Shown: positions 1 through 64,000 of the stretch, in pieces | How positions within the stretch are numbered: position 1 is the stretch's first letter | Layout: each line of letters begins with the position of its first letter | Origin: a virus | IMG/VR virus record: IMGVR_UViG_3300027759_003534 | Location: 1-64,000 of that record | Direction: 5' to 3' (one strand) | DNA: 64,000 nucleotides | The notes under the pieces: generated by a model | What the model was told of the DNA's origin: nothing | The model's input: the letters and a program-made list of their open reading frames with translations, nothing else | The model's database searches: none | Made by a program: the position numbers and the translations under genes

Positions 1-266
1 TAGAGCATTTACCAGACTGGGTCAATGCACTAGATCATTGGACCACTAGATTAAAACCAGGAGGAGTAATGTTTTTGTATTTGCCACACTATGATCAAAC
101 TTACTGGAGACCGTGGATCAATCGAAAACATCTTTCTGTACTAACATCAGAATATCTACGTGACTATTACCAATCAAGGAATTATAAGAATATTTTTGTG
201 ACTCCGGGGTATGATCTAAATCATAGTTTTTATGCTGTTGCAGAAAAACAATGCAAAGTTATATAA
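1..266 (+). CDS. 5'-truncated class I SAM-dependent methyltransferase (C-terminal part)
   Basis: Frame is open from position 3: EHLPDWVNALDHWTTRLKPGGVMFLYLPH, the typical '(L)EH...L..W...LKPGG.L.L..P' Methyltransf_11 segment. The ATG at 69 is internal. Confidence 0.7.
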   Translation, partial: EHLPDWVNALDHWTTRLKPGGVMFLYLPHYDQTYWRPWINRKHLSVLTSEYLRDYYQSRNYKNIFVTPGYDLNHSFYAVAEKQCKVI

Positions 267-865
267 TTTATCTTCCACAATTTGAAACCAGTACAACGTG
301 GGCTGACCACGCACTCGCTACTGGATTAGAGCATGCTTGGAATGTTGAATTGTTTGCAGGGGTAGATGGTAGAACTGTGGCTGATAATGCTGGATGGGCT
401 AGATGGGGTATAGGTATTAACGGTGCCAATGCCAAATGCCGAGATATGATGGAGCGACCCGGGGTCCGTGGATGTTTTCTTAGCCATTATAGGTTATGGC
501 AACAATGCCTAGAACTTAATCAACCTATTGGTATATTTGAACACGACATAGAATTTCTTAAACCTTTTTCTAACAAAGAGTTTGATCACGTGTTAAAACT
601 TGAAGGATTTAATTTAAAAAAGAGTAGACCGGCTGGGGAATGGTATGAAGGTGCCCGGGCTTACATATTAAAACCGGCTGGTGCTCAACGGTTGATAGAT
701 TGGGTACAAACCAATGGTGCAATACCTGCAGATGTTTGCATTGGGTTAAATGTGGTCAGCATTGATCTTGAAAAATTGGGCCTGGTACAAATTGCCACCG
801 AGCAACAAAATAAGTGGGGCAAACACAAACAAAGTTTTACCTGGAACCTAGAACAGATGGTGTGA
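251..865 (+). CDS. Glycosyltransferase family 25 (LPS-biosynthesis type)
   Basis: Motifs FAGVDG, GCFLSHYRLWQQC and IFEHD (GT25 GC.LSH..LW / .EDD-like), plus GARAYILKPAGA. Confidence 0.8.
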   Translation: MQSYIIYLPQFETSTTWADHALATGLEHAWNVELFAGVDGRTVADNAGWARWGIGINGANAKCRDMMERPGVRGCFLSHYRLWQQCLELNQPIGIFEHDIEFLKPFSNKEFDHVLKLEGFNLKKSRPAGEWYEGARAYILKPAGAQRLIDWVQTNGAIPADVCIGLNVVSIDLEKLGLVQIATEQQNKWGKHKQSFTWNLEQMV

Positions 866-1787
866 CATATTGTCGCATGTGTGACCAGCAACGCCCAGAT
901 TTTAAATCTTCAAAGCTCCAATGACATTGGGCTAATTTTCTAATCCATTGCTCGCGGTCTGGCATGTTGGGCGTTTCTAGTTGACTGAAATCAGTATTGG
1001 CGATATCACCACCTTGACTATAACTAGGATCGTCTGTGATAAATGCCGGTATCCCTTCAATTGGTGCAACTGCACTTGGGGTACTGTTGTGACATACCAA
1101 TGCCCAACAGTTTATTAAATCTTCGGTTATATGTCGTTTTTGTGGGCTCATTTTTACACCAAATTTGGAAAAATCCGTACTAGTAGGAAAATTTTTCCAG
1201 TCACCCGGGTGCCAACGTAATACAATAGGTCGGTCACTGTGCTGTCTAATTTTAACAAGTGTATTGTTCAGCCATTCCATTAAATTATATCCACGCATGC
1301 TCCACCCCATGGGTCTTTGTAGACAAATTAATATGTGATTACCGGAAGTGCGCCAAGGTTTTAAATCCATGTTGTAGTCTCTACGCATGTTGTTCCAGTT
1401 GTCATTACCTGGTGCTTCGTTACAATATATTCCTGTTTTAGGAAACACTCCATTAAAACTATAACGCAGGTACTTGTGTGGATTGGTAGCGTCTTTATAA
1501 ATGAACACATTACTATCAATACTAATCCAATATCGATTAAGACGTTGTTGCGTTTCCATCACCATCTTTCGAACTTGATAGTGTCCTAATTTAACTTTTT
1601 TTGGGTTTGAATCAAATGCATTTCCAATAATAGCTGCAACATCACAAGTTTCGTAAGTTTGAGATTTTGTACAGTCAGCGGTATCCCCGCAACGGGCAGC
1701 ACCTTCGGCAAAAAATGTTAGTGCATCGACTTTTTCTTGACCATTAATATGTCGAGGCAAACTGCTGAGATAACTTTTAACTATCAT
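837..1787 (-). CDS. Putative GT-B-like / capsule-polysaccharide-modification-like protein (paralog 1)
   Basis: 316 aa. IVLRWHPG and WALVCHNSTPSAVAPIEGIPAF resemble the C-terminal domain of KpsS/KpsC-like proteins. Clear paralog of the adjacent ORF. Confidence 0.45.
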   Translation of the reverse strand: MIVKSYLSSLPRHINGQEKVDALTFFAEGAARCGDTADCTKSQTYETCDVAAIIGNAFDSNPKKVKLGHYQVRKMVMETQQRLNRYWISIDSNVFIYKDATNPHKYLRYSFNGVFPKTGIYCNEAPGNDNWNNMRRDYNMDLKPWRTSGNHILICLQRPMGWSMRGYNLMEWLNNTLVKIRQHSDRPIVLRWHPGDWKNFPTSTDFSKFGVKMSPQKRHITEDLINCWALVCHNSTPSAVAPIEGIPAFITDDPSYSQGGDIANTDFSQLETPNMPDREQWIRKLAQCHWSFEDLKSGRCWSHMRQYVTPSVLGSR

Positions 1788-2893
1788 TTAACAGTTAATG
1801 ATTGTTTAATTACAGGTCGTTCGTCATTGCTTAACACAATTTGCCAGGCTTCGCCACTTAGCATTTCAGTTAAAGAAAATTGTCCATAGGCCACAGAACA
1901 TAACCATTTATACACAAAATTTTCATCAGGCATAGGTGGAGTTTCAATCTGACTAAGATCTTTGCTACAAACTGGGTCGGCTGCAGTAGGAGCAAGGGCA
2001 AATGCTGGAATACCGTAATGCACAGATTCTAATGCAGCAATACTGTTATAAGTTACAGTGGCCCAAACATCATTGGCCAATGCGTCGTAGATCGTACTTT
2101 GACTGCGTGACGACCTAGAGGTTTTTTCACGTACTACAATTTCTCTGTCGGTGTATTTTTTAATTTCTTCTATAGTCTGGGCTAGCCACTCTTGGCGGTC
2201 AATTCCGTAATACTTGCAAGGTTTTTGACTGGGTGCAACTACTAAAATTTTTGATCCTGGCTGCCTCCATCCAGCGTATGTTAAATCGTTATTAAATCTA
2301 CACAAGGCCTGCCAACGATCATCAGGTACATCTAGCATGTGATCTTGTTGCATTGCGTTTTTCACAATGCGATGGTATATCTTTTTGCCACCATCATTTT
2401 GATGACTTGGATAGTTTCCTAGATAACCACTTTCCATAAAGTAGTAATCGCGGCCAAGACTTTGAGCATGATTACATATTTTGCCATTGGCTATGCCCCT
2501 AACCAATACAGGTTGTGTAATAGTGTCATAATTGTCCCAATACAAAGACTTGTCCATAAGTTGGGCATCAGTATATGCGGCCATGACCATGGCAGGAAAA
2601 TCACTGTATTTGAGTTGTACACTAAGTTTTTTGCTTTTGCTTACTAACATTGGATCTAGTTGTTTGTTAAATTTATATGACTTTGATTTTTTATTGTCAA
2701 CTGGGAAAAAGTCTGGATCTCTGCGGTGTTTTTCCAGCAAAAGGATTTCGCGATATAACAGTAATGATTCGTGGGTGGTATGTTTAAGGGCCTGTTCTAT
2801 AGTTTCAAACTGATTTTTAATTTCAGTGCGATCTGGTTTTTCGCCATCATAATTACTGGGCCATCGTTCAACTAATGCCAAGGGCAAGATCAT
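1784..2893 (-). CDS. Putative GT-B-like / capsule-polysaccharide-modification-like protein (paralog 2)
   Basis: Shares EWL..T...I....DR.IV.R, W A.V..NS, GIPAF, D.SQ.ETP.MPD and SG..W with paralog 1. Probable start ATG 2893 forms an ATGA overlap with the upstream stop (track gives GTG 2944). Confidence 0.45.
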   Translation of the reverse strand: MILPLALVERWPSNYDGEKPDRTEIKNQFETIEQALKHTTHESLLLYREILLLEKHRRDPDFFPVDNKKSKSYKFNKQLDPMLVSKSKKLSVQLKYSDFPAMVMAAYTDAQLMDKSLYWDNYDTITQPVLVRGIANGKICNHAQSLGRDYYFMESGYLGNYPSHQNDGGKKIYHRIVKNAMQQDHMLDVPDDRWQALCRFNNDLTYAGWRQPGSKILVVAPSQKPCKYYGIDRQEWLAQTIEEIKKYTDREIVVREKTSRSSRSQSTIYDALANDVWATVTYNSIAALESVHYGIPAFALAPTAADPVCSKDLSQIETPPMPDENFVYKWLCSVAYGQFSLTEMLSGEAWQIVLSNDERPVIKQSLTVK

Positions 2894-3576
2894 AGCATGT
2901 TCCTTTGTAGGCAGTATTCGGTATACATGCGTTCTTTGTGCCACTCGTCTGCTTGTGGTGTATCAGCAAATTCATGAAAGCACGGGGTACCTAGGGTATA
3001 GTGCAATAGTTTAGCGTCTGGGTTAGGGCCGTACTCATCTGGTAACCAGTTCCATTCTTTAGGTAGCTCACCAATCCGCTCATCTGCTAGCCAACTGAAG
3101 CGATGCAAATATGCACCTGTGCTGTGTTGTACAAAATCTGGAGTTAATTTTCTGTTGGGGTGATTACTACAATTCCAAAGTATCACACTCGACCAGTTTT
3201 TTCTAGGATAGTCTTCATTTTTACTGCCAAGATATTTTTCCGTCATTTTGGTTTTGTAATCATGTTTGACTACCATGACATCTTTTGATCCTTCGCGTAG
3301 TTCCCAAAGTTTTACAATATCATCTCGCACAATCATGTCGCCGTCAATGAATATAGCCCAGCCAGTGTAACTCATCAGGTGCGGAACTAGAAATCTGGTG
3401 TAAACAAAATGATTGCTGTTGTCGCCGTGTGTTTCTTCGTAGTCTTGAAACAAATTCAATGCCACAGGCACAATGGCTACAGGTTGACTGGCATGACGAA
3501 TAATTGAATTTACGCAGGTATGATATGCTACAGCTTCTCTAGGGTCGTAGCCAATAAAAATTGGAATTGGCGTCAT
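2890..3576 (-). CDS. GT-A fold nucleotide-diphospho-sugar transferase (GT8-like)
   Basis: IFIGYDPRE, F.YTRFLVP.L, AIFIDGD (DxD), YPRKNWSSV, LP.EWN.L and LLHYT.G.P motifs. Confidence 0.8.
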   Translation of the reverse strand: MTPIPIFIGYDPREAVAYHTCVNSIIRHASQPVAIVPVALNLFQDYEETHGDNSNHFVYTRFLVPHLMSYTGWAIFIDGDMIVRDDIVKLWELREGSKDVMVVKHDYKTKMTEKYLGSKNEDYPRKNWSSVILWNCSNHPNRKLTPDFVQHSTGAYLHRFSWLADERIGELPKEWNWLPDEYGPNPDAKLLHYTLGTPCFHEFADTPQADEWHKERMYTEYCLQRNML

Positions 3577-4313
3577 GCTCGTTCAATGTCCTCTTCTACG
3601 CAATTAGGACCATATTGTATCTCTACAATGCGACAAGGTTGATCAAATGGATTATATAGGCGATGCCATTCATTTGTGGGTATGTGATAGCTGTCGTGGG
3701 TTTCTAAAGAGGTTTCTCGCTGGCCTTCGCCTTCTACTACGCATCGACCTTCTGAAACTTGCCAATATTCTGCACGGCTACTATGACGTTGCATACTAAG
3801 TGTGTGGCCTGGATTAATTGTAAGTTCTTTAACTTTTGTTCCAGGCACTTCGTGTAGCACACGATAATATCCCCACGGACGTAGAGTCTTAGGTGCTTTC
3901 CATTCTTGTAGTATCCAACTCGAACTATTAGATTTATCTTCACCGCCAACGCCAAATACAAATTCTACACCGTCGACTGCCATTTCTGGAATATTTTCCT
4001 TTGTGCGGTCACCGCCATTGGCAAATATAATACGATCTGCAGGATAGTGTGCCCGGACTTGTTGCAACAAATGGCAAGCTGTGCTATCTTCGTCGTCAAA
4101 GGTATAAACTTCATCTACACTGCTTAAATTATTTAATAAACACAGGCGTTCTTGCCAAGGCATAAAGGCACGACCTTTTTTACGAGCAAGCCACTCATCG
4201 CTGTTGATGCCCACTATCAGCATGTCACCCAGCAATCGTGCTTGTTTAATTAGTTTAATGTGTCCGGAATGTACAGGATCAAATCCGCCACTGACCACCA
4301 CTATAGTTTTCAT
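3573..4313 (-). CDS. Cytidylyl/adenylyltransferase (HIGH family, RfaE-II/TagD-like) fused to a mannose-6-phosphate-isomerase-type cupin
   Basis: N-terminal SGGFDPVHSGH (HIGH) and FANGGDR. C-terminal RPWGYY..L, LSMQRH..RAEYW, H.L.N and IVEIQYG....EEDI.R. Confidence 0.85.
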   Translation of the reverse strand: MKTIVVVSGGFDPVHSGHIKLIKQARLLGDMLIVGINSDEWLARKKGRAFMPWQERLCLLNNLSSVDEVYTFDDEDSTACHLLQQVRAHYPADRIIFANGGDRTKENIPEMAVDGVEFVFGVGGEDKSNSSSWILQEWKAPKTLRPWGYYRVLHEVPGTKVKELTINPGHTLSMQRHSSRAEYWQVSEGRCVVEGEGQRETSLETHDSYHIPTNEWHRLYNPFDQPCRIVEIQYGPNCVEEDIERA

Positions 4314-4355
4314 ACGGATATTTATACGCCGTTAATGACCACTCTGCTAGTTTGA

Positions 4356-5111
4356 TTATTTTACAGCCATACTCATTAGGCTGTGATCAATCCAAGGAAC
4401 AACAAGATCCTGTTGGCGTAGATAATTGTGTGCATATATACTTTTCATGGCTGATTCAGGCAATAGTCCAAGTTCTGATAATGCATGCCAGTTAGCGGTT
4501 GCTAGATCCTGCGGACCCTGAGTACTTTTATAAACCACAACATGAATCCAAGGATCTGTAGGTGTTTGTTTAAAAAATCCTGAGCCACAATCCCATCCAG
4601 CAGTGGCCAACTGGTAGATTAAACTGACCATAGTGTGGTGATAATAGCACCCCGAGGGTAGATGATAATCTAACTGACTACGATGTACTCGTTGAGTCGC
4701 TGGCACGGCCAGATACAACATGGCTCCTGGGCTGGCTAGATGCCACCAATTGCTTAATGTCTTTACAGGTGCGTGTGCGTACTGAAAGCTATCATGGCAC
4801 CATAATATATCAAATCCCCCAGGGGGTGCTGGTATTGTATCCTCAAAATTGCCAGATTGATAAAAAACAGTATTGTATTTTTTGGTTAGAGTTAGCTCAG
4901 ATGCTAGATCTACTCCAGTGCAACGTATGTTCAACGGCTGAGGAACTTCATCTCTGGTGGTTCTTGTGGCCCACCACTCAAGGTCATCTCCTGTACCGCA
5001 TCCAAGGTCTAGTACAGTTTTAATACTGGCCATAAAATCGTCGTACTCGTATAATCGATTTAGAGTTTCAAGGCTGTGACGGTGACTATCTTCAGGATGT
5101 GCAAATGTCAT
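4356..5111 (-). CDS. Class I SAM-dependent methyltransferase
   Basis: VLDLGCGTG motif I; FDILWCHDSFQY motif; L.PGAMLYL.VP. Confidence 0.8.
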   Translation of the reverse strand: MTFAHPEDSHRHSLETLNRLYEYDDFMASIKTVLDLGCGTGDDLEWWATRTTRDEVPQPLNIRCTGVDLASELTLTKKYNTVFYQSGNFEDTIPAPPGGFDILWCHDSFQYAHAPVKTLSNWWHLASPGAMLYLAVPATQRVHRSQLDYHLPSGCYYHHTMVSLIYQLATAGWDCGSGFFKQTPTDPWIHVVVYKSTQGPQDLATANWHALSELGLLPESAMKSIYAHNYLRQQDLVVPWIDHSLMSMAVK

Positions 5112-5560
5112 ACTTGTATATCCTCCATTCCGGCGGCTCTGAGCCTAACTATATGCCCCAACATAAAATTCTTTGATTCCATGGCCTTTAATATGCCCAA
5201 ATATCTGTTGCGTAATAGTGCCACTTCGTTGATAATAGTTTCAAAATCAATAACTTCGTCCTCGCCATCCACATACTTTTCTGCATCCCTACTGGTCAAT
5301 GCTCTAGCATATCCTTCAAGGTACTTTTGAAAATGTTTGCGACGAATTTTTCGTAACTGTATATTGAGATGATTCAATACCGCTTCAATTTCTTGTAGTT
5401 GATTAAAACGATGTTCAGTAATGCCAGGCAATGCTGTGATATTTTTTTCAACAAGGCCGCCAATACGCACATCACGCTTGGCGTCCTCTAGCTCTGTTTC
5501 GTAATGAGCTATGAAATCAGGAATGTTGCTAAGATCAGCAATTACTTGGCTATACCACAT
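5108..5560 (-). CDS. uvsY: Recombination mediator UvsY
   Basis: 150-aa helical protein with KYLEGY.RAL.SRDAEKYVDGE and RN.YLGILK.ME.KNF.L, near uvsX. Confidence 0.8.
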   Translation of the reverse strand: MWYSQVIADLSNIPDFIAHYETELEDAKRDVRIGGLVEKNITALPGITEHRFNQLQEIEAVLNHLNIQLRKIRRKHFQKYLEGYARALTSRDAEKYVDGEDEVIDFETIINEVALLRNRYLGILKAMESKNFMLGHIVRLRAAGMEDIQV

Positions 5561-6734
5561 GCGAATCCTTTATATCTAACCATTGTAGCATACTTGTTGG
5601 AAAAATATCAAGTGATAAATTTCTACGAGTGGCAAACTCTTTTATATAATGAGCACATTGCTGACGTTGTGTTTCTCGGCACGGCGCCTGTATATTTGAA
5701 ATAATTTCATTACGTAGGTCAATTTCAGTGTTGTTTAAAATAGTAATTAGTTGCTTTTTGGTGCTATCATCAAGCACATTTACAGCTAAAAAATCCGGGT
5801 CGTTACAAAATTGAAAATTTACAGGAATATCACTAAACGTATTAACAAAATTAACAAGGCCTAACACAGTTAGATTGCTTATTACTGAATTAAATTTAAT
5901 AGCAAACCCAGCGTCTTTAAGCAATTTTAAATTGGTTAAAAAAATCTTGTAACTATTGCCATACCTGTTAAATTCGTATAGTTTACCACAAGTTTCGGCA
6001 CTAACATATATTTGTAAATTGTCTCTTTGTTTAATTTGATTGATTTGTTTTTTTAAACGGTTAGTATCAACTCCAAGGCCAGTATGAAAATTAATACGAG
6101 TAGTAAAATCAAAACTGTTTAGTAACTCTGGAAACTCATTATATAAAAATGGCTCGCCACCAGAAATGTATACCTCTTCTACTGGCCCTAGACGAGCTAT
6201 TTCTTTGTTTATTATTTTGACTACAGGAGATTCAAAATATTCACGGTGGCTTAGTTTAGATATAAGATGATCAATTGGCAACAATTGAAAACGATCTTTA
6301 TTATCGAAATAACTACCATTTTCTTTTAAATCTCTATACCAGGCCGAACTGTATTGTTTACAACAGTATGAGCAAGTTAAATTGCACGTTGACCCTAAAT
6401 TAATATTTAGATGTGTTGGAGTTAATTCGTCAACGTTACTTGGTATTGGATTATAACTTTTCATCATTGTGCGCCGACTAGTCAACCCGTTGCTTTCTAC
6501 TTTCCAACAATTATCATAACAACTCGACACTGGTTTATTTGCTAACATGTCAACACGATCTTGATGTAATGCTGGGGTATTGAATAGTTGCCCAGGATTT
6601 TGTTTTAACCAGTTAATATTAATTTTTTCAGGAGTTGCTGCACAGCACGAGTATAATGATTGTTTTTCTAAATCAATCGACAGCCAAGTAAACTTTTGAC
6701 TACAATAAAAATTAGTTAACGGGTCAAATGACAT
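5550..6734 (-). CDS. Radical SAM enzyme 1 (N-terminal Twitch/SPASM-like Cys cluster)
   Basis: CNLTCSYC..YSS.W, ISGGEPF; N-terminal C..CC..C...C. Confidence 0.85.
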   Translation of the reverse strand: MSFDPLTNFYCSQKFTWLSIDLEKQSLYSCCAATPEKININWLKQNPGQLFNTPALHQDRVDMLANKPVSSCYDNCWKVESNGLTSRRTMMKSYNPIPSNVDELTPTHLNINLGSTCNLTCSYCCKQYSSAWYRDLKENGSYFDNKDRFQLLPIDHLISKLSHREYFESPVVKIINKEIARLGPVEEVYISGGEPFLYNEFPELLNSFDFTTRINFHTGLGVDTNRLKKQINQIKQRDNLQIYVSAETCGKLYEFNRYGNSYKIFLTNLKLLKDAGFAIKFNSVISNLTVLGLVNFVNTFSDIPVNFQFCNDPDFLAVNVLDDSTKKQLITILNNTEIDLRNEIISNIQAPCRETQRQQCAHYIKEFATRRNLSLDIFPTSMLQWLDIKDSHVV

Positions 6735-6991
6735 TAATAGTTGTCATCCTTGTAGTACTCATCATCATCATCATTGTCATCTTCGTCAACTTCATCTTCA
6801 TGATCTTTAAGGTAACTTGCCAAAGCAGATTTAACTCCTAAATCACTTTTAAAAACACTTTTGATATCAGCGGCGTCAACATCGTTATCAATAAGAACTG
6901 ACACTAGTGTTTCTGCGGCTTCATCACGATCTTGTGGATTAACATAACGTTTGAGCTCGTCCCAGATTTCTTTGCTTAATTCTACACTCAT
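6734..6991 (-). CDS. Small acidic hypothetical protein
   Basis: 85 aa with an Asp/Glu-rich tail, tightly packed between uvsX and radical SAM 1. Confidence 0.6.
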   Translation of the reverse strand: MSVELSKEIWDELKRYVNPQDRDEAAETLVSVLIDNDVDAADIKSVFKSDLGVKSALASYLKDHEDEVDEDDNDDDDEYYKDDNY

Positions 6992-6993
6992 TA

Positions 6994-8049
6994 TTATTCC
7001 TCCGTGGCTGTGTCTTCAGTACTTACTGTTTTTTGATTATTAAAATCAGTCATAAGTTTGTCTAAGCAACCTGCTTCGTTGGCTTCCCACTTTTTACGGA
7101 ACTGTTTGATTACTTCGCCATCGCTGGTAATAAACGCTAGACTGTTGCCTTCTTTCTTGAGTAGGCCACGTTTCTCAGCCATGTCTACCATGCCCGAGTA
7201 AGGATTCATGCCTGTTTCATAAGGAATTTTGACCTGTACGCCTTCAAACGGTTTTGCATAACGTGTTTTCATTACTTTACAGCCGGCTCGGATGCCCATG
7301 ACATCAGTGATCTTGTTGCCATCTTCGTCTTCCTTGAGTTTCATCTTCTTCATGGCTACAACAATACTCGACGCATAGATGAAGCCTTGACCGCCTGAAA
7401 TTTTGTCATCTGGATCAAACATGTCTTGACTAGCGTAAGTATGGTTTGTGCATACCAGACCCACGTTGTAACTACCAAACATATTTACACAATTACGAAC
7501 TAATGCTGTAAGTGCTTTAGGTTTGCGGCCCAAATCACCTTTCATTTCACCTGCATCAAACTGATTTACGTCAGTCGGTGTCAACAACATACCTAAACTG
7601 TCAATAACAAACAACACCTTTGGCCGTTCACCATCTGGAAGTGCTTTATAGTCACTCATAAATGTTGAGATTGTTTTGGCAACGTCATCGATCATGGCCA
7701 TACTCAGTTTGAGTAACTTGCTATCGCTGGTATCAACGCCAAGTGCTTTAAGCCAATCTTCATCAAGTGCGTTTTCGCTATCAATCAAGATAACAAAGAT
7801 GCCTTGTTCTTGTGCATTTTTAATAATGTTGCCACTACAGAAGTAACTTTTACCTGCTCCGGACTCGCCAGCAAATACTGTAACTTTTCCCAGTGGAATA
7901 CCTTTATTGAAGTCACCCGAGATCAAATAGTTTAAGGCAAAATTACCTGTACTGATCCAATCTGTAGGATCATTAAATCCAATACTGAGTCCATCAATGC
8001 TCTTGGTAATATCCTTGCGGAATTTTGATACGTCAAATGGTTTTGCCAT
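6994..8049 (-). CDS. uvsX: RecA-like recombinase UvsX
   Basis: Walker A GESGAGKS, IDSENALD, VIDSLGML, TNHTY..., ISGGQG. Confidence 0.95.
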   Translation of the reverse strand: MAKPFDVSKFRKDITKSIDGLSIGFNDPTDWISTGNFALNYLISGDFNKGIPLGKVTVFAGESGAGKSYFCSGNIIKNAQEQGIFVILIDSENALDEDWLKALGVDTSDSKLLKLSMAMIDDVAKTISTFMSDYKALPDGERPKVLFVIDSLGMLLTPTDVNQFDAGEMKGDLGRKPKALTALVRNCVNMFGSYNVGLVCTNHTYASQDMFDPDDKISGGQGFIYASSIVVAMKKMKLKEDEDGNKITDVMGIRAGCKVMKTRYAKPFEGVQVKIPYETGMNPYSGMVDMAEKRGLLKKEGNSLAFITSDGEVIKQFRKKWEANEAGCLDKLMTDFNNQKTVSTEDTATEE

Positions 8050-8051
8050 GA

Positions 8052-9206
8052 TTAATTTCCTTCTTTAAGTTTGTATAATTCTGTAAAAATCTTACTACTA
8101 TCTACTCCACGTCTCTGATCCATTGCGGCTAATTTTTCAAAAGATCCTAGCAAGTTTTGTGTAATTGGTTGCTCTATATAGTGTAACATGTTTTTGTAAC
8201 TATCTTCAAGTAGATATCCAGGTTGCTCATTGATTTTTGATGTTAATCTTGTCTTTAACGATTTTAACACATTTTTTGGTAAATGTCTAATGTTTAGGTA
8301 ATCTGGGGTCAGCAACGCCCCAATTACAAAACTGTTATTATGAAATCCTAATCCTTTAAGATAATCTACACATCCAAATACTGTATCATAATTTAGTAAA
8401 AACCATAACATATTAAAACTTATCTTGTGGTTTAATTTTCTGATTGTGTTTAAATTATCCAAAAAATCAACCCACCGACCACCAAATCGAATATATTCAA
8501 ATTCTTCTTCTACGGTTTCTACGCTTACTGTCCAATGAACATTTTTAAAACCACAAACAGCATCAAACACACCATTATCAACTTTACTAAGATTAGTGTT
8601 TATCCGTAAATTAACTTCTGGGTTTAATTTTTGAAGTAATTCTAAATTTTCTTTCATTAGCAAAGGCTCACCGCCTGCTAGATAAACATGTTTTAATTGT
8701 TTTGCATTTTTGTAAATATATTGTTGAAAGTCAGCTTGTTGTTTTTCAGATGGAGTTTCTATTTTAATATTTAATTCATTGGCCCATTTGCTACTAAACT
8801 CAGGGCTGCAATATACACAAGCAAGATTGCATAAGTTAGTCCAGCGTACATCAATGGTTTGAAGATCAAAGTTATTAACTCGATATGTATCAAGTGGCGT
8901 TTTTTTAAATTCTCGTATATAAAAAATTCTATCACTGATAATGTCAAATCCTTTTTTACCATGCTCTAACTCATAACAAGTATGACACCCGGCAGCCGGA
9001 GCATTATCTGTGATATTTGTTTGTTTGGTTACATTTTTAGGTCCAAGTAATATTTTTTCAATGGGAGTGTCTTTGATGTTGCCTAGTAGGCCAGTTTTCT
9101 CATCACTGCGAATACAATTTTTAACTTTTCCATCAAGGTTATACATTAGTCCTGTCCACGGCATGGGACAGAAATGTTGATTTGTTAACACATCTTTAGG
9201 TGTCAT
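8052..9206 (-). CDS. Radical SAM enzyme 2
   Basis: CNLACVYC..EFSSKW, LAGGEPL, INTN; N-terminal FCPMPW..C..C..C. Confidence 0.88.
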   Translation of the reverse strand: MTPKDVLTNQHFCPMPWTGLMYNLDGKVKNCIRSDEKTGLLGNIKDTPIEKILLGPKNVTKQTNITDNAPAAGCHTCYELEHGKKGFDIISDRIFYIREFKKTPLDTYRVNNFDLQTIDVRWTNLCNLACVYCSPEFSSKWANELNIKIETPSEKQQADFQQYIYKNAKQLKHVYLAGGEPLLMKENLELLQKLNPEVNLRINTNLSKVDNGVFDAVCGFKNVHWTVSVETVEEEFEYIRFGGRWVDFLDNLNTIRKLNHKISFNMLWFLLNYDTVFGCVDYLKGLGFHNNSFVIGALLTPDYLNIRHLPKNVLKSLKTRLTSKINEQPGYLLEDSYKNMLHYIEQPITQNLLGSFEKLAAMDQRRGVDSSKIFTELYKLKEGN

Positions 9207-9748
9207 TTATTTGCTGGTCCTAATGATATGTCTGGGATTGATAAATTATTATTTTTAGCCATGTCAAACAAATTTAATAGCGTCCGTGCCCAGTTATTAA
9301 CATCTGCAGCGGGCGGAACAGTTTTATCTAGGCTAGTGGCTATATTGCCAGGACGAACTATGGTAATTTTTACTCCAAGTCTACGATTACGTATCTGACA
9401 AACTGCTTCTTCTAATGCAATTTTTTGCACACGATAATGGTCCATATCTAATCCAGAAAGAACAGATACTGGATCTTGAGTCATCATAGTGCTAATTACA
9501 ATGATATGTTTTTTTGTTCCTTGCCATCGTTCAGCCATTTCAAATAATAGTTCAGTCTGTGCATATCCAGCCTGAGCATTGTTAACAAACATATCACAAG
9601 GGTCAATTTGATCACAAATTTTAGGTATGTTGCGTATATTATTACCGTTACGTTTGCTTAATCCTACAATTTCGTGACCGTCAAGTATGTATTCCTTGGC
9701 AAGAGCTTGTCCAATTCCAGCAGTGTGTCCTGTAATTGCTATTTTCAA
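9203..9748 (-). CDS. Short-chain dehydrogenase/reductase (NAD(P)-binding)
   Basis: IAITGHTAGIG Rossmann motif, FVNNA, IIVISTM, catalytic YRVQK (YxxxK), VRPG.I.T. Confidence 0.85.
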   Translation of the reverse strand: MKIAITGHTAGIGQALAKEYILDGHEIVGLSKRNGNNIRNIPKICDQIDPCDMFVNNAQAGYAQTELLFEMAERWQGTKKHIIVISTMMTQDPVSVLSGLDMDHYRVQKIALEEAVCQIRNRRLGVKITIVRPGNIATSLDKTVPPAADVNNWARTLLNLFDMAKNNNLSIPDISLGPANK

Positions 9749-10620
9749 TTTATACCTCTTAGTTGTTTTTGCTTGCGTATGTATGCATCTCTAGAAACAT
9801 TGTCAGTATTATCAACTGACAATTCGAATGGCAATTTAAGATAAGCATAGCTATGGTCAATTCCGTGTTCCTGGGCAAATGCCTGTACATTGGGCAAGTC
9901 ATCAACATTTAATATGCTAACTGTAGTCCATAAATTTAATTTAACAGGCATGGTTTTATATTGCATTAAGTTAAGATAGAACGTTTCCCAAAGAATGGGC
10001 CACCTCATAAACTCATGTACTGGGCCAATACCGTCGCAACTTACAGTAACAGTAACTTCTATCCCATTGGCCGCAATATCTATTAACTCTTCCAATACTA
10101 CATTACAATTTGTGTTAAGCCTAAGTGTGCGTAGGTTTGGCGGCAAGTTTGCTAGTATTTTTTTATAATTTTTACTGTAACTAGGTTCGCCGCCATTGAT
10201 ATCTAAATGTACAATACGCTCTTGCGGTAAATCCCAAAAGCGATTACTATTATCTACTATAGGAAAAGTTTTACCGGTAAGAGAACCAATGCGTGTACTA
10301 CATTCTGGATTACAAGTTTGACAAGCAGCATTACAAATATTATCTAGCACACCGCCTACTTGTAGGTAATCTTGTTGAGTAGTTTGATTGTCTAACTGCA
10401 TGGCATACATACGTATGCTATTAGGCTCAGTTTCTTGACATCTTACACATTCACTAGGCCATTTGTTTGATAGCATTGTTGCTTTGATTTTTGACAGCCA
10501 CTCACTTGATTCCATATGTTCTAGTGATTCAAACTGTGGAGGTAGCACCATGTGACCACAGCGACTTACTGTGCCGTTAGGATTAAAACGCACAAAGTGG
10601 TCTAACCTAGGACAATGCAT
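9745..10620 (-). CDS. Radical SAM enzyme 3
   Basis: CNAACQTC...STR, INGGEPS, LNTN, SCDG; N-terminal Cys cluster. Confidence 0.85.
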   Translation of the reverse strand: MHCPRLDHFVRFNPNGTVSRCGHMVLPPQFESLEHMESSEWLSKIKATMLSNKWPSECVRCQETEPNSIRMYAMQLDNQTTQQDYLQVGGVLDNICNAACQTCNPECSTRIGSLTGKTFPIVDNSNRFWDLPQERIVHLDINGGEPSYSKNYKKILANLPPNLRTLRLNTNCNVVLEELIDIAANGIEVTVTVSCDGIGPVHEFMRWPILWETFYLNLMQYKTMPVKLNLWTTVSILNVDDLPNVQAFAQEHGIDHSYAYLKLPFELSVDNTDNVSRDAYIRKQKQLRGIN

Positions 10621-11266
10621 AAGTTGGATTTAATATTCGTTGACTACGCCCAATTACCCAATCGTATGCCGCAACATCTTGCGTGTGAATATGTTGAATT
10701 AATTGATTAAATTGCATGGATTGCCCTATACAATTTACTAAAAGTTGATCTATGCGATGATACATTTCGTTATTTGGCATATTGTTTATTTGAGCAATCA
10801 ATTGTTCTGACGCTGGCAATACACTGCCTGGCTTACGATGAATTTCTGTCAGGTCTATTAGTTGATCCATACCCAAAAAATTTAATTTAGTATCTTGGTG
10901 TAGATATCTTGCTAAATTTATCAACCACAAAAATTGTGGTGCATAATGACGATTTAAAAAAAGATAATTTTGAGCAAACCATAATACCGTTTTGCTATCA
11001 AGCTCGGGGTGGTCTCTTGACATCATTTGAACATAGGTATTAATTCCAGATATTAATCGTTGATGTGGTTCACGTAAAATTATATCAATTGCGTTAATTT
11101 TTTTTATTTGCTCATTAATTAAAATTTGACATTTGTATTTTTCAGCATGGTGGTATAAACTAGACCGACCATTTTTAAAAATAGGATACACATACCGCTG
11201 TGAGGGTGTAACTTCAATAACCTCACAGCGATCTGGAAATATAATGCAATCTAAATGCGATAACAT
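10607..11266 (-). CDS. Sulfotransferase-like protein (Sulfotransfer_2 type)
   Basis: PIFKNGRSSL resembles the 5'-PSB loop and ILREPHQRLISG the 3'-PB motif; RHYAPQ resembles H..PQ. Confidence 0.6.
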   Translation of the reverse strand: MLSHLDCIIFPDRCEVIEVTPSQRYVYPIFKNGRSSLYHHAEKYKCQILINEQIKKINAIDIILREPHQRLISGINTYVQMMSRDHPELDSKTVLWFAQNYLFLNRHYAPQFLWLINLARYLHQDTKLNFLGMDQLIDLTEIHRKPGSVLPASEQLIAQINNMPNNEMYHRIDQLLVNCIGQSMQFNQLIQHIHTQDVAAYDWVIGRSQRILNPTYALS

Positions 11267-11269
11267 TAC

Positions 11270-12253
11270 TCAGGCCTTTTGACGTGCCCTAATCATTGCC
11301 AAGATGTCTTGTGCTTTGTCTGTAGAAGGTTTAGCTTCTACAGGAGCCGTTGCTACTGCTGGCTCTTCATCATCAAAGTCACTCGATGCCGATGGTGCTG
11401 GTGTACTTGCTACCTGTGGTGCTGGTGTACTTGCCACTGTTGGAGCACTTGAACCTGCTGGTGCTGACACTCCTGCTGGGCGGAAATACTGACCCCAACG
11501 TTCTGTGTCATAGCTTTGACCGTCAACACTTGCTTCAAACATTTCTTTGATTACTCGAACTTCTGCTTCGGTGGGTTTCTTAGGCAAGAATGTTGAGAGA
11601 TCAAATAAACCATGTTCAGCAATGGCCGCTTGTTCAGCTTCTGTAAGTGCTGTTTCTTTACGTGACCATTTACTTCCAGAGTAGTCAGCAAATCCACCTT
11701 TGCTTGCTTTACTAATACGGAAATCCAAGCCACGCATCAAGTCTGTTGGCAATTCTTCCAACTCTGGGTCCATCAATGCTGATTTAATAGTAGTAAAGAT
11801 TTGAGGACCAATGATGAATCTACGGATTGGGTTTGCCGGAGCTTTGTCGTCAGCAATTGGATTCTCACGAACAAAGCCTTGGAAAATGTAACTGCGTTTT
11901 TTCCAATATTTACGACCCATTTCTTCTAGACTCTTGTCTTTGAACCAAGTGCGAACTTCTGTAAGCACTGGACAAGTTTCTTGCCACATTTCCATACACG
12001 GAATCTGGACATAAACTTGTTTGGATTCCATCTCGCCTTTGATTCCATTGAATGGGAGGCGCAACATGGCACGCTCTTGCCAAAAGAATGTATTCTTTGT
12101 ATTGCCATCAGGTAAAAAACGAACCGTGCATGATTCACCTTCTTGAATATTCCAATGAGGATATATTGAGTTGTCTCCACCTGTGGATTGACCGCCGCCT
12201 TGTTTATTCTCGCTGGCAGCGAGTCTTGCTCTAATTTCCGATAAGCTAGCCAT
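11270..12253 (-). CDS. 32: Single-stranded DNA-binding protein gp32
   Basis: VRFLP, CPV....R.W.K, WKK.SY..., G.DF.I.K..KGGF.DY..S.W, and an acidic Ala/Pro-rich tail. Confidence 0.92.
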   Translation of the reverse strand: MASLSEIRARLAASENKQGGGQSTGGDNSIYPHWNIQEGESCTVRFLPDGNTKNTFFWQERAMLRLPFNGIKGEMESKQVYVQIPCMEMWQETCPVLTEVRTWFKDKSLEEMGRKYWKKRSYIFQGFVRENPIADDKAPANPIRRFIIGPQIFTTIKSALMDPELEELPTDLMRGLDFRISKASKGGFADYSGSKWSRKETALTEAEQAAIAEHGLFDLSTFLPKKPTEAEVRVIKEMFEASVDGQSYDTERWGQYFRPAGVSAPAGSSAPTVASTPAPQVASTPAPSASSDFDDEEPAVATAPVEAKPSTDKAQDILAMIRARQKA

Positions 12254-12258
12254 TTTAT

Positions 12259-12312
12259 GTTGCCTTTCTAAGTTGATTAAAATGTTGATTTAAGTTGCCT
12301 TAAATGTTGCCT
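12259..12312 (-). repeat. Short-repeat leader of gp32 (3x AGGCAAC, 2x AATCAAC)
   Basis: + strand GTTGCCT at 12259, 12294, 12306 and GTTGATT at 12272, 12284, directly 5' of the gp32 ATG. Confidence 0.75.
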
Positions 12313-13055
12313 TACGACTTATTATACACTATGTCGTCAGTGTTTACTACTAAACTGGTTAAATTGCTTTTACAATTATCATCATGATATCTTTTATAAT
12401 TATTTGCTCCAATCATTTTTTCACAATGTGGACATTTAATTTTTTTAAACCTTGTATGTTGCCAACGCAATCGCATACGTGTTGCTTGCTCTGCTTTGCG
12501 ATCATCTGTCCAATTTTCTTTACTGGTGACGCTTATCCTTGCCCGCTCTTCTGGTCGTTTCATTGGGTGATTTTCTCCTAATGCTAATTGACCTTGTCTA
12601 ATCTTTTCCTGGACTTCTGGGCGACTTGCTGGATTATCAGTTCGCATCCTTTCTTGTCGTTTCTCTAATGCACCAGGTTGTGTATGGATATAATTATTTT
12701 TGCCACCTAATGCTCTTTTAGCTTTTTCTGGATCAATTCGAGCCCAATGTTGATCACCTTTTTGCAAGTAAGGTGCCATACTGTAATGTGTGTTTAACCA
12801 CCGATCAGTGCCAACAACGTTTATCCGTTTTAATACACGATGTTCCCAAAGTCTTGCTGACAATTCATTATTAAACACTTTTCTAATTTGTTTAACCGTA
12901 GGTTCACCATGTTTGATAACAAATTCTTTTACTTTTTTGGAAGATGTAAAATATGTAACCCAAAAATCACTAGGATTGCATTTTTTAGAATAACGGACGC
13001 CGTAATAATAAGTGTTTAACTTGGGCCATCCAATAAGATATGTATATGGTTGCAT
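12312..13055 (-). mobile_element. Free-standing GIY-YIG homing endonuclease (Seg-like) with NUMOD3-type repeats
   Basis: YTYLIGW...YYYGVR (GIY-YIG), Y.TSS..V, WE.RVL, NPASRPEV / HPMKRPE repeats, C-terminal CPHC zinc ribbon. Confidence 0.85.
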
Positions 13056-13062
13056 TTAATAA

Positions 13063-13139
13063 GTTGCCTGTTTACTGCTGGTTGCCTGTGTAGAGTATGC
13101 ATTATTACATACTCTACTATTTATTACAAGTACTATTTA
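13063..13139 (-). promoter_or_regulatory. Two tandem late-type promoters, a 10-bp hairpin and 2x AGGCAAC upstream of the GIY-YIG gene
   Basis: TAAATA at 13134-13139 and 13118-13123; inverted repeat GTAGAGTATG (13090-13099)/CATACTCTAC (13108-13117); GTTGCCT at 13063 and 13081. Confidence 0.65.
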
Positions 13140-13164
13140 TGACACGGTTGTTCAGATTGTAGAA

Positions 13165-15351
13165 TTACTTGTTCAATCCAGACAATTCTTTGAGCCGATC
13201 CAAAAAGCTCAAGTCTTTGGCCACTGGTTTCATTTTGCCTGAATGTCCATATTGTCCTGCTAGTGGACTAGCATCATCGGATCCCCAGCACTCTTCTACA
13301 CCATGCACTGGGCATGATTCGCCAGATTCGGTCATATTGCAAGTGGCATCATCAAACAAGTCAGCATCACTTTCGTTGGTTTCTTCTTTCTCTTTGCCGC
13401 CTAGTTTATCACCAATCATTTGACCAGCTGTTCCACCTAATGCTCCGCCTACTGCAGCACCAATTGGGCCGCCTACTGCTCCTAACGCACCGCCGGCCAA
13501 TGTTCCGACTGTGCCTCCGGCTAACTGACCTTTCCAACCTTCATCAGTTTCTTCGGCTTCGTCTGTTATGTTGTCGCCGGCTATAGCACCAAGTAGTCCT
13601 CCACCAATCGCGCCTGGTAATCCAAACAACGAGCCTCCTAATGCGGCACCACCAACGCCGCCGGCAAGGCCGCCAATAATACCTTCGTCGGTTTCTTCTG
13701 GAGCCATACCAGCTAGCTCACGCATTCTACTCTTTTCTTCAGCATAGTCACCGTGTTCAACGCTTTCGCGTTCCATGCCATAATCTTCGTCTGGGTTACC
13801 GCCCACAATGCCGCCACCTGACAAGTGACTTTCTAAATTTTTTGCTACCCACTCCATTGGATCGCCATCACGTGCCTTTTGTGTGCCGTAAGGAATCTCA
13901 CCAGCATCGTTCCAATAGTCAAACAGGGCATGATATAAGTCATCATCCAGATCACCTGCTTGTTCAAACTTCTTGACTTCGTGTTTGAAACGATTTAGGA
14001 TATGATCAATGGTTTCGCCTGTGGCATCCATTAGACGGCTTTCGTTCATGGGCTCAAGGTCAGCAGGGTTAGTTGCTTCTGGAGGATTCATTTCAGCTGT
14101 AGGATCAATGTTCAATTGTTCAATAACTTTACGCACATCTGGATCGTTGCTTAACATCTGCATGCGATCAAAGATGACTTGGCGAGCATCGGCATTGGCA
14201 TCGCGCTCGGCCAACTCTTCTAATCGATCAAACAATTCGTCGTCGCCTAGGAGATCATACAATTGTTCTGTGACATTAGTAGCGTCAGCGCCCACTGGCA
14301 AGTCTGTGCTCATGAGTTCAAGCAATTCTGCTTGTTTTTCTGGAGTGTCTGGCAACTGCCATGTTCCTTCTACCAGGCGCTCGGCCCAGGCTTCAAATAT
14401 GTTGGCTTCTTTCATTGCTGTTCCTTGTTGTTGTATTTTTGCCAGCAGGGGAAGTGCTGACTCAATTCTTGTGTCAATGCTTTGCTTGACAAAAAGATTT
14501 TTTAAACTTTCAATCACCACATCCTGCTCACTGATATTTGCAGGTTGCCATGATTCAAAATATTTTGTATATCCAGTACGAGTTCCAAGGCCTTTAAGAC
14601 TGCGTTGTAGATTTGATTGATACTGTTGTACCTGTTCTACTAGCTGTGCTGTGTCGCCTTCAAAAATTTGCCCTGTGTTGGCTCTACGGAAACGGCTTAG
14701 TACTGCTAATTCTGTGACCATTTCTGCAATGTGATTGCCACGTGGATCATAAGGGCGGCCACCTTGGCGTACATGCTCTAACATGGCACGGCCAGCAGTC
14801 AAGCTGGTAAATGGTAACTTGTAACGTTCACTATCAGCAGTTTCAATAAACAAACTTTCAATGTGACGGAAACGTGCATCACCTTCGCCAATGGTTTTCT
14901 TGTGGCGGATCATGAGTCTAGCTTCAGTTGCGGCGCCATTCCAACTGGTGGTACGGTTGCCTGTCCAGGATTCAAACAGGCCTTCTTTAATAGCAGCTTG
15001 ACCTTGCATGCTGTAACGCAGACGATTCAAGTTCTTGATGCCAAAACTCATAAAATTACGAGTGGCAAAATTCTTCAATTGTTCAAGGAAAGCAAACCAG
15101 TCATTTTTGTCATCACCTTCCATGCTGCGACCCACATTGTCGCTACAGTAAATTTCAAGGTCATTGTCATTGCCCAGCATGACGACTACTGTGCCATAAT
15201 CTTTGCCCGATCTAGCACGGAAATCAAAACTGAATATTTCAGCTTCTGCAGGGTCTGGTGCAGGACGGCCTGAACTGTCCAACATTTCTGGGTCAAAATC
15301 TCTGCTGATCAATAGATCAAATAGTTTGCGAGCGGGTGTAATATCTGCCAT
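13165..15351 (-). CDS. Large hypothetical (probable virion/internal head) protein with glycine-zipper segments
   Basis: 728 aa. Two GG.AGG..GA..G zipper stretches near the C-terminus separated by acidic EETDEG motifs. Late-type promoter TAAATA at 15359-15364. Confidence 0.6.
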   Translation of the reverse strand: MADITPARKLFDLLISRDFDPEMLDSSGRPAPDPAEAEIFSFDFRARSGKDYGTVVVMLGNDNDLEIYCSDNVGRSMEGDDKNDWFAFLEQLKNFATRNFMSFGIKNLNRLRYSMQGQAAIKEGLFESWTGNRTTSWNGAATEARLMIRHKKTIGEGDARFRHIESLFIETADSERYKLPFTSLTAGRAMLEHVRQGGRPYDPRGNHIAEMVTELAVLSRFRRANTGQIFEGDTAQLVEQVQQYQSNLQRSLKGLGTRTGYTKYFESWQPANISEQDVVIESLKNLFVKQSIDTRIESALPLLAKIQQQGTAMKEANIFEAWAERLVEGTWQLPDTPEKQAELLELMSTDLPVGADATNVTEQLYDLLGDDELFDRLEELAERDANADARQVIFDRMQMLSNDPDVRKVIEQLNIDPTAEMNPPEATNPADLEPMNESRLMDATGETIDHILNRFKHEVKKFEQAGDLDDDLYHALFDYWNDAGEIPYGTQKARDGDPMEWVAKNLESHLSGGGIVGGNPDEDYGMERESVEHGDYAEEKSRMRELAGMAPEETDEGIIGGLAGGVGGAALGGSLFGLPGAIGGGLLGAIAGDNITDEAEETDEGWKGQLAGGTVGTLAGGALGAVGGPIGAAVGGALGGTAGQMIGDKLGGKEKEETNESDADLFDDATCNMTESGESCPVHGVEECWGSDDASPLAGQYGHSGKMKPVAKDLSFLDRLKELSGLNK

Positions 15352-15372
15352 GGTCTATTATTTATCGCATTA

Positions 15373-16482
15373 CTATCGCATTACACTGATGAAAGGCATG
15401 GGGGCAATTATAGCATCTCCGTGATCTCTCAGCTGATTATCAATGGTGGTATCGTAGGTTTGTAACAGTTGCATCATACGTACATTTAGCAGGGTAGCCA
15501 TGACCAAATCGTCAGTTTCCCCAGGTTTTGCCGCATAACTTACGCCATGTGCCACAAAGTTTTTGAGCTCGCTAACCAGGCTAGGACTGCGAATTTTCAT
15601 TTTTCCTGATTCTATTAAAGATTTAAGTTTGCTACAAGCAGTCAATTTATTTTTGTTAGTGGTGTTAAATCCTTTGCGATACCTACGACTTCCGCCAGCA
15701 CCGGCGTTGGGATCACTTAAAAAATAGCCCTGGATATTTTCTTCGCCATACTGAGAAATACTGATCAAGGCAGCTTCTCCAATGGTATTGTTCTCCACAC
15801 TGAAATAAACACTTTGTACGTCCTTGACTGTGTCAGTGATATGTTTGCAAATGTCTGCTAAGATACGCACCTGCTCAGGAATTGGTGTACGATTGTGTCG
15901 CCATTCTGCCACTTGTTCTGTAGTATTGGCTTCAAATACCTGGATAGCTGCTGGGTCGCCACCAGTGCCAAGGCTGGGATCCAAGGATACCACATAGGTT
16001 CGGCCAGCACGAGGAGTTTGGAACCAGCGTACTTGACCGGTTCTGTACAAGGGTTCGTGTCCTTGTAGATCTATCAGTTTAGTTGGGGCAATAAGTGTTT
16101 CATCATTTATAATAAATTCACAGTTTGAAACTAAAATATCATTGGCAAAAAATCTACGATTATTTTTTACATTTAACAAATCATATACAGTACTGGTACT
16201 ATCTAGTGTAACACTTACTACTTTTTGCAATCCTGATGCAGTGTATATTTGTGTGCCAACTCGAAGTTGACTAACTGGAATCATATCAAACTTGTTGGTA
16301 TAAATTTTATGATCCAAGGTAGCTTTGATAGAGGTATTGGTCAATTGTAATAAGGCTATCTGTTTTGACCCTTTATCAAGTAATCCTTCAAAATCACTCC
16401 AGCCAGTATCAGTTAGTACTTGTAATCCTAAATTATTTTCTAGTAAGTCTGCCACGAGCAAATCCTTTAGGTTGTTGGTCAA
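15373..16482 (-). CDS. 17: Split intein C-fragment fused to terminase large subunit C-terminal (nuclease) half
   Basis: Intein block B TLDH, block F VYDLLNV, terminal VSN|CEF at 16123/16122. Then TerL nuclease motifs VSLDPSLGTGGD, VENNTIG and DDLVMA. No ATG: start is TTG 16482 or GTG 16455 (AAGGA 7 nt upstream). Confidence 0.92.
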   Translation of the reverse strand: MTNNLKDLLVADLLENNLGLQVLTDTGWSDFEGLLDKGSKQIALLQLTNTSIKATLDHKIYTNKFDMIPVSQLRVGTQIYTASGLQKVVSVTLDSTSTVYDLLNVKNNRRFFANDILVSNCEFIINDETLIAPTKLIDLQGHEPLYRTGQVRWFQTPRAGRTYVVSLDPSLGTGGDPAAIQVFEANTTEQVAEWRHNRTPIPEQVRILADICKHITDTVKDVQSVYFSVENNTIGEAALISISQYGEENIQGYFLSDPNAGAGGSRRYRKGFNTTNKNKLTACSKLKSLIESGKMKIRSPSLVSELKNFVAHGVSYAAKPGETDDLVMATLLNVRMMQLLQTYDTTIDNQLRDHGDAIIAPMPFISVMR

Positions 16483-16972
16483 CTACAAAATATTTTTCTT
16501 CAACGCCGTTGTTATACCAGGCCTTACCCGTGGCTGCACCAATTTTACCCTTGCTATTTTTACTAATATTGGCATTTCGGATAGGATCAGAATATACAGC
16601 GGCCATTTTTTCTTTATATTCTGTAGTGGATCTCATTTTTTCTTTGGTTGCTCGTTCTTCAGCTGACCATTTAGTGCCTTTCTTGCGTCCACCTACACCT
16701 GGGCGTTTAACACCTCTGTTAGGTGCCGGCTTTCCAAACATTGGATTTTTGTTTCCTTTTTTGCCTTCTGATAACAAAGTGTATATAATTTCAGCGTGGG
16801 GCATGATGCCTGCAAGACCAAGCCATGCTACTTTGTCTTGAGTATGCCCGTGTGTTTCATATAATAACCGATGTGCTTCTGCATGTTCTTCTACAGTAAG
16901 TTCTACAAGATTAGATGGGTCGTTGGATCCGCCCATGTATTTAGGAATAATATGATGTTTATGTTTTTTCAT
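16433..16972 (-). mobile_element. Free-standing HNH homing endonuclease between the terminase halves
   Basis: HKHHIIPKYMGGSNDPSNLVELTVEEHAEAH (beta-beta-alpha-metal), NUMOD3-like KGNKNPMFGK, C-terminal WYNNG...GF.RGR. Own TAAATA motif at 16978-16983. Confidence 0.88.
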
Positions 16973-16976
16973 AAAC

Positions 16977-17912
16977 TTATTTAGTTGTCATTGATGATAA
17001 ACTCAGCATTTCTTTTAATTCATTGATAGTTTTTTTAAATATTTTTCCAGAACAATCTTTAAGAGTTAACACTGAATCTGGTGATAGACAACCCATCTCT
17101 CGACGGAAGCGGTCTTCGCCTAGCTGTGCTCGCTGTGCTATAGCCCAGGCTTCGTCACGATCTGGATGTTCATTCCAAAAACTACGGAATGCTTTGAATC
17201 CGTTGACCCCTACTGCGGTTGGATTGCCATAGCTGTCCTCGCACTTGTTGGCGCCTTTCCATAGTAGAGCAAATTGATCTTCGTCTGAGTTTGGTGTTGA
17301 TGTAATAATACATTTACCACCAGTGGCCAAGGTAGGACTAATGGAAGTCCAGAATTCACTGGCCACACCGGGGCGTACAAACGCAAACTCGTCAGCGTAC
17401 AGCAAGGATAGACTCATACCACGACCAGTATTTTCTGTGGTTGTCGCTGATACAATACGGCTGCCGTTTTCAAAGTCCAAGTTACCTTTGTTGTAACTGG
17501 TCACGCCTGCACGGATAAAATCTGGACAATCCTCGTAGGCATATCTGATACGTTGCATGATCTCTTGAGAACCAGTGTACTTGTGAGCTGCAATAAGGAT
17601 TGTGGAATCTGGTACAAACATAGCGTACCATAACAAGTAACCAGCGGCACTGGTACTCTTACCTGTTTGTCGCGGCATCATTGAGATTGAAAAACGATTT
17701 TCGTGGTAAACATCAATCAGGCGTTTTTGATAATCATAGGGATGATACATCATCTTGCCTTGAGTTGGGTGTTGTATATAAAAATAGTTGTCCATAAAAT
17801 ACGCCGGTCCGGACACAGGATCAGCACATTTTACAAACTCTGCTAACTGATCGTCAGTAAAGGTTGTATTTTTGTAAGGAGTTTTAACTAGATTTAATTG
17901 ATCTTTACTCAT
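16977..17912 (-). CDS. 17: Terminase large subunit N-terminal (ATPase) half fused to a 37-aa split intein N-fragment
   Basis: Walker A PRQTGKST, Walker B LLYADEFAF, TSTPN, RFRREMG|CLSPDS. Intein Cys1 codon at 17090-17088. Confidence 0.93.
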   Translation of the reverse strand: MSKDQLNLVKTPYKNTTFTDDQLAEFVKCADPVSGPAYFMDNYFYIQHPTQGKMMYHPYDYQKRLIDVYHENRFSISMMPRQTGKSTSAAGYLLWYAMFVPDSTILIAAHKYTGSQEIMQRIRYAYEDCPDFIRAGVTSYNKGNLDFENGSRIVSATTTENTGRGMSLSLLYADEFAFVRPGVASEFWTSISPTLATGGKCIITSTPNSDEDQFALLWKGANKCEDSYGNPTAVGVNGFKAFRSFWNEHPDRDEAWAIAQRAQLGEDRFRREMGCLSPDSVLTLKDCSGKIFKKTINELKEMLSLSSMTTK

Positions 17913-17913
17913 G

Positions 17914-19038
17914 TTAAATTAACTTGTAAATTTCTGGCCATAACTTTTTAAATTGGCCTGTTTGATCTGTGTGATATGTATTTTCAATTTCTACTATATG
18001 GTCGTGTAAACCTGATCTTAGATCATCGTTACCACTAACAATGTGTTGTACATTTTCAAAAAATTGACGCTCATTGTCTAAAGCAATGTTGGCTTTTAAT
18101 AAATTTTCAATCTCGTTACGTGCCAGTTGTGCGATTTCTGGGCCTAATTTTACAGGATCTAAATAATCAGGTTGATATAAACTTTGCCAGTGTATTGTTA
18201 AATTTTGTTCTCTGGCAAAGTTGGTAAGTTCAATCACACGAGTAGCATTGTACAAATTGTAAACTGCATGTATGCCGCCCCATTGACCTTTTTGCATAAG
18301 ATTCTGTATGATATCAAGATTTTTTTCTAATAATGCCCAGGATCCGCCGTGGCGAACATATTCAAAATGTGATCCTATATTATCAAAACTCATTGACCAG
18401 CCAACTTTGGGCCTGTTGATTAACTTGCTGAATACTCGATTGTTATCTAACTCAACATTCATGTTAGTAATCAACGTAACCAGACAATCTTCAGGAATCA
18501 CATCAAGTAGCCGAGTATTTTCAGGTAAGAGCAAGGGTTCGCCGCCAACTAGTACCACTTCTTTGATGCTTGATTTGTGTGTTTCTAAATAATCACACAC
18601 TTGTTCATAGTAGGGTCGTGCTCCAGACTTGAACGGAATATGTTTAAGAGCTGCCCATTTTGAACTGCATTTGTCACCACAATAGTTACAGCTGAGATTA
18701 CAAGTGGTATTCCAGCGTACATCAACTATCACCGGCTGATGTTCAGTTAAACTGGCTGTGGTAGGATCAAACTCAGGACTGACATTGTTGTGCCAGTCTC
18801 GTTCACTGCGCCCGTAGCGTTCTGATTGCACACAATTGTAACAATATTTTGCATGTGGTTGTCCTTGACTGATACTTTGCCTAATCTCCTGCATAACAGG
18901 CCCATGTAAGATTTGTTCAATAGTTTGAGTGTTGAGATTGCCCAACATGTTAGGATCGCCGGCACAGCAGGTTTTAACGTCACCGTTTGGGTTGATATGT
19001 AGGCCGCGCCATGGAGCGGCGCAATAAAAATTGCTCAT
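17914..19038 (-). CDS. Radical SAM enzyme 4
   Basis: CNLSCNYC...CSSKW, LVGGEPL, ITN; N-terminal YCAAPW..CC..C..C. Confidence 0.88.
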
Positions 19039-19658
19039 ACAGTAATTATGAGTGTTTTGAGCTTACAGTTATTAAAATGCCATCGTTTAGCATTACTTGA
19101 ATCAGCTGTTGTTTGGCAATGTGGGCAAGTTAAAAGTTTTCTAGTTTTTGTATGCGGGCCCGTTGGCTGTCTCATTTTAGATAAGGCTTCTTCACTATGG
19201 GTCTTGCCCGCAAATGTTCCAGGTTTGCCAAAGCGAGGATTTAGTTCTCCAACAAGCCTGCCTTTCATACATTCAGATTGTTCGGGTCGTTTTTTTCCAG
19301 TTAGCATCTTGCTAAATTCTGGACGCTTTCTGCCATACAGAGGAGATTCTTCACCTTTCTTTGCTATGCGTCCGGATGCCCCGTCACCCCCGTCTGTCTT
19401 GTTTAACAGAATGCCGGTGTTAATGTCTTTACGGCCCCACCATTGTATAAGTCTACGCTCAATGGCAAATGCACCAATTTCAGTTAAATTAGATTCAAGT
19501 ATTATTATTTTGCTACTGTCCTTTGGAACAGTAATATTATGTTTTTCAACTGCCCTGATATCTTTGCCCTTACCTATATAATAAGGTGTCAGGTTAGACT
19601 TTCGTAGATAAGCATAAACATAATAACCAGATGGTGGGTGTTTTTTGTTAAATATCAT
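19035..19658 (-). mobile_element. Free-standing GIY-YIG homing endonuclease with NUMOD3 repeats
   Basis: YYVYAY..., PYYIGKG...R, E.RLI..WGR, N.TDGGDG, GE.NP.FGK, HSEE...KM, CPHC. Start ATG 19658 has SD AAGGAG 8 nt upstream. Confidence 0.88.
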
Positions 19659-19666
19659 TGCTGGCA

Positions 19667-19725
19667 CTCCTTTACAGTGTTAGAGTAGTTGGATGTTGAC
19701 GCATCGCGAACTACACCTTTATTTA
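19667..19725 (-). promoter_or_regulatory. Late-type promoter, bulged hairpin and SD leader of the second GIY-YIG gene
   Basis: TAAATA at 19720-19725; GTAGTT/AACTAC outer stem (19685-19714) with inner GATG/CATC stem; AAGGAG at 19667-19672. Confidence 0.6.
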
Positions 19726-20436
19726 TTGCCCTAAGTTAAATTTCATCCCAGTAGCTTGTTCTACAGCAGTCATAGTTGTTTGGTATTTAGGCCAGTCTGT
19801 TGCTGGATTGATAGGACCATTGGGCATAAGATATGCTTGGACTTGACGACTATTTTTTTCAATAATGATTTTGTATAGGCGAGTAGGAATACCAAGTCCA
19901 TTTCCTACAACAGGGTGGCCTTGGTCATAAATGCCACCACTGATAATATAGAAATCTGTTCCAGGTGTTGCGGCCCATTGGCGTTCAGCGGATTCTAGTA
20001 AACGCCACGCACCACGATTGTTGTTGGCCACTTGTGCTACCATGTTGCTTAGAAAGAAGCTTTCACTCATGATAGCATCCGTCTGTGTGTTATTCCCAGC
20101 AGGGGCCATATGCCCACGATCGTGTGTGCGGCCTACAGTGGCATAGTCTGCTAGGGTGGCACTGCAAGCTGGAGTTACCTGTGGGTCTGGGCGAAAGTCA
20201 TTTTTTCGTTTGGCTGGGCCAGTCATGGCGGCCATGGTCAACCGTTCAAACACTGCCACAGGTGCTTTTACACTACAACGATGAATTACCGCATAGTTGG
20301 TGTGGCAAATTTCTTGGTCGCCTGGGCCAGCTTGGTATTCGGGTGTGCCGTTCACCGTAAACTGTGGGCATTGTTGGTTGATCTGTGCTAATGCAATTAA
20401 CGGTGAAAAAAGTAATACAAGTAATAATTTTTTCAT
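19723..20436 (-). CDS. DNA/RNA non-specific endonuclease (NucA/Serratia family) with Sec-type signal peptide
   Basis: DRGHMAPA active site, ESF.LSNM..Q..N.NRG.W..LE, IPT..YK. N-terminus MKKLLLVLLFSPLIALA from ATG 20436. Confidence 0.9.
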   Translation of the reverse strand: MKKLLLVLLFSPLIALAQINQQCPQFTVNGTPEYQAGPGDQEICHTNYAVIHRCSVKAPVAVFERLTMAAMTGPAKRKNDFRPDPQVTPACSATLADYATVGRTHDRGHMAPAGNNTQTDAIMSESFFLSNMVAQVANNNRGAWRLLESAERQWAATPGTDFYIISGGIYDQGHPVVGNGLGIPTRLYKIIIEKNSRQVQAYLMPNGPINPATDWPKYQTTMTAVEQATGMKFNLGQ

Positions 20437-20446
20437 GGTTGGTTGA

Positions 20447-21976
20447 TTAGGCAAAAACTGCTGACGCAAAAATATTGCCGGTAGTGGTTCCAGTGCTGTA
20501 GTAGGTAATTACTGATGTGGTTTGTTGTGTTACTGTTATGGTGTTATCACCTTGCATGTTTACTGAGCTTATACCAGCCGTGACAACGTCAGTGTCGCCA
20601 GCTGATGTGTTGGTAGCAATTAGTGTGATTGTTCTACCTGCAATAATATTAGAAAATCCCACAGTAAAGTTATTGGTGAAGATGCATTTTACAATGTCGT
20701 CTGTGGTCACATTAAGTGTTAGAGTTGTACTGCTAACATCACCTGCATCTCTAACACCTTGTGTGACTAATCCAGTGTAATTAGTGGCTAAAACATTACC
20801 ACCAGTGATGTTGCCAGTGGAACTAATCAAGCCACCAGTTAGAACATTGCCTCCAGTAATATTAGTAGTAGCACTTATAATGCCGCCAGTCAGAATATTG
20901 CCTCCAGTAACGTTGGCAGTGGCACTTATAATACCACCGGTTAGAACATTACCACCGGCAATATTGGCCGCGGAAGTAATATTGCCAGTGGCACTTGCTG
21001 TTCCGGCTGTGGTAAATTTAGTAGCAGTCACGCCATTGGCCACAGTGATGTTGGCTACTTCTACACGATTATTGGCAGTATTTCCAACCGGAGTAACAAT
21101 AAAGTTTAGAGCACTGCCTTGAGCTGTAGTTGTTTGATTTTCAAGAGCACGGAATTGTATCTGCGCCATAGCCACATTACCTACACCAGCGTCTGTGGCC
21201 GCTGTGGCATTGATACGTAGTACATCTTCATTGGCTAGGACCTGAGTTGGCGTCTCCACATTGCCGTTCCATCGGCGTGCTACCAATGCCACATAGTCAC
21301 TGTTACCATCAATGTATGTTCGACATGGAGTATCTAACTGACCGGTAATATGTAACATGGCACCTGTGATGCCAGGAGGAATACTATTGCCGCTAGTGGT
21401 TCCAATAATTTGCATGGCGCCTTGAACATCAGCTGTAGGCACAAGAAATGTTACTTGACCGTCCGCGGTAAATTGTGCATATCTGTTGGCAGTGGCAGGC
21501 GGAAGTCCATCAACTTTATAAAAACCAACATTGCCAACTAACTGTATCTCTGCTGAGCCGTCGGTGGCCAGGATCATATTTTCGTTAGAGTTAACAATTG
21601 AGAGAATGTTGGTATTGGCGTAGAAATCGCCAAACGAGAATTCTAAATTAGCCGAGTCGATTGTAAGCAGGCCGGTGTCTGAAATGTTGGCGCCAGGTCC
21701 GGCGCGAACTCCGCCAATTTTTGTATTACTTGCAGCTGAAATATTTCCACCAATTACCAAATTGCCAGTAATGGTTCCACTGTTGGCAGTGATTGTGTTG
21801 AGTGAAAGATTGGCGCTTGGGGCTAGAGTAATAGGAATACCACCTGCGGTATTACCATTGCTGTAGTAAAAGGCGTTAGTGTCTGGATTCCACCAAATGC
21901 GATCTTGTTGACCTACATAGGTGGCGGCATTGGCATTATTATCTCTGCTGGTGAATAAATTTTGAATGAAGCTCAT
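20447..21976 (-). CDS. Putative virion structural/fibre protein
   Basis: 509 aa, Thr/Asn/Gly-rich, with GNITGGNILTGG repeats like those in the fibre genes. Confidence 0.55.
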   Translation of the reverse strand: MSFIQNLFTSRDNNANAATYVGQQDRIWWNPDTNAFYYSNGNTAGGIPITLAPSANLSLNTITANSGTITGNLVIGGNISAASNTKIGGVRAGPGANISDTGLLTIDSANLEFSFGDFYANTNILSIVNSNENMILATDGSAEIQLVGNVGFYKVDGLPPATANRYAQFTADGQVTFLVPTADVQGAMQIIGTTSGNSIPPGITGAMLHITGQLDTPCRTYIDGNSDYVALVARRWNGNVETPTQVLANEDVLRINATAATDAGVGNVAMAQIQFRALENQTTTAQGSALNFIVTPVGNTANNRVEVANITVANGVTATKFTTAGTASATGNITSAANIAGGNVLTGGIISATANVTGGNILTGGIISATTNITGGNVLTGGLISSTGNITGGNVLATNYTGLVTQGVRDAGDVSSTTLTLNVTTDDIVKCIFTNNFTVGFSNIIAGRTITLIATNTSAGDTDVVTAGISSVNMQGDNTITVTQQTTSVITYYSTGTTTGNIFASAVFA

Positions 21977-21987
21977 GTTAGAGCCCC

Positions 21988-22413
21988 TTAATCGTCAAAG
22001 ACTTCGTCGTTGCTGAGTTCTTGGATTGCGGCTACAGGAACACCGGCCATGCGCTTGATCTGGTCTAGTATATCCAGTTGTGCTGGATCAGGTGCTTCTG
22101 CGTTTTCATCGCTGGCATCGCCTGGGCGTCCGTCATCGTACACGTTTTCTACGCCCACTGCTTTTTTAAGTAACTCTTGTTTTTGCTGTAATGGCGGAAG
22201 GAACAATTCTTCTGGTTCTCGATCGTTGCCACTGGCTGTAGTGCCGTTTGGACTGGGCTTGTCATCTGTGTCTGTGTCAACTACTACTATGTTCTGTCCT
22301 GTGGGGACGGCTTGTAGTTCAGCTGGATTTTGTAGGGCTGGATCAGGTTGACCACCTTGACTGTGTCCATCAATATTGTCGGCTAATCTGCGCAAAATGT
22401 CTGCAATTTTCAT
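21988..22413 (-). CDS. Hypothetical late protein
   Basis: 141 aa, MKIADIL N-terminus, SD AAGGA, TAAATA at 22433-22438. Confidence 0.55.
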   Translation of the reverse strand: MKIADILRRLADNIDGHSQGGQPDPALQNPAELQAVPTGQNIVVVDTDTDDKPSPNGTTASGNDREPEELFLPPLQQKQELLKKAVGVENVYDDGRPGDASDENAEAPDPAQLDILDQIKRMAGVPVAAIQELSNDEVFDD

Positions 22414-22440
22414 ATCTTTGTCCTTGATCTTTTATTTAGC

Positions 22441-22827
22441 TTATCTTGGATAGCCCTTGAATGCCTTTAAAGGACTTGTAGTATCAACAAATGCTGGCTC
22501 TTTACTGTCGGCTGTGCTTACTAGCTCTTTGCCGCCTTGGGTATCAGTCATTGCAAGTGCTTGATCAATAATTTGTTCAATACTGTTGTTCATACCAACT
22601 ACCACTCCGTGTTCACCAAATGCTGTTTTTGCTGTCCACGCTGGCATGTCTTTAGTTAGCCCGTCTGTGCCAGCGTCGCTTCTTGCTCGAGCCATAGCCA
22701 CACCAAAACGATAATTGTTGTAGGGATCGCTAGCACTGAGTCCAGGAATTACATAGGTGTAATGCATTGGATCAGCTAGTTCTGGCGCAAGCTCTCGTTC
22801 TTCAGTGATAAACTCACGGGCTCTCAT
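22441..22827 (-). CDS. Putative internal head protein (paralog A)
   Basis: Starts MRAREFITE, ends SPLKAFKGYPR; paralog of the neighbour. Confidence 0.5.
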   Translation of the reverse strand: MRAREFITEERELAPELADPMHYTYVIPGLSASDPYNNYRFGVAMARARSDAGTDGLTKDMPAWTAKTAFGEHGVVVGMNNSIEQIIDQALAMTDTQGGKELVSTADSKEPAFVDTTSPLKAFKGYPR

Positions 22828-23195
22828 CTTGGGTAGCCTTTAAATCCTGTAACTGGGCTGCGTTTATTTGTTGAATTTAATTCTTTGCTTTTTAAATCAC
22901 CGTGATTGAGATCTTTGTAATCAGAGCCCACGGCCTGAAATGCTTTTTCTAACATGTCTTGTTCAACATCGGTGTAGGGCATGGCCACGTTGTAACGTCC
23001 TGCCCAAGATTCATGATCTGTATCTGGAACAAATGTACCATCGGTACTGGCCGCAGCCATCATAACACGATTGAGTTCATAAACTCGATCAGCTAGATCT
23101 GTGTCTCTAAACTTGTTAAGTCCAACTGTAGCTTGACTTTTTCGTTGACCAATCTTGCCAGCATGTTTCTCAATGAGAAACTCTTGAGCTCGCAT
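22824..23195 (-). CDS. Putative internal head protein (paralog B)
   Basis: Starts MRAQEFLIE, ends SPVTGFKGYPR; ATGA overlap with paralog A. Confidence 0.5.
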   Translation of the reverse strand: MRAQEFLIEKHAGKIGQRKSQATVGLNKFRDTDLADRVYELNRVMMAAASTDGTFVPDTDHESWAGRYNVAMPYTDVEQDMLEKAFQAVGSDYKDLNHGDLKSKELNSTNKRSPVTGFKGYPR

Positions 23196-23197
23196 GA

Positions 23198-23491
23198 TTA
23201 GGTTCCAGCGGCGTTGTAGACACCTGATTGTGCTGAACTGGCTGTGCCCAATGCTCTAGCAGTAAATGTAGTACCTACCATGATCAGGTAGTTGCCGGCA
23301 CCAACATAAATCTCCCGTGTGCTTCCGTTGGGAACACTGACCACGTTGGCGTACAAGTTGCCCACTGGAGCAGCATTACCTAGGCCCTTGGCATACACTT
23401 GATAGGTAACATCTGCACTGTTGGCATTAATTTCTGCTTTGTCTGTGGTCCATGTTACGTTACCTGCAGCGTTGATTACTTGAATAGCCAT
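23198..23491 (-). CDS. Small hypothetical virion protein
   Basis: 97-aa beta-rich ORF, tightly packed in the late operon. Confidence 0.5.
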   Translation of the reverse strand: MAIQVINAAGNVTWTTDKAEINANSADVTYQVYAKGLGNAAPVGNLYANVVSVPNGSTREIYVGAGNYLIMVGTTFTARALGTASSAQSGVYNAAGT

Positions 23492-23496
23492 GTTGA

Positions 23497-25449
23497 TTAA
23501 CCTTTATAATTTTTCCAAGTCTTGAATAAACTACGCTCAAGCTCTGCTGATTCTTCCATACTGGCTTGGCGACGTAGCTGGCTAGCAACAACAGGAATAG
23601 TTGTTTGTCCAGTTGATTTAGGACCGTTTAGCCCACCTGAATATGTACGCAATTCCGGTTGGGCTGCCAGTGTTTCTGTGTTGGTTGGCCAGTCTGGATC
23701 GTTTAATGTTTCATCGGTATCGCCGTAGGCTTCATCAACTGTTTGCTCGCACCCACATGGTGATGCACCACATGTTCCGCAGGCTTCTTGTGCCTGGCCA
23801 TGTAGGCCTGCCATTTTTAACAATGCAGCTAATTGATCAGCTTCAGCGCCTTCGGCTGTAACAGTGATACTCTTATGAGACTCACCGTCTTCACCAGCTG
23901 TCATGTTTACTGTAATATTCATGCCTTCAGTAATCATTGACTCGACTTGGTTGTTAAAACCTTCATAAACACCTTTGCCAAATTGCATACCACCAGCGGA
24001 TTTCTTAGCGGTGGTTGGTGCTGTAGCTACTGATCCGGCCACTGTTGTTTCATCAACTTTGTCTTCTTTCTTTTTCTTACCACCCATTTCATCTTTGCCA
24101 AGACGTCCAGCAACAACATCACCTTGTGTAACTTTGTCGTATGGTTTAGCATTGTTGGCCAAGTTGCCATCACCTTTGCCTTCATCGGCCTTTTTGACTT
24201 TTTTAGGAAGACCTTTTTCTTTGGTTGCGGCAAAATCACGTGTGTCACTGGGCTTCATTGTTTTAGCAACTTTTTTCAACTCAGGACTTGCACCTTTGAT
24301 TTTTTCACCTTTTTGGATAGCGTGAGCCATGCCCATAAACTTGCGTTGAGCCTTGCTGACTGATTTTTCAGCCACGGGTTCCATATGTTGTTCCGCATCA
24401 CGCTCGTGTGTGCTCAACATATAATCAGTGACGCTACTCATCATGCCTTTAATTTGGCCAATCTTTTCTTGTACCCACTCTGGCAAGTTTTCGTTACTAC
24501 GCAAGGCACGTTCAAGTTCTTTGGCACTACGAACAATAGTATGCAAAGAGTCTTTGGTCATACCAGCTTCGTCATTGTATTCAGCCTGCTCGCCTGGGTC
24601 AACGTTTTCACTGCTCATATTTGAAGGTCGTGTCATCATAACGCCATCACTGTCTAAATCTTCTTGGGTCTTAGCAGGACGGCCGGCTTTGTACTTGTAG
24701 CTCTTGGCTGTCACACGCTCTGGACCTTTGTCCTTGCCTTTTGGACGGCCACGGCGAGCAGGAGCTCCGCCGGTGGCTTCTGGATCTGTTTCTGGGTCGT
24801 CAAATGTTTCTGGCTTGCGAGTATAAACTGTACCTGTGGATACTTTTCGTTTGTCAAAACGTCCAGTACCTTTTTCTTTTTCACGGCTGGCCAACCAAGC
24901 ATCCATTTCTTTGAAACCTTCTTCAAGATCACCGGTATCTGTAAACTCTTTATTGCCCAACTTGAACTTTTCACCCTTTGGTGTTGCTTTAAGTTTGGCC
25001 GTAAATGCATTGCCTTCGTCAGCTATACCCTGACTCTCATCATACTTGTCATACTTGTTGCGAATGTTGCTCATAGTCTTGGCACTGGCATGCTCACGGC
25101 CGGCTTTTTGTAAAGCCTTCATACCTTGATCGCCGTATTTCTTTTTGCCAATGGCAGCTTGAAAAGCACTTTCTTCCATGTCGCTTTCTTCAACTTGCCC
25201 CTTGGCTCTCATTTTTGCCAACTGTGCTCCGGCAATCCGTGCACCTTTTTCACCGCCGCCTGTTTTCTTAGCCAAGGCTGCAAAACCTGTTGTGGCATTG
25301 TTGTGCTTGCCTAGGTCACGCTCGTTGAGTGCTTGAGCCAACTTGCTCTTGGGCTGAGGAGCCGGTACTGCATGCTCTGCAAGTTGTTCTGCGTCTTGTT
25401 TGCTAGATAGTGTGGCCAATCTCTTGTTTAAGTCGTAAAAAAATGTCAT
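23497..25449 (-). CDS. Large charged low-complexity protein, probable prohead core/internal protein
   Basis: 650 aa with alternating Lys-rich and acidic segments and many candidate Glu cleavage sites (VEE, LEE, VAE, VDE, ITE). Confidence 0.5.
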   Translation of the reverse strand: MTFFYDLNKRLATLSSKQDAEQLAEHAVPAPQPKSKLAQALNERDLGKHNNATTGFAALAKKTGGGEKGARIAGAQLAKMRAKGQVEESDMEESAFQAAIGKKKYGDQGMKALQKAGREHASAKTMSNIRNKYDKYDESQGIADEGNAFTAKLKATPKGEKFKLGNKEFTDTGDLEEGFKEMDAWLASREKEKGTGRFDKRKVSTGTVYTRKPETFDDPETDPEATGGAPARRGRPKGKDKGPERVTAKSYKYKAGRPAKTQEDLDSDGVMMTRPSNMSSENVDPGEQAEYNDEAGMTKDSLHTIVRSAKELERALRSNENLPEWVQEKIGQIKGMMSSVTDYMLSTHERDAEQHMEPVAEKSVSKAQRKFMGMAHAIQKGEKIKGASPELKKVAKTMKPSDTRDFAATKEKGLPKKVKKADEGKGDGNLANNAKPYDKVTQGDVVAGRLGKDEMGGKKKKEDKVDETTVAGSVATAPTTAKKSAGGMQFGKGVYEGFNNQVESMITEGMNITVNMTAGEDGESHKSITVTAEGAEADQLAALLKMAGLHGQAQEACGTCGASPCGCEQTVDEAYGDTDETLNDPDWPTNTETLAAQPELRTYSGGLNGPKSTGQTTIPVVASQLRRQASMEESAELERSLFKTWKNYKG

Positions 25450-25453
25450 TCTG

Positions 25454-26059
25454 TTATCCTCTTGGGTTTGCGCCGGTGGCCGGACGTGGTGGTCTCTTGA
25501 CCTTGGTCATTGGGCTGTCATTACCCATTGGCAAATCGTTTGTAGTTTCAGCAGGAGGTGTCTTGCCACCAGCCACGGTAAAATCACTACGGTATGTGTT
25601 CTTCAATACTGCATGCTCATCATACGGAGCACTATAATCCGCAATTAATGCTTTTTGTTCTGCGGTGTCAGCAGGGTAATCTGTGTCCAACAAGTTTTTG
25701 TTCTGTGCCGCAACACGCTCACGCTCTGAATCCATACCTTCTTCATGCGGGGTGGTCAACATAATAATTCTGTTTGGATCCATCATTAACAATTGAGCAA
25801 TCTGTTTGATCTGTGGCTCAATAGCTGGATAGCGGAATTCCACATCCATACTAGTCACACTATCGTTGCTGTGCTTAGGAAAGTCAGCTGGTTGCAGTTG
25901 CACCGGTGTAGTTTTTGGCTTGGTGATTTTTACAACGTCAAACTGTGCAAGTTTTTCTTCCAGCTGTTTAACGAAATCAGGAGCAACATCACCTACAATT
26001 TTGATACGATAATTGTAGGTTCTTTCTGATTCTGCGAGGTATTGTTGAAAATTTTTCAT
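25454..26059 (-). CDS. Hypothetical protein with capsid-targeting-like N-terminus
   Basis: Starts MKNFQQYLAE (compare T4 CTS MKTYQEFIAE); TAAATA at 26079-26084. Confidence 0.55.
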   Translation of the reverse strand: MKNFQQYLAESERTYNYRIKIVGDVAPDFVKQLEEKLAQFDVVKITKPKTTPVQLQPADFPKHSNDSVTSMDVEFRYPAIEPQIKQIAQLLMMDPNRIIMLTTPHEEGMDSERERVAAQNKNLLDTDYPADTAEQKALIADYSAPYDEHAVLKNTYRSDFTVAGGKTPPAETTNDLPMGNDSPMTKVKRPPRPATGANPRG

Positions 26060-26087
26060 CGGTTAGGTTCCTATATGATATTTATGC

Positions 26088-26579
26088 TTATTCAGTTTTT
26101 TGGTCTCTTGAGGTTGCCAAGCGTTCCAATAAATCGTTACGATTTAATACGTGTCCGTGTGCTGTTTCCATGGTATCTTCGGGTGCATTTTTTGCTGCAT
26201 CTTGATCTAGTTTGAGTTTTTTCATCTGTAGATCCAGCATTTTTAATTTTTTGTTTAGCTTGGTTGTCTTGGCAGTGAGTGCATGCCCTAACATTGTACT
26301 GGCCACTGCAAACAGCTCACTAGCATAACGACTATCCACATTAAAGCCTAAATCACTAAGATTTTGGTAGCTTTCTTTGGCCATGTCAGCAATGTCGTCC
26401 AGCTCGCGATCACTGGCGTCTAAGTCACGGATAGCTGGCAGTGCGGCGTCAATTTTGTCAATGGTGTTGTCTATTTCCACAATGGCAGCACGGGTTTCTG
26501 CTGTGGTCAGGGCCGGCTCTTCCTGGACACTTTCGTCTGTGGGTGGAAAATCAAAAAGAGATTCTAATTTACGAGTCAT
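26088..26579 (-). CDS. Helical hypothetical protein (possible small terminase-like)
   Basis: 163 aa, predicted coiled/helical, late promoter 4 nt upstream. Function is a guess from size and position only. Confidence 0.3.
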   Translation of the reverse strand: MTRKLESLFDFPPTDESVQEEPALTTAETRAAIVEIDNTIDKIDAALPAIRDLDASDRELDDIADMAKESYQNLSDLGFNVDSRYASELFAVASTMLGHALTAKTTKLNKKLKMLDLQMKKLKLDQDAAKNAPEDTMETAHGHVLNRNDLLERLATSRDQKTE

Positions 26580-26582
26580 GAC

Positions 26583-27026
26583 CTATTTACCGGTCTTTTT
26601 ATTGCCCTGATGATAAATTTGATCTTCGTTAATCACCCGAAAGGTAAGTCCATTTTTCTTGGCCCATTTAGTTGCCTGGTCCCACTTGGCGTAATTTACA
26701 GCCACAATTGCCCGCTCGTTGGCGTTCATTTTGCTTTCAATTAGACTTTGTTTTTTGGGTTTGATTTCTATCAGTTCTGCCTTGGTGGTGTTATTAGGAC
26801 CGCGATAGGTCACTAAAAAGTCAGGCACATACATGCTTGGCTTGCCAGTGAGCGGATTACGATAAGGTATGCTAACGCTTTCACTGGCCCATTGTAGGAC
26901 ATTTTCGTTGGAATCTAAAAATATCATAAATGTAAGTTCCCAGCCGGATCTGTATCTTGGTGTGCCACGACCCACATACTTGGCGGTGTTCTTGACAGTG
27001 TAAGCGCCTTGACGATAATTGGCCAT
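26583..27026 (-). CDS. 4: Head completion nuclease gp4 (TnsA-like PD-(D/E)xK)
   Basis: YRSGWE..FM..LD.N..V..W.SE, Y.PDF.V, IEIKP..Q, N.AKW..A..W. Confidence 0.88.
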   Translation of the reverse strand: MANYRQGAYTVKNTAKYVGRGTPRYRSGWELTFMIFLDSNENVLQWASESVSIPYRNPLTGKPSMYVPDFLVTYRGPNNTTKAELIEIKPKKQSLIESKMNANERAIVAVNYAKWDQATKWAKKNGLTFRVINEDQIYHQGNKKTGK

Positions 27027-27029
27027 GTG

Positions 27030-27389
27030 TCAAATCCTGATGTTTCTAGCGACGTAATAGTTGGGTTGAGTGGGCACATTGAGTCCCAACAAGGTGCTTC
27101 TGCTTCTAATACCGTTTAGATAATAGGCCAAAGACAAGGTAAGTTCAGGAGCACTTTGCCCTTGGAATTGTTGTAACAAGGTCATTACAGGAATTTTAGT
27201 TGCGTGACTAATGCGGAACACACTTACAGTAAAATTACCTGCGGCTTCGGCTGAGCCAAATACTGATCGAAAATAACTCAATACAGCATCATACGCATCC
27301 ACAGGTACCTGCTGTTGATACCCGTAAAATCGATCAAAGATTTGTACGGTTAAATCAGTTTTGTTATTAATGGCATTTACTGAAGCCAT
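27030..27389 (-). CDS. Hypothetical virion protein
   Basis: 119-aa ORF in the tail operon. Confidence 0.5.
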   Translation of the reverse strand: MASVNAINNKTDLTVQIFDRFYGYQQQVPVDAYDAVLSYFRSVFGSAEAAGNFTVSVFRISHATKIPVMTLLQQFQGQSAPELTLSLAYYLNGIRSRSTLLGLNVPTQPNYYVARNIRI

Positions 27390-27391
27390 GA

Positions 27392-28714
27392 TTAGTATGC
27401 CGCATCATTGTAAGCATTATACTCAGGCGTGGCCTCAGGTGCAACATCTTCGTCAACTTCGGCAGCACGATATAAGGTTCCATCTTTGAATGTATTGCCG
27501 TTGGTATCAGTGGTATAGTCTGGTGTTGGGAATAGGAATCCGCCAACTGCGCCAGCGGCTTGTCTTGCAGCAGCTATGGTTCCGCCGGCTAGTGCTGGGG
27601 CAAGTCCAGACAATATTCCTTGTGTGAATGCACCACTTCCTGCCAGCGCAGCACCAGCAAATGCTGCAGCTGTTGGTACCAGTCCTTGACCAACTGCGCC
27701 GAGAACATTTTTTAATCCGCCCTGAGAATTGGCTTGTAAGTCTTGTTTGTTACCAGTTGGACTACTTCTAAGAGTGCCCTGGAACATTACAGTGTCGGTG
27801 CTGCCGTTACCGGCAATTGAACTCTTATTGGTATCGTAGTAGGCTCCGTCGGCAAATCCTGGAACCGGATCACTTGGTGTTGCGCCGCCTATTGCGCCTG
27901 AATAATATTTGACATTTTCGTACTTGATGCTCATGGTGTGTGTCATTAGTCCGTTGCCTTGACTATAATCGTAAGTGTCGTGGGTCCACGAATCAATCAA
28001 GGGATTAATCATGGTATACTGTGCATAACTTTTTTGACTCATGCCGTATATGGTAATGTCACGAAAGAATGGTTCTTGACCACTAGCAGGGCCAGTTAGT
28101 AACGAAGTTGATAAACTTTGTAAACTAGGATTATTATAACCTTGACCACTAAGGCCCCAATGCTGTATACTCCTACTAGGAGAATATATATCGTTAGCAG
28201 TATAGCTGGCGCCACCGAACACATCTGGTACCTGTATTTGCCCTAGCGTACCGCTTTGATTAGGAGTGTTGCCATATTTGTAGATAGGATCACTGTAGTA
28301 GTATTGATAGTATTGATACCACATGTTACGCACAAGATCACTTGAATCATCATTGAATACAATTTGACATGGATTATAATTAATCTTTGTCTGGACCAGA
28401 CGCTTGCGATTATACTGGTTCATCTGGGCCACATCAATTGAGTAGCCTGGTAACTGTGCGGTCTTGACCGTAAGGCTAATTAGTGGCCCATTACTGCCAT
28501 TATTAGACACAAAATTTGCTACTGCAGGTATATTAGTGTTTAAATTAAAATAAACATGAAATAAAAACTTGTTGCGAGGAGCAAGAGCATACCCATTGGA
28601 TCTAAAAGTCTTAGCAGCATGAGTATAGTCCATTGCTGGACCAGTCCATTGACCTGGGTCTGGTGGTGCGCTTGGTTCAAGCGGTCTAAGATTGTCTTGG
28701 CCAAAGTAAGCCAT
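27392..28714 (-). CDS. Tail-tube-like / baseplate tube initiator protein
   Basis: VKTAQLPGYSI...NQYNRKR..QTKINY.P..I.F.DD, a gp19-like fold; directly downstream of the tube gene. Confidence 0.6.
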   Translation of the reverse strand: MAYFGQDNLRPLEPSAPPDPGQWTGPAMDYTHAAKTFRSNGYALAPRNKFLFHVYFNLNTNIPAVANFVSNNGSNGPLISLTVKTAQLPGYSIDVAQMNQYNRKRLVQTKINYNPCQIVFNDDSSDLVRNMWYQYYQYYYSDPIYKYGNTPNQSGTLGQIQVPDVFGGASYTANDIYSPSRSIQHWGLSGQGYNNPSLQSLSTSLLTGPASGQEPFFRDITIYGMSQKSYAQYTMINPLIDSWTHDTYDYSQGNGLMTHTMSIKYENVKYYSGAIGGATPSDPVPGFADGAYYDTNKSSIAGNGSTDTVMFQGTLRSSPTGNKQDLQANSQGGLKNVLGAVGQGLVPTAAAFAGAALAGSGAFTQGILSGLAPALAGGTIAAARQAAGAVGGFLFPTPDYTTDTNGNTFKDGTLYRAAEVDEDVAPEATPEYNAYNDAAY

Positions 28715-28720
28715 AGGCTA

Positions 28721-29347
28721 TTAACCTGTAGCTACGTTGTTGACCGTTAACGGAATTGCAGCGCCAACACCAACATCAGCACCGGTGGTGGTCTGCATGG
28801 CATTATCATAGCGGATGGTCATGGCCACTGTCATTGGCTCTGTGCCAGACCCGTAGTTGGCATCGCCATAGTTGACCCCTTGCAAGTAGCAACCCATGAT
28901 GGTCCAGGTTTCTAAGGCAATAGGAGTATTAGCACCATTGCCACCATCTAACACTTCAAATACTGTGGTAAATTTGTAGTCAATGCCTGATGCAGCACTG
29001 CTTTGTTCCATGAAATCTAATTGCTTTTGCAGTTGTTCGCCCACCAAGCGACTTACATTGCCGCCGGCGTCATCACGCAAGTTACAGGTAATATCTTGCC
29101 AACTGTGCTTACCAGCCAAACGAATTGTACTGTTGTATATAGGAAGATCAATATTGTCAAATGTCACATTAGGACGTTGAAAATCCATAACCTGCTTGGT
29201 CAATTCTGTAGTAGGTTGTGTTACGCCCAATCCTAAAAAAGTAACGCGAAAGCGATACTTGAGTTTTGGCATCAGCAGACCTTGTGCCGACGTGCTTTGA
29301 TCGCTGGCTAACGGTACTGTTAGTTTAGTTAATGAAGCTGTTGCCAT
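28721..29347 (-). CDS. 19: Tail tube protein gp19
   Basis: PKLKYRFRV.F, F.RP...F, AGK..W..IT..LRDD, W...GC......YG...Y, ..IRYD; follows the sheath gene. Confidence 0.85.
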   Translation of the reverse strand: MATASLTKLTVPLASDQSTSAQGLLMPKLKYRFRVTFLGLGVTQPTTELTKQVMDFQRPNVTFDNIDLPIYNSTIRLAGKHSWQDITCNLRDDAGGNVSRLVGEQLQKQLDFMEQSSAASGIDYKFTTVFEVLDGGNGANTPIALETWTIMGCYLQGVNYGDANYGSGTEPMTVAMTIRYDNAMQTTTGADVGVGAAIPLTVNNVATG

Positions 29348-29422
29348 TTGTTTATTCTCCTAATATACTTTATTTATGGTGTTTGTGCCAGACAAAAATT
29401 TAGGTATTTGCCTGGCAATTAA

Positions 29423-32400
29423 TTACGCTGCGCCTTGAGCTGCGATGGTTCCTGTGTTCTGAATACGCATTGGTATGTAGATAAACTCCACAGCCTTGAC
29501 TGGTTCAATAGCAATGTCAACATACAGCTCGTTGGCATCAATTGAAGCTGGCGTATTATTGGTCAAATCACAAACAACCAGGTAGTCATACAGACCGCGC
29601 TTGTTAACCAGGTCAATCATGAGTGATGTGATCTGATTGGTAATTGCCGCACGAGTGATTGTATCATTTGGCTCAAACAGGTATTGGTTACCAATGATTT
29701 CCAAACGTCCACGGATAAATGCTACCAAACGTGCCACGTTAATACGATCCAATGCTGTGGCTGTACCTTGTAGGGTATGATTACCAAAGTTGGTAATGCC
29801 TGTACCTGGAATAAATGTAATCGGGTTAACATTGTTTAAGTATAGTACATCACGTAGACCTTGATTTACACCTAGCGGCTGGAATTCACCAGTTTGAGCT
29901 TGTAAATATCCAATTTGTAGTGCATTGTCTACTACACCACGACGTAAGCCAGCAGGTGCAAACCATGGATATGCCACGCTGTCACTGCGGATAATTGTAC
30001 GCAACATCATGTGACTTGGTGCTGTGACTACCACGTTACCTGTTAGATCAGTTGTGGTGCAACTTGGATAGAATGCAGCCGAGTATGCATCCCCTGTAGC
30101 CAAATTACCGTCGGCGGTAGTAAGACCCAGTCCATTGTTGTTAGTGGCCCAGGCAACAATATCTGCTGGATCTAAACGTAGAGGAGTATCAACCACACTG
30201 AACGCGGTGTCGCCACGATCGTTGTTGAGTACCACCATGTTAGGTGCTAACTCTGGATACTGCGGGCAAACAATCAAGTTGTACTGTGCTTGATTTTCAC
30301 GCAGTTGTGTACTGGTGTCAATGGCCACTCTGAGTGCTTGTACAATCAAGGTACGTTGAGCTTGGCGACCCATGTTAGGGCTGCCATCTGCACGATTACC
30401 ACTTGCTGTTAACCAAGTATTGGTTTCACTAGGCAACACTGCTGGTGATGGATAGCTAGTGCTGTTAAAGTAATTGACCTGGAATGATTTAACGTTAAAT
30501 CCAGATCTACGTGTGTTAAACAACAAGATACCTTCTGGATATAGATCCGGATTAGGTGCATCAAGGTCTAGGTAGTTGCTGGTGATCAAAGGTGTTGATC
30601 CTGTGGCAATTGGTGGAATAGGATCTGTGATTGGGTTGGTTGTACCGTTAGGTGCCCAACGTGCATCAGCAAATAACACGCCGTTGGTTGTGATTTGATC
30701 GGCATTGTCAATCTGTACCCATTGATTTTCGCCGTTGACACTTTCCCAACGACTGATCACTGGATAATTTTCTAAATCACTTGTATCGATCCATAAATCG
30801 CCGTAGGCCAATGGACTTTGTGCGTCATCGGTCTGTGTGGTTGGTGCTGTGGCACTGAATATTGGGCCTGCAGCATTGGTCAAAGTTAAATTGTATCCAC
30901 GCACATCACTGGCAACGTTTTGATAACCATACCAGTCACCGTTGTTCTGAATCATGATATCAGCTGTTGTAGCATCACTATAGTACCAGTATGTGCCATC
31001 TGTTGGGTCAATATTTGGCTGACTTGCGGCAGCAGTATAGGTAAATGTTGGTGAGGTGACCCAGTTACTAAGTACCAATCCTGTGACTACACCATTTGCA
31101 TAAAGGTTGCGTATCCCGGTTACCGATGTTGAAAATCCTGCAGCAGTGATTGCATTATATGTGACATTTATCAAATTAATATCACCACCCGTGGCATGTG
31201 TAAAGTAAATTTGTCCAGCATCGTTTATGTTGGCACTGACATTAGGAATATCGGTGGCGCTGACAGCGGCTACAAAATCAGCAGGTGTTGTTCCAGCCAC
31301 AGTAGCTGTGGCATTGGTATAAACTGATGTTCCGGGCTCTGTTGCTTGAATCTGAAATTGAGAGCCAGAAGTAAATGTAGGATTGGCAACTGAACCAGTA
31401 ACAACTGTGGCGCCGGCAGCTAATCTTTCAAGAATCAACAATTCTGCTGTGTTATTGTTGTACGGGTCAATTCGACCATATATGGTTCCAGCTGGGATTG
31501 ACTGGCCACCTGATGTTGGGTCAAGATCGTATATAGCAGTTGCTTGATTGCGAAACACTGGACAGGCCTGCAACACAAATACGCCCAAGGTGCTGTTGTA
31601 GTTCTTAATCTGAATGTTCATGCCTTGATTAGGCGTGTTAGTTTGTTGGAACACACTGCCGGTAGGTTGGGGCTGTGTAGATGTGGAACGCCAATTTGGT
31701 ACTTGGAAACTTGCACCGTAATCGTAGGCTGGAGCAGCATATTGACCGGCTGTGATACCCAATGTTGCCAATGGTGTGCCGCTCACGTTGTTGATAGCAA
31801 TAACGCCTGTGCCTTCTGTACTGCCGTCATTTGTAGCTGAACTATCTGCGTACAAGGTTAATTTTCCACCAATGTTGGCAGCATAAACACCACTAGTGTT
31901 TAATACACTATTGATGCTGGTTACTAGTTGTGTTACAGTGTTGTTAGGACTAGCTAATACTGTAATTGTTGTGTCATTAATAGCAAAACTATTACCCGCA
32001 GTTAAACTAACAGGAGCTAGTGTGCCTTGGATTGTGGGCCAGGATGTTTTCCATTCGTCACTGCCAAGTAGAACCCAAGTGTTATATAAATCTTGGGCTG
32101 TAGCACCATCTTGTAACCATCCTGGTGCTTGATTAACACCGTTAACTGTGGTAGGGCCACCACGCTTGTAGTAAGTTGGATTGAAAGTATTAGTTGCGGT
32201 GACCGCGTAGTTGCCAATACTACCATAACTGTCTAGAGGCACTGTGCTTCCAGTCATTAAAAATGCTGTGTCAGTAATAAAACTAGGTATTTGATTAGTA
32301 AATGCAGATGTGGTTTGATTCCATTCTTTTATACCCCAAGTACTGGTAGTAGTGTCAAACCAGTAAGTGCCGTTGGCAGGTGCGCCAACTGGGCGAGTTA

Positions 32401-32767
32401 AACTGGCTGTAAGGGCAGCCAAGTCAATATCTGCTCGCATCACATAGGCAATGTTGGTTACTCCCAGGGCCGAATATCCAGCCAACAAGCCGTATTCGTT
32501 GAGTTCATATCCGTTAATCGGAGTACCAGCTGTGGTATTGTAAAAGAATGGAACGCCAAATGTACTGAGTAGGTCTCGCTGACTTGTCATCAAATACAGT
32601 TTGTTAGCATTGACTGCCAATGTTCCTGGAGCAATTCCAGTACCTGCGCCAGAGATTTTGTTCTCTGCAGTTGCCAATAAAATAAATGGTACTGAGCTAG
32701 CAGCAGCGGGTGTGTAATTGCTTTGGTCAATTACACTGACTTGTACACCTGGGGAGATTAAGGCCAT
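29423..32767 (-). CDS. 18: Tail sheath protein gp18
   Basis: Starts MALISPGVQV..IDQS. C-terminal WFAPAG.RRG, NPI..., RINV.RL, FEPND..TR, V.I.P.K..EFIYI. Confidence 0.93.
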   Translation of the reverse strand: MALISPGVQVSVIDQSNYTPAAASSVPFILLATAENKISGAGTGIAPGTLAVNANKLYLMTSQRDLLSTFGVPFFYNTTAGTPINGYELNEYGLLAGYSALGVTNIAYVMRADIDLAALTASLTRPVGAPANGTYWFDTTTSTWGIKEWNQTTSAFTNQIPSFITDTAFLMTGSTVPLDSYGSIGNYAVTATNTFNPTYYKRGGPTTVNGVNQAPGWLQDGATAQDLYNTWVLLGSDEWKTSWPTIQGTLAPVSLTAGNSFAINDTTITVLASPNNTVTQLVTSINSVLNTSGVYAANIGGKLTLYADSSATNDGSTEGTGVIAINNVSGTPLATLGITAGQYAAPAYDYGASFQVPNWRSTSTQPQPTGSVFQQTNTPNQGMNIQIKNYNSTLGVFVLQACPVFRNQATAIYDLDPTSGGQSIPAGTIYGRIDPYNNNTAELLILERLAAGATVVTGSVANPTFTSGSQFQIQATEPGTSVYTNATATVAGTTPADFVAAVSATDIPNVSANINDAGQIYFTHATGGDINLINVTYNAITAAGFSTSVTGIRNLYANGVVTGLVLSNWVTSPTFTYTAAASQPNIDPTDGTYWYYSDATTADIMIQNNGDWYGYQNVASDVRGYNLTLTNAAGPIFSATAPTTQTDDAQSPLAYGDLWIDTSDLENYPVISRWESVNGENQWVQIDNADQITTNGVLFADARWAPNGTTNPITDPIPPIATGSTPLITSNYLDLDAPNPDLYPEGILLFNTRRSGFNVKSFQVNYFNSTSYPSPAVLPSETNTWLTASGNRADGSPNMGRQAQRTLIVQALRVAIDTSTQLRENQAQYNLIVCPQYPELAPNMVVLNNDRGDTAFSVVDTPLRLDPADIVAWATNNNGLGLTTADGNLATGDAYSAAFYPSCTTTDLTGNVVVTAPSHMMLRTIIRSDSVAYPWFAPAGLRRGVVDNALQIGYLQAQTGEFQPLGVNQGLRDVLYLNNVNPITFIPGTGITNFGNHTLQGTATALDRINVARLVAFIRGRLEIIGNQYLFEPNDTITRAAITNQITSLMIDLVNKRGLYDYLVVCDLTNNTPASIDANELYVDIAIEPVKAVEFIYIPMRIQNTGTIAAQGAA

Positions 32768-32866
32768 AACTAATTCCTTTTTATTAATTAAAGATATTTA
32801 TCGGTTATGTCAAAAAGAACGGTGTTATGACGGCCTATATGTAGGTCCGCTCAGCTAAATATCCAT

Positions 32867-33214
32867 ATGACCAGGCCTATTTGCCCAGAATGTAAACAAC
32901 GGCCTAGGGCTGTAGCTTATCACAAATATGATCGAATTTATTATCGTAGCATGTGCACCTGGTGTTTGAATAAATCTAAGAAAAAAAAAGCTCCAAAACC
33001 ATTGTGGCAATTAAATGGTTATAAGAAAAAACCCACATGTGATCGATGTGGGTTTAGAGCCAAGTTTGCGGCTCAGCTGTTGGTGTATCATGCAGATGGT
33101 AATTTACACAATACTACTCTTAGAAATTTAAAAACTGTTTGTCAGAACTGTGTGGTGGAAATTGCCAAGACTGATCTGCCTTGGTCTCCAGGAGACCTTG
33201 AACCAGACGTTTAA
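32867..33214 (+). CDS. Zn-finger / HNH-like protein
   Basis: CPEC, CTWC, CDRC and H.DGN..N....NL..VC.NC; TAAATA 5 nt upstream (32856-32861). Confidence 0.7.
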   Translation: MTRPICPECKQRPRAVAYHKYDRIYYRSMCTWCLNKSKKKKAPKPLWQLNGYKKKPTCDRCGFRAKFAAQLLVYHADGNLHNTTLRNLKTVCQNCVVEIAKTDLPWSPGDLEPDV

Positions 33215-33818
33215 CTTGGGCATATAACGGGTCTAGCCCATCTGCATTGTTGTCAATTACAGCATCAAACTCAGTGCCAATCCATGCCCATTCACTAGGG
33301 TGGATTCCTAGATTATTTAAAATTTCTGTAGAAGCATTAGGTTGTGGGTGCTGATTTGCTACTTGTGCTACGCTGAACCACTCAGGTTCCGATCCACGCA
33401 CTACACGAATTACAATACCACCTGCGTTGCGAACTGCTTGGATTTCGTTAGGAAAACGGACGTCGGTAATAACAATATCGTTGTGTGCTCGATTAAGTTT
33501 ATTTTCAAGGCTGGCAATCCAGGTATCGTCGTGCCAGCTTCTACGGGCCACTTCTGTTCCCCACTTTTGTAGCACCAATCTAGGAGTCAAGTCGGGCATG
33601 TTTAACCGATTGGCCCACCATGGATCTACGGTCTCTCTCCAGGCTCTGCTCTCTGTTGTGCGGCCTTCTAGTAGCTCACGATCCCACCCGAACACAGCGG
33701 CTACAGCGTCTTTGAGCGTGGCGGCAAAACTATCTCGTTTAAAGCCGTAAATATTTTGCAGGTAATCGGCGATGGTATCTTTACCTGATCCTTGAAAGCC
33801 AGCAATACCAATAATCAT
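33120..33818 (-). CDS. 1: Deoxynucleoside monophosphate kinase (T4 gp1-like)
   Basis: IIGIAGFQGSGKDT P-loop, SFA..LK, TPR..LQ..GTE..R, VITDVRFPNE, H.SE. Confidence 0.92.
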   Translation of the reverse strand: MIIGIAGFQGSGKDTIADYLQNIYGFKRDSFAATLKDAVAAVFGWDRELLEGRTTESRAWRETVDPWWANRLNMPDLTPRLVLQKWGTEVARRSWHDDTWIASLENKLNRAHNDIVITDVRFPNEIQAVRNAGGIVIRVVRGSEPEWFSVAQVANQHPQPNASTEILNNLGIHPSEWAWIGTEFDAVIDNNADGLDPLYAQVKRLVQGLLETKADQSWQFPPHSSDKQFLNF

Positions 33819-34336
33819 CTAATTTCCTTCACGTTTAAATGTCGTAATGTGGCCTGTAACATGTCAATCTGTCTGCGACAATCTTCAAGGGCATGATGGC
33901 TAGTAGGTGGTTTAGGCAACTCTGGCCACAGGCTGTAGATGGTTCTGGCATCGCGCACATTGTAAAATTGCCAAGGCAAACTTTTGCCGTAGCTCTTGTA
34001 AGCATGTTCAAGTATGTTCATGTCGTAACATATACCATTGGCCCAGATGAATTTGTGTTGCCAGGCTAACTTGTACAGGCTATCCAAGGCTTGGTCAAGG
34101 TCTACCCGACCTTCTTCCATAAATGCCTCAGCTTGTGCTTCTGGTTGGGTGGCCCACCAATCTATAGTGTCTTGTTGTATAGTACGGTTTTCTTGGCTCT
34201 CTAAGGTAATGCGGGCATAGTATTGGCGATCATAGTGGCCGGTACCAAATGGATCAAAGCTTTGGGCTGCAATGGTTAAAATGGTTGCGTCAGGACCAGT
34301 TCCTAAACCTTCTATGTCAATCATTAATGAGCTCAT
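33815..34336 (-). CDS. 3'-5' exonuclease (DEDDh; DexA/Rv2179c-like)
   Basis: LMIDIEGL, WANG..YD..IL, RD.RT, HHALEDC..Q. Confidence 0.85.
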   Translation of the reverse strand: MSSLMIDIEGLGTGPDATILTIAAQSFDPFGTGHYDRQYYARITLESQENRTIQQDTIDWWATQPEAQAEAFMEEGRVDLDQALDSLYKLAWQHKFIWANGICYDMNILEHAYKSYGKSLPWQFYNVRDARTIYSLWPELPKPPTSHHALEDCRRQIDMLQATLRHLNVKEIR

Positions 34337-34342
34337 GCTAAG

Positions 34343-34371
34343 AGTATAGCATGATTTTAAGAGTAAGTCTA
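34343..34371 (-). promoter_or_regulatory. sigma70-type promoter (extended -10) for the exonuclease, leaderless
   Basis: TAGACT-N17-TATACT with TGn extension, 6 nt before ATG 34336. Confidence 0.7.
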
Positions 34372-34378
34372 GAGGGCG

Positions 34379-35149
34379 TTAGCCAATTACCCAGCTAAGT
34401 GGTTGTGAACCATCCACATAATTCTTGAGTTCTTCAATTAATTTGTCCATACTTGCTTGTGCTTCGGCTTTCATGGCTGTGCCATTAAGTGATGATCCAC
34501 CCTGTGGTCCAGCCAGAGTGGCAAATTTTTCACGTGCTTCGCCAATGATTAATTTGCAGTTGGCGGTCATGTAGTCACGGATCCATTGAACAATTTGGAA
34601 ATCGCTTAGGAGATTAAATTCGGGTTTGAGATTGTAGCACCAGAGCAACACCGCTTCGCCTGTGCCTTTGGGATCACGGATTAGTTGTAGCTTTTTAGTT
34701 ACCGGATTCCAAGTATAATTCATATAAGCACCAAACATACGTCCGGCCAATTCTACATACTGACTGTAGAAGTCATAGGTAGCAAGACCGCCAGCCACGT
34801 TGAAATTCATTAGGTACACGTTCATACTTGCTTGACTGAATGGATCAAAATTTGACGCAAACGGGCCGGTTGAATCGCCGAATGTTCTACGGAAAATCTG
34901 TCTAACTGATTGTACTTCTTGTGGCAGGTCGTAGATATTAACGTTGGTTACCAACTCCATGAAGATATAACTTTCTTCATAGGCGTTTTGTGCTCGCTGG
35001 CGATACACACCAATAGTACGTTGATAGGCCGCTTCGTAGTGTTCAGCATCCAACTCAATGTCAATGATTTGATCGCCTAGTTGTAGACGTACATAATCGA
35101 TGAGATTTTGTTTTAATGTATCTAAGCTGGATTGATTTTCTAAGGCCAT
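34379..35149 (-). CDS. 13: Neck protein gp13
   Basis: IDYV...LG...IDIEL, Y.LP.EV..V, W.Y..ATCK-like (MTANCK) segment, GE.R.KF...AGPQGG..LNG. Confidence 0.88.
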   Translation of the reverse strand: MALENQSSLDTLKQNLIDYVRLQLGDQIIDIELDAEHYEAAYQRTIGVYRQRAQNAYEESYIFMELVTNVNIYDLPQEVQSVRQIFRRTFGDSTGPFASNFDPFSQASMNVYLMNFNVAGGLATYDFYSQYVELAGRMFGAYMNYTWNPVTKKLQLIRDPKGTGEAVLLWCYNLKPEFNLLSDFQIVQWIRDYMTANCKLIIGEAREKFATLAGPQGGSSLNGTAMKAEAQASMDKLIEELKNYVDGSQPLSWVIG

Positions 35150-35183
35150 GTAAGGAAGCTCCGTGTTCCCTGTATTTAGCTGT

Positions 35184-36329
35184 TTACCAAGCCCACAGTA
35201 TGATCATGTTGTCGTTGCCACGACCATTAAATTTAGTTTCTGTAGCTTTGATTTCACCAAATGCCTTGCGAGCCGCTGGTTTTCCACCGCCAGTAACTGC
35301 TTTGATTTGTTCAGCTGGTTTACGCAGTGTTTTTTGGACTGTAGCTAGTGTGTCAAATCCTGCAATAGCACTACCTTTAATTGTAAAGGTCCCAATGTGG
35401 CTATCTGCCATGACATGAATCAATCGACGTTTGGCCGTGTCATATAACCATGCTTCACTTGCATTTACTAATTTAGTAACTGGCTCTGATTTAAGACCAA
35501 GTTCTTCAAACTCTCGTAAAAACTTGAATTTGCGTGTGAGTTTTTCTGGGCTTACAGCTTTCTTGGCACGTGGTTTGCGTTCTACTTTCTTCAGTTGCAC
35601 ATAACTGCTGCAGTCATTGATCACTGTTTCGCAAAATTTGACACAATTACGAAGTTGTATTTTTGTAAGGTGACTGTAGCCTTCTACTAGGTCAGCATCC
35701 TCACCTGCCAACACTTCTGTAAACTCTGCTAGCCGTAGTTGCCAAACAGCTGATACGGTTCCTGTCATGTTGGGACTGATATTCATGCCACGCATGAGTT
35801 TGATTGGGCTAAAATCTGCACTCATCTTTGCGCCAGCTACTATAAAATCATCAAACATACCTTCAAGTTCGCCACAGCACTCTGATACTTTTTCACGCAG
35901 GTGATCTTGGATTGTGAGTCGGGCTACAGCCGTGTCGGCATCTACTTCACTTTGTTCGCGTTTCTTTTCTTGCTTGACTCGAAGCATCTGACTAATTTGC
36001 TCATCAACAATGCTCTGTTCGTGTTCGTTAAGCACAAGACCTAACAATGTCATTCGACATACCCATGCTGGTGTAAGACGAATCTGGCTGTCCGGAATAC
36101 CACGCATGGTCTTGGCATCTTTGGATCGAGTGTTGTGCTCTAAATAATGACACAGCATATCCTTGGCATCTTTTTTGCCATAGTGATAGTTGTACCACTG
36201 AAACGCATTAGCAAAACTGCTGATGCGATTTTCTTCAGTGGGTTGAAAGTTCCACTCAGGTTCGTGCCCTACATATTTGGTTTCAGCACCCTTGGGGTTT
36301 AGTCTTTTGATTTCGTTTGATTTAGCCAT
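35184..36329 (-). CDS. Conserved hypothetical protein
   Basis: Probable start ATG 36329 (MAKSNEIK), 7 nt after a TTGACC-N17-TACAAT promoter; 381 aa; no recognisable motif. Confidence 0.65.
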   Translation of the reverse strand: MAKSNEIKRLNPKGAETKYVGHEPEWNFQPTEENRISSFANAFQWYNYHYGKKDAKDMLCHYLEHNTRSKDAKTMRGIPDSQIRLTPAWVCRMTLLGLVLNEHEQSIVDEQISQMLRVKQEKKREQSEVDADTAVARLTIQDHLREKVSECCGELEGMFDDFIVAGAKMSADFSPIKLMRGMNISPNMTGTVSAVWQLRLAEFTEVLAGEDADLVEGYSHLTKIQLRNCVKFCETVINDCSSYVQLKKVERKPRAKKAVSPEKLTRKFKFLREFEELGLKSEPVTKLVNASEAWLYDTAKRRLIHVMADSHIGTFTIKGSAIAGFDTLATVQKTLRKPAEQIKAVTGGGKPAARKAFGEIKATETKFNGRGNDNMIILWAW

Positions 36330-36336
36330 AGTGTTT

Positions 36337-36365
36337 ATTGTATAGTAAAGTTTGAGTAAGGTCAA
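36337..36365 (-). promoter_or_regulatory. sigma70-type promoter, leaderless
   Basis: TTGACC (36360-36365)-N17-TACAAT (36337-36342). Confidence 0.72.
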
Positions 36366-36613
36366 CCAAGCAGGTTGGCCAAGGTTATGTGTTGTTCTAA
36401 ATTGGTCAGCAGATCGGCTACTTGTTTTACCAGCTCACGATAGCGTGGTGTTTCTTTATGCAATCTACGACATTCTACGCTTTCCATGTCAGCAGCTACA
36501 ATGGCTTGATCCACTGCCCTGGTCATTTTGAGCAGGTCGCGGCGAGCTACCTTGTTTTTAACCTGGGCTATGTGCTTTTCAGCCCGATCTAGTCTTTGAA
36601 ATAACTCGTCCAT
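36362..36613 (-). CDS. Small helical hypothetical protein
   Basis: 83 aa, ATG 6 nt after a consensus sigma70 -10. Confidence 0.6.
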   Translation of the reverse strand: MDELFQRLDRAEKHIAQVKNKVARRDLLKMTRAVDQAIVAADMESVECRRLHKETPRYRELVKQVADLLTNLEQHITLANLLG

Positions 36614-36619
36614 TTTGTA

Positions 36620-36663
36620 ATTATACTGGCTTTTGAATTTGTAGTCAATCTAACCGCTAAATA
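36620..36663. promoter_or_regulatory. Back-to-back promoters: sigma70 (minus strand) and late-type TAAATA (plus strand)
   Basis: Minus: TTGACT (36643-36648)-N17-TATAAT (36620-36625). Plus: GCTAAATA with TAAATA at 36658-36663. Confidence 0.78.
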
Positions 36664-36664
36664 C

Positions 36665-38023
36665 ATGACTATGCCAAGACTTTCCATGTGGCGTCCTAAT
36701 AGGACGAATGATTATCAGTTTTTAGACCGCACAATCTCCGAACAATACACTGTTGGAGGGCTTGACCTCTATATACACAAATACCTCGGGCCACAGGGCG
36801 CAGGTACAGACAATGGCAACAATGATGCCACTATACCAAATTATAATTCGACCAATCCTTTGTTTATTGAGGATTTGTTGCTGTTAGAAAATCGTGATAG
36901 AGTGTATGCCCCTGATGTGTTTGTCATGCGTGGTGTGTATCGCACACAAGACGTAGATTTTGATCTAACACAATTTGGTTTGTTTTTAAACAACGATACC
37001 TTGTTTATTACCTTTCACTATAATGACATGATTGACACGTTTGGGCGCAAGCTCATGAGTGGTGATGTAATTGAAGTGCCAAATTTAGCAGACTACCATC
37101 CCTTGGACAATACCTTGGTCAAAAGCCTGCCCCGTTATTATGTGATCCAGGATGCCAACTTTGCATCAGAAGGATTCAGTGTTACTTGGTTGCCACACCT
37201 GTGGCGAGTCAAGGCTACTCCAATGGTCAATGCTCAAGAGTACAGCCAGATTATCAATCAACCGTTTATGCCGGAGAATATCTGGGACAATGGAAATTTT
37301 TATCCAGCTGGTACCATTGTCAACTATGGCAACACCTATTACCAGGCCTCACAAAATGTACCGGCAGGAACTGATATTACTGATACTGCCTATTGGACTG
37401 TAATTACCAATCCCAACACAGTGGGTGACAAACAAAGCACAAGGCCCAAAGATTTGGCCATCAACGATGCTATACTTACTCAGGCCTATCATGATGTGCC
37501 ACTGTCGGGCTATGACAATGTTAAATTTTATATCTTGCCCACTGGACCCAACGGTGAGCCAGGGCCGGCTGGTCTTACTGCTGATGACACATTCCCCACA
37601 GTAGACACTACTGAATCGGGCGATGGTATCACTCCCAAAGGATTTGGCTATGTTCAAGGTTACTTGACTGGGTCTACTCATGCTCCTAACGGCTTACCAG
37701 TCACACCCGGAGTGGCATTTCCGCCAAATCCAGTGTTGGGCAACTACTGTTTAAGACTAGATTATTTCCCTAATCGCCTGTTCCGTTACAACGGCCGGGC
37801 CTGGTTGGCCATCACAGACAATGTACGCACTGACCTTGACTATGCAACTGAGTCACTGACACAACGATCCAGTTTTGTAAACAATACCTACACAGTACCT
37901 ACCACAGACATTGGCAATATTCCAAGTCGTCAGAGTCTCAGTCAGATACTTGAAATACAACCCGACAACGGTGACCAAGGTGGCAATATTACACCACCTA
38001 ATCCAAGACCTCCAGGGAGATAA
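36665..38023 (+). CDS. 14: Neck protein gp14-like with C-terminal extension
   Basis: DLLLLENRDR.Y, FDL.QFGLF, F.YNDM, GDVIE.P.L; adjacent to gp15. Confidence 0.75.
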   Translation: MTMPRLSMWRPNRTNDYQFLDRTISEQYTVGGLDLYIHKYLGPQGAGTDNGNNDATIPNYNSTNPLFIEDLLLLENRDRVYAPDVFVMRGVYRTQDVDFDLTQFGLFLNNDTLFITFHYNDMIDTFGRKLMSGDVIEVPNLADYHPLDNTLVKSLPRYYVIQDANFASEGFSVTWLPHLWRVKATPMVNAQEYSQIINQPFMPENIWDNGNFYPAGTIVNYGNTYYQASQNVPAGTDITDTAYWTVITNPNTVGDKQSTRPKDLAINDAILTQAYHDVPLSGYDNVKFYILPTGPNGEPGPAGLTADDTFPTVDTTESGDGITPKGFGYVQGYLTGSTHAPNGLPVTPGVAFPPNPVLGNYCLRLDYFPNRLFRYNGRAWLAITDNVRTDLDYATESLTQRSSFVNNTYTVPTTDIGNIPSRQSLSQILEIQPDNGDQGGNITPPNPRPPGR

Positions 38024-38025
38024 TC

Positions 38026-39441
38026 ATCGCTCAGTTCTTTTACGATCAGCAACTACGTCGTTTTCTACTACAATTTGCTAGAGTGTTCAGCAACTTTGAC
38101 GTAGAGTATGGTGCCAACCAAGCTGGCCAAGGACCTGGGTCAGAGGAAGATACCCTAATACGTGTGCCGGTACGCTACGGTGATTCTAGTCGTCAGGCAC
38201 AGACTATTTTACAGAACAATTCAGCCAATGACATGCCAGCAACACCCCTGATGACATTTTATATCACAGATTTAAAATATGATCGTCCCAGGATGCAGGA
38301 ACCGTACTTTGTAAACAACATAGCAGTGCGTCAACGTACCTACGATAGTGCCACAGACACGTATGAAACCACACAAGGCAACGCATTTACCATTGAACGT
38401 GCCATGCCTGTTCCGTATGAGATGACTATAAATCTTGACATTTGGACATCAAATACCAATCAAAAAATGCAGTTGTTGGAACAGATTCTGACTTTGTTTA
38501 ATCCTGGGTTGGAAATACAAAGCACCGACAACTACATTGACTGGACCAGTTTAACTGTGCTGTATCTCAAGGATGTACGTTGGTCAAGTCGCACTATTCC
38601 TATTGATGCTGGCAATCCTATCGACGTTGCTACCTTATCGTTTACCCTGCCCATGTGGATCACTCCGCCAGCCAAGGTCAAGAAACTGGGTGTTATTGAA
38701 CGTATTATTGCTAGTGTGTACGATGCTCAAGGTGATCTTACCAACGCCCTAACCGACAGTGATTTGTTATTGGGTACTAGACAACGGTTCACCCCCTACG
38801 GCTACCAGGTCCTATTAATTGATAACAAATTACAGGCTCTTCGGCAACAACAGGTCATTAACGAACCCAATGCCAGCTTGACTCCGCCCGATAGCCCCAA
38901 TAGTAATCTGCTGTGGCACAGTATTGTAAACTTGTATGGCACACTACGTCCTGGCATTAGTTATATTACCCTAGAACAACCAGATGGCACAGACGTAACC
39001 GGAACTGTGGCTTTTGACCCTACTGATGATAGATTTTTATTGTTTACAGTAAATGCTGGTACTGTACCACCAAACACCTTGAGCCCAATTACGGCTGTGA
39101 TTGATCCAATTGCCAGTGGTCCTGGGGCTGGACTTGCTGTGGCCGCACTGGGGCAACGGTACTTGTTTACACAGGCCACTGGATCTTATGATAATCCAGG
39201 CTTGACCAATCCCAATTCTTGGAACGGCGTTGATGGCCAACCCTTGGTGGCCAATGCCAATGACATTGTGGAATACGATGGTGCTCGTTGGGCTGTGGTG
39301 TTTGACAGCACCAGCAGTCCTGCAAACATGCAGTACGTGACCAATATCACCACAGAACTACAGTATCGTTGGACTGGTTCAGCCTGGGTCAAGAGTTATC
39401 AAGGTTTATATCCTGGAGGACAATGGACACTGGTATTGTAA
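38026..39441 (+). CDS. 15: Tail sheath stabiliser/terminator gp15 (start apparently non-canonical, upstream of the track's GTG 38083)
   Basis: QFFYDQQLRRFLLQF is in frame upstream of 38083. VPV.YG, P.M.F, PVPY.M...L.IW...T.QK.Q..EQIL..FNP, LSF....WI.PP. Confidence 0.85.
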   Translation: MAQFFYDQQLRRFLLQFARVFSNFDVEYGANQAGQGPGSEEDTLIRVPVRYGDSSRQAQTILQNNSANDMPATPLMTFYITDLKYDRPRMQEPYFVNNIAVRQRTYDSATDTYETTQGNAFTIERAMPVPYEMTINLDIWTSNTNQKMQLLEQILTLFNPGLEIQSTDNYIDWTSLTVLYLKDVRWSSRTIPIDAGNPIDVATLSFTLPMWITPPAKVKKLGVIERIIASVYDAQGDLTNALTDSDLLLGTRQRFTPYGYQVLLIDNKLQALRQQQVINEPNASLTPPDSPNSNLLWHSIVNLYGTLRPGISYITLEQPDGTDVTGTVAFDPTDDRFLLFTVNAGTVPPNTLSPITAVIDPIASGPGAGLAVAALGQRYLFTQATGSYDNPGLTNPNSWNGVDGQPLVANANDIVEYDGARWAVVFDSTSSPANMQYVTNITTELQYRWTGSAWVKSYQGLYPGGQWTLVL

Positions 39442-39863
39442 CAGCCGTGGGTGTTTGGTTTTATGCAATTAACACTCGTCGATACATGTATCTCATGCGT
39501 AATGACCCAAAGCATCCTGGTGCTTGGGGATTGCCGGGTGGCCGAGTAGAAGCAGGCGAAACCTTACTGGCGGCTATGAATCGCGAATGCTGTGAAGAAA
39601 TAGGTTTTGTTCCTGAATATTTTAGGATGATTCCTTTGGAAAAGTTTACCACCGCAGACGCAGGATTTGAGTATCACACTTTTTTCTGTATTGTTGACTC
39701 GGAATTCCAACCCACGCTCAACAATGAACACATAGGCTATGCCTGGATTGATTCAGGCACATGGCCTAGACCTATGCATCCAGGGTTGTGGAGCACTGTA
39801 AATTTTGAAGCTGTGCAAAACAAAATATTAACTATCGAGTCTACTGTTCAAACGTCGCAGTAG
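39423..39863 (+). CDS. NUDIX hydrolase
   Basis: Nudix box GGRVEAGETLLAAMNRECCEEIG; EH..YAW. Confidence 0.9.
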   Translation: MDTGIVTAVGVWFYAINTRRYMYLMRNDPKHPGAWGLPGGRVEAGETLLAAMNRECCEEIGFVPEYFRMIPLEKFTTADAGFEYHTFFCIVDSEFQPTLNNEHIGYAWIDSGTWPRPMHPGLWSTVNFEAVQNKILTIESTVQTSQ

Positions 39864-40510
39864 CCAATAAAGTCTCGATAAGTCATGGTCTGGGTATTGG
39901 CACAATTGACCCAGATATCAGGCATGCGAGTGGATTCTCCAACTAGATAAAATTTAGTACCAGAGTATGCGGCAAATATGTTGACAATTTGTTGCATCCA
40001 CTCATTGTGGTTGCCAGCGGTTTCATCTGTATAGCCCAACATGAATATTTCTTTGTGGCCGTCAAATGCCGCTAGATATACTACAGTGGCCAGGTCAACC
40101 AGTCTGGGTCGCAAGGGAATTAGATAAAATTCTCCTGGATGAGCAATACAATAACGTGGACTGGTATAAACAATGTTGTTGGTTTGATAACCAGTTTCTA
40201 AAATTTTAGTTAGGTTATCAATATTGGTTTCCACTGCAAAGTCCAGACGCATTTGTTGAGCAATGTCTCCAGTGCCATAGGTCTGCAATTTTTTACTGCC
40301 CAATAGCCCGCCGCGATGTCGTTGCAGTCTAGTGTAGTCAAAATGTGTGTAATCTAAGGTGCTACCAATGCAGGCCGCACGTCCACTGAGATGGTGGTTA
40401 ACGATAGGATTGTCAATCCATTCGCGAGTTTCAGATTTTTTACCACCGGACCACCGGGTCTCAAGTATGACAAATTCACCAAGGTAATCAGTACGATATT
40501 GTGCTTGCAT
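39848..40510 (-). CDS. Hypothetical protein (possible Rossmann-like/MptE-like)
   Basis: 220 aa; A..LAAFDGHKEIFMLGY resembles the 'A..LG...I.L.G.D' motif of MptE-like/GT29-like folds. Confidence 0.35.
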   Translation of the reverse strand: MQAQYRTDYLGEFVILETRWSGGKKSETREWIDNPIVNHHLSGRAACIGSTLDYTHFDYTRLQRHRGGLLGSKKLQTYGTGDIAQQMRLDFAVETNIDNLTKILETGYQTNNIVYTSPRYCIAHPGEFYLIPLRPRLVDLATVVYLAAFDGHKEIFMLGYTDETAGNHNEWMQQIVNIFAAYSGTKFYLVGESTRMPDIWVNCANTQTMTYRDFIGYCDV

Positions 40511-40529
40511 TAAAAGTGTCGATTAACTC

Positions 40530-41003
40530 TCAAACTGGCTCGCCGGGCAGGTCAATCCAAGGGAAGCCAGATTGAGCCGGCACGTCTCTTAATGCTTGGC
40601 AATAATCTTTCCAGGCTTGTGAAGGTGTCAGGTCGCTACGAAAACGCCAATCGGTTTCAGCCAATTTAGCATTACGCTCTTGACGTACAGAATTTGCTTG
40701 GGCCGTGGTTTGTGCATCTTGCTCTTCTTGAGTTAAGGTTTCAATTGACCACCCCAGGGTCCAAACACCGTTGACCAAAGCAGGCACAGTATCTGGAACA
40801 ATTTTTTGAGTTTGTTTATTAAATGTGGGTTCGTCTGCCGGTGTTACACGCACCAGCTCATTGCCATCTAAGTTGTCTTTTGTGCCAGTGTACATCGCAA
40901 GCAGATCGGCTTGATTAAACGCGGTGTAAGGGTTCTTTTTGCATAGCGTGTCGTAGTCGTAAGGAAATGTAACTACCGCTCCATTTTTTATTTCTGCAAA
41001 CAT
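40530..41003 (-). CDS. Tail fibre assembly/chaperone protein
   Basis: C-terminal VR..RN.KL..TDW...D......W..Y.QALRD.P.Q.GFP. Confidence 0.8.
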   Translation of the reverse strand: MFAEIKNGAVVTFPYDYDTLCKKNPYTAFNQADLLAMYTGTKDNLDGNELVRVTPADEPTFNKQTQKIVPDTVPALVNGVWTLGWSIETLTQEEQDAQTTAQANSVRQERNAKLAETDWRFRSDLTPSQAWKDYCQALRDVPAQSGFPWIDLPGEPV

Positions 41004-41224
41004 ACTTTTTCTCCAATAATTATTGTTGAGGTTTCTTTGTCTACTGTGATAGTACCTTCACAGCACATACTCCAATCTTCGCCTGTCTTTGCGCCCCATG
41101 ATGGCACATTGATCTGTACGTTCTTAACTACATACTCTTTGTTGTTGTCAAATACTCGCCATACGTGGTCAATGGATCCTCGCCCTGGCAGTCCTCGAGT
41201 CTTGTTGTAGCGCACACAAATCAT
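40988..41224 (-). CDS. Hypothetical protein
   Basis: 78 aa, overlapping both neighbours as in an operon. Confidence 0.5.
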   Translation of the reverse strand: MICVRYNKTRGLPGRGSIDHVWRVFDNNKEYVVKNVQINVPSWGAKTGEDWSMCCEGTITVDKETSTIIIGEKVCLQK

Positions 41225-41817
41225 ACAATTTCCACGATGGGCGCTGGTGCGTCTTCAACACACACATTAAAGTGAATAAACTGGAAAGGGTCATCCAACT
41301 CGTGTCTAGTAAATCCGTGCGGTAACCAACTGTTAAACAACATAAAGTCACCAGCCTTGACATCCAACATAATCTGTTCAGACGCAAAAGTAACTGTTTC
41401 TGGGTTGGCCTGCCGCATTGAGATTTGCTTTTTACCGGGCCTTGGATCAAACACAACAGGCACGCTGCCATTCTCTGGCACGTTAACAAAATAAAACCCA
41501 GTAATCTGCATACCATCGCCATGGATATGTTCTATGTGTTGCCCGTAACGCAAGAACTCTTGGCCCCATAACTCGGCCACTCTAGTCTGTTTGTTAGTCA
41601 TGTTGTAGCCTTGATCTAACATCATATCAAAACTAACCGTTGCAATCGTAGTAAATAAATCATCAAGCCTATCGTCAAGCATTGACTCGCTTTGACAAAC
41701 ATTCCATTGGTTTGGTTTTACTTGAGCAATATATTCAGACAGCACCTTCTTGGCAACTTCTAAATGTTCTGGTTTAGAAAACCGCAAAACGGACGACGGA
41801 AAAAATAGATCAACCAC
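41221..41817 (-). CDS. 2OG-Fe(II) oxygenase (TIGR02466-like)
   Basis: W......G..H.EH.H, GFYFV, F.DPRP, G....F.SWLPH, FN. Confidence 0.82.
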   Translation of the reverse strand: MVDLFFPSSVLRFSKPEHLEVAKKVLSEYIAQVKPNQWNVCQSESMLDDRLDDLFTTIATVSFDMMLDQGYNMTNKQTRVAELWGQEFLRYGQHIEHIHGDGMQITGFYFVNVPENGSVPVVFDPRPGKKQISMRQANPETVTFASEQIMLDVKAGDFMLFNSWLPHGFTRHELDDPFQFIHFNVCVEDAPAPIVEIV

Positions 41818-42409
41818 TGATAAGCACCCTGTTGTTAGTTAGCAAACCCATTTTGTCTTTATTTGTACTAATTTTATGTATGACATCGGTGATAAACGGA
41901 ACAATATTAGATTCAAAGTCGGGGTGATTTCGCATGGCATTAAGTTGGTCTTCAGGTATTGTACCATTAGATAACAAAAAATTCTCCGTGCGCCGTTGAA
42001 ATTCTAGTAACCATTCTTCTCTTTGTGCAGCCTGTGACGCTTCTAAAAGCGGCAGGTGTGCGTACTTTCTTTGCGGCTCTAGCTCTGTCATAATAGATGA
42101 AATAGTGGCAAGCTCTTGTTCAGCGCCAAGAATAGCCATTTCTAATAACCCCTCGCCGCTTTGCCACTCAATCAAATCTGCCTGTGCGTTAAGTTGTTTG
42201 ATTTGGTCGGTAGATTCCAAATCTTGCTCAATCTCCATGAGTTTGACTTTGCGTCTTAACAGTTTAGCCTTGGTACTTTCTAACTTTATCTGTATGTCTA
42301 GTTTTTGTTCGTACATTATGCACCAAGCAACATCCGCCGTGTGGCAGTTGTTTGCTACAAAGTAGCGCAGTTGAAAGTCTGAGTTGTTACGATGAGGAGA
42401 TGAGTGCAT
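41810..42409 (-). CDS. Coiled-coil hypothetical protein
   Basis: 199 aa with heptad-rich helices; directly after the propeller-repeat gene. Confidence 0.55.
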   Translation of the reverse strand: MHSSPHRNNSDFQLRYFVANNCHTADVAWCIMYEQKLDIQIKLESTKAKLLRRKVKLMEIEQDLESTDQIKQLNAQADLIEWQSGEGLLEMAILGAEQELATISSIMTELEPQRKYAHLPLLEASQAAQREEWLLEFQRRTENFLLSNGTIPEDQLNAMRNHPDFESNIVPFITDVIHKISTNKDKMGLLTNNRVLISG

Positions 42410-42413
42410 AGTA

Positions 42414-43367
42414 TTATGGTGTGTTTACGCAAGTTGCCCAGGATGTTGCGGCACCGTTTCTTGAACCTGCAGATGACACCGCTACCCCGGAGGCTGTTGA
42501 TGTGTCACATGCGTATGTGTATTTATTTCGGGTGGTAGTAGCAGCACCACAAACAGATCCTATTGCAAAAATTCCTCTTGTGCTATTGCCTGCAGCAGCA
42601 CTATAGAAAGACGCAATGCTTGCAACAGCTACGCCGCAAGCGGTAGAAGTACATGTAGCATAGGTATATTTATTGCGAACATTGGAAGGAACATTGAAAT
42701 AAGGCGTTGCGTTATATCCTATAGCAAATATTCCTCTAGTAGAGTTGCCAGCGGCAGAACCCTGACGACCATAGGCACTTGCTGTACCCACACCACAGGC
42801 GGTTGATGTGTCGCTAGCATACGTATATTTATCACGGACACCGAGCGCATATAGCGAAAATATTCCCCTAGTACTATTTCCTGCGGCAGAACCTTCATAT
42901 GGGCTGGCACTGGATGATGCTACGCCAGAAGCAGTTGAGGTGCAACAGGCATAAGTATATTTATTACGGACATTATTAGTACCTATTGTAAAAATTCCTC
43001 TTGTACTATTGCCTGTAGCACTACTACCGTAGTTGTCAGTACTAGATGATGCTACTCCACAAGCAGTGGAAGAACACGTAGCGTAAGTGTATTTATTTCT
43101 GATTGGTGTGGTGGTAATCCCGTTACATCCCAATTGAAAAATACCTCTTGTAGAGTTACCTGCGCCAGCACCAGAGGTAGTACCTGAACTAACTGAGCCA
43201 ACACCGGAAGCGGTTGATGCGCATGTAGCATAGGTATATTTATTACGGGTGCTTGAGGCGTTCCCCAATTGAAAAATACCTACAGTGCCATCGTTACCGC
43301 CGCTTGCAGCAGCAAAAAGTCCATAACCTTGAGCTGATCCGGCGCCTCTTGTGCTTATTAATGGCAT
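42414..43367 (-). CDS. Six-repeat (beta-propeller-like) putative receptor-binding protein
   Basis: Six ~48-aa repeats R(N/D)KYTYA.C.ST..GV......G..AGNSTRGIF. Confidence 0.65.
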   Translation of the reverse strand: MPLISTRGAGSAQGYGLFAAASGGNDGTVGIFQLGNASSTRNKYTYATCASTASGVGSVSSGTTSGAGAGNSTRGIFQLGCNGITTTPIRNKYTYATCSSTACGVASSSTDNYGSSATGNSTRGIFTIGTNNVRNKYTYACCTSTASGVASSSASPYEGSAAGNSTRGIFSLYALGVRDKYTYASDTSTACGVGTASAYGRQGSAAGNSTRGIFAIGYNATPYFNVPSNVRNKYTYATCTSTACGVAVASIASFYSAAAGNSTRGIFAIGSVCGAATTTRNKYTYACDTSTASGVAVSSAGSRNGAATSWATCVNTP

Positions 43368-43376
43368 CGCTATTCC

Positions 43377-43937
43377 TTAAGCAAATTTAGTTTGTGACGC
43401 TAACACAGTAAAGGCGGCGTTGCCTGTTTTGATAATAGTGTAAGCATACACGTCAATACTGGACGAATTTCCGGCTGTTGGTGCTGTGCCACCCTGCCAT
43501 TTTGGTGTTACTGCGTTGCCGTCTATTTGAACAGCAGAGTTGTAATAAGCTGTAGCGCCTTGCGTTATCAAGAACGCTACAGTCAAAGATTCGCCTGTGG
43601 CCATTAAAGTATTTAGAGATGTCCCGCTGGATCCACGGAAGTTTACTGTCCAGTTTGCACTTGCATTAGATGTGTAGTACAGCACGGCTTGGGTAGTTAC
43701 ATCATAGTTAATTGTTCCTGTTGCAGCAGTTGCAGATACAGTGACCCCTTCCAGCACGTCAAATATCTTGGCACCTGCCACGCTAGACGATCCTGTGAAA
43801 GTCTGTAGGGCAGTAAAGTTGGTTGCTGTTGAGGAACTTACAATCCCAGTCAACGCCGAGCCGTTTCCAACAAAAAAATTGCCAGTGACATTGCCAGTGG
43901 CTGATATACCAGTTGTACCGTCGAGAGTTAATGCCAT
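43377..43937 (-). CDS. Putative tail fibre/baseplate structural protein
   Basis: 186 aa, Thr/Ser/Gly-rich, WQGGTAPT...D.Y.Y.; late promoter at 43974-43979. Confidence 0.5.
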   Translation of the reverse strand: MALTLDGTTGISATGNVTGNFFVGNGSALTGIVSSSTATNFTALQTFTGSSSVAGAKIFDVLEGVTVSATAATGTINYDVTTQAVLYYTSNASANWTVNFRGSSGTSLNTLMATGESLTVAFLITQGATAYYNSAVQIDGNAVTPKWQGGTAPTAGNSSSIDVYAYTIIKTGNAAFTVLASQTKFA

Positions 43938-43965
43938 TTTTTGATCCTTGTCATATTTTATGTGT

Positions 43966-44502
43966 TCACGTTATATTTAGCGTACTATCATTAGCAACTG
44001 AAATACTAGTGGCGTTTGCCAAAGTTACAGGGCCTACCAACAGACTATTGGTGCCAGATTCTATTTGTACATTGCTGCTGATTGTTTTTGAGTTTACAAA
44101 AGCTCCAGTTACTACCTGGGTACCACTGGCTGCCAATGTGGCTGATCCCAGCTGTATGGTGTTGCCGCTGAGATACAAATCACGCCAACGCATGTTTGCA
44201 GTGCCCAAATCATAGGTAACATTAGCAGCCGGCAGGATGTTTGCAGTAAATGTGACATTTGCGCCCACTGTCCCAATGATGTTGGCAGTCAATATATTGC
44301 CGCCTGTGATGTTGCCTGCGGCACTTATCAAACCACTGTTCAACAAGTTTCCACCTGTGATATTACCGCTAACGCTGATGCTCACAAAAGAGTTGCTGAC
44401 CGATGTACTCACTGTCCAAGCCGTCAGCGAAGTACTGTAGGTATAAGTTATGCCATTTACATTGGCTTGTTGACCGTTGATTGGTGATTGTGGAAATGCC
44501 AT
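43966..44502 (-). CDS. Putative fibre-associated structural protein
   Basis: MAFP.SP.NGQ N-terminus, GNITGGN repeats, YDLG....RWRDLYL motif. Confidence 0.5.
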   Translation of the reverse strand: MAFPQSPINGQQANVNGITYTYSTSLTAWTVSTSVSNSFVSISVSGNITGGNLLNSGLISAAGNITGGNILTANIIGTVGANVTFTANILPAANVTYDLGTANMRWRDLYLSGNTIQLGSATLAASGTQVVTGAFVNSKTISSNVQIESGTNSLLVGPVTLANATSISVANDSTLNIT

Positions 44503-44520
44503 GTTATAATCTTCCTATTT

Positions 44521-44661
44521 TTATACAGACCCGCCAGCACCAGTCATATTTGAGCTGCCGCAGGCAACTGCAAGATAACTTGCTGTTATAGTCGCAGGCG
44601 GTGAGTCAAATAATATTCGAATGCCACCTGAAATTGTTATTCCTGATAATTGCAATGCCAT
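44521..44661 (-). pseudogene. 46-aa internally deleted remnant of a glycine-rich cassette gene (not in the ORF track)
   Basis: MALQLSGITISGGIRILFDSPPATITASYLAVACGSSNMTGAGGSV*; 24/25-nt match of 44531-44555 to 49563-49587; TAATG overlap with the upstream stop. Confidence 0.6.
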
Positions 44662-47600
44662 TATAGTCTTCCCACAGCTACTTCAATAATTCCTATTGTG
44701 TCTGAATCGTATGCTTCAAGAGCTTTGCCAATAATACAACCAGGTTCATATTTGGTCATATCTAACCGTGTGGCCACACCCGGGGTTGAGCTGGCTACCA
44801 GTCGATCGCCTTTGGCAATAGTGCCCACTACACAGCATGGAACTCGACCAACTAGGGCCACTTCTACAGCATCGATACAAGCAAGCGTACTGTTCATTAG
44901 ATAGCTAGGATTGGTACTAACAATGCCGGCTATCCTAGTACTGTGTGAAGTTGTTGTTGCTGTGACTTCTTCGTTACCGCCAAAATCAAGCACAGTTCCA
45001 GGCGTATAGATTGAATCAGCACAGTACATTTCTGCCAAGTCAGCGTATTGTGCTGATGTTGCTTTGGCAAATACTGTATCAAAGTATGTGGTTGAGCTAC
45101 CAATATTACCTACACCGTTGGCACTTGAGTTAGTGATGTTGCCAACTATTAATGTATTGGCCGAAATAATGTTGCCACCAGTTATATTGCCTGTGGCACT
45201 TATATTGCCTGTGGTAACTGTTCCTGTGCTACTGATAGTTAATATATTGGCTGTGCCGGCAATACCAACAGTTACATTACTGCTGGCCGCAACAACCACG
45301 TTACTTGTTCCGTTGGTTATTGACGAACCACCACCGCCGCCACTGAAGGCAACACCATTGGCATAGTAATAGCCGTTGGTTAAAATGTTGCCGGTATAGA
45401 TATTTCCTGTGCCTGAAATTATTCCACTAGATCCACTTGTAAGTAAATTACCAGTAGTTATATTACCACTGTACACATTGCCATTAAAACTGGTTGCATT
45501 TACGTTTCCGGTGACACTGACACTCGATCCGGTGATTACACCACCCACTGTACTTGCGGCTGTTTGTGTACCAGTGACACTGACACTGCTACCTGTTATG
45601 ACACCACCCACTGTTGAGGCGGCAGTTTGTGTGCCAGTTACACTTACCGTGGTACCTGTGTGATTGATGGCACTAATATTACCACCAGTGATATTACCAG
45701 TAACACTTAACAATCCAGAAATATATTCACCAGTGGTAGCAAACACAGCCACATTGCTGGTGCCACCAACTCCTATTGTGACATTACCACCTGAACTGAC
45801 CACGGTTACATTACTTGTACCATTGTTGATATTGGCCACACTGGTAATAACTCCAGTGAGCGATGCACCATTTCCTAAAATATAGGCACCAGTTATATTG
45901 CCAGTGGCACTGACAATACCACTTGTTAATAAATTACCAGCGGCAATATTACCAGTACCAGATAGGGCTCCACCTGATCCACCTGTAACTATGTTGCCTC
46001 CAGTGATTGTTCCTGTAGCACTGACAACGCCACCTGTTAATATGTTACCACTGGTAATGTTACCCGATGTAATTGTGCCGGTGGTACTGATTGTGTTTGA
46101 TCCAAACGCAGCCAGTAATGTTGCCACATTGGCATTGCCATAGCTGGCCGGAATACCAGTCATAAATGCCGCATTACCAAGCACATAGTTGCCGGTGATA
46201 TTACCAGTGGCACTGACAACACCACCTGTTAATAAATTACCAGCAACAATATTACCAGTACCAGATAGGGATCCGCCCGAGCCGTTTACAACTAAATTGT
46301 TACCAATGATATTACCAGTGGCACTGACTGATCCACTGGTCACAAGATTGGCACCAGTGATGTTGCCCGTAGCACTTAATATTCCTTGTGATGACAGCCC
46401 ATTGGTTGCCACCCAAATATTAGATGTGCTGTTGTAGGTTAAACTAATGTATTCACTACCAGCTGGTCCAACTCCAATACCGCCTCCGTTGGCGGCGGCG
46501 GCAGTGGCCGCATTGTTGGCCATGTTGATGGTTAGGTCGTTTGTGGTGACATTGTTACTGTTGATATAAGTCACATTACCAGTAACGCTCAAGTTACCAG
46601 TGATGATTACGTTGCCGTCAGTTCCGCCAGATCCGTTTGGATCAATGGTCAATGTTGGGCCTGTGCTGACAATATTTGCACCAGTAATTGTAATGTTACC
46701 ATTGGTTAATGTGGTAGATGCTACAATATTACTACCGTTTACATTGCCAGTTACACTAGCACTTGATCCGGTGATTACACCACCAACAACACTAGCGGCT
46801 GTGGTAGTACCTGTAACACTTGTACTAGTTCCTGTGATTACTCCGCCTACTACTGACGCAGCAGTGACAGCTCCGGTTACAGATACAACTGCACCTAAAT
46901 GACTTGTACCAGTAATGTTACCGCTGGCACTTACAATACCACCTGTTAATAAATTAACACCTGTCACATTACCAGAAGTGATTGAACCTGTAGTACTAAT
47001 TGTGTTTGAACCAAATGCAGATAATAATGATGTTACATTTGAATTGCTGTATGAACTACTAGCAATGCCAGTCAATTGACTGCCATTACCAAAGATATAG
47101 TTACCTGTAATGTTTCCAGTGGTGCTGATCACTCCGGTAGCTGTGGCAGTAACAACATTTAATCCGTTGACTGTAAGCTGAGTGGCGTTGCCTGATAAAG
47201 TCAGGTTTCCAAGATAGATGGTACTGTTAGATAACCAAAGGTCTTTCCAACGATTTGTAGTGTTTCCTAAACTGTAAGTAATGTTTGCACTTGGAACGAT
47301 ATTTCCAGCCCACCCAGCTTCACCATATGATATCACATTTGAGTTACCATAGGTTGCAGGTAATCCAGTTAATTGACTTCCGTTTCCAAAAATATAATTA
47401 CCAGTGACATTACCAGTGGCACTGACCAACCCATTTGTAAGAACATTGCCGCTTTGGATATTACCAGTGACTGATAAGTTGTAAAAACTTGTGGGAGGAC
47501 TTTGATCAACCCACTGGTTGCCAATGCCATCATTTACGTATAGATAATATTTAGAGGCATAAGAATCGTACCAGGCGTCGCCTGGCACTGCATTAGAAGG

Positions 47601-48596
47601 AGCCGTGTTTGCCTGGGTGGTCCATTTATAAGCTCTTACTCCGCTAGATATTACATTACCACCTGTGATGTTGCCCGTGGCACTGACTCTACCTGTGACA
47701 TCTAATCCACTGGTGTTGAACACTGCCACGTTGCTGGTTCCGTTAATACCTACAGTGACATTGCCGTTGGAGCTGACCACTGTGACATTACTGGTGCCAT
47801 TATTGATGTTGGATGAAGTGGTGCTTACACCTGTTAGCAAGGCGCCATTACCTAATACATAATTTCCAGTAATGTTGCCAACAGCACTGACCAAACCATT
47901 TGTAAGAACATTGCCGCCGGTGATATTGCCTGCTGTGATAGTGCCAGTAGAGCTGATAGTGTTGCTACCGTATGCAGCCAAGAATGTGGCCACGTTGGTA
48001 TTGCCATAACTTGCCGCTATGCCAGTTAGTTGACTTCCGTTTCCAAAGATATAGTTACCTGTAATGTTTCCAGTGGTGCTGATTACTCCACTTACAAACG
48101 CACCAGTGTTGCTGATAGTTAACACATTGGCCGTGCCGGCACTGCTTATTGTAACATTGGCATTTGAATTTACCACAACATTTGATGTGCCAGCTGATAT
48201 TGAGTTGGCCATGTAGTTTTGAGTAAACGTCAGGGCTGTGGTATTGATTATGATAGGATCGTCAGTGATCAGTTTCCACTGTGTGTCAGCGTAAATCACG
48301 CCCTCAGTAACCATAACGATCATGCCGGCTTCAATTTCACCGTTTTCGTTGCCGTCGCTGGTTCTAGCCCAAGTTCCGTTTGCTCCTGATCCTAAGGTGG
48401 TTACATAGTAAAGTCCGTTTTGGGTGCCTGTAGTTTGGCCTGTGACCAACACACGATCACCTAGACTTAGCGAAACTCCGTCAACCAAACTGGGTGCTCC
48501 GCCACTCAAGGTGATGTTAGTGGCAGTAACTACTCGCGTGGATTGTTTGTAATCTAAGTTGAATATCTGCGCGGCACGCGGTTTAGTTAAGCCCAT
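44661..48596 (-). CDS. Long fibre-like protein with C-terminal autochaperone-like (Peptidase G2/IMC-type) domain
   Basis: 1311 aa; GNITGGN and TAAS.VGGVITGS repeats; C-terminal YADLAEMY...PGTV..FGG...GIVSTNP..LMN...VALVGRVP...GKAL. Confidence 0.7.
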   Translation of the reverse strand: MGLTKPRAAQIFNLDYKQSTRVVTATNITLSGGAPSLVDGVSLSLGDRVLVTGQTTGTQNGLYYVTTLGSGANGTWARTSDGNENGEIEAGMIVMVTEGVIYADTQWKLITDDPIIINTTALTFTQNYMANSISAGTSNVVVNSNANVTISSAGTANVLTISNTGAFVSGVISTTGNITGNYIFGNGSQLTGIAASYGNTNVATFLAAYGSNTISSTGTITAGNITGGNVLTNGLVSAVGNITGNYVLGNGALLTGVSTTSSNINNGTSNVTVVSSNGNVTVGINGTSNVAVFNTSGLDVTGRVSATGNITGGNVISSGVRAYKWTTQANTAPSNAVPGDAWYDSYASKYYLYVNDGIGNQWVDQSPPTSFYNLSVTGNIQSGNVLTNGLVSATGNVTGNYIFGNGSQLTGLPATYGNSNVISYGEAGWAGNIVPSANITYSLGNTTNRWKDLWLSNSTIYLGNLTLSGNATQLTVNGLNVVTATATGVISTTGNITGNYIFGNGSQLTGIASSSYSNSNVTSLLSAFGSNTISTTGSITSGNVTGVNLLTGGIVSASGNITGTSHLGAVVSVTGAVTAASVVGGVITGTSTSVTGTTTAASVVGGVITGSSASVTGNVNGSNIVASTTLTNGNITITGANIVSTGPTLTIDPNGSGGTDGNVIITGNLSVTGNVTYINSNNVTTNDLTINMANNAATAAAANGGGIGVGPAGSEYISLTYNSTSNIWVATNGLSSQGILSATGNITGANLVTSGSVSATGNIIGNNLVVNGSGGSLSGTGNIVAGNLLTGGVVSATGNITGNYVLGNAAFMTGIPASYGNANVATLLAAFGSNTISTTGTITSGNITSGNILTGGVVSATGTITGGNIVTGGSGGALSGTGNIAAGNLLTSGIVSATGNITGAYILGNGASLTGVITSVANINNGTSNVTVVSSGGNVTIGVGGTSNVAVFATTGEYISGLLSVTGNITGGNISAINHTGTTVSVTGTQTAASTVGGVITGSSVSVTGTQTAASTVGGVITGSSVSVTGNVNATSFNGNVYSGNITTGNLLTSGSSGIISGTGNIYTGNILTNGYYYANGVAFSGGGGGSSITNGTSNVVVAASSNVTVGIAGTANILTISSTGTVTTGNISATGNITGGNIISANTLIVGNITNSSANGVGNIGSSTTYFDTVFAKATSAQYADLAEMYCADSIYTPGTVLDFGGNEEVTATTTSHSTRIAGIVSTNPSYLMNSTLACIDAVEVALVGRVPCCVVGTIAKGDRLVASSTPGVATRLDMTKYEPGCIIGKALEAYDSDTIGIIEVAVGRL

Positions 48597-48626
48597 TGTA
48601 GTCCCAATAATATCTAATATTTAGCC

Positions 48627-48656
48627 AAAAAAAACAGGACCAGTGTCCTGTTTTTT
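48627..48656. terminator. Intrinsic (likely bidirectional) terminator
   Basis: A8-CAGGAC-cagt-GTCCTG-T6 inverted repeat. Confidence 0.8.
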
Positions 48657-48719
48657 GTACAAGGTATCTGTTAAGTAATGCTGTGTTAATTCCGTTGCCT
48701 GTATAGAATAGCTGTGGTA

Positions 48720-49061
48720 TTATTGTTCTGTTGCTGTCCAAGAAGTTGTTGCTTCATCCCACTGATACAGCTTGCCATCTGTAGGCGCAGGTACGGGCGC
48801 TTCCCATGACCAAGTGGATTGATTTAGCGTCCAGCTTGCGTATGGTTGTGCGGCATAAAACACATCATGAGTTTGATCGTATGTGTACCCAACTCCTGCA
48901 TAATTTCCACGCAGGGGTCTACCCTCTGGATGTTGATTTCCATGGGTGTTGTATGATGTTTGAATCCAACCTGTGCCAAACAGGCCAGAGTCAATGACCG
49001 CTTGTTCAGCCACGATCACTTGTGTTACTGTGTTGTTTTCAATTTTGGCAAAATGACTCAT
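48720..49061 (-). CDS. Fibre-associated small protein (M.HFA family)
   Basis: MSHFAKI, WIQTSYNT, LRGNYAG.GY.YD...D.F; paralog of 51147-51551. Confidence 0.6.
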   Translation of the reverse strand: MSHFAKIENNTVTQVIVAEQAVIDSGLFGTGWIQTSYNTHGNQHPEGRPLRGNYAGVGYTYDQTHDVFYAAQPYASWTLNQSTWSWEAPVPAPTDGKLYQWDEATTSWTATEQ

Positions 49062-49069
49062 ATTGTTCC

Positions 49070-49960
49070 TTAAAAAGTTATTGATCCGGAAGCAGTAAAA
49101 GTATAGATAGTGTTGCCACCGGATGTTGTGACTGTTGGTGTGCCTGTTGTAGATGTTGCTGGCGCAGAGGAAGAAATTATAACTACACCAGACCCACCTG
49201 AAGCACCTACACCGTTGGCAGGATCACCTACTGCGCCGCCACCGCCGCCACCGCCGGTATTTGCTGTACCGGCAAAAGAAGACCGGTATGACCCTCCTGC
49301 TCCCTGAGCACCTCGACCACCACCGCCAGCACCGCCAGCGCCGCCGCCACCGTAATACGCAGCGCCTCCTCCGCCGCCAGCGTAAGTTACAGATGTTCCA
49401 GTAATAGACGAAGCCGTTCCAGTACCACCAGCGCCACCCGCATAGCTCCCCGCTGCATTTGATGGGCCACCAACAGCTCCTGCACCGCCGCCACCTCCAG
49501 AACCAGCATTGCTAGTTGATGCTGCAGTACCGCCAGCAAATCCTTGATCTGCTGTTCCAGCACCGCCAGCACCAGTCATGTTTGAGCCACCGCCACCAGA
49601 CCCACCGCTACCGCCCGGTAAATCATAGGCATTAGCACCACGCCCACCGCCGACCGCTGTAACAGTTGTTATATCTGATCCGCTTAATACAGAGTTAGCT
49701 CCGTTGGTTGCATCTGAGGAGTATGCTGTACTTGTGCCGCCTGTGCCGCCACCACCGACTGTAACCGTATATGTTGTTCCAGAGGTTAAACTAGTTGTGC
49801 CTGTTAATAATCCCCCGGCACCACCACCACCGCCAATATAACCACCGGCGCCGGCGCCGCCAGCAACTACTAGGTATTGAGCCGTGACCAGAGGTGGCGA
49901 TAATGTTCCGCCGGTCCATCCTGCTCCTAAAGTCCATCCAGGTCCGATTATTAAGCCCAT
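49070..49960 (-). CDS. Glycine-rich domain protein (YLVVAGGG family)
   Basis: YLVVAGGAG...GGGAGG, YTVTVGGGG, YAGGGGG, ANTGGGGGG, GGSGVVII; N-terminal IGPGWTLGAGW. Confidence 0.7.
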   Translation of the reverse strand: MGLIIGPGWTLGAGWTGGTLSPPLVTAQYLVVAGGAGAGGYIGGGGGAGGLLTGTTSLTSGTTYTVTVGGGGTGGTSTAYSSDATNGANSVLSGSDITTVTAVGGGRGANAYDLPGGSGGSGGGGSNMTGAGGAGTADQGFAGGTAASTSNAGSGGGGGAGAVGGPSNAAGSYAGGAGGTGTASSITGTSVTYAGGGGGAAYYGGGGAGGAGGGGRGAQGAGGSYRSSFAGTANTGGGGGGGAVGDPANGVGASGGSGVVIISSSAPATSTTGTPTVTTSGGNTIYTFTASGSITF

Positions 49961-49993
49961 GTGTATTAATTTATTAAGTTCTAATATTTAGCC

Positions 49994-50024
49994 AAAATAA
50001 TAGGACTTCCTAGAGTCCTATTTT
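49994..50024 (-). terminator. Intrinsic terminator
   Basis: AATAGGACT-tcctag-AGTCCTATT stem followed by a U-rich tract on the minus strand. Confidence 0.7.
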
Positions 50025-50041
50025 GCAGTAAAAATTATAGT

Positions 50042-50776
50042 TTAATATCCAAATCTTGTCCGATAAACACTCCACTGCGCCTGTATCTGTGTTAGGGTCA
50101 GCACACTGTCCCATACTTTGACCAAGCCTACATCAGCAATGGGTACTTCTGTGCTGGTAGTAGGGCTAGCATATCTACCAAACAATCTCAAACCTTCAAA
50201 TCCACCGTTGGTAGTATCAGTACCAAAAGCGGTTGTTGGAACTGTTGAATTAGCAACATAGTTTTGCGAAACCGGTGATCCTGAATTGCCGTTATACGTT
50301 GCCCATATAAATTGCCACGCATTGTCAGCTGGAGTAGTGCCGCCTACAAAGTTACCGTTATAGAAAACGTCTTGAACACCGCCGCTATTACCCCATAGGC
50401 CTGCTAGCCAATCTGGGGCAGCACTGTTGGCGTTTAACAATCTACCCAGTGCTCCGGGTTGCGATCTATAGACCATCATCACTGTATAAGAATCTGATGT
50501 TGCTGAGTAGTTTGGACCAAATGTTAAGAAGTCTGTGTCAGTGTCTGAGATCTTGCGGAATATTCCACCGTTGGTGGCAGACCATGTCATGCTACCACCA
50601 GGATTAAGTGTTGTTATAGTATAGCCGCCTGTGCCTACTATTGTGGTTCCATTCACAGGCATGGCTGAGTAGTTGGCCGCATCAAGACTAAGAACTAGGA
50701 CGGGCTCTGGTGGTCCACCAATTTCCCAACCTGCTCCTATGGACCATCCTGGTCCTATGTTTACTTTTACTGACAT
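50042..50776 (-). CDS. Concanavalin-A/LamG-like lectin-domain protein
   Basis: LVLSLDAANY N-module; W.FI..TY.G; ..GLVKVWD..LT..QI...W..Y..RFGY. Confidence 0.7.
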   Translation of the reverse strand: MSVKVNIGPGWSIGAGWEIGGPPEPVLVLSLDAANYSAMPVNGTTIVGTGGYTITTLNPGGSMTWSATNGGIFRKISDTDTDFLTFGPNYSATSDSYTVMMVYRSQPGALGRLLNANSAAPDWLAGLWGNSGGVQDVFYNGNFVGGTTPADNAWQFIWATYNGNSGSPVSQNYVANSTVPTTAFGTDTTNGGFEGLRLFGRYASPTTSTEVPIADVGLVKVWDSVLTLTQIQAQWSVYRTRFGY

Positions 50777-50794
50777 AGTTTATTCCTTAGTGTA

Positions 50795-51154
50795 TTAGTC
50801 CTTGGTTAATGGTACGGTGGCCATTAATTCCCATGCTTGCTCAATTGTAATATCTGGGCTTGCAATACCATCTAATTCATCTTTTTCTCGAATTGCATGA
50901 ATACAGCAAAATACAGTATTAGGCTCTAAAGCGGTAAATTGATGCTTAATTCCTTTAGGAGTAACAATCAAATGAGGAGCTTTATATTCAGCCTCGCCAT
51001 TGTCATGCACCATTTTTACTGAACCATTGGCTAATAAAGTAATGTGGTCAAAGGCATGAGAATGACCTTCATGCGTATCACCAATTCTTAAAAAATGATG
51101 TAATTTAACAAAAACATTATCTACAATTTTAAGGTCTGTTGTTGGATTAGACAC
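50795..51154 (-). CDS. Cupin-fold protein
   Basis: H.GHSH.FDH.T.LA.GSV, API.TPKG.KH.F.A.E....CC.HA. Confidence 0.75.
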   Translation of the reverse strand: MSNPTTDLKIVDNVFVKLHHFLRIGDTHEGHSHAFDHITLLANGSVKMVHDNGEAEYKAPHLIVTPKGIKHQFTALEPNTVFCCIHAIREKDELDGIASPDITIEQAWELMATVPLTKD

Positions 51155-51551
51155 GGGTCACCTCAATAACTGGCTGTGGTGGGTTGTAATCCCACAAACA
51201 AGCAAATTCATTAAATGTGACATATTGTTCATCTTCGGGTGGCACGATTGGTTTAGGATTAATAAACGCATTACGAGTTAAATCGTAACTGTACTCTTTG
51301 CCAGCATAGTTTTTTCTGAACGCTAGTGATTGATCTGGACTAACTTCATTAGTGCCAGGCACATAGTAAATACCAGCCCTAGTGTTGTAGCTTGTTTGTT
51401 TCCAAATGGTATCTGTGCCATATAAGTTTTGTAAAAACTCAACACCAAGTTGCTCTATACGCTGCCCTTGGTCGTTTTCCATAACAAAATTATCTAAAGC
51501 AAGAACTCTTAAAACAATATTGTTTGAGTCCAATTCTGCAAAATGAGCCAT
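51147..51551 (-). CDS. Fibre-associated small protein (M.HFA family)
   Basis: Start ATG 51551 (TAATG overlap); MAHFAELD, WKQTSYNT, FRKNYAG..YSYD...AFI.PKP. Confidence 0.6.
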   Translation of the reverse strand: MAHFAELDSNNIVLRVLALDNFVMENDQGQRIEQLGVEFLQNLYGTDTIWKQTSYNTRAGIYYVPGTNEVSPDQSLAFRKNYAGKEYSYDLTRNAFINPKPIVPPEDEQYVTFNEFACLWDYNPPQPVIEVTRV

Positions 51552-52492
51552 TATTGGAATCTCCATTTAATTACAACAATACCTGAACCGCCAGAACCAC
51601 CATTCTGACTAGCCGCACCGCCGCCACCACCGCCTGTATTGGCTGTCCCTGAATTTCCTGCGCTAGTAGTAAGTTCAGCATTTCCACCGCCACCTAAACC
51701 GCCTGTTCCAGCAGTTAAAGTTTTTGGTGTGCCATCAGAAGAAGCACTACCACCACCGCCACCAGCATAATAAGTAGAAGTTCCAGTTATTGAAGAAGTT
51801 GCGCCAATCCCACCATTTCCACCTACACCAATAAATGCTGTCGTTATGGTTGCAGATGCGTTACTGCCAACCGCACCTTTGCCACCACCACCACCTGATG
51901 CCCTAACTACTCCACCTTTTTCACTAGCAGAACCGCCAGTACCGCCATTATTTCCTTCTCCAGATGTTCCAGTTCCAAAGCCATCATTTTGACTATTTCC
52001 ACCAGCACCAGATCCACCGCTTCTACCAACATTACCGTTAAAACTGCCACCACCACCAGTTGTTGCAATTAAACTTCCAAAACTAGAAGCATCTCCATCG
52101 CCACCTGCGGCAGTACTTGTTGCACCTGGGCCACCAGCGCCTACAGTAATTGTGTAAGAAGTTGCAGTAACAGTTTGTCCAGTTCCTGATTTCATACCAC
52201 CAGCACCACCACCAGCACTAGGATTAATATTGCTTGGATAAGTTCCACTTTTTCCAGCACCACCGCCACCAGCTACAACTAGGTAATCAACGCTGTTAGC
52301 TTCGGTGGGTGCAGTACCTAATGAATTAACTGTAAAAGAGCCTGTGCCATTAAACACCGCAGTTTTATAATTACCGCTTGTGGTTACCGTTGCGCCTGTG
52401 GCCGTGGCATCAAGATAAGTTAATGGTGTTGATTCAACATCAAATCCCCACCCTGCACCTATGCTCCATCCTGATCCTATTAGTATTGCCAT
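51551..52492 (-). CDS. Glycine-rich domain protein (YLVVAGGG family)
   Basis: F.GTGSF.V, YLVVAGGGG, YTITVGAGG, YYAGGGGG, ANTGGGGGG, GGSGIVVI; N-terminal IGSGWSIGAGW. Confidence 0.7.
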   Translation of the reverse strand: MAILIGSGWSIGAGWGFDVESTPLTYLDATATGATVTTSGNYKTAVFNGTGSFTVNSLGTAPTEANSVDYLVVAGGGGAGKSGTYPSNINPSAGGGAGGMKSGTGQTVTATSYTITVGAGGPGATSTAAGGDGDASSFGSLIATTGGGGSFNGNVGRSGGSGAGGNSQNDGFGTGTSGEGNNGGTGGSASEKGGVVRASGGGGGKGAVGSNASATITTAFIGVGGNGGIGATSSITGTSTYYAGGGGGSASSDGTPKTLTAGTGGLGGGGNAELTTSAGNSGTANTGGGGGGAASQNGGSGGSGIVVIKWRFQ

Positions 52493-52534
52493 TAATTATT
52501 TCTTATTTTATAATATTGTTAATTACTAGTGTAT

Positions 52535-52909
52535 TTAACTAATACTCCAGCCTGGACCTATACTCCAGCCTGTACCAATTGATGCAGAACCAGGGGACGA
52601 GGCAATTATTATTGTGCTACTTGTGCCATACACTGTGCCGCCGATTGTTGATTGATGAAGAGCAATAGTGAATGTTTCACCACCTGCAGGCACACCTGTA
52701 GTACTGACTGAAAAACTACCTGTGCTGCTGGTAACTGTAAATGATCCTGATACCGCAGTAAAATCACCATTGACTGATGTACCGTTAGTAATGGTCCAGT
52801 ATATTACACCGCCATCGCTTGTCAAAGTTGTAGTGACGTTAAAAGTTGTTGACGAATTTTTTACGATGCTTGTGGGTTGTGATACAAACGTGTAAACTGG
52901 AACTGCCAT
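52535..52909 (-). CDS. Small Ig/Calx-beta-like beta-sandwich protein with C-terminal GW motif
   Basis: YWTI...T....DF....GSF.V, ETFTI.L; ends IGTGWSIGPGWSIS. Confidence 0.55.
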   Translation of the reverse strand: MAVPVYTFVSQPTSIVKNSSTTFNVTTTLTSDGGVIYWTITNGTSVNGDFTAVSGSFTVTSSTGSFSVSTTGVPAGGETFTIALHQSTIGGTVYGTSSTIIIASSPGSASIGTGWSIGPGWSIS

Positions 52910-52921
52910 ATGTTATTCCTT

Positions 52922-52949
52922 AAAAAAGATAGGGCCCGAAGACCCTATC
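52922..52949 (-). terminator. Intrinsic terminator with cUUCGg tetraloop
   Basis: Minus strand GATAGGGTC-TTCG-GGCCCTATC-TTTTTT right after the 1611-aa gene. Confidence 0.85.
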
Positions 52950-52968
52950 CTGTACAGTGTTACCTGTG

Positions 52969-55900
52969 TTAGAAACGTCCGACTACCACTTCTATAGTAC
53001 CTTCTGCACCGTCAAAGTCTTCCAGTGCCTTACCAATCACAGATCCAACTGTTGGAGTTGCTTCAGCTTTGGCACGACCTAACCCAGCGGCCACCATCAA
53101 GTCACCTTTGCGTACTGGACCAACAACCAAAGTTGGAACACGACCTGTTAATGCCACAGTAGCAACGTGATCGCCTTCTAGTCCAGCATTCATAGTGTAA
53201 CTTGGATTTGTACTTACTACACCAGCAACCTTGCGATCACCTTCTACAGCGTTGACTGTAACTTCTGCTGTGCCGCCAAACACTAACACTGTGCCAGGAG
53301 TATAAGCTGCGTCAGCTACATATTTCTCAGCCAAGTCAGCGTACTGAGCTGACGTGGCCTGGGCAAATACAGTGTTGAAGTAGTTGGTTGAACTGCCAAT
53401 GTTACCTGTGGCATTACCGGCTCCGTTTGTGATATTTCCAGTAATAGTAACTCCAGTTGTGGTAAACACAGCCACGTTACTTGTTCCACCAATACTAATA
53501 TTAGCATTACCGCTGGCTGTTTGGATGTCAAAGCTGGTACTACCGTTTTGGATACGATCACCCAAGATGTTACCACTCAATGTGGCATTGCCTGACACAC
53601 TCAAGTTGCCCACAATGTCTACCAAGCCTGGGCTGATGGTCATTACTGTTGTGCCGGCCACGTTGCCGCGGATGTTGCCACCACTGCTGACAATTGCCAT
53701 GTTTGACGTGCCACTAGTGATAGCTGTACTGTTGATATTTCCACCTAGAATACTTCCACTGACACTAAGATCGCCAGTGACGTTGACCTGTGCGGCTATA
53801 GCACTTGCTGCTACTACAGCATTACCAGATTGATTAGAAATACTTGTAACTGAAGTTGTTGTGGTAATTTGACGTACATCAATTAAGTCACCAACTGCTG
53901 GTGCTTCAGTAAATGTCAACACGCATGTTGGGTCGGTTCCAGCAACTGCATAAGCCAGGGTTGGAATCTGTACCACACCGTTGATACTGACAATACAACT
54001 GTTGGTTGTTTGTGTTGAGCTTAATGTAAAGGCTACATTTACACCATCGCCGTTGAACTGTTGATCGGCAATAACTGTAAACACTGGAACACCAACCGAG
54101 ACCCAGGCACTGTTGTCATATACTTCAACTGCGTTATTGGTTGTATTGAAACGTATCATACCTGTTACGCCAGTTGCTGGACGTTGTGCGGTATTACCAA
54201 CCGGAGCCAAGATTGAGTTAGTTGAATTAAATGCTACAATTGCATTGGTTGTTTGTGTTGCTGACCCAAAACTGGCTGTTTCTGTTCCAGCATCAACAAA
54301 AAATACTGTTGTTGTGTCGCCATTGACTGCAAAGTTTACATCTGCACTGGCACCGTTGACTGTGATAGCGGCAGCTGAACTGTTTATGTTGCCGCCGCTG
54401 ATGCTTAGATTGCTTCCACTAACATCACCAGTAACACTCACACTTGATCCTGTAATTACACCACCTACAGTACTTGCAGCTGTTTGTGTACCAGTGACAC
54501 TGGTACTTGATCCAGTAATAACACCACCTACAGTGCTTGCGGCTGTTACAGTGCCACTTGCACTGACTGAGGTACCGTATACATTGCCATTGAAATTTGT
54601 TGCATCAACGTTGCCGCCTACTGCAAGTAAATTTGATGTTTTGGTAAATGTAAATCCTGATACTGCATTAGTTACTCCGCCATCATTAAACAACACGTAG
54701 GTGTTTGCACCTGGTGCGGATACACTTCCTTGGATATTACCGATCAACCAAGCTGCCATCACATTGCCAGTAGCACTTACGTTGCCACTTGTTAAGATAT
54801 TTCCACCGGTGATGTTGCCTGTGCCTGAAATTGCTCCACCGGCGCCGCTTGTAAGCAGATTACCACCGGTTACATTACCTGTAGCACTGACTGTTGTACC
54901 GTACACATTACCGTTGAAACTGACAGCATCTACGTTACCAGTAACACTGACACTTGAACCAGTGATTACACCACCCACAGTACTTGCGGCAGTTTGTGCA
55001 CCTGTTACCGAACTAGAGCTACCAGTGATAACTCCACCCACAGTACTGGCAGCAGTTTGTGTACCAGTAACACTAGAACTTGAACCTGTAATTACACCAC
55101 CCACTGTGCTAGCCGCAGTTTGTGTGCCTGTTACTGATGAACTTGAACCTGTAATTACTCCGCCCACTGTGCTAGCCGCAGTTTGTGTGCCTGTTACTGA
55201 TGAACTTGAACCGGTAATTACACCACCCACTGTTGAGGCTGCGGTTACAGTGCCACTAGCACTGACTGTTGTTCCATATACATTACTATTGGTATTGCTA
55301 GCATCTACGTTTCCTGTAACGCTAACTGAACTGCCGGTGATTACGCCACCCACTGTTGACGCGGCTGTTTGTGTACCAGTAACACTGGTACTTGAACCAG
55401 TGATTACACCACCCACTGTACTTGCGGCAGTAACTGACCCAGTAACACTTAAACTTGTACCTGTTGCAGCACCAATGTTTGGTGTTGTAAGATTTGCACC
55501 GGCTTTGACACTGATATTGCCTAGACCGTCAAATGCTGTGGTGTTGTTATCAACCTTGGCTGAAAATACAGTGCCTGTTAAACTTAAACCAGCTGCGGTA
55601 TTAGCTGTGTAAACTTGGCTTTGACTAAAGATACCAAATCCAATGTTGCTGGTACCAAAGGTAATTGTACCTGTTGGTGCATTAACAATAAAGGCCGTAC
55701 CTGCGTTGACGTTACCACTTGTGGTAAAGAAGTAGTCGTTGTAGCTTAATTCTTCTGTGCTACTAGCACCGTATTGGTCAGTGTCTATGCTTCGTGTAAT
55801 TACTGTGGCATTGGAATACACATACACACCATTTTGTACAGCATTGGCCTGATCTTTGACCAGGATGCGTGTACCTACAGTTTGAACGTTGGCAGTATCA

Positions 55901-57804
55901 ATTGTGGTATATGTGCCAGTTGTGGTCAGTGTTGCGCCAATACCATTGGCAACGCCATTGGGTTGAGCATATGTCACTGTACCACCAGTGGCTGTGGCCA
56001 GGGTGGTGTTGGTGGCTGCGAATACTGCTTCGTGTATGGTTATACCTGTGGTTACAGCCTGGTCAACATAGTATTTGCTGGCTGCATCAGCATCTTGTAG
56101 TGGTTGTAATTGCAAACCATTAATATAGGTATTGTTGATCACAACGTTACCGGTTGGTTCTAAATTAATGTTGCCGGCATTTGTTCTAACTGTAAGTGCT
56201 GTAGGGTTAGTAACTGTGGCTGATACCAAGTTTCCACCAGTTACGTTACCAGTAACACTGACACTTGAACCAGTGATTACACCACCCACAGTACTTGCGG
56301 CAGTTTGTGCACCTGTTACCGAACTACTTGAGCCAGTGATAACTCCACCCACAGTACTGGCAGCTGTTTGTGTACCAGTAACACTAGAACTTGATCCTGT
56401 AATTACACCACCCACTGTTGACGCGGCTGTTACAGTACCACTTGCACTGACTGTTGTTCCATATACATTACTATTGGTATTGCTGGCATCTACGTTACCG
56501 GTGACACTAGTTGAAGTGCCTGTGATAACTCCACCTACAGTACTGGCAGCAGTTTGAGTTCCGGTTACTGAACTAGAGCTACCAGTGATTACACCACCTA
56601 CAGTACTGGCAGCAGTTTGTGTGCCAGTGACACTAGAACTTGATCCTGTAATTACACCACCAACAGTGCTTGCTGCAGTTACAGTACCACTTGCACTAAC
56701 TGTTGTTCCATATACATTACTATTGGTATTGCTAGCATCTACGTTACCGGTGACACTAGCACTTGATCCAGTGATTACACCACCTACAGTACTGGCAGCA
56801 GTTTGAGTTCCGGTTACTGAACTAGAGCTACCAGTGATAACTCCACCTACAGTACTGGCAGCAGTTTGAGTTCCGGTTACTGAACTAGAGCTACCGGTGA
56901 TAACTCCACCCACTGTTGACGCGGCTGTTTGTGTACCAGTAACACTAGAACTTGATCCTGTAATTACACCACCTACTGTTGACGCGGCTGTTTGTGTACC
57001 AGTAACACTAGAACTTGATCCTGTAATTACACCACCCACTGTTGACGCGGCTGTTACAGTACCACTTGCACTGACTGTTGTTCCATATACATTACCATTA
57101 AAATTCTGTGCATCAACGTTGCCACCCACTGTGACCAAGTTTGCTGTTTTGTTGAATGTAAATCCTGATGTTGCATTGGCCACGTTGCCGTCGTTGAACA
57201 GCACTTGAGTGTTTGCTCCAGCTGCACTAACATTTCCTTGGATGTTACCAATAATATAATTACCAGTAATATTGCCAGCGGCGCTGATTAATCCTGGAGT
57301 TAATAAGTTGCCACCAGTTACGTTGCCTGTAAAGTTTGTTGCGCCTAATACGTTGCCAATTAAACTAGTGGTGCCACTTACTACCATATTATTGGTATGT
57401 AAATTAGCATAACTGCTGATGCTTATAACTGTACTGGTTTCACTGGTACTGGTAAATGCTGTTACAAACTCGGAATTAGCTTCGTTCCATACAAAGGCAA
57501 TATTATTTGCTGAGCCGCGCTCGCCAATAAAACCAATATCAACTGCTGGAGCACCAGTTTGGGTGCTGGCTAGTACAATAACTGGATCTTCAATGGTGGT
57601 AATTGTGGTGTCAATTGCGGTACTACTACCTTGAACTGTAAGATTACCAGTAACTGTAAGGTCGCTGCCGTAGGTTAAATTATTTGCAATCTTGTTGGAT
57701 GTGATTGAGAAATTTTGCAGTTTGGCATTAGCGTTGATACCAAGGTATACGTTACCTGCACTTGCGTCAGTTATCTGATTATTATTAATTCTAGTTACGG
57801 CCAT
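52969..57804 (-). CDS. Very long fibre-like protein with tandem 21-aa repeats and C-terminal autochaperone-like domain
   Basis: 1611 aa; about 20 TAASTVGGVITGS units; C-terminal YADLAEKY...PGTV..FGG...GVVSTNP..MN...VALTGRVP...GKAL. Confidence 0.72.
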   Translation of the reverse strand: MAVTRINNNQITDASAGNVYLGINANAKLQNFSITSNKIANNLTYGSDLTVTGNLTVQGSSTAIDTTITTIEDPVIVLASTQTGAPAVDIGFIGERGSANNIAFVWNEANSEFVTAFTSTSETSTVISISSYANLHTNNMVVSGTTSLIGNVLGATNFTGNVTGGNLLTPGLISAAGNITGNYIIGNIQGNVSAAGANTQVLFNDGNVANATSGFTFNKTANLVTVGGNVDAQNFNGNVYGTTVSASGTVTAASTVGGVITGSSSSVTGTQTAASTVGGVITGSSSSVTGTQTAASTVGGVITGSSSSVTGTQTAASTVGGVITGSSSSVTGTQTAASTVGGVITGSSASVTGNVDASNTNSNVYGTTVSASGTVTAASTVGGVITGSSSSVTGTQTAASTVGGVITGSSSSVTGTQTAASTVGGVITGTSTSVTGNVDASNTNSNVYGTTVSASGTVTAASTVGGVITGSSSSVTGTQTAASTVGGVITGSSSSVTGAQTAASTVGGVITGSSVSVTGNVTGGNLVSATVTNPTALTVRTNAGNINLEPTGNVVINNTYINGLQLQPLQDADAASKYYVDQAVTTGITIHEAVFAATNTTLATATGGTVTYAQPNGVANGIGATLTTTGTYTTIDTANVQTVGTRILVKDQANAVQNGVYVYSNATVITRSIDTDQYGASSTEELSYNDYFFTTSGNVNAGTAFIVNAPTGTITFGTSNIGFGIFSQSQVYTANTAAGLSLTGTVFSAKVDNNTTAFDGLGNISVKAGANLTTPNIGAATGTSLSVTGSVTAASTVGGVITGSSTSVTGTQTAASTVGGVITGSSVSVTGNVDASNTNSNVYGTTVSASGTVTAASTVGGVITGSSSSVTGTQTAASTVGGVITGSSSSVTGTQTAASTVGGVITGSSSSVTGTQTAASTVGGVITGSSSSVTGAQTAASTVGGVITGSSVSVTGNVDAVSFNGNVYGTTVSATGNVTGGNLLTSGAGGAISGTGNITGGNILTSGNVSATGNVMAAWLIGNIQGSVSAPGANTYVLFNDGGVTNAVSGFTFTKTSNLLAVGGNVDATNFNGNVYGTSVSASGTVTAASTVGGVITGSSTSVTGTQTAASTVGGVITGSSVSVTGDVSGSNLSISGGNINSSAAAITVNGASADVNFAVNGDTTTVFFVDAGTETASFGSATQTTNAIVAFNSTNSILAPVGNTAQRPATGVTGMIRFNTTNNAVEVYDNSAWVSVGVPVFTVIADQQFNGDGVNVAFTLSSTQTTNSCIVSINGVVQIPTLAYAVAGTDPTCVLTFTEAPAVGDLIDVRQITTTTSVTSISNQSGNAVVAASAIAAQVNVTGDLSVSGSILGGNINSTAITSGTSNMAIVSSGGNIRGNVAGTTVMTISPGLVDIVGNLSVSGNATLSGNILGDRIQNGSTSFDIQTASGNANISIGGTSNVAVFTTTGVTITGNITNGAGNATGNIGSSTNYFNTVFAQATSAQYADLAEKYVADAAYTPGTVLVFGGTAEVTVNAVEGDRKVAGVVSTNPSYTMNAGLEGDHVATVALTGRVPTLVVGPVRKGDLMVAAGLGRAKAEATPTVGSVIGKALEDFDGAEGTIEVVVGRF
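54420..57075 (-). repeat. Coding 63-nt (21-aa) tandem repeats in three blocks
   Basis: Period 63 nt (e.g. 56941 vs 57004); unit TQTAASTVGGVITGSSSSVTG; blocks of about 11, 7 and 2 copies. Confidence 0.9.
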
Positions 57805-57974
57805 TATGGTCTCCAGTTAATGGTTCATGCTACTCGTGGTTTTTCACGGGCTATGACTTATTTACCGTGGCCGTGCTAAAACACTTATCTGTGCCGTTAT
57901 TTAGAATAAATTAGCTCTGGAGCTGATTTGTGTTGGAAAAACTGTGTTGCTGGCGCCGCTAGACTAGGATTTTG

Positions 57975-59006
57975 TTACAAGAATCTGATGTCAATCACAT
58001 CGCTTGTTTCAGGGGCTTCTGTAAACACCAAGTTTGTGCTGGGGCTAGGAACCATGGAATAGGACTGAGCTGGCACCTGTGTGATACCATTTAATATGAC
58101 TAAGACAGCCGCTGTAGTAGTTGAACGATCCAGTGTAAATGTAGTGGCTGTTCCATTACCGTACAGGACTTGATTAGTAACTGCGGTACTGGTAGAGGCC
58201 CAAGCATTGCCATTGTAAACTTCTAGCAACGTGGTTGTGGTGTTAAATCTAACAGTGCCGGTGGTGCCCGGACTAGGGCGTTGGTCAGTATTGCCCACTG
58301 GCAATATCAATCCTGTTGTGGTGTTTATGCTAACTAACCCTGTGCCAGTGGGTTGTAGTGTAATTGTTGCATTGGCTAAACTGGAGCTAATTGTGGTATT
58401 GCTTATTGTTATGTTACCCAATACAGCGGCGCCACCTACACCAAATGTGCCTACGTACCTGTAGCCTACAATGAACACAGATTTTCCTGTGACTCCACCA
58501 GCAATTACACTTGGAATAGTTGCGCCGTTGAAGTTTAAAACCCCGGCTTGATAATCAAAAAACCAAGTATCATCGCTGCCAGAACCTGCTTGGAACAATC
58601 TAGTACCAGTGGTTTGTGGAGTTGTAGATCCTGTGGTGTCCACGTAAACCACTACCAAATAGTTGTCACCAAACTGTGTGGGTATCCAGTTGGCAAGATT
58701 AGTTTTCCAGGTCTGATTATCAGGTGCTGTTAGATCTTCTGTGCATTGTACTGTAGGGCTGTAACTACCGCCGCCATCTTTGTAGACCTGCACGATTGAT
58801 GTGGTGTTAGCCGGTGGAGTGCTGGGAATATCGCCACTGTTAGTCCAAACCAAGTCACCACGATACAGTAGTGGGCTGGCTATGCTTTCGTTAAACGCTT
58901 CTTTGGAACCAGAACCCGGTGGCGGTATAGAGGTCTTGGCTACTCCGTACCCTAGTTTCTTCCAGAGATAGTCTAGTTTCTGGCTTTCACCAAATGTAGC
59001 AGCCAT
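57975..59006 (-). CDS. Putative virion structural protein
   Basis: 343 aa; W.FDYQAGVL, LP.GNT.QRP...G.VRFN, GNG..T.FTL, NG..Q.P...Y modules shared with neighbours. Confidence 0.55.
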   Translation of the reverse strand: MAATFGESQKLDYLWKKLGYGVAKTSIPPPGSGSKEAFNESIASPLLYRGDLVWTNSGDIPSTPPANTTSIVQVYKDGGGSYSPTVQCTEDLTAPDNQTWKTNLANWIPTQFGDNYLVVVYVDTTGSTTPQTTGTRLFQAGSGSDDTWFFDYQAGVLNFNGATIPSVIAGGVTGKSVFIVGYRYVGTFGVGGAAVLGNITISNTTISSSLANATITLQPTGTGLVSINTTTGLILPVGNTDQRPSPGTTGTVRFNTTTTLLEVYNGNAWASTSTAVTNQVLYGNGTATTFTLDRSTTTAAVLVILNGITQVPAQSYSMVPSPSTNLVFTEAPETSDVIDIRFL

Positions 59007-62000
59007 TATGCAGCGTCTCCTATTGAAAGCGCAGTAATGGTCTGTCCACTACTTAGTGCTATGCGAACTAAAATATTGTTGCCTGTGCTATTGCTTGAAT
59101 TCTGTGAACCCAATGTCATGGTATAGCCCACGTTGGCAATAGCCGAATTAAGCGGCACTACATCGGCACCAGTTAGGGCGACACCATTACTGCCGTTGCC
59201 GCCGCCTGCAATACTTGCTCCAGGAACACCTGATCCGTTATACTGTAGTGAACAACTTAACCAACCGTCAAGCGTACTTGTTGGACCTGGAAAACCAGGA
59301 GTTGGTGAGCTAAATCCACCTGTATCAATAGTTGTGCCAGGGGCTGCGATCCACATGCCGGCTATGCCTGTGGTAGTTGTAAGCCTAATGTCAAAGTTGG
59401 CCATGGTAGCTCTGCGGAACGCAAACGTAAAGTATTGTAGTCCGCTGCGTCCTGTGGCGAGATCAGGACCTACTGGCAAATATCCCGTACTCAAATTGGT
59501 CACAAAATGTTTAACTACACCATATCGGTCAACTGCTTCGGCGGTACCAGCAACGGTTTGAACACCAGACCACACATTGCCAGTATAGTAGTTAGTAGCG
59601 CCGCTGAATGCTGGTGTATTAGCCGCGGCACCAAAACCAGTTATTCGTAAAGCGTTGTCAGTATATACAGATCCCAAGGTAGCACTGACCGCGATGTTGC
59701 CTTCACTAATGCCGGTGTTGGCTGTGGCATTTACTTGTATTTTGGTTGGTAATTGTACTGTAGTGCTTGTACCAACCACATTGAATATTGTAGCTGTTAC
59801 GTTTGCTACGGCATTGACTGCTCCGTTGATTAGAACATTAACATTGCCCATGGTATAGTTTGATGAAATACCTGTGTTGGCCTTGACATTACTACCAGTC
59901 AACATTGTGCTTGGTCCATCAATCTGGGCCAGAGATTTAGTTTGCGTGGCAATAATTGAGCCAGTCCCTTCTATGGCTGAGCCAGCGGCCAGTGTAAACG
60001 GATCAGCACTACGGAAAGTTTGACCTGTAAAGTTTTGTAATTCTACAGTAGCCACTGTTATACTTGGGCTTCCTGTGGAGCTGTAATATGGTATGCCTGA
60101 AATATAAGCAAAAGTGCCGTTGACATTACCGGCCATGGCCACGTTGCTGGTTATCAAAGTAGGAGCTGAATTTAAATTGTCTTTGACCATGCCTACTGTA
60201 TTGGTATTGCCCGACACCGTGTGTCTCAGTTGGAAATCATTGTAGCCAGTGCCTAGACTGGCTAGTGTGTTGCTGATAGTTGCTGAAAATACTTTGTAAA
60301 ATCCTGTGGGCACAGCGGCATTGGCCACGTGCAGATCTCGATCAGCCGACACTATTAGCGCACCTACAGTGCCTACTGTGTTTCCACCTGTGGTGAATGT
60401 TACGTTACCCGAGGCTGTGTTGTTGACAAAGGCAGATAATGTACCTGTGGTTGCTGTATTGGCATTTTGGACTTGTGTACTTGTGGAAACTGGTGTAGTA
60501 GTAGCCACACGAATTACTGATGTGCCGTTGGCTACAATGTTACCACCAGTGTTGTCTGCAGCGCCAGCGGCCAACAGCGGGCTAGTTCCTTGACTGGCGG
60601 TGGCTATGGTCACATTGGTATAGCCGCTGAGATTAGTGGGCGCAGTAGGATTGGCCAAAATTGTGATATAACTGGTTCGAGTCAGAGTATTGCTTTGTGA
60701 TATGGTTCCAGGAGTGCCGTTGGCTTGTAAGGCCACAGTTTTACTTCCTGTGGTTGGCGAGCCTACTGCACTTTGATATGAATGCGTGATGTTGGCAAAA
60801 GTTATTAGGCCAGTGTTACTTGTTGTGTCGCCCCAGGTCCAGTTGAATACGTTGCCGGTAAAAGCCACGTTAGGCGATGTTTGATTTTGAAAATTAAACA
60901 AACTTCTATCAAGGCCGTTGTAGTCAGTGTATAGGTATCCAACCTGTGCGTTAGAGGTAAATCCTGTGGCATCAGTTTGCGTATTGCTGGTTCCTACAAA
61001 GCCAGCTCTAACTTCTGGTTCAATAGAAACAGTTACGTTGCTTGACTTGAATGGGCTAGTACTATAGCCGGTGTACAACCAAAGATTGGCCACACGGTTT
61101 ACCGTGGTTGCAGCATTTTGTTGCACTGAAGTAAGAGCAAAGGTATGAGTAATATTGGCCGCACTAGGATTACCGGCTAGGCCAGTTTGAATGTTGATAT
61201 TGCTGTTGGCTGTGCTATCGCCCCACTGGAAGTTATACAACTGTTGGGCACCAAAGCTGGCTGTGTTGCCGGGACTGCCCGGAGTGTCGTTGCGGAAACT
61301 TACCACACCACCAGATGTGGCCAGATAGTTAATGGTTGTTGTTACATTGGCTGTAACAGCAGGACTTTGTTGTGTGTATATTTTAACGTTGGTTGCTGAG
61401 GATGTTACGCTGTAGGGTGGTGCGTTACCGGCTGTTTGATTTGTACCTGTTAGTGTGATACTACGAAGAGCATCAACATTGGCTGAATTATTATAGGTAT
61501 GACTATTAGTAGTCCAACTGTTTCCTGGGTTAACCGCTGTGTTACCGTCACCGTAGTTGATTGTATAGGATGTGGCATACAAACTGGTGTTGGTCAATGT
61601 TACACTACTACCAGTGTCTAACGTTGTTGGACTTGTAGTAAATGATGGTAATGGTAGCGGAGTATACAGAGTAATGTAATCGGTGTTGGTCGATGTTGCT
61701 GTTGATCCTTTGGCGCCAAGGGCAGCATTGCCACTATAGGTTCCATTGGTGTTGTAGGCCGTGTAGACCACTGTGAATTGTCCGCCAAGCACATTGCTAT
61801 AGGTGTGTGTTGGATTGGCCGATGTGCTGGTTGTGCCATCACCAAAATTCCAAAGATAGCTATTAGGGTTACCAATGTAGTGTCCAGTAAATGCCACACT
61901 TAATGGACTTGGGCCCGATGTTACGTTGGCAGTGATGTACACATTGCCTACATAGGTATTTCCAGCAATATTCAAAGCCACTTGGTTTAGATCATCCAGT

Positions 62001-62383
62001 CCGTCGGTTACAAATGTAGCCGTGGTCCAACCCGGATAGGCCACGTTGGTAGTTAAACTACCGTCTGTGGGTGTTCCTAGTGGAATGAGATTGCCAGTAA
62101 CATTGCCGGCAACATTGCCTATTGTTTGATCTACATAAAATTTGGTGGTGGCATCTGCGTTGGCTACTGGTTCTGCTAGGTTGTTGATGTTGACATTGCC
62201 AGCACTGATATTACCAATGTTGGAAATTGTCACATTTCCAACTGTAAAAATACCAGCTACTTCAAGTGTGGATGAGGGACTAACAGTGTTAATGCCCACG
62301 TTGGCATTACTAATAGACAGATCAATGCCATCTCGTTCAAGATTGCTTGATAGTATCTGCCCTTTTACGTAGTTAACTGCCAT
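59006..62383 (-). CDS. PKD-domain virion structural protein
   Basis: 1125 aa; multiple W.FGDG/WGD PKD motifs (YLWNFGDGT..T..NP.HTY). Confidence 0.7.
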   Translation of the reverse strand: MAVNYVKGQILSSNLERDGIDLSISNANVGINTVSPSSTLEVAGIFTVGNVTISNIGNISAGNVNINNLAEPVANADATTKFYVDQTIGNVAGNVTGNLIPLGTPTDGSLTTNVAYPGWTTATFVTDGLDDLNQVALNIAGNTYVGNVYITANVTSGPSPLSVAFTGHYIGNPNSYLWNFGDGTTSTSANPTHTYSNVLGGQFTVVYTAYNTNGTYSGNAALGAKGSTATSTNTDYITLYTPLPLPSFTTSPTTLDTGSSVTLTNTSLYATSYTINYGDGNTAVNPGNSWTTNSHTYNNSANVDALRSITLTGTNQTAGNAPPYSVTSSATNVKIYTQQSPAVTANVTTTINYLATSGGVVSFRNDTPGSPGNTASFGAQQLYNFQWGDSTANSNINIQTGLAGNPSAANITHTFALTSVQQNAATTVNRVANLWLYTGYSTSPFKSSNVTVSIEPEVRAGFVGTSNTQTDATGFTSNAQVGYLYTDYNGLDRSLFNFQNQTSPNVAFTGNVFNWTWGDTTSNTGLITFANITHSYQSAVGSPTTGSKTVALQANGTPGTISQSNTLTRTSYITILANPTAPTNLSGYTNVTIATASQGTSPLLAAGAADNTGGNIVANGTSVIRVATTTPVSTSTQVQNANTATTGTLSAFVNNTASGNVTFTTGGNTVGTVGALIVSADRDLHVANAAVPTGFYKVFSATISNTLASLGTGYNDFQLRHTVSGNTNTVGMVKDNLNSAPTLITSNVAMAGNVNGTFAYISGIPYYSSTGSPSITVATVELQNFTGQTFRSADPFTLAAGSAIEGTGSIIATQTKSLAQIDGPSTMLTGSNVKANTGISSNYTMGNVNVLINGAVNAVANVTATIFNVVGTSTTVQLPTKIQVNATANTGISEGNIAVSATLGSVYTDNALRITGFGAAANTPAFSGATNYYTGNVWSGVQTVAGTAEAVDRYGVVKHFVTNLSTGYLPVGPDLATGRSGLQYFTFAFRRATMANFDIRLTTTTGIAGMWIAAPGTTIDTGGFSSPTPGFPGPTSTLDGWLSCSLQYNGSGVPGASIAGGGNGSNGVALTGADVVPLNSAIANVGYTMTLGSQNSSNSTGNNILVRIALSSGQTITALSIGDAA

Positions 62384-62413
62384 AGATTGTCCCTGTATAG
62401 GATATTTAGCTGA

Positions 62414-62812
62414 TTAGTTTGTGGTGTGAATCACGTTGATTGGCACAGTATTGGGCGGTGCTGATGTAAATGTAATGTTATATCCACCGTCAACGGTATA
62501 AGACGAAGCCGGGTCTTGGTAAATTGAACCTACAAATACTATAAGTTGTGTTGCTGTATTTTCTGCTACACTCATTAAGAACACTGTGGTGCTACCATCA
62601 CCAACAAAGTCGTCCACAGTGTAAGTAATACTTCCGCCTGTGCTAAGTGTAGTCCAACTGCTACCGTTGAAAAACTCCACCAGGCCCGAATCTGTATTGT
62701 AACGAATCATCCCAAATGCAGCATTATCAGGACGGTTAGCAGAACTGCCAGTGGGCAATACCACACCTGTACTGCCACTTTGCAACTGGCGATTTTTTAC
62801 AAAATATCCCAT
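62414..62812 (-). CDS. Small structural protein
   Basis: LP.GS.A.RP....GMIRYNTD and GDG.TT.F modules; late promoter for the next gene at 62403-62408. Confidence 0.55.
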   Translation of the reverse strand: MGYFVKNRQLQSGSTGVVLPTGSSANRPDNAAFGMIRYNTDSGLVEFFNGSSWTTLSTGGSITYTVDDFVGDGSTTVFLMSVAENTATQLIVFVGSIYQDPASSYTVDGGYNITFTSAPPNTVPINVIHTTN

Positions 62813-63129
62813 TAAATTGTAGTATACGAAGTCACTGCGGTTACTGTATTAGCTGTGGCTACTACCTGTACAAAGTCTCCAGCACCTAACAATAATTTTT
62901 CTCCAGCGTTATAAAGTTGATAGGTGTCGCCGCTGGACAGTGACAACGCATATAAAATTTGATTACTGGTTGTTGCGATGTTGCCGTTTGGTACCACAAA
63001 CACGTTGGCAGTCACATTTGCAGCGCCCCAATTGTTTAAACTGAGCCAGGTAATAGCAGTGTTTCCACCACTGGTGTAAACCACGTTACCAACTACTGTG
63101 TTACCGATTACTTGTGTTGTTATTGACAT
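62812..63129 (-). CDS. Small structural protein
   Basis: 105-aa beta-rich ORF, EKL.L..GD motif. Confidence 0.5.
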   Translation of the reverse strand: MSITTQVIGNTVVGNVVYTSGGNTAITWLSLNNWGAANVTANVFVVPNGNIATTSNQILYALSLSSGDTYQLYNAGEKLLLGAGDFVQVVATANTVTAVTSYTTI

Positions 63130-63138
63130 TTTTGTTCC

Positions 63139-63744
63139 TTAAAGTATAATTGCGTAAACAATGGCTTTGCCTTTGCTGACCAATTCGTCGTTGGCTGATG
63201 CTGATGTAAAGTACAATCCTGTACCTCCGCCGCCTATCACATTGCTGTAAACAGCCACCGCATTGGCCACATTGGCTGGTGTAGCGGTATTGGCAAACAC
63301 TTGGTGTCCGCTTAAAAAAAGTTTGTTGGTTGCTGTATCAAACGACAAGTTTGCTGTTGCACCAAATGCACCAGAATTGTTAAACTGTATCTGGGTGTTT
63401 GATCCAGCGGCTGCTACTGCGCTAGTAGTGGTAATAATATTGGCGTAACTGGCAATAGGTGCACCCAAACTTGATACACTGTTGCTGATCTGCCAGGCAT
63501 TGGCCACTGAGTTGAATCGTAGTCCAGCAAAGGTAGTGGGTCCAGTTTGCCCAAGCAGGCCCATTTCTGTAACAGTACCGGTGTTGTTGGCGGCAACTAC
63601 AATAAAATCGTCCACTGTTGACAAGTTACCTGTGTAGGTTAAACTACCATTGAAAATGGTGTTGGCATAATTGATCGTAAGAGTGGCAACCCCGTCATCG
63701 CCGGTTAGAGTTAAATCGCCACTGGTGTTCTTGTATGTAGACAT
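63139..63744 (-). CDS. Putative structural protein
   Basis: 201 aa, AGSNTQIQFN..G.F module; TAAATA at 63762-63767. Confidence 0.5.
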   Translation of the reverse strand: MSTYKNTSGDLTLTGDDGVATLTINYANTIFNGSLTYTGNLSTVDDFIVVAANNTGTVTEMGLLGQTGPTTFAGLRFNSVANAWQISNSVSSLGAPIASYANIITTTSAVAAAGSNTQIQFNNSGAFGATANLSFDTATNKLFLSGHQVFANTATPANVANAVAVYSNVIGGGGTGLYFTSASANDELVSKGKAIVYAIIL

Positions 63745-64000
63745 CTATAGATCCTTTTTGTTATTTATGCGGTCTACAAAGGTATCTAAATCAACGTGTG
63801 TGAAGTTTGGTACAGCACTAAGCTCTGGTATTAGGGCTGTGGTTGTGCCTTGTACCCGTACAAATTGCACAAGAGGGTGATCTTGTGCAATACGACATAG
63901 TTGTTTGATCCAATTTCCAGTAAAAGTAGGAGGAGCGTCTACTCGTTTGTAAAATTCTGTGCCGGCATACAAGTTGTTAACCGTATTATTTTCTGTAGGA
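63745..64000 (-). CDS. 5'-truncated hypothetical protein
   Basis: Frame is open to the window edge (PTENNTVNNLYAGTEFYK...); TTG 63972 is internal. Confidence 0.55.
   Translation of the reverse strand, partial: PTENNTVNNLYAGTEFYKRVDAPPTFTGNWIKQLCRIAQDHPLVQFVRVQGTTTALIPELSAVPNFTHVDLDTFVDRINNKKDL

Follow-up and report, generated by a model that had tools for sequence, protein, structure and literature searches.

A probable fractured terminase gene with an atypically split intein and a free-standing HNH endonuclease gene in an uncultured jumbo phage

How does a phage package its DNA when the gene for its large terminase subunit lies in pieces? The question is raised by the terL locus in a stretch of 64,000 nucleotides (hereafter the window) from the IMG/VR record IMGVR_UViG_3300027759_003534. 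The initial annotation had proposed that an atypically split intein divides the gene, with an HNH endonuclease gene between the halves, and that DNA packaging here depends on protein trans-splicing.

A terL gene in three reading frames

The ORF listing places three minus-strand ORFs in three different frames at the terL locus; the offsets between their starts are 940 and 517 nt, so that all frames differ. The HNH ORF and the IntC-nuclease ORF are thus in separate frames, as first described, and the ORF coordinates confirm a terL-N of 274 aa followed by a 37-aa IntN, with the Cys1 codon starting at 17090. The features are as follows:

16977-17912, minus strand: ORF of terL-N plus IntN, 311 aa; Pfam Terminase_6N, E 2.6e-13
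17091-17912, minus strand: terL N-extein, 274 codons; packaging ATPase domain, end ...FRREMG
16980-17090, minus strand: IntN, 37 codons, Cys1 first; block A CLSPDSVLTL; stop TAA at 16977-16979
16978-16983, minus strand: TAAATA motif, candidate cassette-borne promoter; overlaps the IntN stop, 5 nt before the HNH ATG
16433-16972, minus strand: free-standing HNH homing-endonuclease gene, 179 aa; PHROG 655 "homing endonuclease", E 5e-17; PHROG 12434 "HNH", E 7e-8
15373-16482 as listed, minus strand: ORF of IntC plus terL-C, 369 aa; Pfam Terminase_6C, E 6e-7
16463-16467, minus strand: AAGGA, Shine-Dalgarno of IntC; within the HNH gene's 3' end, 7 nt before GTG 16455
16123-16455, minus strand: IntC, 111 codons from GTG 16455; TLDH (block B), VYDLLNV (block F), end ...ILVSN
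15373-16122, minus strand: terL C-extein, 249 codons plus stop; nuclease domain, Cys+1 first (CEFIINDE...)

The Cys+1 codon starts at 16122. IntN has a core of about 30 aa, and a tail of 7-8 aa extends into the motif upstream of the HNH gene, whose 3' end in turn overlaps IntC by 23 nt. Two host ORFs on the same strand, each with an intein half and with an endonuclease ORF between them, form the layout of a fractured gene, which is kept in about 28 contigs.

The start of IntC had to be revised. The initial annotation had IntC fused to the nuclease half; the fusion stands, but the 120 aa that the listed ORF would give IntC do not. TTG 16482 follows directly on a stop codon and is not conserved, whereas the alignment column of GTG 16455 holds a stop, or an ATG or GTG, in the relatives, with AAGGA 7 nt upstream. 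A start codon GTG or ATG preceded by (G/A)AAGGA or GAGGG and a 7-nt spacer is conserved in most relatives, and in one of them (L009) a stop codon lies directly upstream of the IntC start. Because the relatives support GTG 16455 and not TTG 16482, we take IntC to be 111 aa and the ORF 360 aa.

Alignment with intein-free TerL homologues places the splice junction exactly, against both the uninterrupted TerL of PA5oct and an intein-free allele among the relatives (L008). The deduced spliced product, 523 aa long and so in agreement with the initial estimate, aligns with PA5oct TerL without a gap across the junction (52% identity; FRREMG|CEFI vs FRREHEVEFI), and the N-extein taken separately is 59% identical to that protein. 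The L008 allele is 96% identical to the N-extein and 98% to the C-extein, with a seamless junction. In 62 of 64 intein-free alleles the cysteine serving as Cys+1 is already native. For Salmonella phage Munch and Xanthomonas phage XaC1 the TerL-N match seemed to continue into IntN, but their TerL genes are contiguous and leave no space for an intein, and these matches were set aside.

The HNH gene and the movement of the cassette

The protein encoded between the halves consists of an N-terminal HNH nuclease domain (residues ~1-66) and a C-terminal putative DNA-binding module (~67-179). Its catalytic motif, HH..P..GG..N..L..H...H, lies at residues 6-35, while the Pfam HNH model matches at E 1e-3 and 19.4 bits, under the gathering cut-off of 21.4 bits. 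The family matches, together with purifying selection (pN/pS 0.14), mark it as a genuine endonuclease gene, as had been claimed.

For the gene's own late promoter, also part of the initial annotation, the outcome is divided. Of 23 relatives with the HNH gene, nearly all have a TAAATA element 4-5 nt upstream of its ATG, despite divergence of the sequence on either side. In the window, 18 of 48 TAAATA copies lie no more than 60 nt ahead of an ORF start on the same strand, where about 3% are expected, a 12-fold enrichment; the usual distance to the start is 17-27 nt, and in the HNH gene it is 5 nt. The canonical T4 late promoter TATAAATA occurs once in 64 kb, below chance, and the term "late promoter" can only refer to the shorter TAAATA. 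No excess of sigma-70 promoters or intrinsic terminators over shuffled sequences was seen in 15200-18100. The conserved element is retained as a candidate promoter. Owing to the 5-nt spacing to the ATG, a transcript from this TAAATA would have almost no leader.

The cassette, that is IntN, HNH gene and IntC together, has moved relative to its host gene, in line with the mobility originally proposed. Relative to a complete 337-kb genome that is one of the ~28 contigs (L006), the cassette has a pS of 0.16-0.31 against 0.72 for the exteins, and nucleotide identity rises abruptly at the borders of the cassette, from 60-85% to 88-98%. Phages that are nearly identical differ in the presence or absence of the cassette, the L008 allele being empty. 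All three parts of the cassette are under purifying selection, which together with the low cassette pS argues for a functional unit that moves laterally. The slot between the halves can hold any of three endonuclease types (HNH, GIY-YIG and DUF7487), HNH being the commonest in this clade. Two of them share one DNA-binding module: the C-terminal module of the HNH protein shares 58% identity with its counterpart in a GIY-YIG-type gene that another relative (L101) carries at this site. Three types in one slot with a shared module point to repeated targeting of the site. The DUF7487 endonuclease (L103) gave no meaningful match when searched by sequence against PDB; by eye, it carries a PD...EVK-like motif reminiscent of the "Vsr-like" family.

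It is this evidence that bears on the best-surviving alternative, namely that splicing works while the HNH protein, being inactive, domesticated or retargeted, no longer mobilises the cassette, which would then spread by ordinary recombination. The persistence of a split intein without any endonuclease gene in one relative (L125), and the lack of a visible Shine-Dalgarno sequence before the HNH gene, would fit such a situation. However, an HNH gene held at pN/pS 0.12-0.14, the sharp identity step and low pS of the cassette, the near-identical phages with and without it, and the three endonuclease types at one site all speak for an active role, and we consider an idle endonuclease unlikely.

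The intein and alternatives to trans-splicing

The intein shows the features of class 1. IntN holds block A only; blocks B and F are in IntC, whose terminal Asn precedes Cys+1. Position 1 is Cys in the window and in all 16 related IntN sequences, which are 30-37 aa long; among 26 IntC sequences the Thr and His of block B (TLDH), the Asp of block F and the terminal Asn are invariant. The intein ends in ...VSN|CEF, and every related locus at the site likewise has CEF after the intein. The penultimate residue is Ser rather than His, with SN or KN endings throughout the clade, and block F is without its usual His. Since CatC lacks the block F His as well in the alignment to the IntC profile, we regard this absence as a trait of the family and not as decay.

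The proposed kinship with inteins of the AceL-TerL/GOS-TerL type is borne out by comparison with PDB, in which an IntC profile matched both VidaL (6vgv) and CatC (6dsl_B), the AceL/GOS-TerL consensus, at E 8.7e-11; the CatC alignment spans CatC residues 13 to 111. With the single IntC sequence the matches were weaker (VidaL E 8e-4; CatC E 0.16), and IntN alone had no match in PDB. Contiguous homologues join IntN and IntC exactly at the predicted break (L098:2037-2432 and P0030). The former, which is not the window's two chains but has an IntC part 63% identical, is predicted to fold as a complete HINT domain (pLDDT 94.6), and all its top PDB matches in Foldseek are inteins, VidaL being the best (TM 0.87). 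The input for fold prediction was alignment A3, comprising IntC rows only; alignment A2, which mixed IntN and IntC pieces, was discarded as MAFFT had placed IntN pieces over the IntC region.

We infer from these sequence features that the two TerL pieces are joined after translation by protein trans-splicing. They could instead assemble as a non-covalent complex in which the intein halves are a mere tether, as in the HNH-split NrdA of Aeh1. Split genes that work without splicing are documented (Aeh1 nrdA/mobE, cited in PMC2677866; PMC3045599), and the window's intein is missing both the penultimate and the block F His. We nevertheless judge this very unlikely: none of the nucleophiles varies among 26 diverged sequences, nor do the Thr and His of block B, IntC is held at a pN/pS of 0.04 (IntN 0.30 vs L006), the closest characterised relatives, CatC and VidaL, actively trans-splice, and the intein-free alleles retain the Cys that serves as +1.

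Still less probable is a fractured terL that is a decaying relic while another, intact terL packages the DNA. The window's record is only ~49% complete, which leaves room for a second copy; yet it contains only one match to the terL ATPase, in the complete 337-kb genome named above (337,119 bp; G001) the fractured terL is the only terL, and the exteins evolve under constraint (pN/pS 0.02-0.20). Finally, although contiguous inteins containing HNH domains exist in general, it is scarcely credible that the three frames reflect assembly indels or recoding of a single continuous intein in which an HNH domain is nested, given that the layout recurs in ~28 independent IMG/VR contigs (IntC identity 45-97%), which exclude the assembly artefact considered at first, with varying frame combinations and IntN stop positions, that a conserved ATG and upstream motif belong to the HNH gene itself and a conserved Shine-Dalgarno and start codon to IntC, that a split form lacks any endonuclease gene, and that an Rfam search for a group I intron over 14500-19000 at E up to 1 found none.

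A proposed pathway and its relation to known systems

Given what is observed of the cassette, from its anatomy, its homology and the exact junction to its conservation, the purifying selection on it and its lateral movement, the locus is very probably a fractured terL, with a mini-intein in its hinge, an HNH gene between the halves, trans-splicing of the product and spread driven by the HNH protein. The single terL gene of this T4-like uncultured jumbo phage, of roughly 340-370 kb, would carry a mini-intein at the hinge that links the ATPase domain of TerL to its nuclease domain, and a free-standing HNH homing-endonuclease gene would have broken that intein after the first ~30 residues. Two polypeptides would be made, TerL(1-274)-IntN(37) and, from GTG 16455, IntC(111)-TerL(249). 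The short IntN is predicted to dock on the long IntC, completing the HINT fold, and class-1 trans-splicing would proceed by an acyl shift at Cys1, attack by Cys+1 and cyclisation of Asn111, giving a TerL of 523 aa with the native ...RREMG-CEFII... sequence. A conserved TAAATA element of its own probably drives expression of the HNH gene, whose product would cut the intein-free terL of co-infecting relatives, whereupon repair would copy the whole 968-bp cassette.

The states seen at this one terL hinge site are empty, contiguous mini-intein, split with an HNH, GIY-YIG or DUF7487 gene, and split without an endonuclease. It is possible, and we put this forward only tentatively, that the site keeps the whole fracture pathway and that the HNH gene travels with its own TAAATA promoter for leaderless late expression; the HNH transcript would then start at or beside the AUG.

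Elements of this kind (Dassa 2009 fractured genes; AceL/GOS-TerL) have been described since 2009 and are common in metagenomes. The rarity and novelty attributed to the locus at first were overstated, the layout being present in at least 182 protein clusters of ~357-360 aa and in many viral contigs. For phage biology, it would add one more well-supported case of an essential packaging motor relying on trans-splicing, in a cassette that behaves like a mobile unit in jumbo phages. Natural split inteins with a short IntN are wanted in protein engineering, and the clade offers many diverged Cys1/Cys+1 variants to mine, with an IntN core of ~30 aa and C-termini in ...SN or ...KN; the gain would be incremental because the family consensus (Cat) already exists. 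Having such a series of states at one site also makes the clade a natural system well suited to testing the gene-breaking model of Dassa et al.

Among known systems, VidaL is the best PDB match by sequence, at ~22% identity, and the best fold match of the contiguous homologue. VidaL is a naturally split, atypical intein with an ultra-short IntN. The CEF C-extein of the window may match that of AceL-TerL/GOS-TerL, as the initial annotation suggested. With AceL-TerL, GOS-TerL and Cat (PDB 6dsl) the window shares the TerL host, a short IntN (25-37 aa) with block A only, a long IntC (104-122 aa) with blocks B, F and G, and Cys at +1 (published size ranges from PMC11766414 and PMC2677866); its 37-aa IntN equals the length reported for GOS-TerL (PMC11766414). 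Cys1 is as in AceL, whereas GOS has Ser1, and the intein end ...VSN has Ser where CatC has His. The similarity in sequence is only distant, and the host here is from a jumbo-phage clade that is uncultured.

Two isolated phages, Providencia phage PSTRCR_127 and Serratia phage 92A1 (Straboviridae), have a terL split in this manner at the same TerL hinge, and are the only two of 50,697 phage records with a match. There, an IntN of ~35 aa follows ...KQEH, and the IntC of 111 aa, 33% identical, ends in ...THN. Unlike the window, these phages have a GIY-YIG (SegE-like, NUMOD3) gene between the halves and retain the penultimate His, and when the exteins are aligned their junction lies one residue away from that of the window. 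The pieces are annotated as hypothetical protein or terminase large subunit, not as intein-bearing.

In Aeh1, too, an essential phage gene, nrdA, is divided by an HNH homing-endonuclease gene, mobE, which reportedly has late regulation of its own (as described in PMC2677866); the system differs in having no intein, the nrdA halves assembling non-covalently. The arrangement in the window is that of the fractured genes of Dassa et al. (2009, PMC2677866), in which a host gene is split into two ORFs on one strand with intein halves and a free-standing endonuclease ORF lies between them, the Lake Gatun terminase locus showing an unusual break in which the 122-aa C-part is without motif N1 only. Those loci held only GIY-YIG and Vsr-like endonucleases and an HNH fracture was merely predicted, whereas the intervening gene here is HNH.

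Anatomy of the fractured terL gene

Three ORFs with three starts in three different frames occupy the minus strand of positions 15373-17912, and the fractured terL described in the initial annotation is confirmed by ORF calls, Pfam and PHROG matches and the differing frames alike:

16977-17912, minus strand: terL-N followed by IntN, 311 aa, with a Pfam Terminase_6N match
16433-16972, minus strand: HNH endonuclease gene, 179 aa, matching PHROG 655 ('homing endonuclease', E 5e-17) and PHROG 12434 ('HNH', E 7e-8), with weak Pfam support
15373-16482, minus strand: IntC followed by terL-C, 369 aa as called, with Terminase_6C over residues 166-331

A 37-aa stretch with a leading Cys (codon at 17090) closes the first ORF, the third runs through ...VSN into a Cys (codon at 16122), and the joined exteins give a deduced spliced protein of 523 aa. 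Rfam returned no matches in the terL region, and thus nothing points to a group I intron. The neighboring radical SAM gene (17914-19038, minus strand), whose end falls one base short of the terL start, shows SPASM-like similarity at its N-terminus (Pfam SPASM, E 4e-12, residues 6-69).

The predicted junction is exact. Alignment with intein-free TerL homologs, the check suggested at first reading, places the deduced protein gap-free across the junction against the uninterrupted TerL of Pseudomonas jumbo phage PA5oct (52% identity; FRREMG-CEFI in the window, the hyphen marking the junction, and FRREHEVEFI in PA5oct). An intein-free allele on the IMG/VR contig L008 has exteins 96% and 98% identical to those of the window, and here the two extein parts abut seamlessly in a single frame. 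The Cys at +1 is already present in 62 of the 64 intein-free alleles found (FRREM(D/G)-CEFII).

The inserted parts are two halves of one intein. The window IntC alone matches VidaL (6vgv) at E 8e-4; a profile built from seven IntC sequences scores equally well (E 8.7e-11) against VidaL and CatC (6dsl_B), the latter being the engineered AceL/GOS-TerL consensus, and its alignment begins at the very start of CatC. Across 26 diverged IntC sequences there is no variation at Thr and His of block B, Asp of block F or the terminal Asn; each of the 16 related IntN sequences opens with Cys, and their common core measures about 30 aa. Endings of ...SN or ...KN are found clade-wide, the lack of a penultimate His being a clade trait, and the His at the block F position is also absent from CatC in the profile alignment. 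A contiguous form, found at the IMG/VR locus L098 and in protein P0030, links IntN and IntC by two residues exactly at the window's break. Fold prediction, run on this contiguous L098 homologue rather than on the window's two chains, gave an all-beta domain for the 132-aa chain (pLDDT 94.6), for which the top PDB hits are without exception inteins (VidaL, TM 0.87; gp41-1, RecA and DnaB). Strands one and two and a short helix come from IntN, and the break falls in the next loop.

The split-intein interpretation is thus supported, with IntC length and start corrected. The TTG at 16482 lies directly after a stop and is not conserved; the column of GTG 16455 holds GTG or ATG in relatives, and in most loci the last stretch of the endonuclease gene contains (G/A)AAGGA or GAGGG, a Shine-Dalgarno-like motif, 7 nt ahead of the IntC start. 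IntC is accordingly 111 aa from GTG 16455 and the protein 360 aa, in agreement with the 357-360 aa assigned by gene callers to more than 100 homologues. At locus L009, a stop is located immediately upstream of the IntC start column.

Distribution of the layout and of other terL inteins

Two IMG/VR scans recovered the intein at this position of terL, with the corresponding HNH gene between the halves in about 28 loci, with a GIY-YIG-like gene in four (L101, L102, L105, L107), and with a DUF7487 gene of 338-348 aa in another four. A split intein without a gene between its halves was found once (L125:2562-4571, on a 323-kb contig, with 6 nt between IntN stop and IntC ATG), as was a contiguous intein at the hinge site (L098). 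The loci vary in frame combination and in the position of the IntN stop, so that indels in a single assembly do not explain the layout, and an assembly artefact is ruled out by the HNH-bearing loci.

In the protein database, IntC+TerL-C proteins form at least 182 clusters at 90% identity, and the IntC profile (E up to 1e-10) retrieves 609 clusters at 50% identity; in about half of the best 150 of these the match starts no later than residue ~20, which suggests further N-terminal IntC forms. Of 50,697 deposited phage genomes, only those of Providencia phage PSTRCR_127 and Serratia phage 92A1 matched; the two phages are isolates, and their terL halves are separated by a GIY-YIG gene. In their GenBank records (MW358927.1 and OR088902.1), the products of the split terL and of the intervening endonuclease gene appear as 'hypothetical protein' or 'terminase large subunit', and nothing marks the terL pieces as carrying an intein.

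The endonuclease in L101, L102, L105 and L107 is a chimera. Compared with the window, the L101 gene (2879-3500) has a C-terminal half 58% identical over 98 aa to that of the HNH protein, and an N-terminal GIY-YIG-like domain (weak Pfam support, E 0.025) 61% identical over 82 aa to the separate gene at 19035-19667; nuclease domains have therefore been swapped on one DNA-binding module. The DUF7487 gene (L103:2507-3523, L122:2468-3514; Pfam E 3e-35) has a PD...EVK-like C-terminal motif and no PDB sequence match, and may be the 'Vsr-like' family of Dassa et al. (2009). Two inteins share one terL in L098 (2-3173): an atypically split intein at Walker B (...SLLY-C..., resuming at ...HSHQ-CDEFAFV), with a 291-aa ORF without Pfam family between its halves, and the contiguous mini-intein at the hinge. 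The Walker B site is also occupied in L064, L075, L097, L116, L119, L126, L135 and L146. In the more distant terminases of the IMG/VR loci L133-L165, IntC-like domains (28-33% identical) immediately precede TerL residue ~86, which would make this point of the ATPase domain a third site for inteins.

Regulation, selection and mobility of the cassette

The initial annotation gave the HNH gene its own late promoter; the window has just one copy of the canonical T4 late promoter TATAAATA, but a conserved TAAATA does overlap the stop codon of IntN and lies 5 nt ahead of the HNH ATG. TAAATA occurs 48 times in the window, 18 of these no more than 60 nt ahead of an ORF start on the same strand (~3% expected) and usually at a spacing of 17-27 nt (e.g., on the minus strand at 15359, 22433, 26079, 35173, 48618 and 62403; 59 of 62 crude ORF calls lie on this strand), and it is likely the late-promoter core of this phage. 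Almost all of 23 HNH-bearing relatives keep the motif and its 4-5 nt spacing to the HNH ATG despite differences in the surrounding sequence and the IntN ends, which supports a candidate regulatory element carried by the cassette. The HNH gene lacks a preceding SD, and if the geometry were T4-like, transcription would begin at the HNH AUG or beside it.

Between the window and L006, which belongs to a complete genome of 337,119 bp that has terminal repeats, pS is 0.72 (saturated) in the exteins vs 0.16-0.31 in IntN, HNH and IntC, and at the cassette borders nucleotide identity jumps from 60-85% to 88-98%. The two host genes therefore diverged long before the two cassette copies did, as would be expected of homing or equivalent lateral transfer. 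Low pN/pS values (IntN 0.30, HNH 0.14, IntC 0.04) place all three products under selection. The fractured terL is the single terL of the complete relative, and the window's record (182,566 bp, ~49% complete) likewise has one. From these sequence comparisons we infer that the fractured gene works and that the cassette moves. We consider it highly probable that terL is fractured, trans-spliced and HNH-mobilised, the putative role of the HNH protein as mobiliser being the weaker step.

Comparison with known systems

Fractured genes were defined by Dassa et al. (2009; PMC2677866), who reported one terminase locus with an unusual break point and a 122-aa C-part from which motif N1 alone is missing; GIY-YIG and Vsr-like endonucleases were found in fractured genes, and HNH enzymes were only predicted to be able to fracture genes. 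Trans-splicing was later shown for that terminase intein, GOS-TerL (37/115 aa, Ser1/Cys+1), and for AceL-TerL (25/104 aa, Cys1/Cys+1), and Cat is an engineered consensus of these atypical inteins (PMC11766414). The window's element shares the architecture of AceL-TerL, GOS-TerL and Cat and is homologous to Cat; what sets it apart from them is its sequence, its host clade, its HNH gene and the Ser that precedes the terminal Asn.
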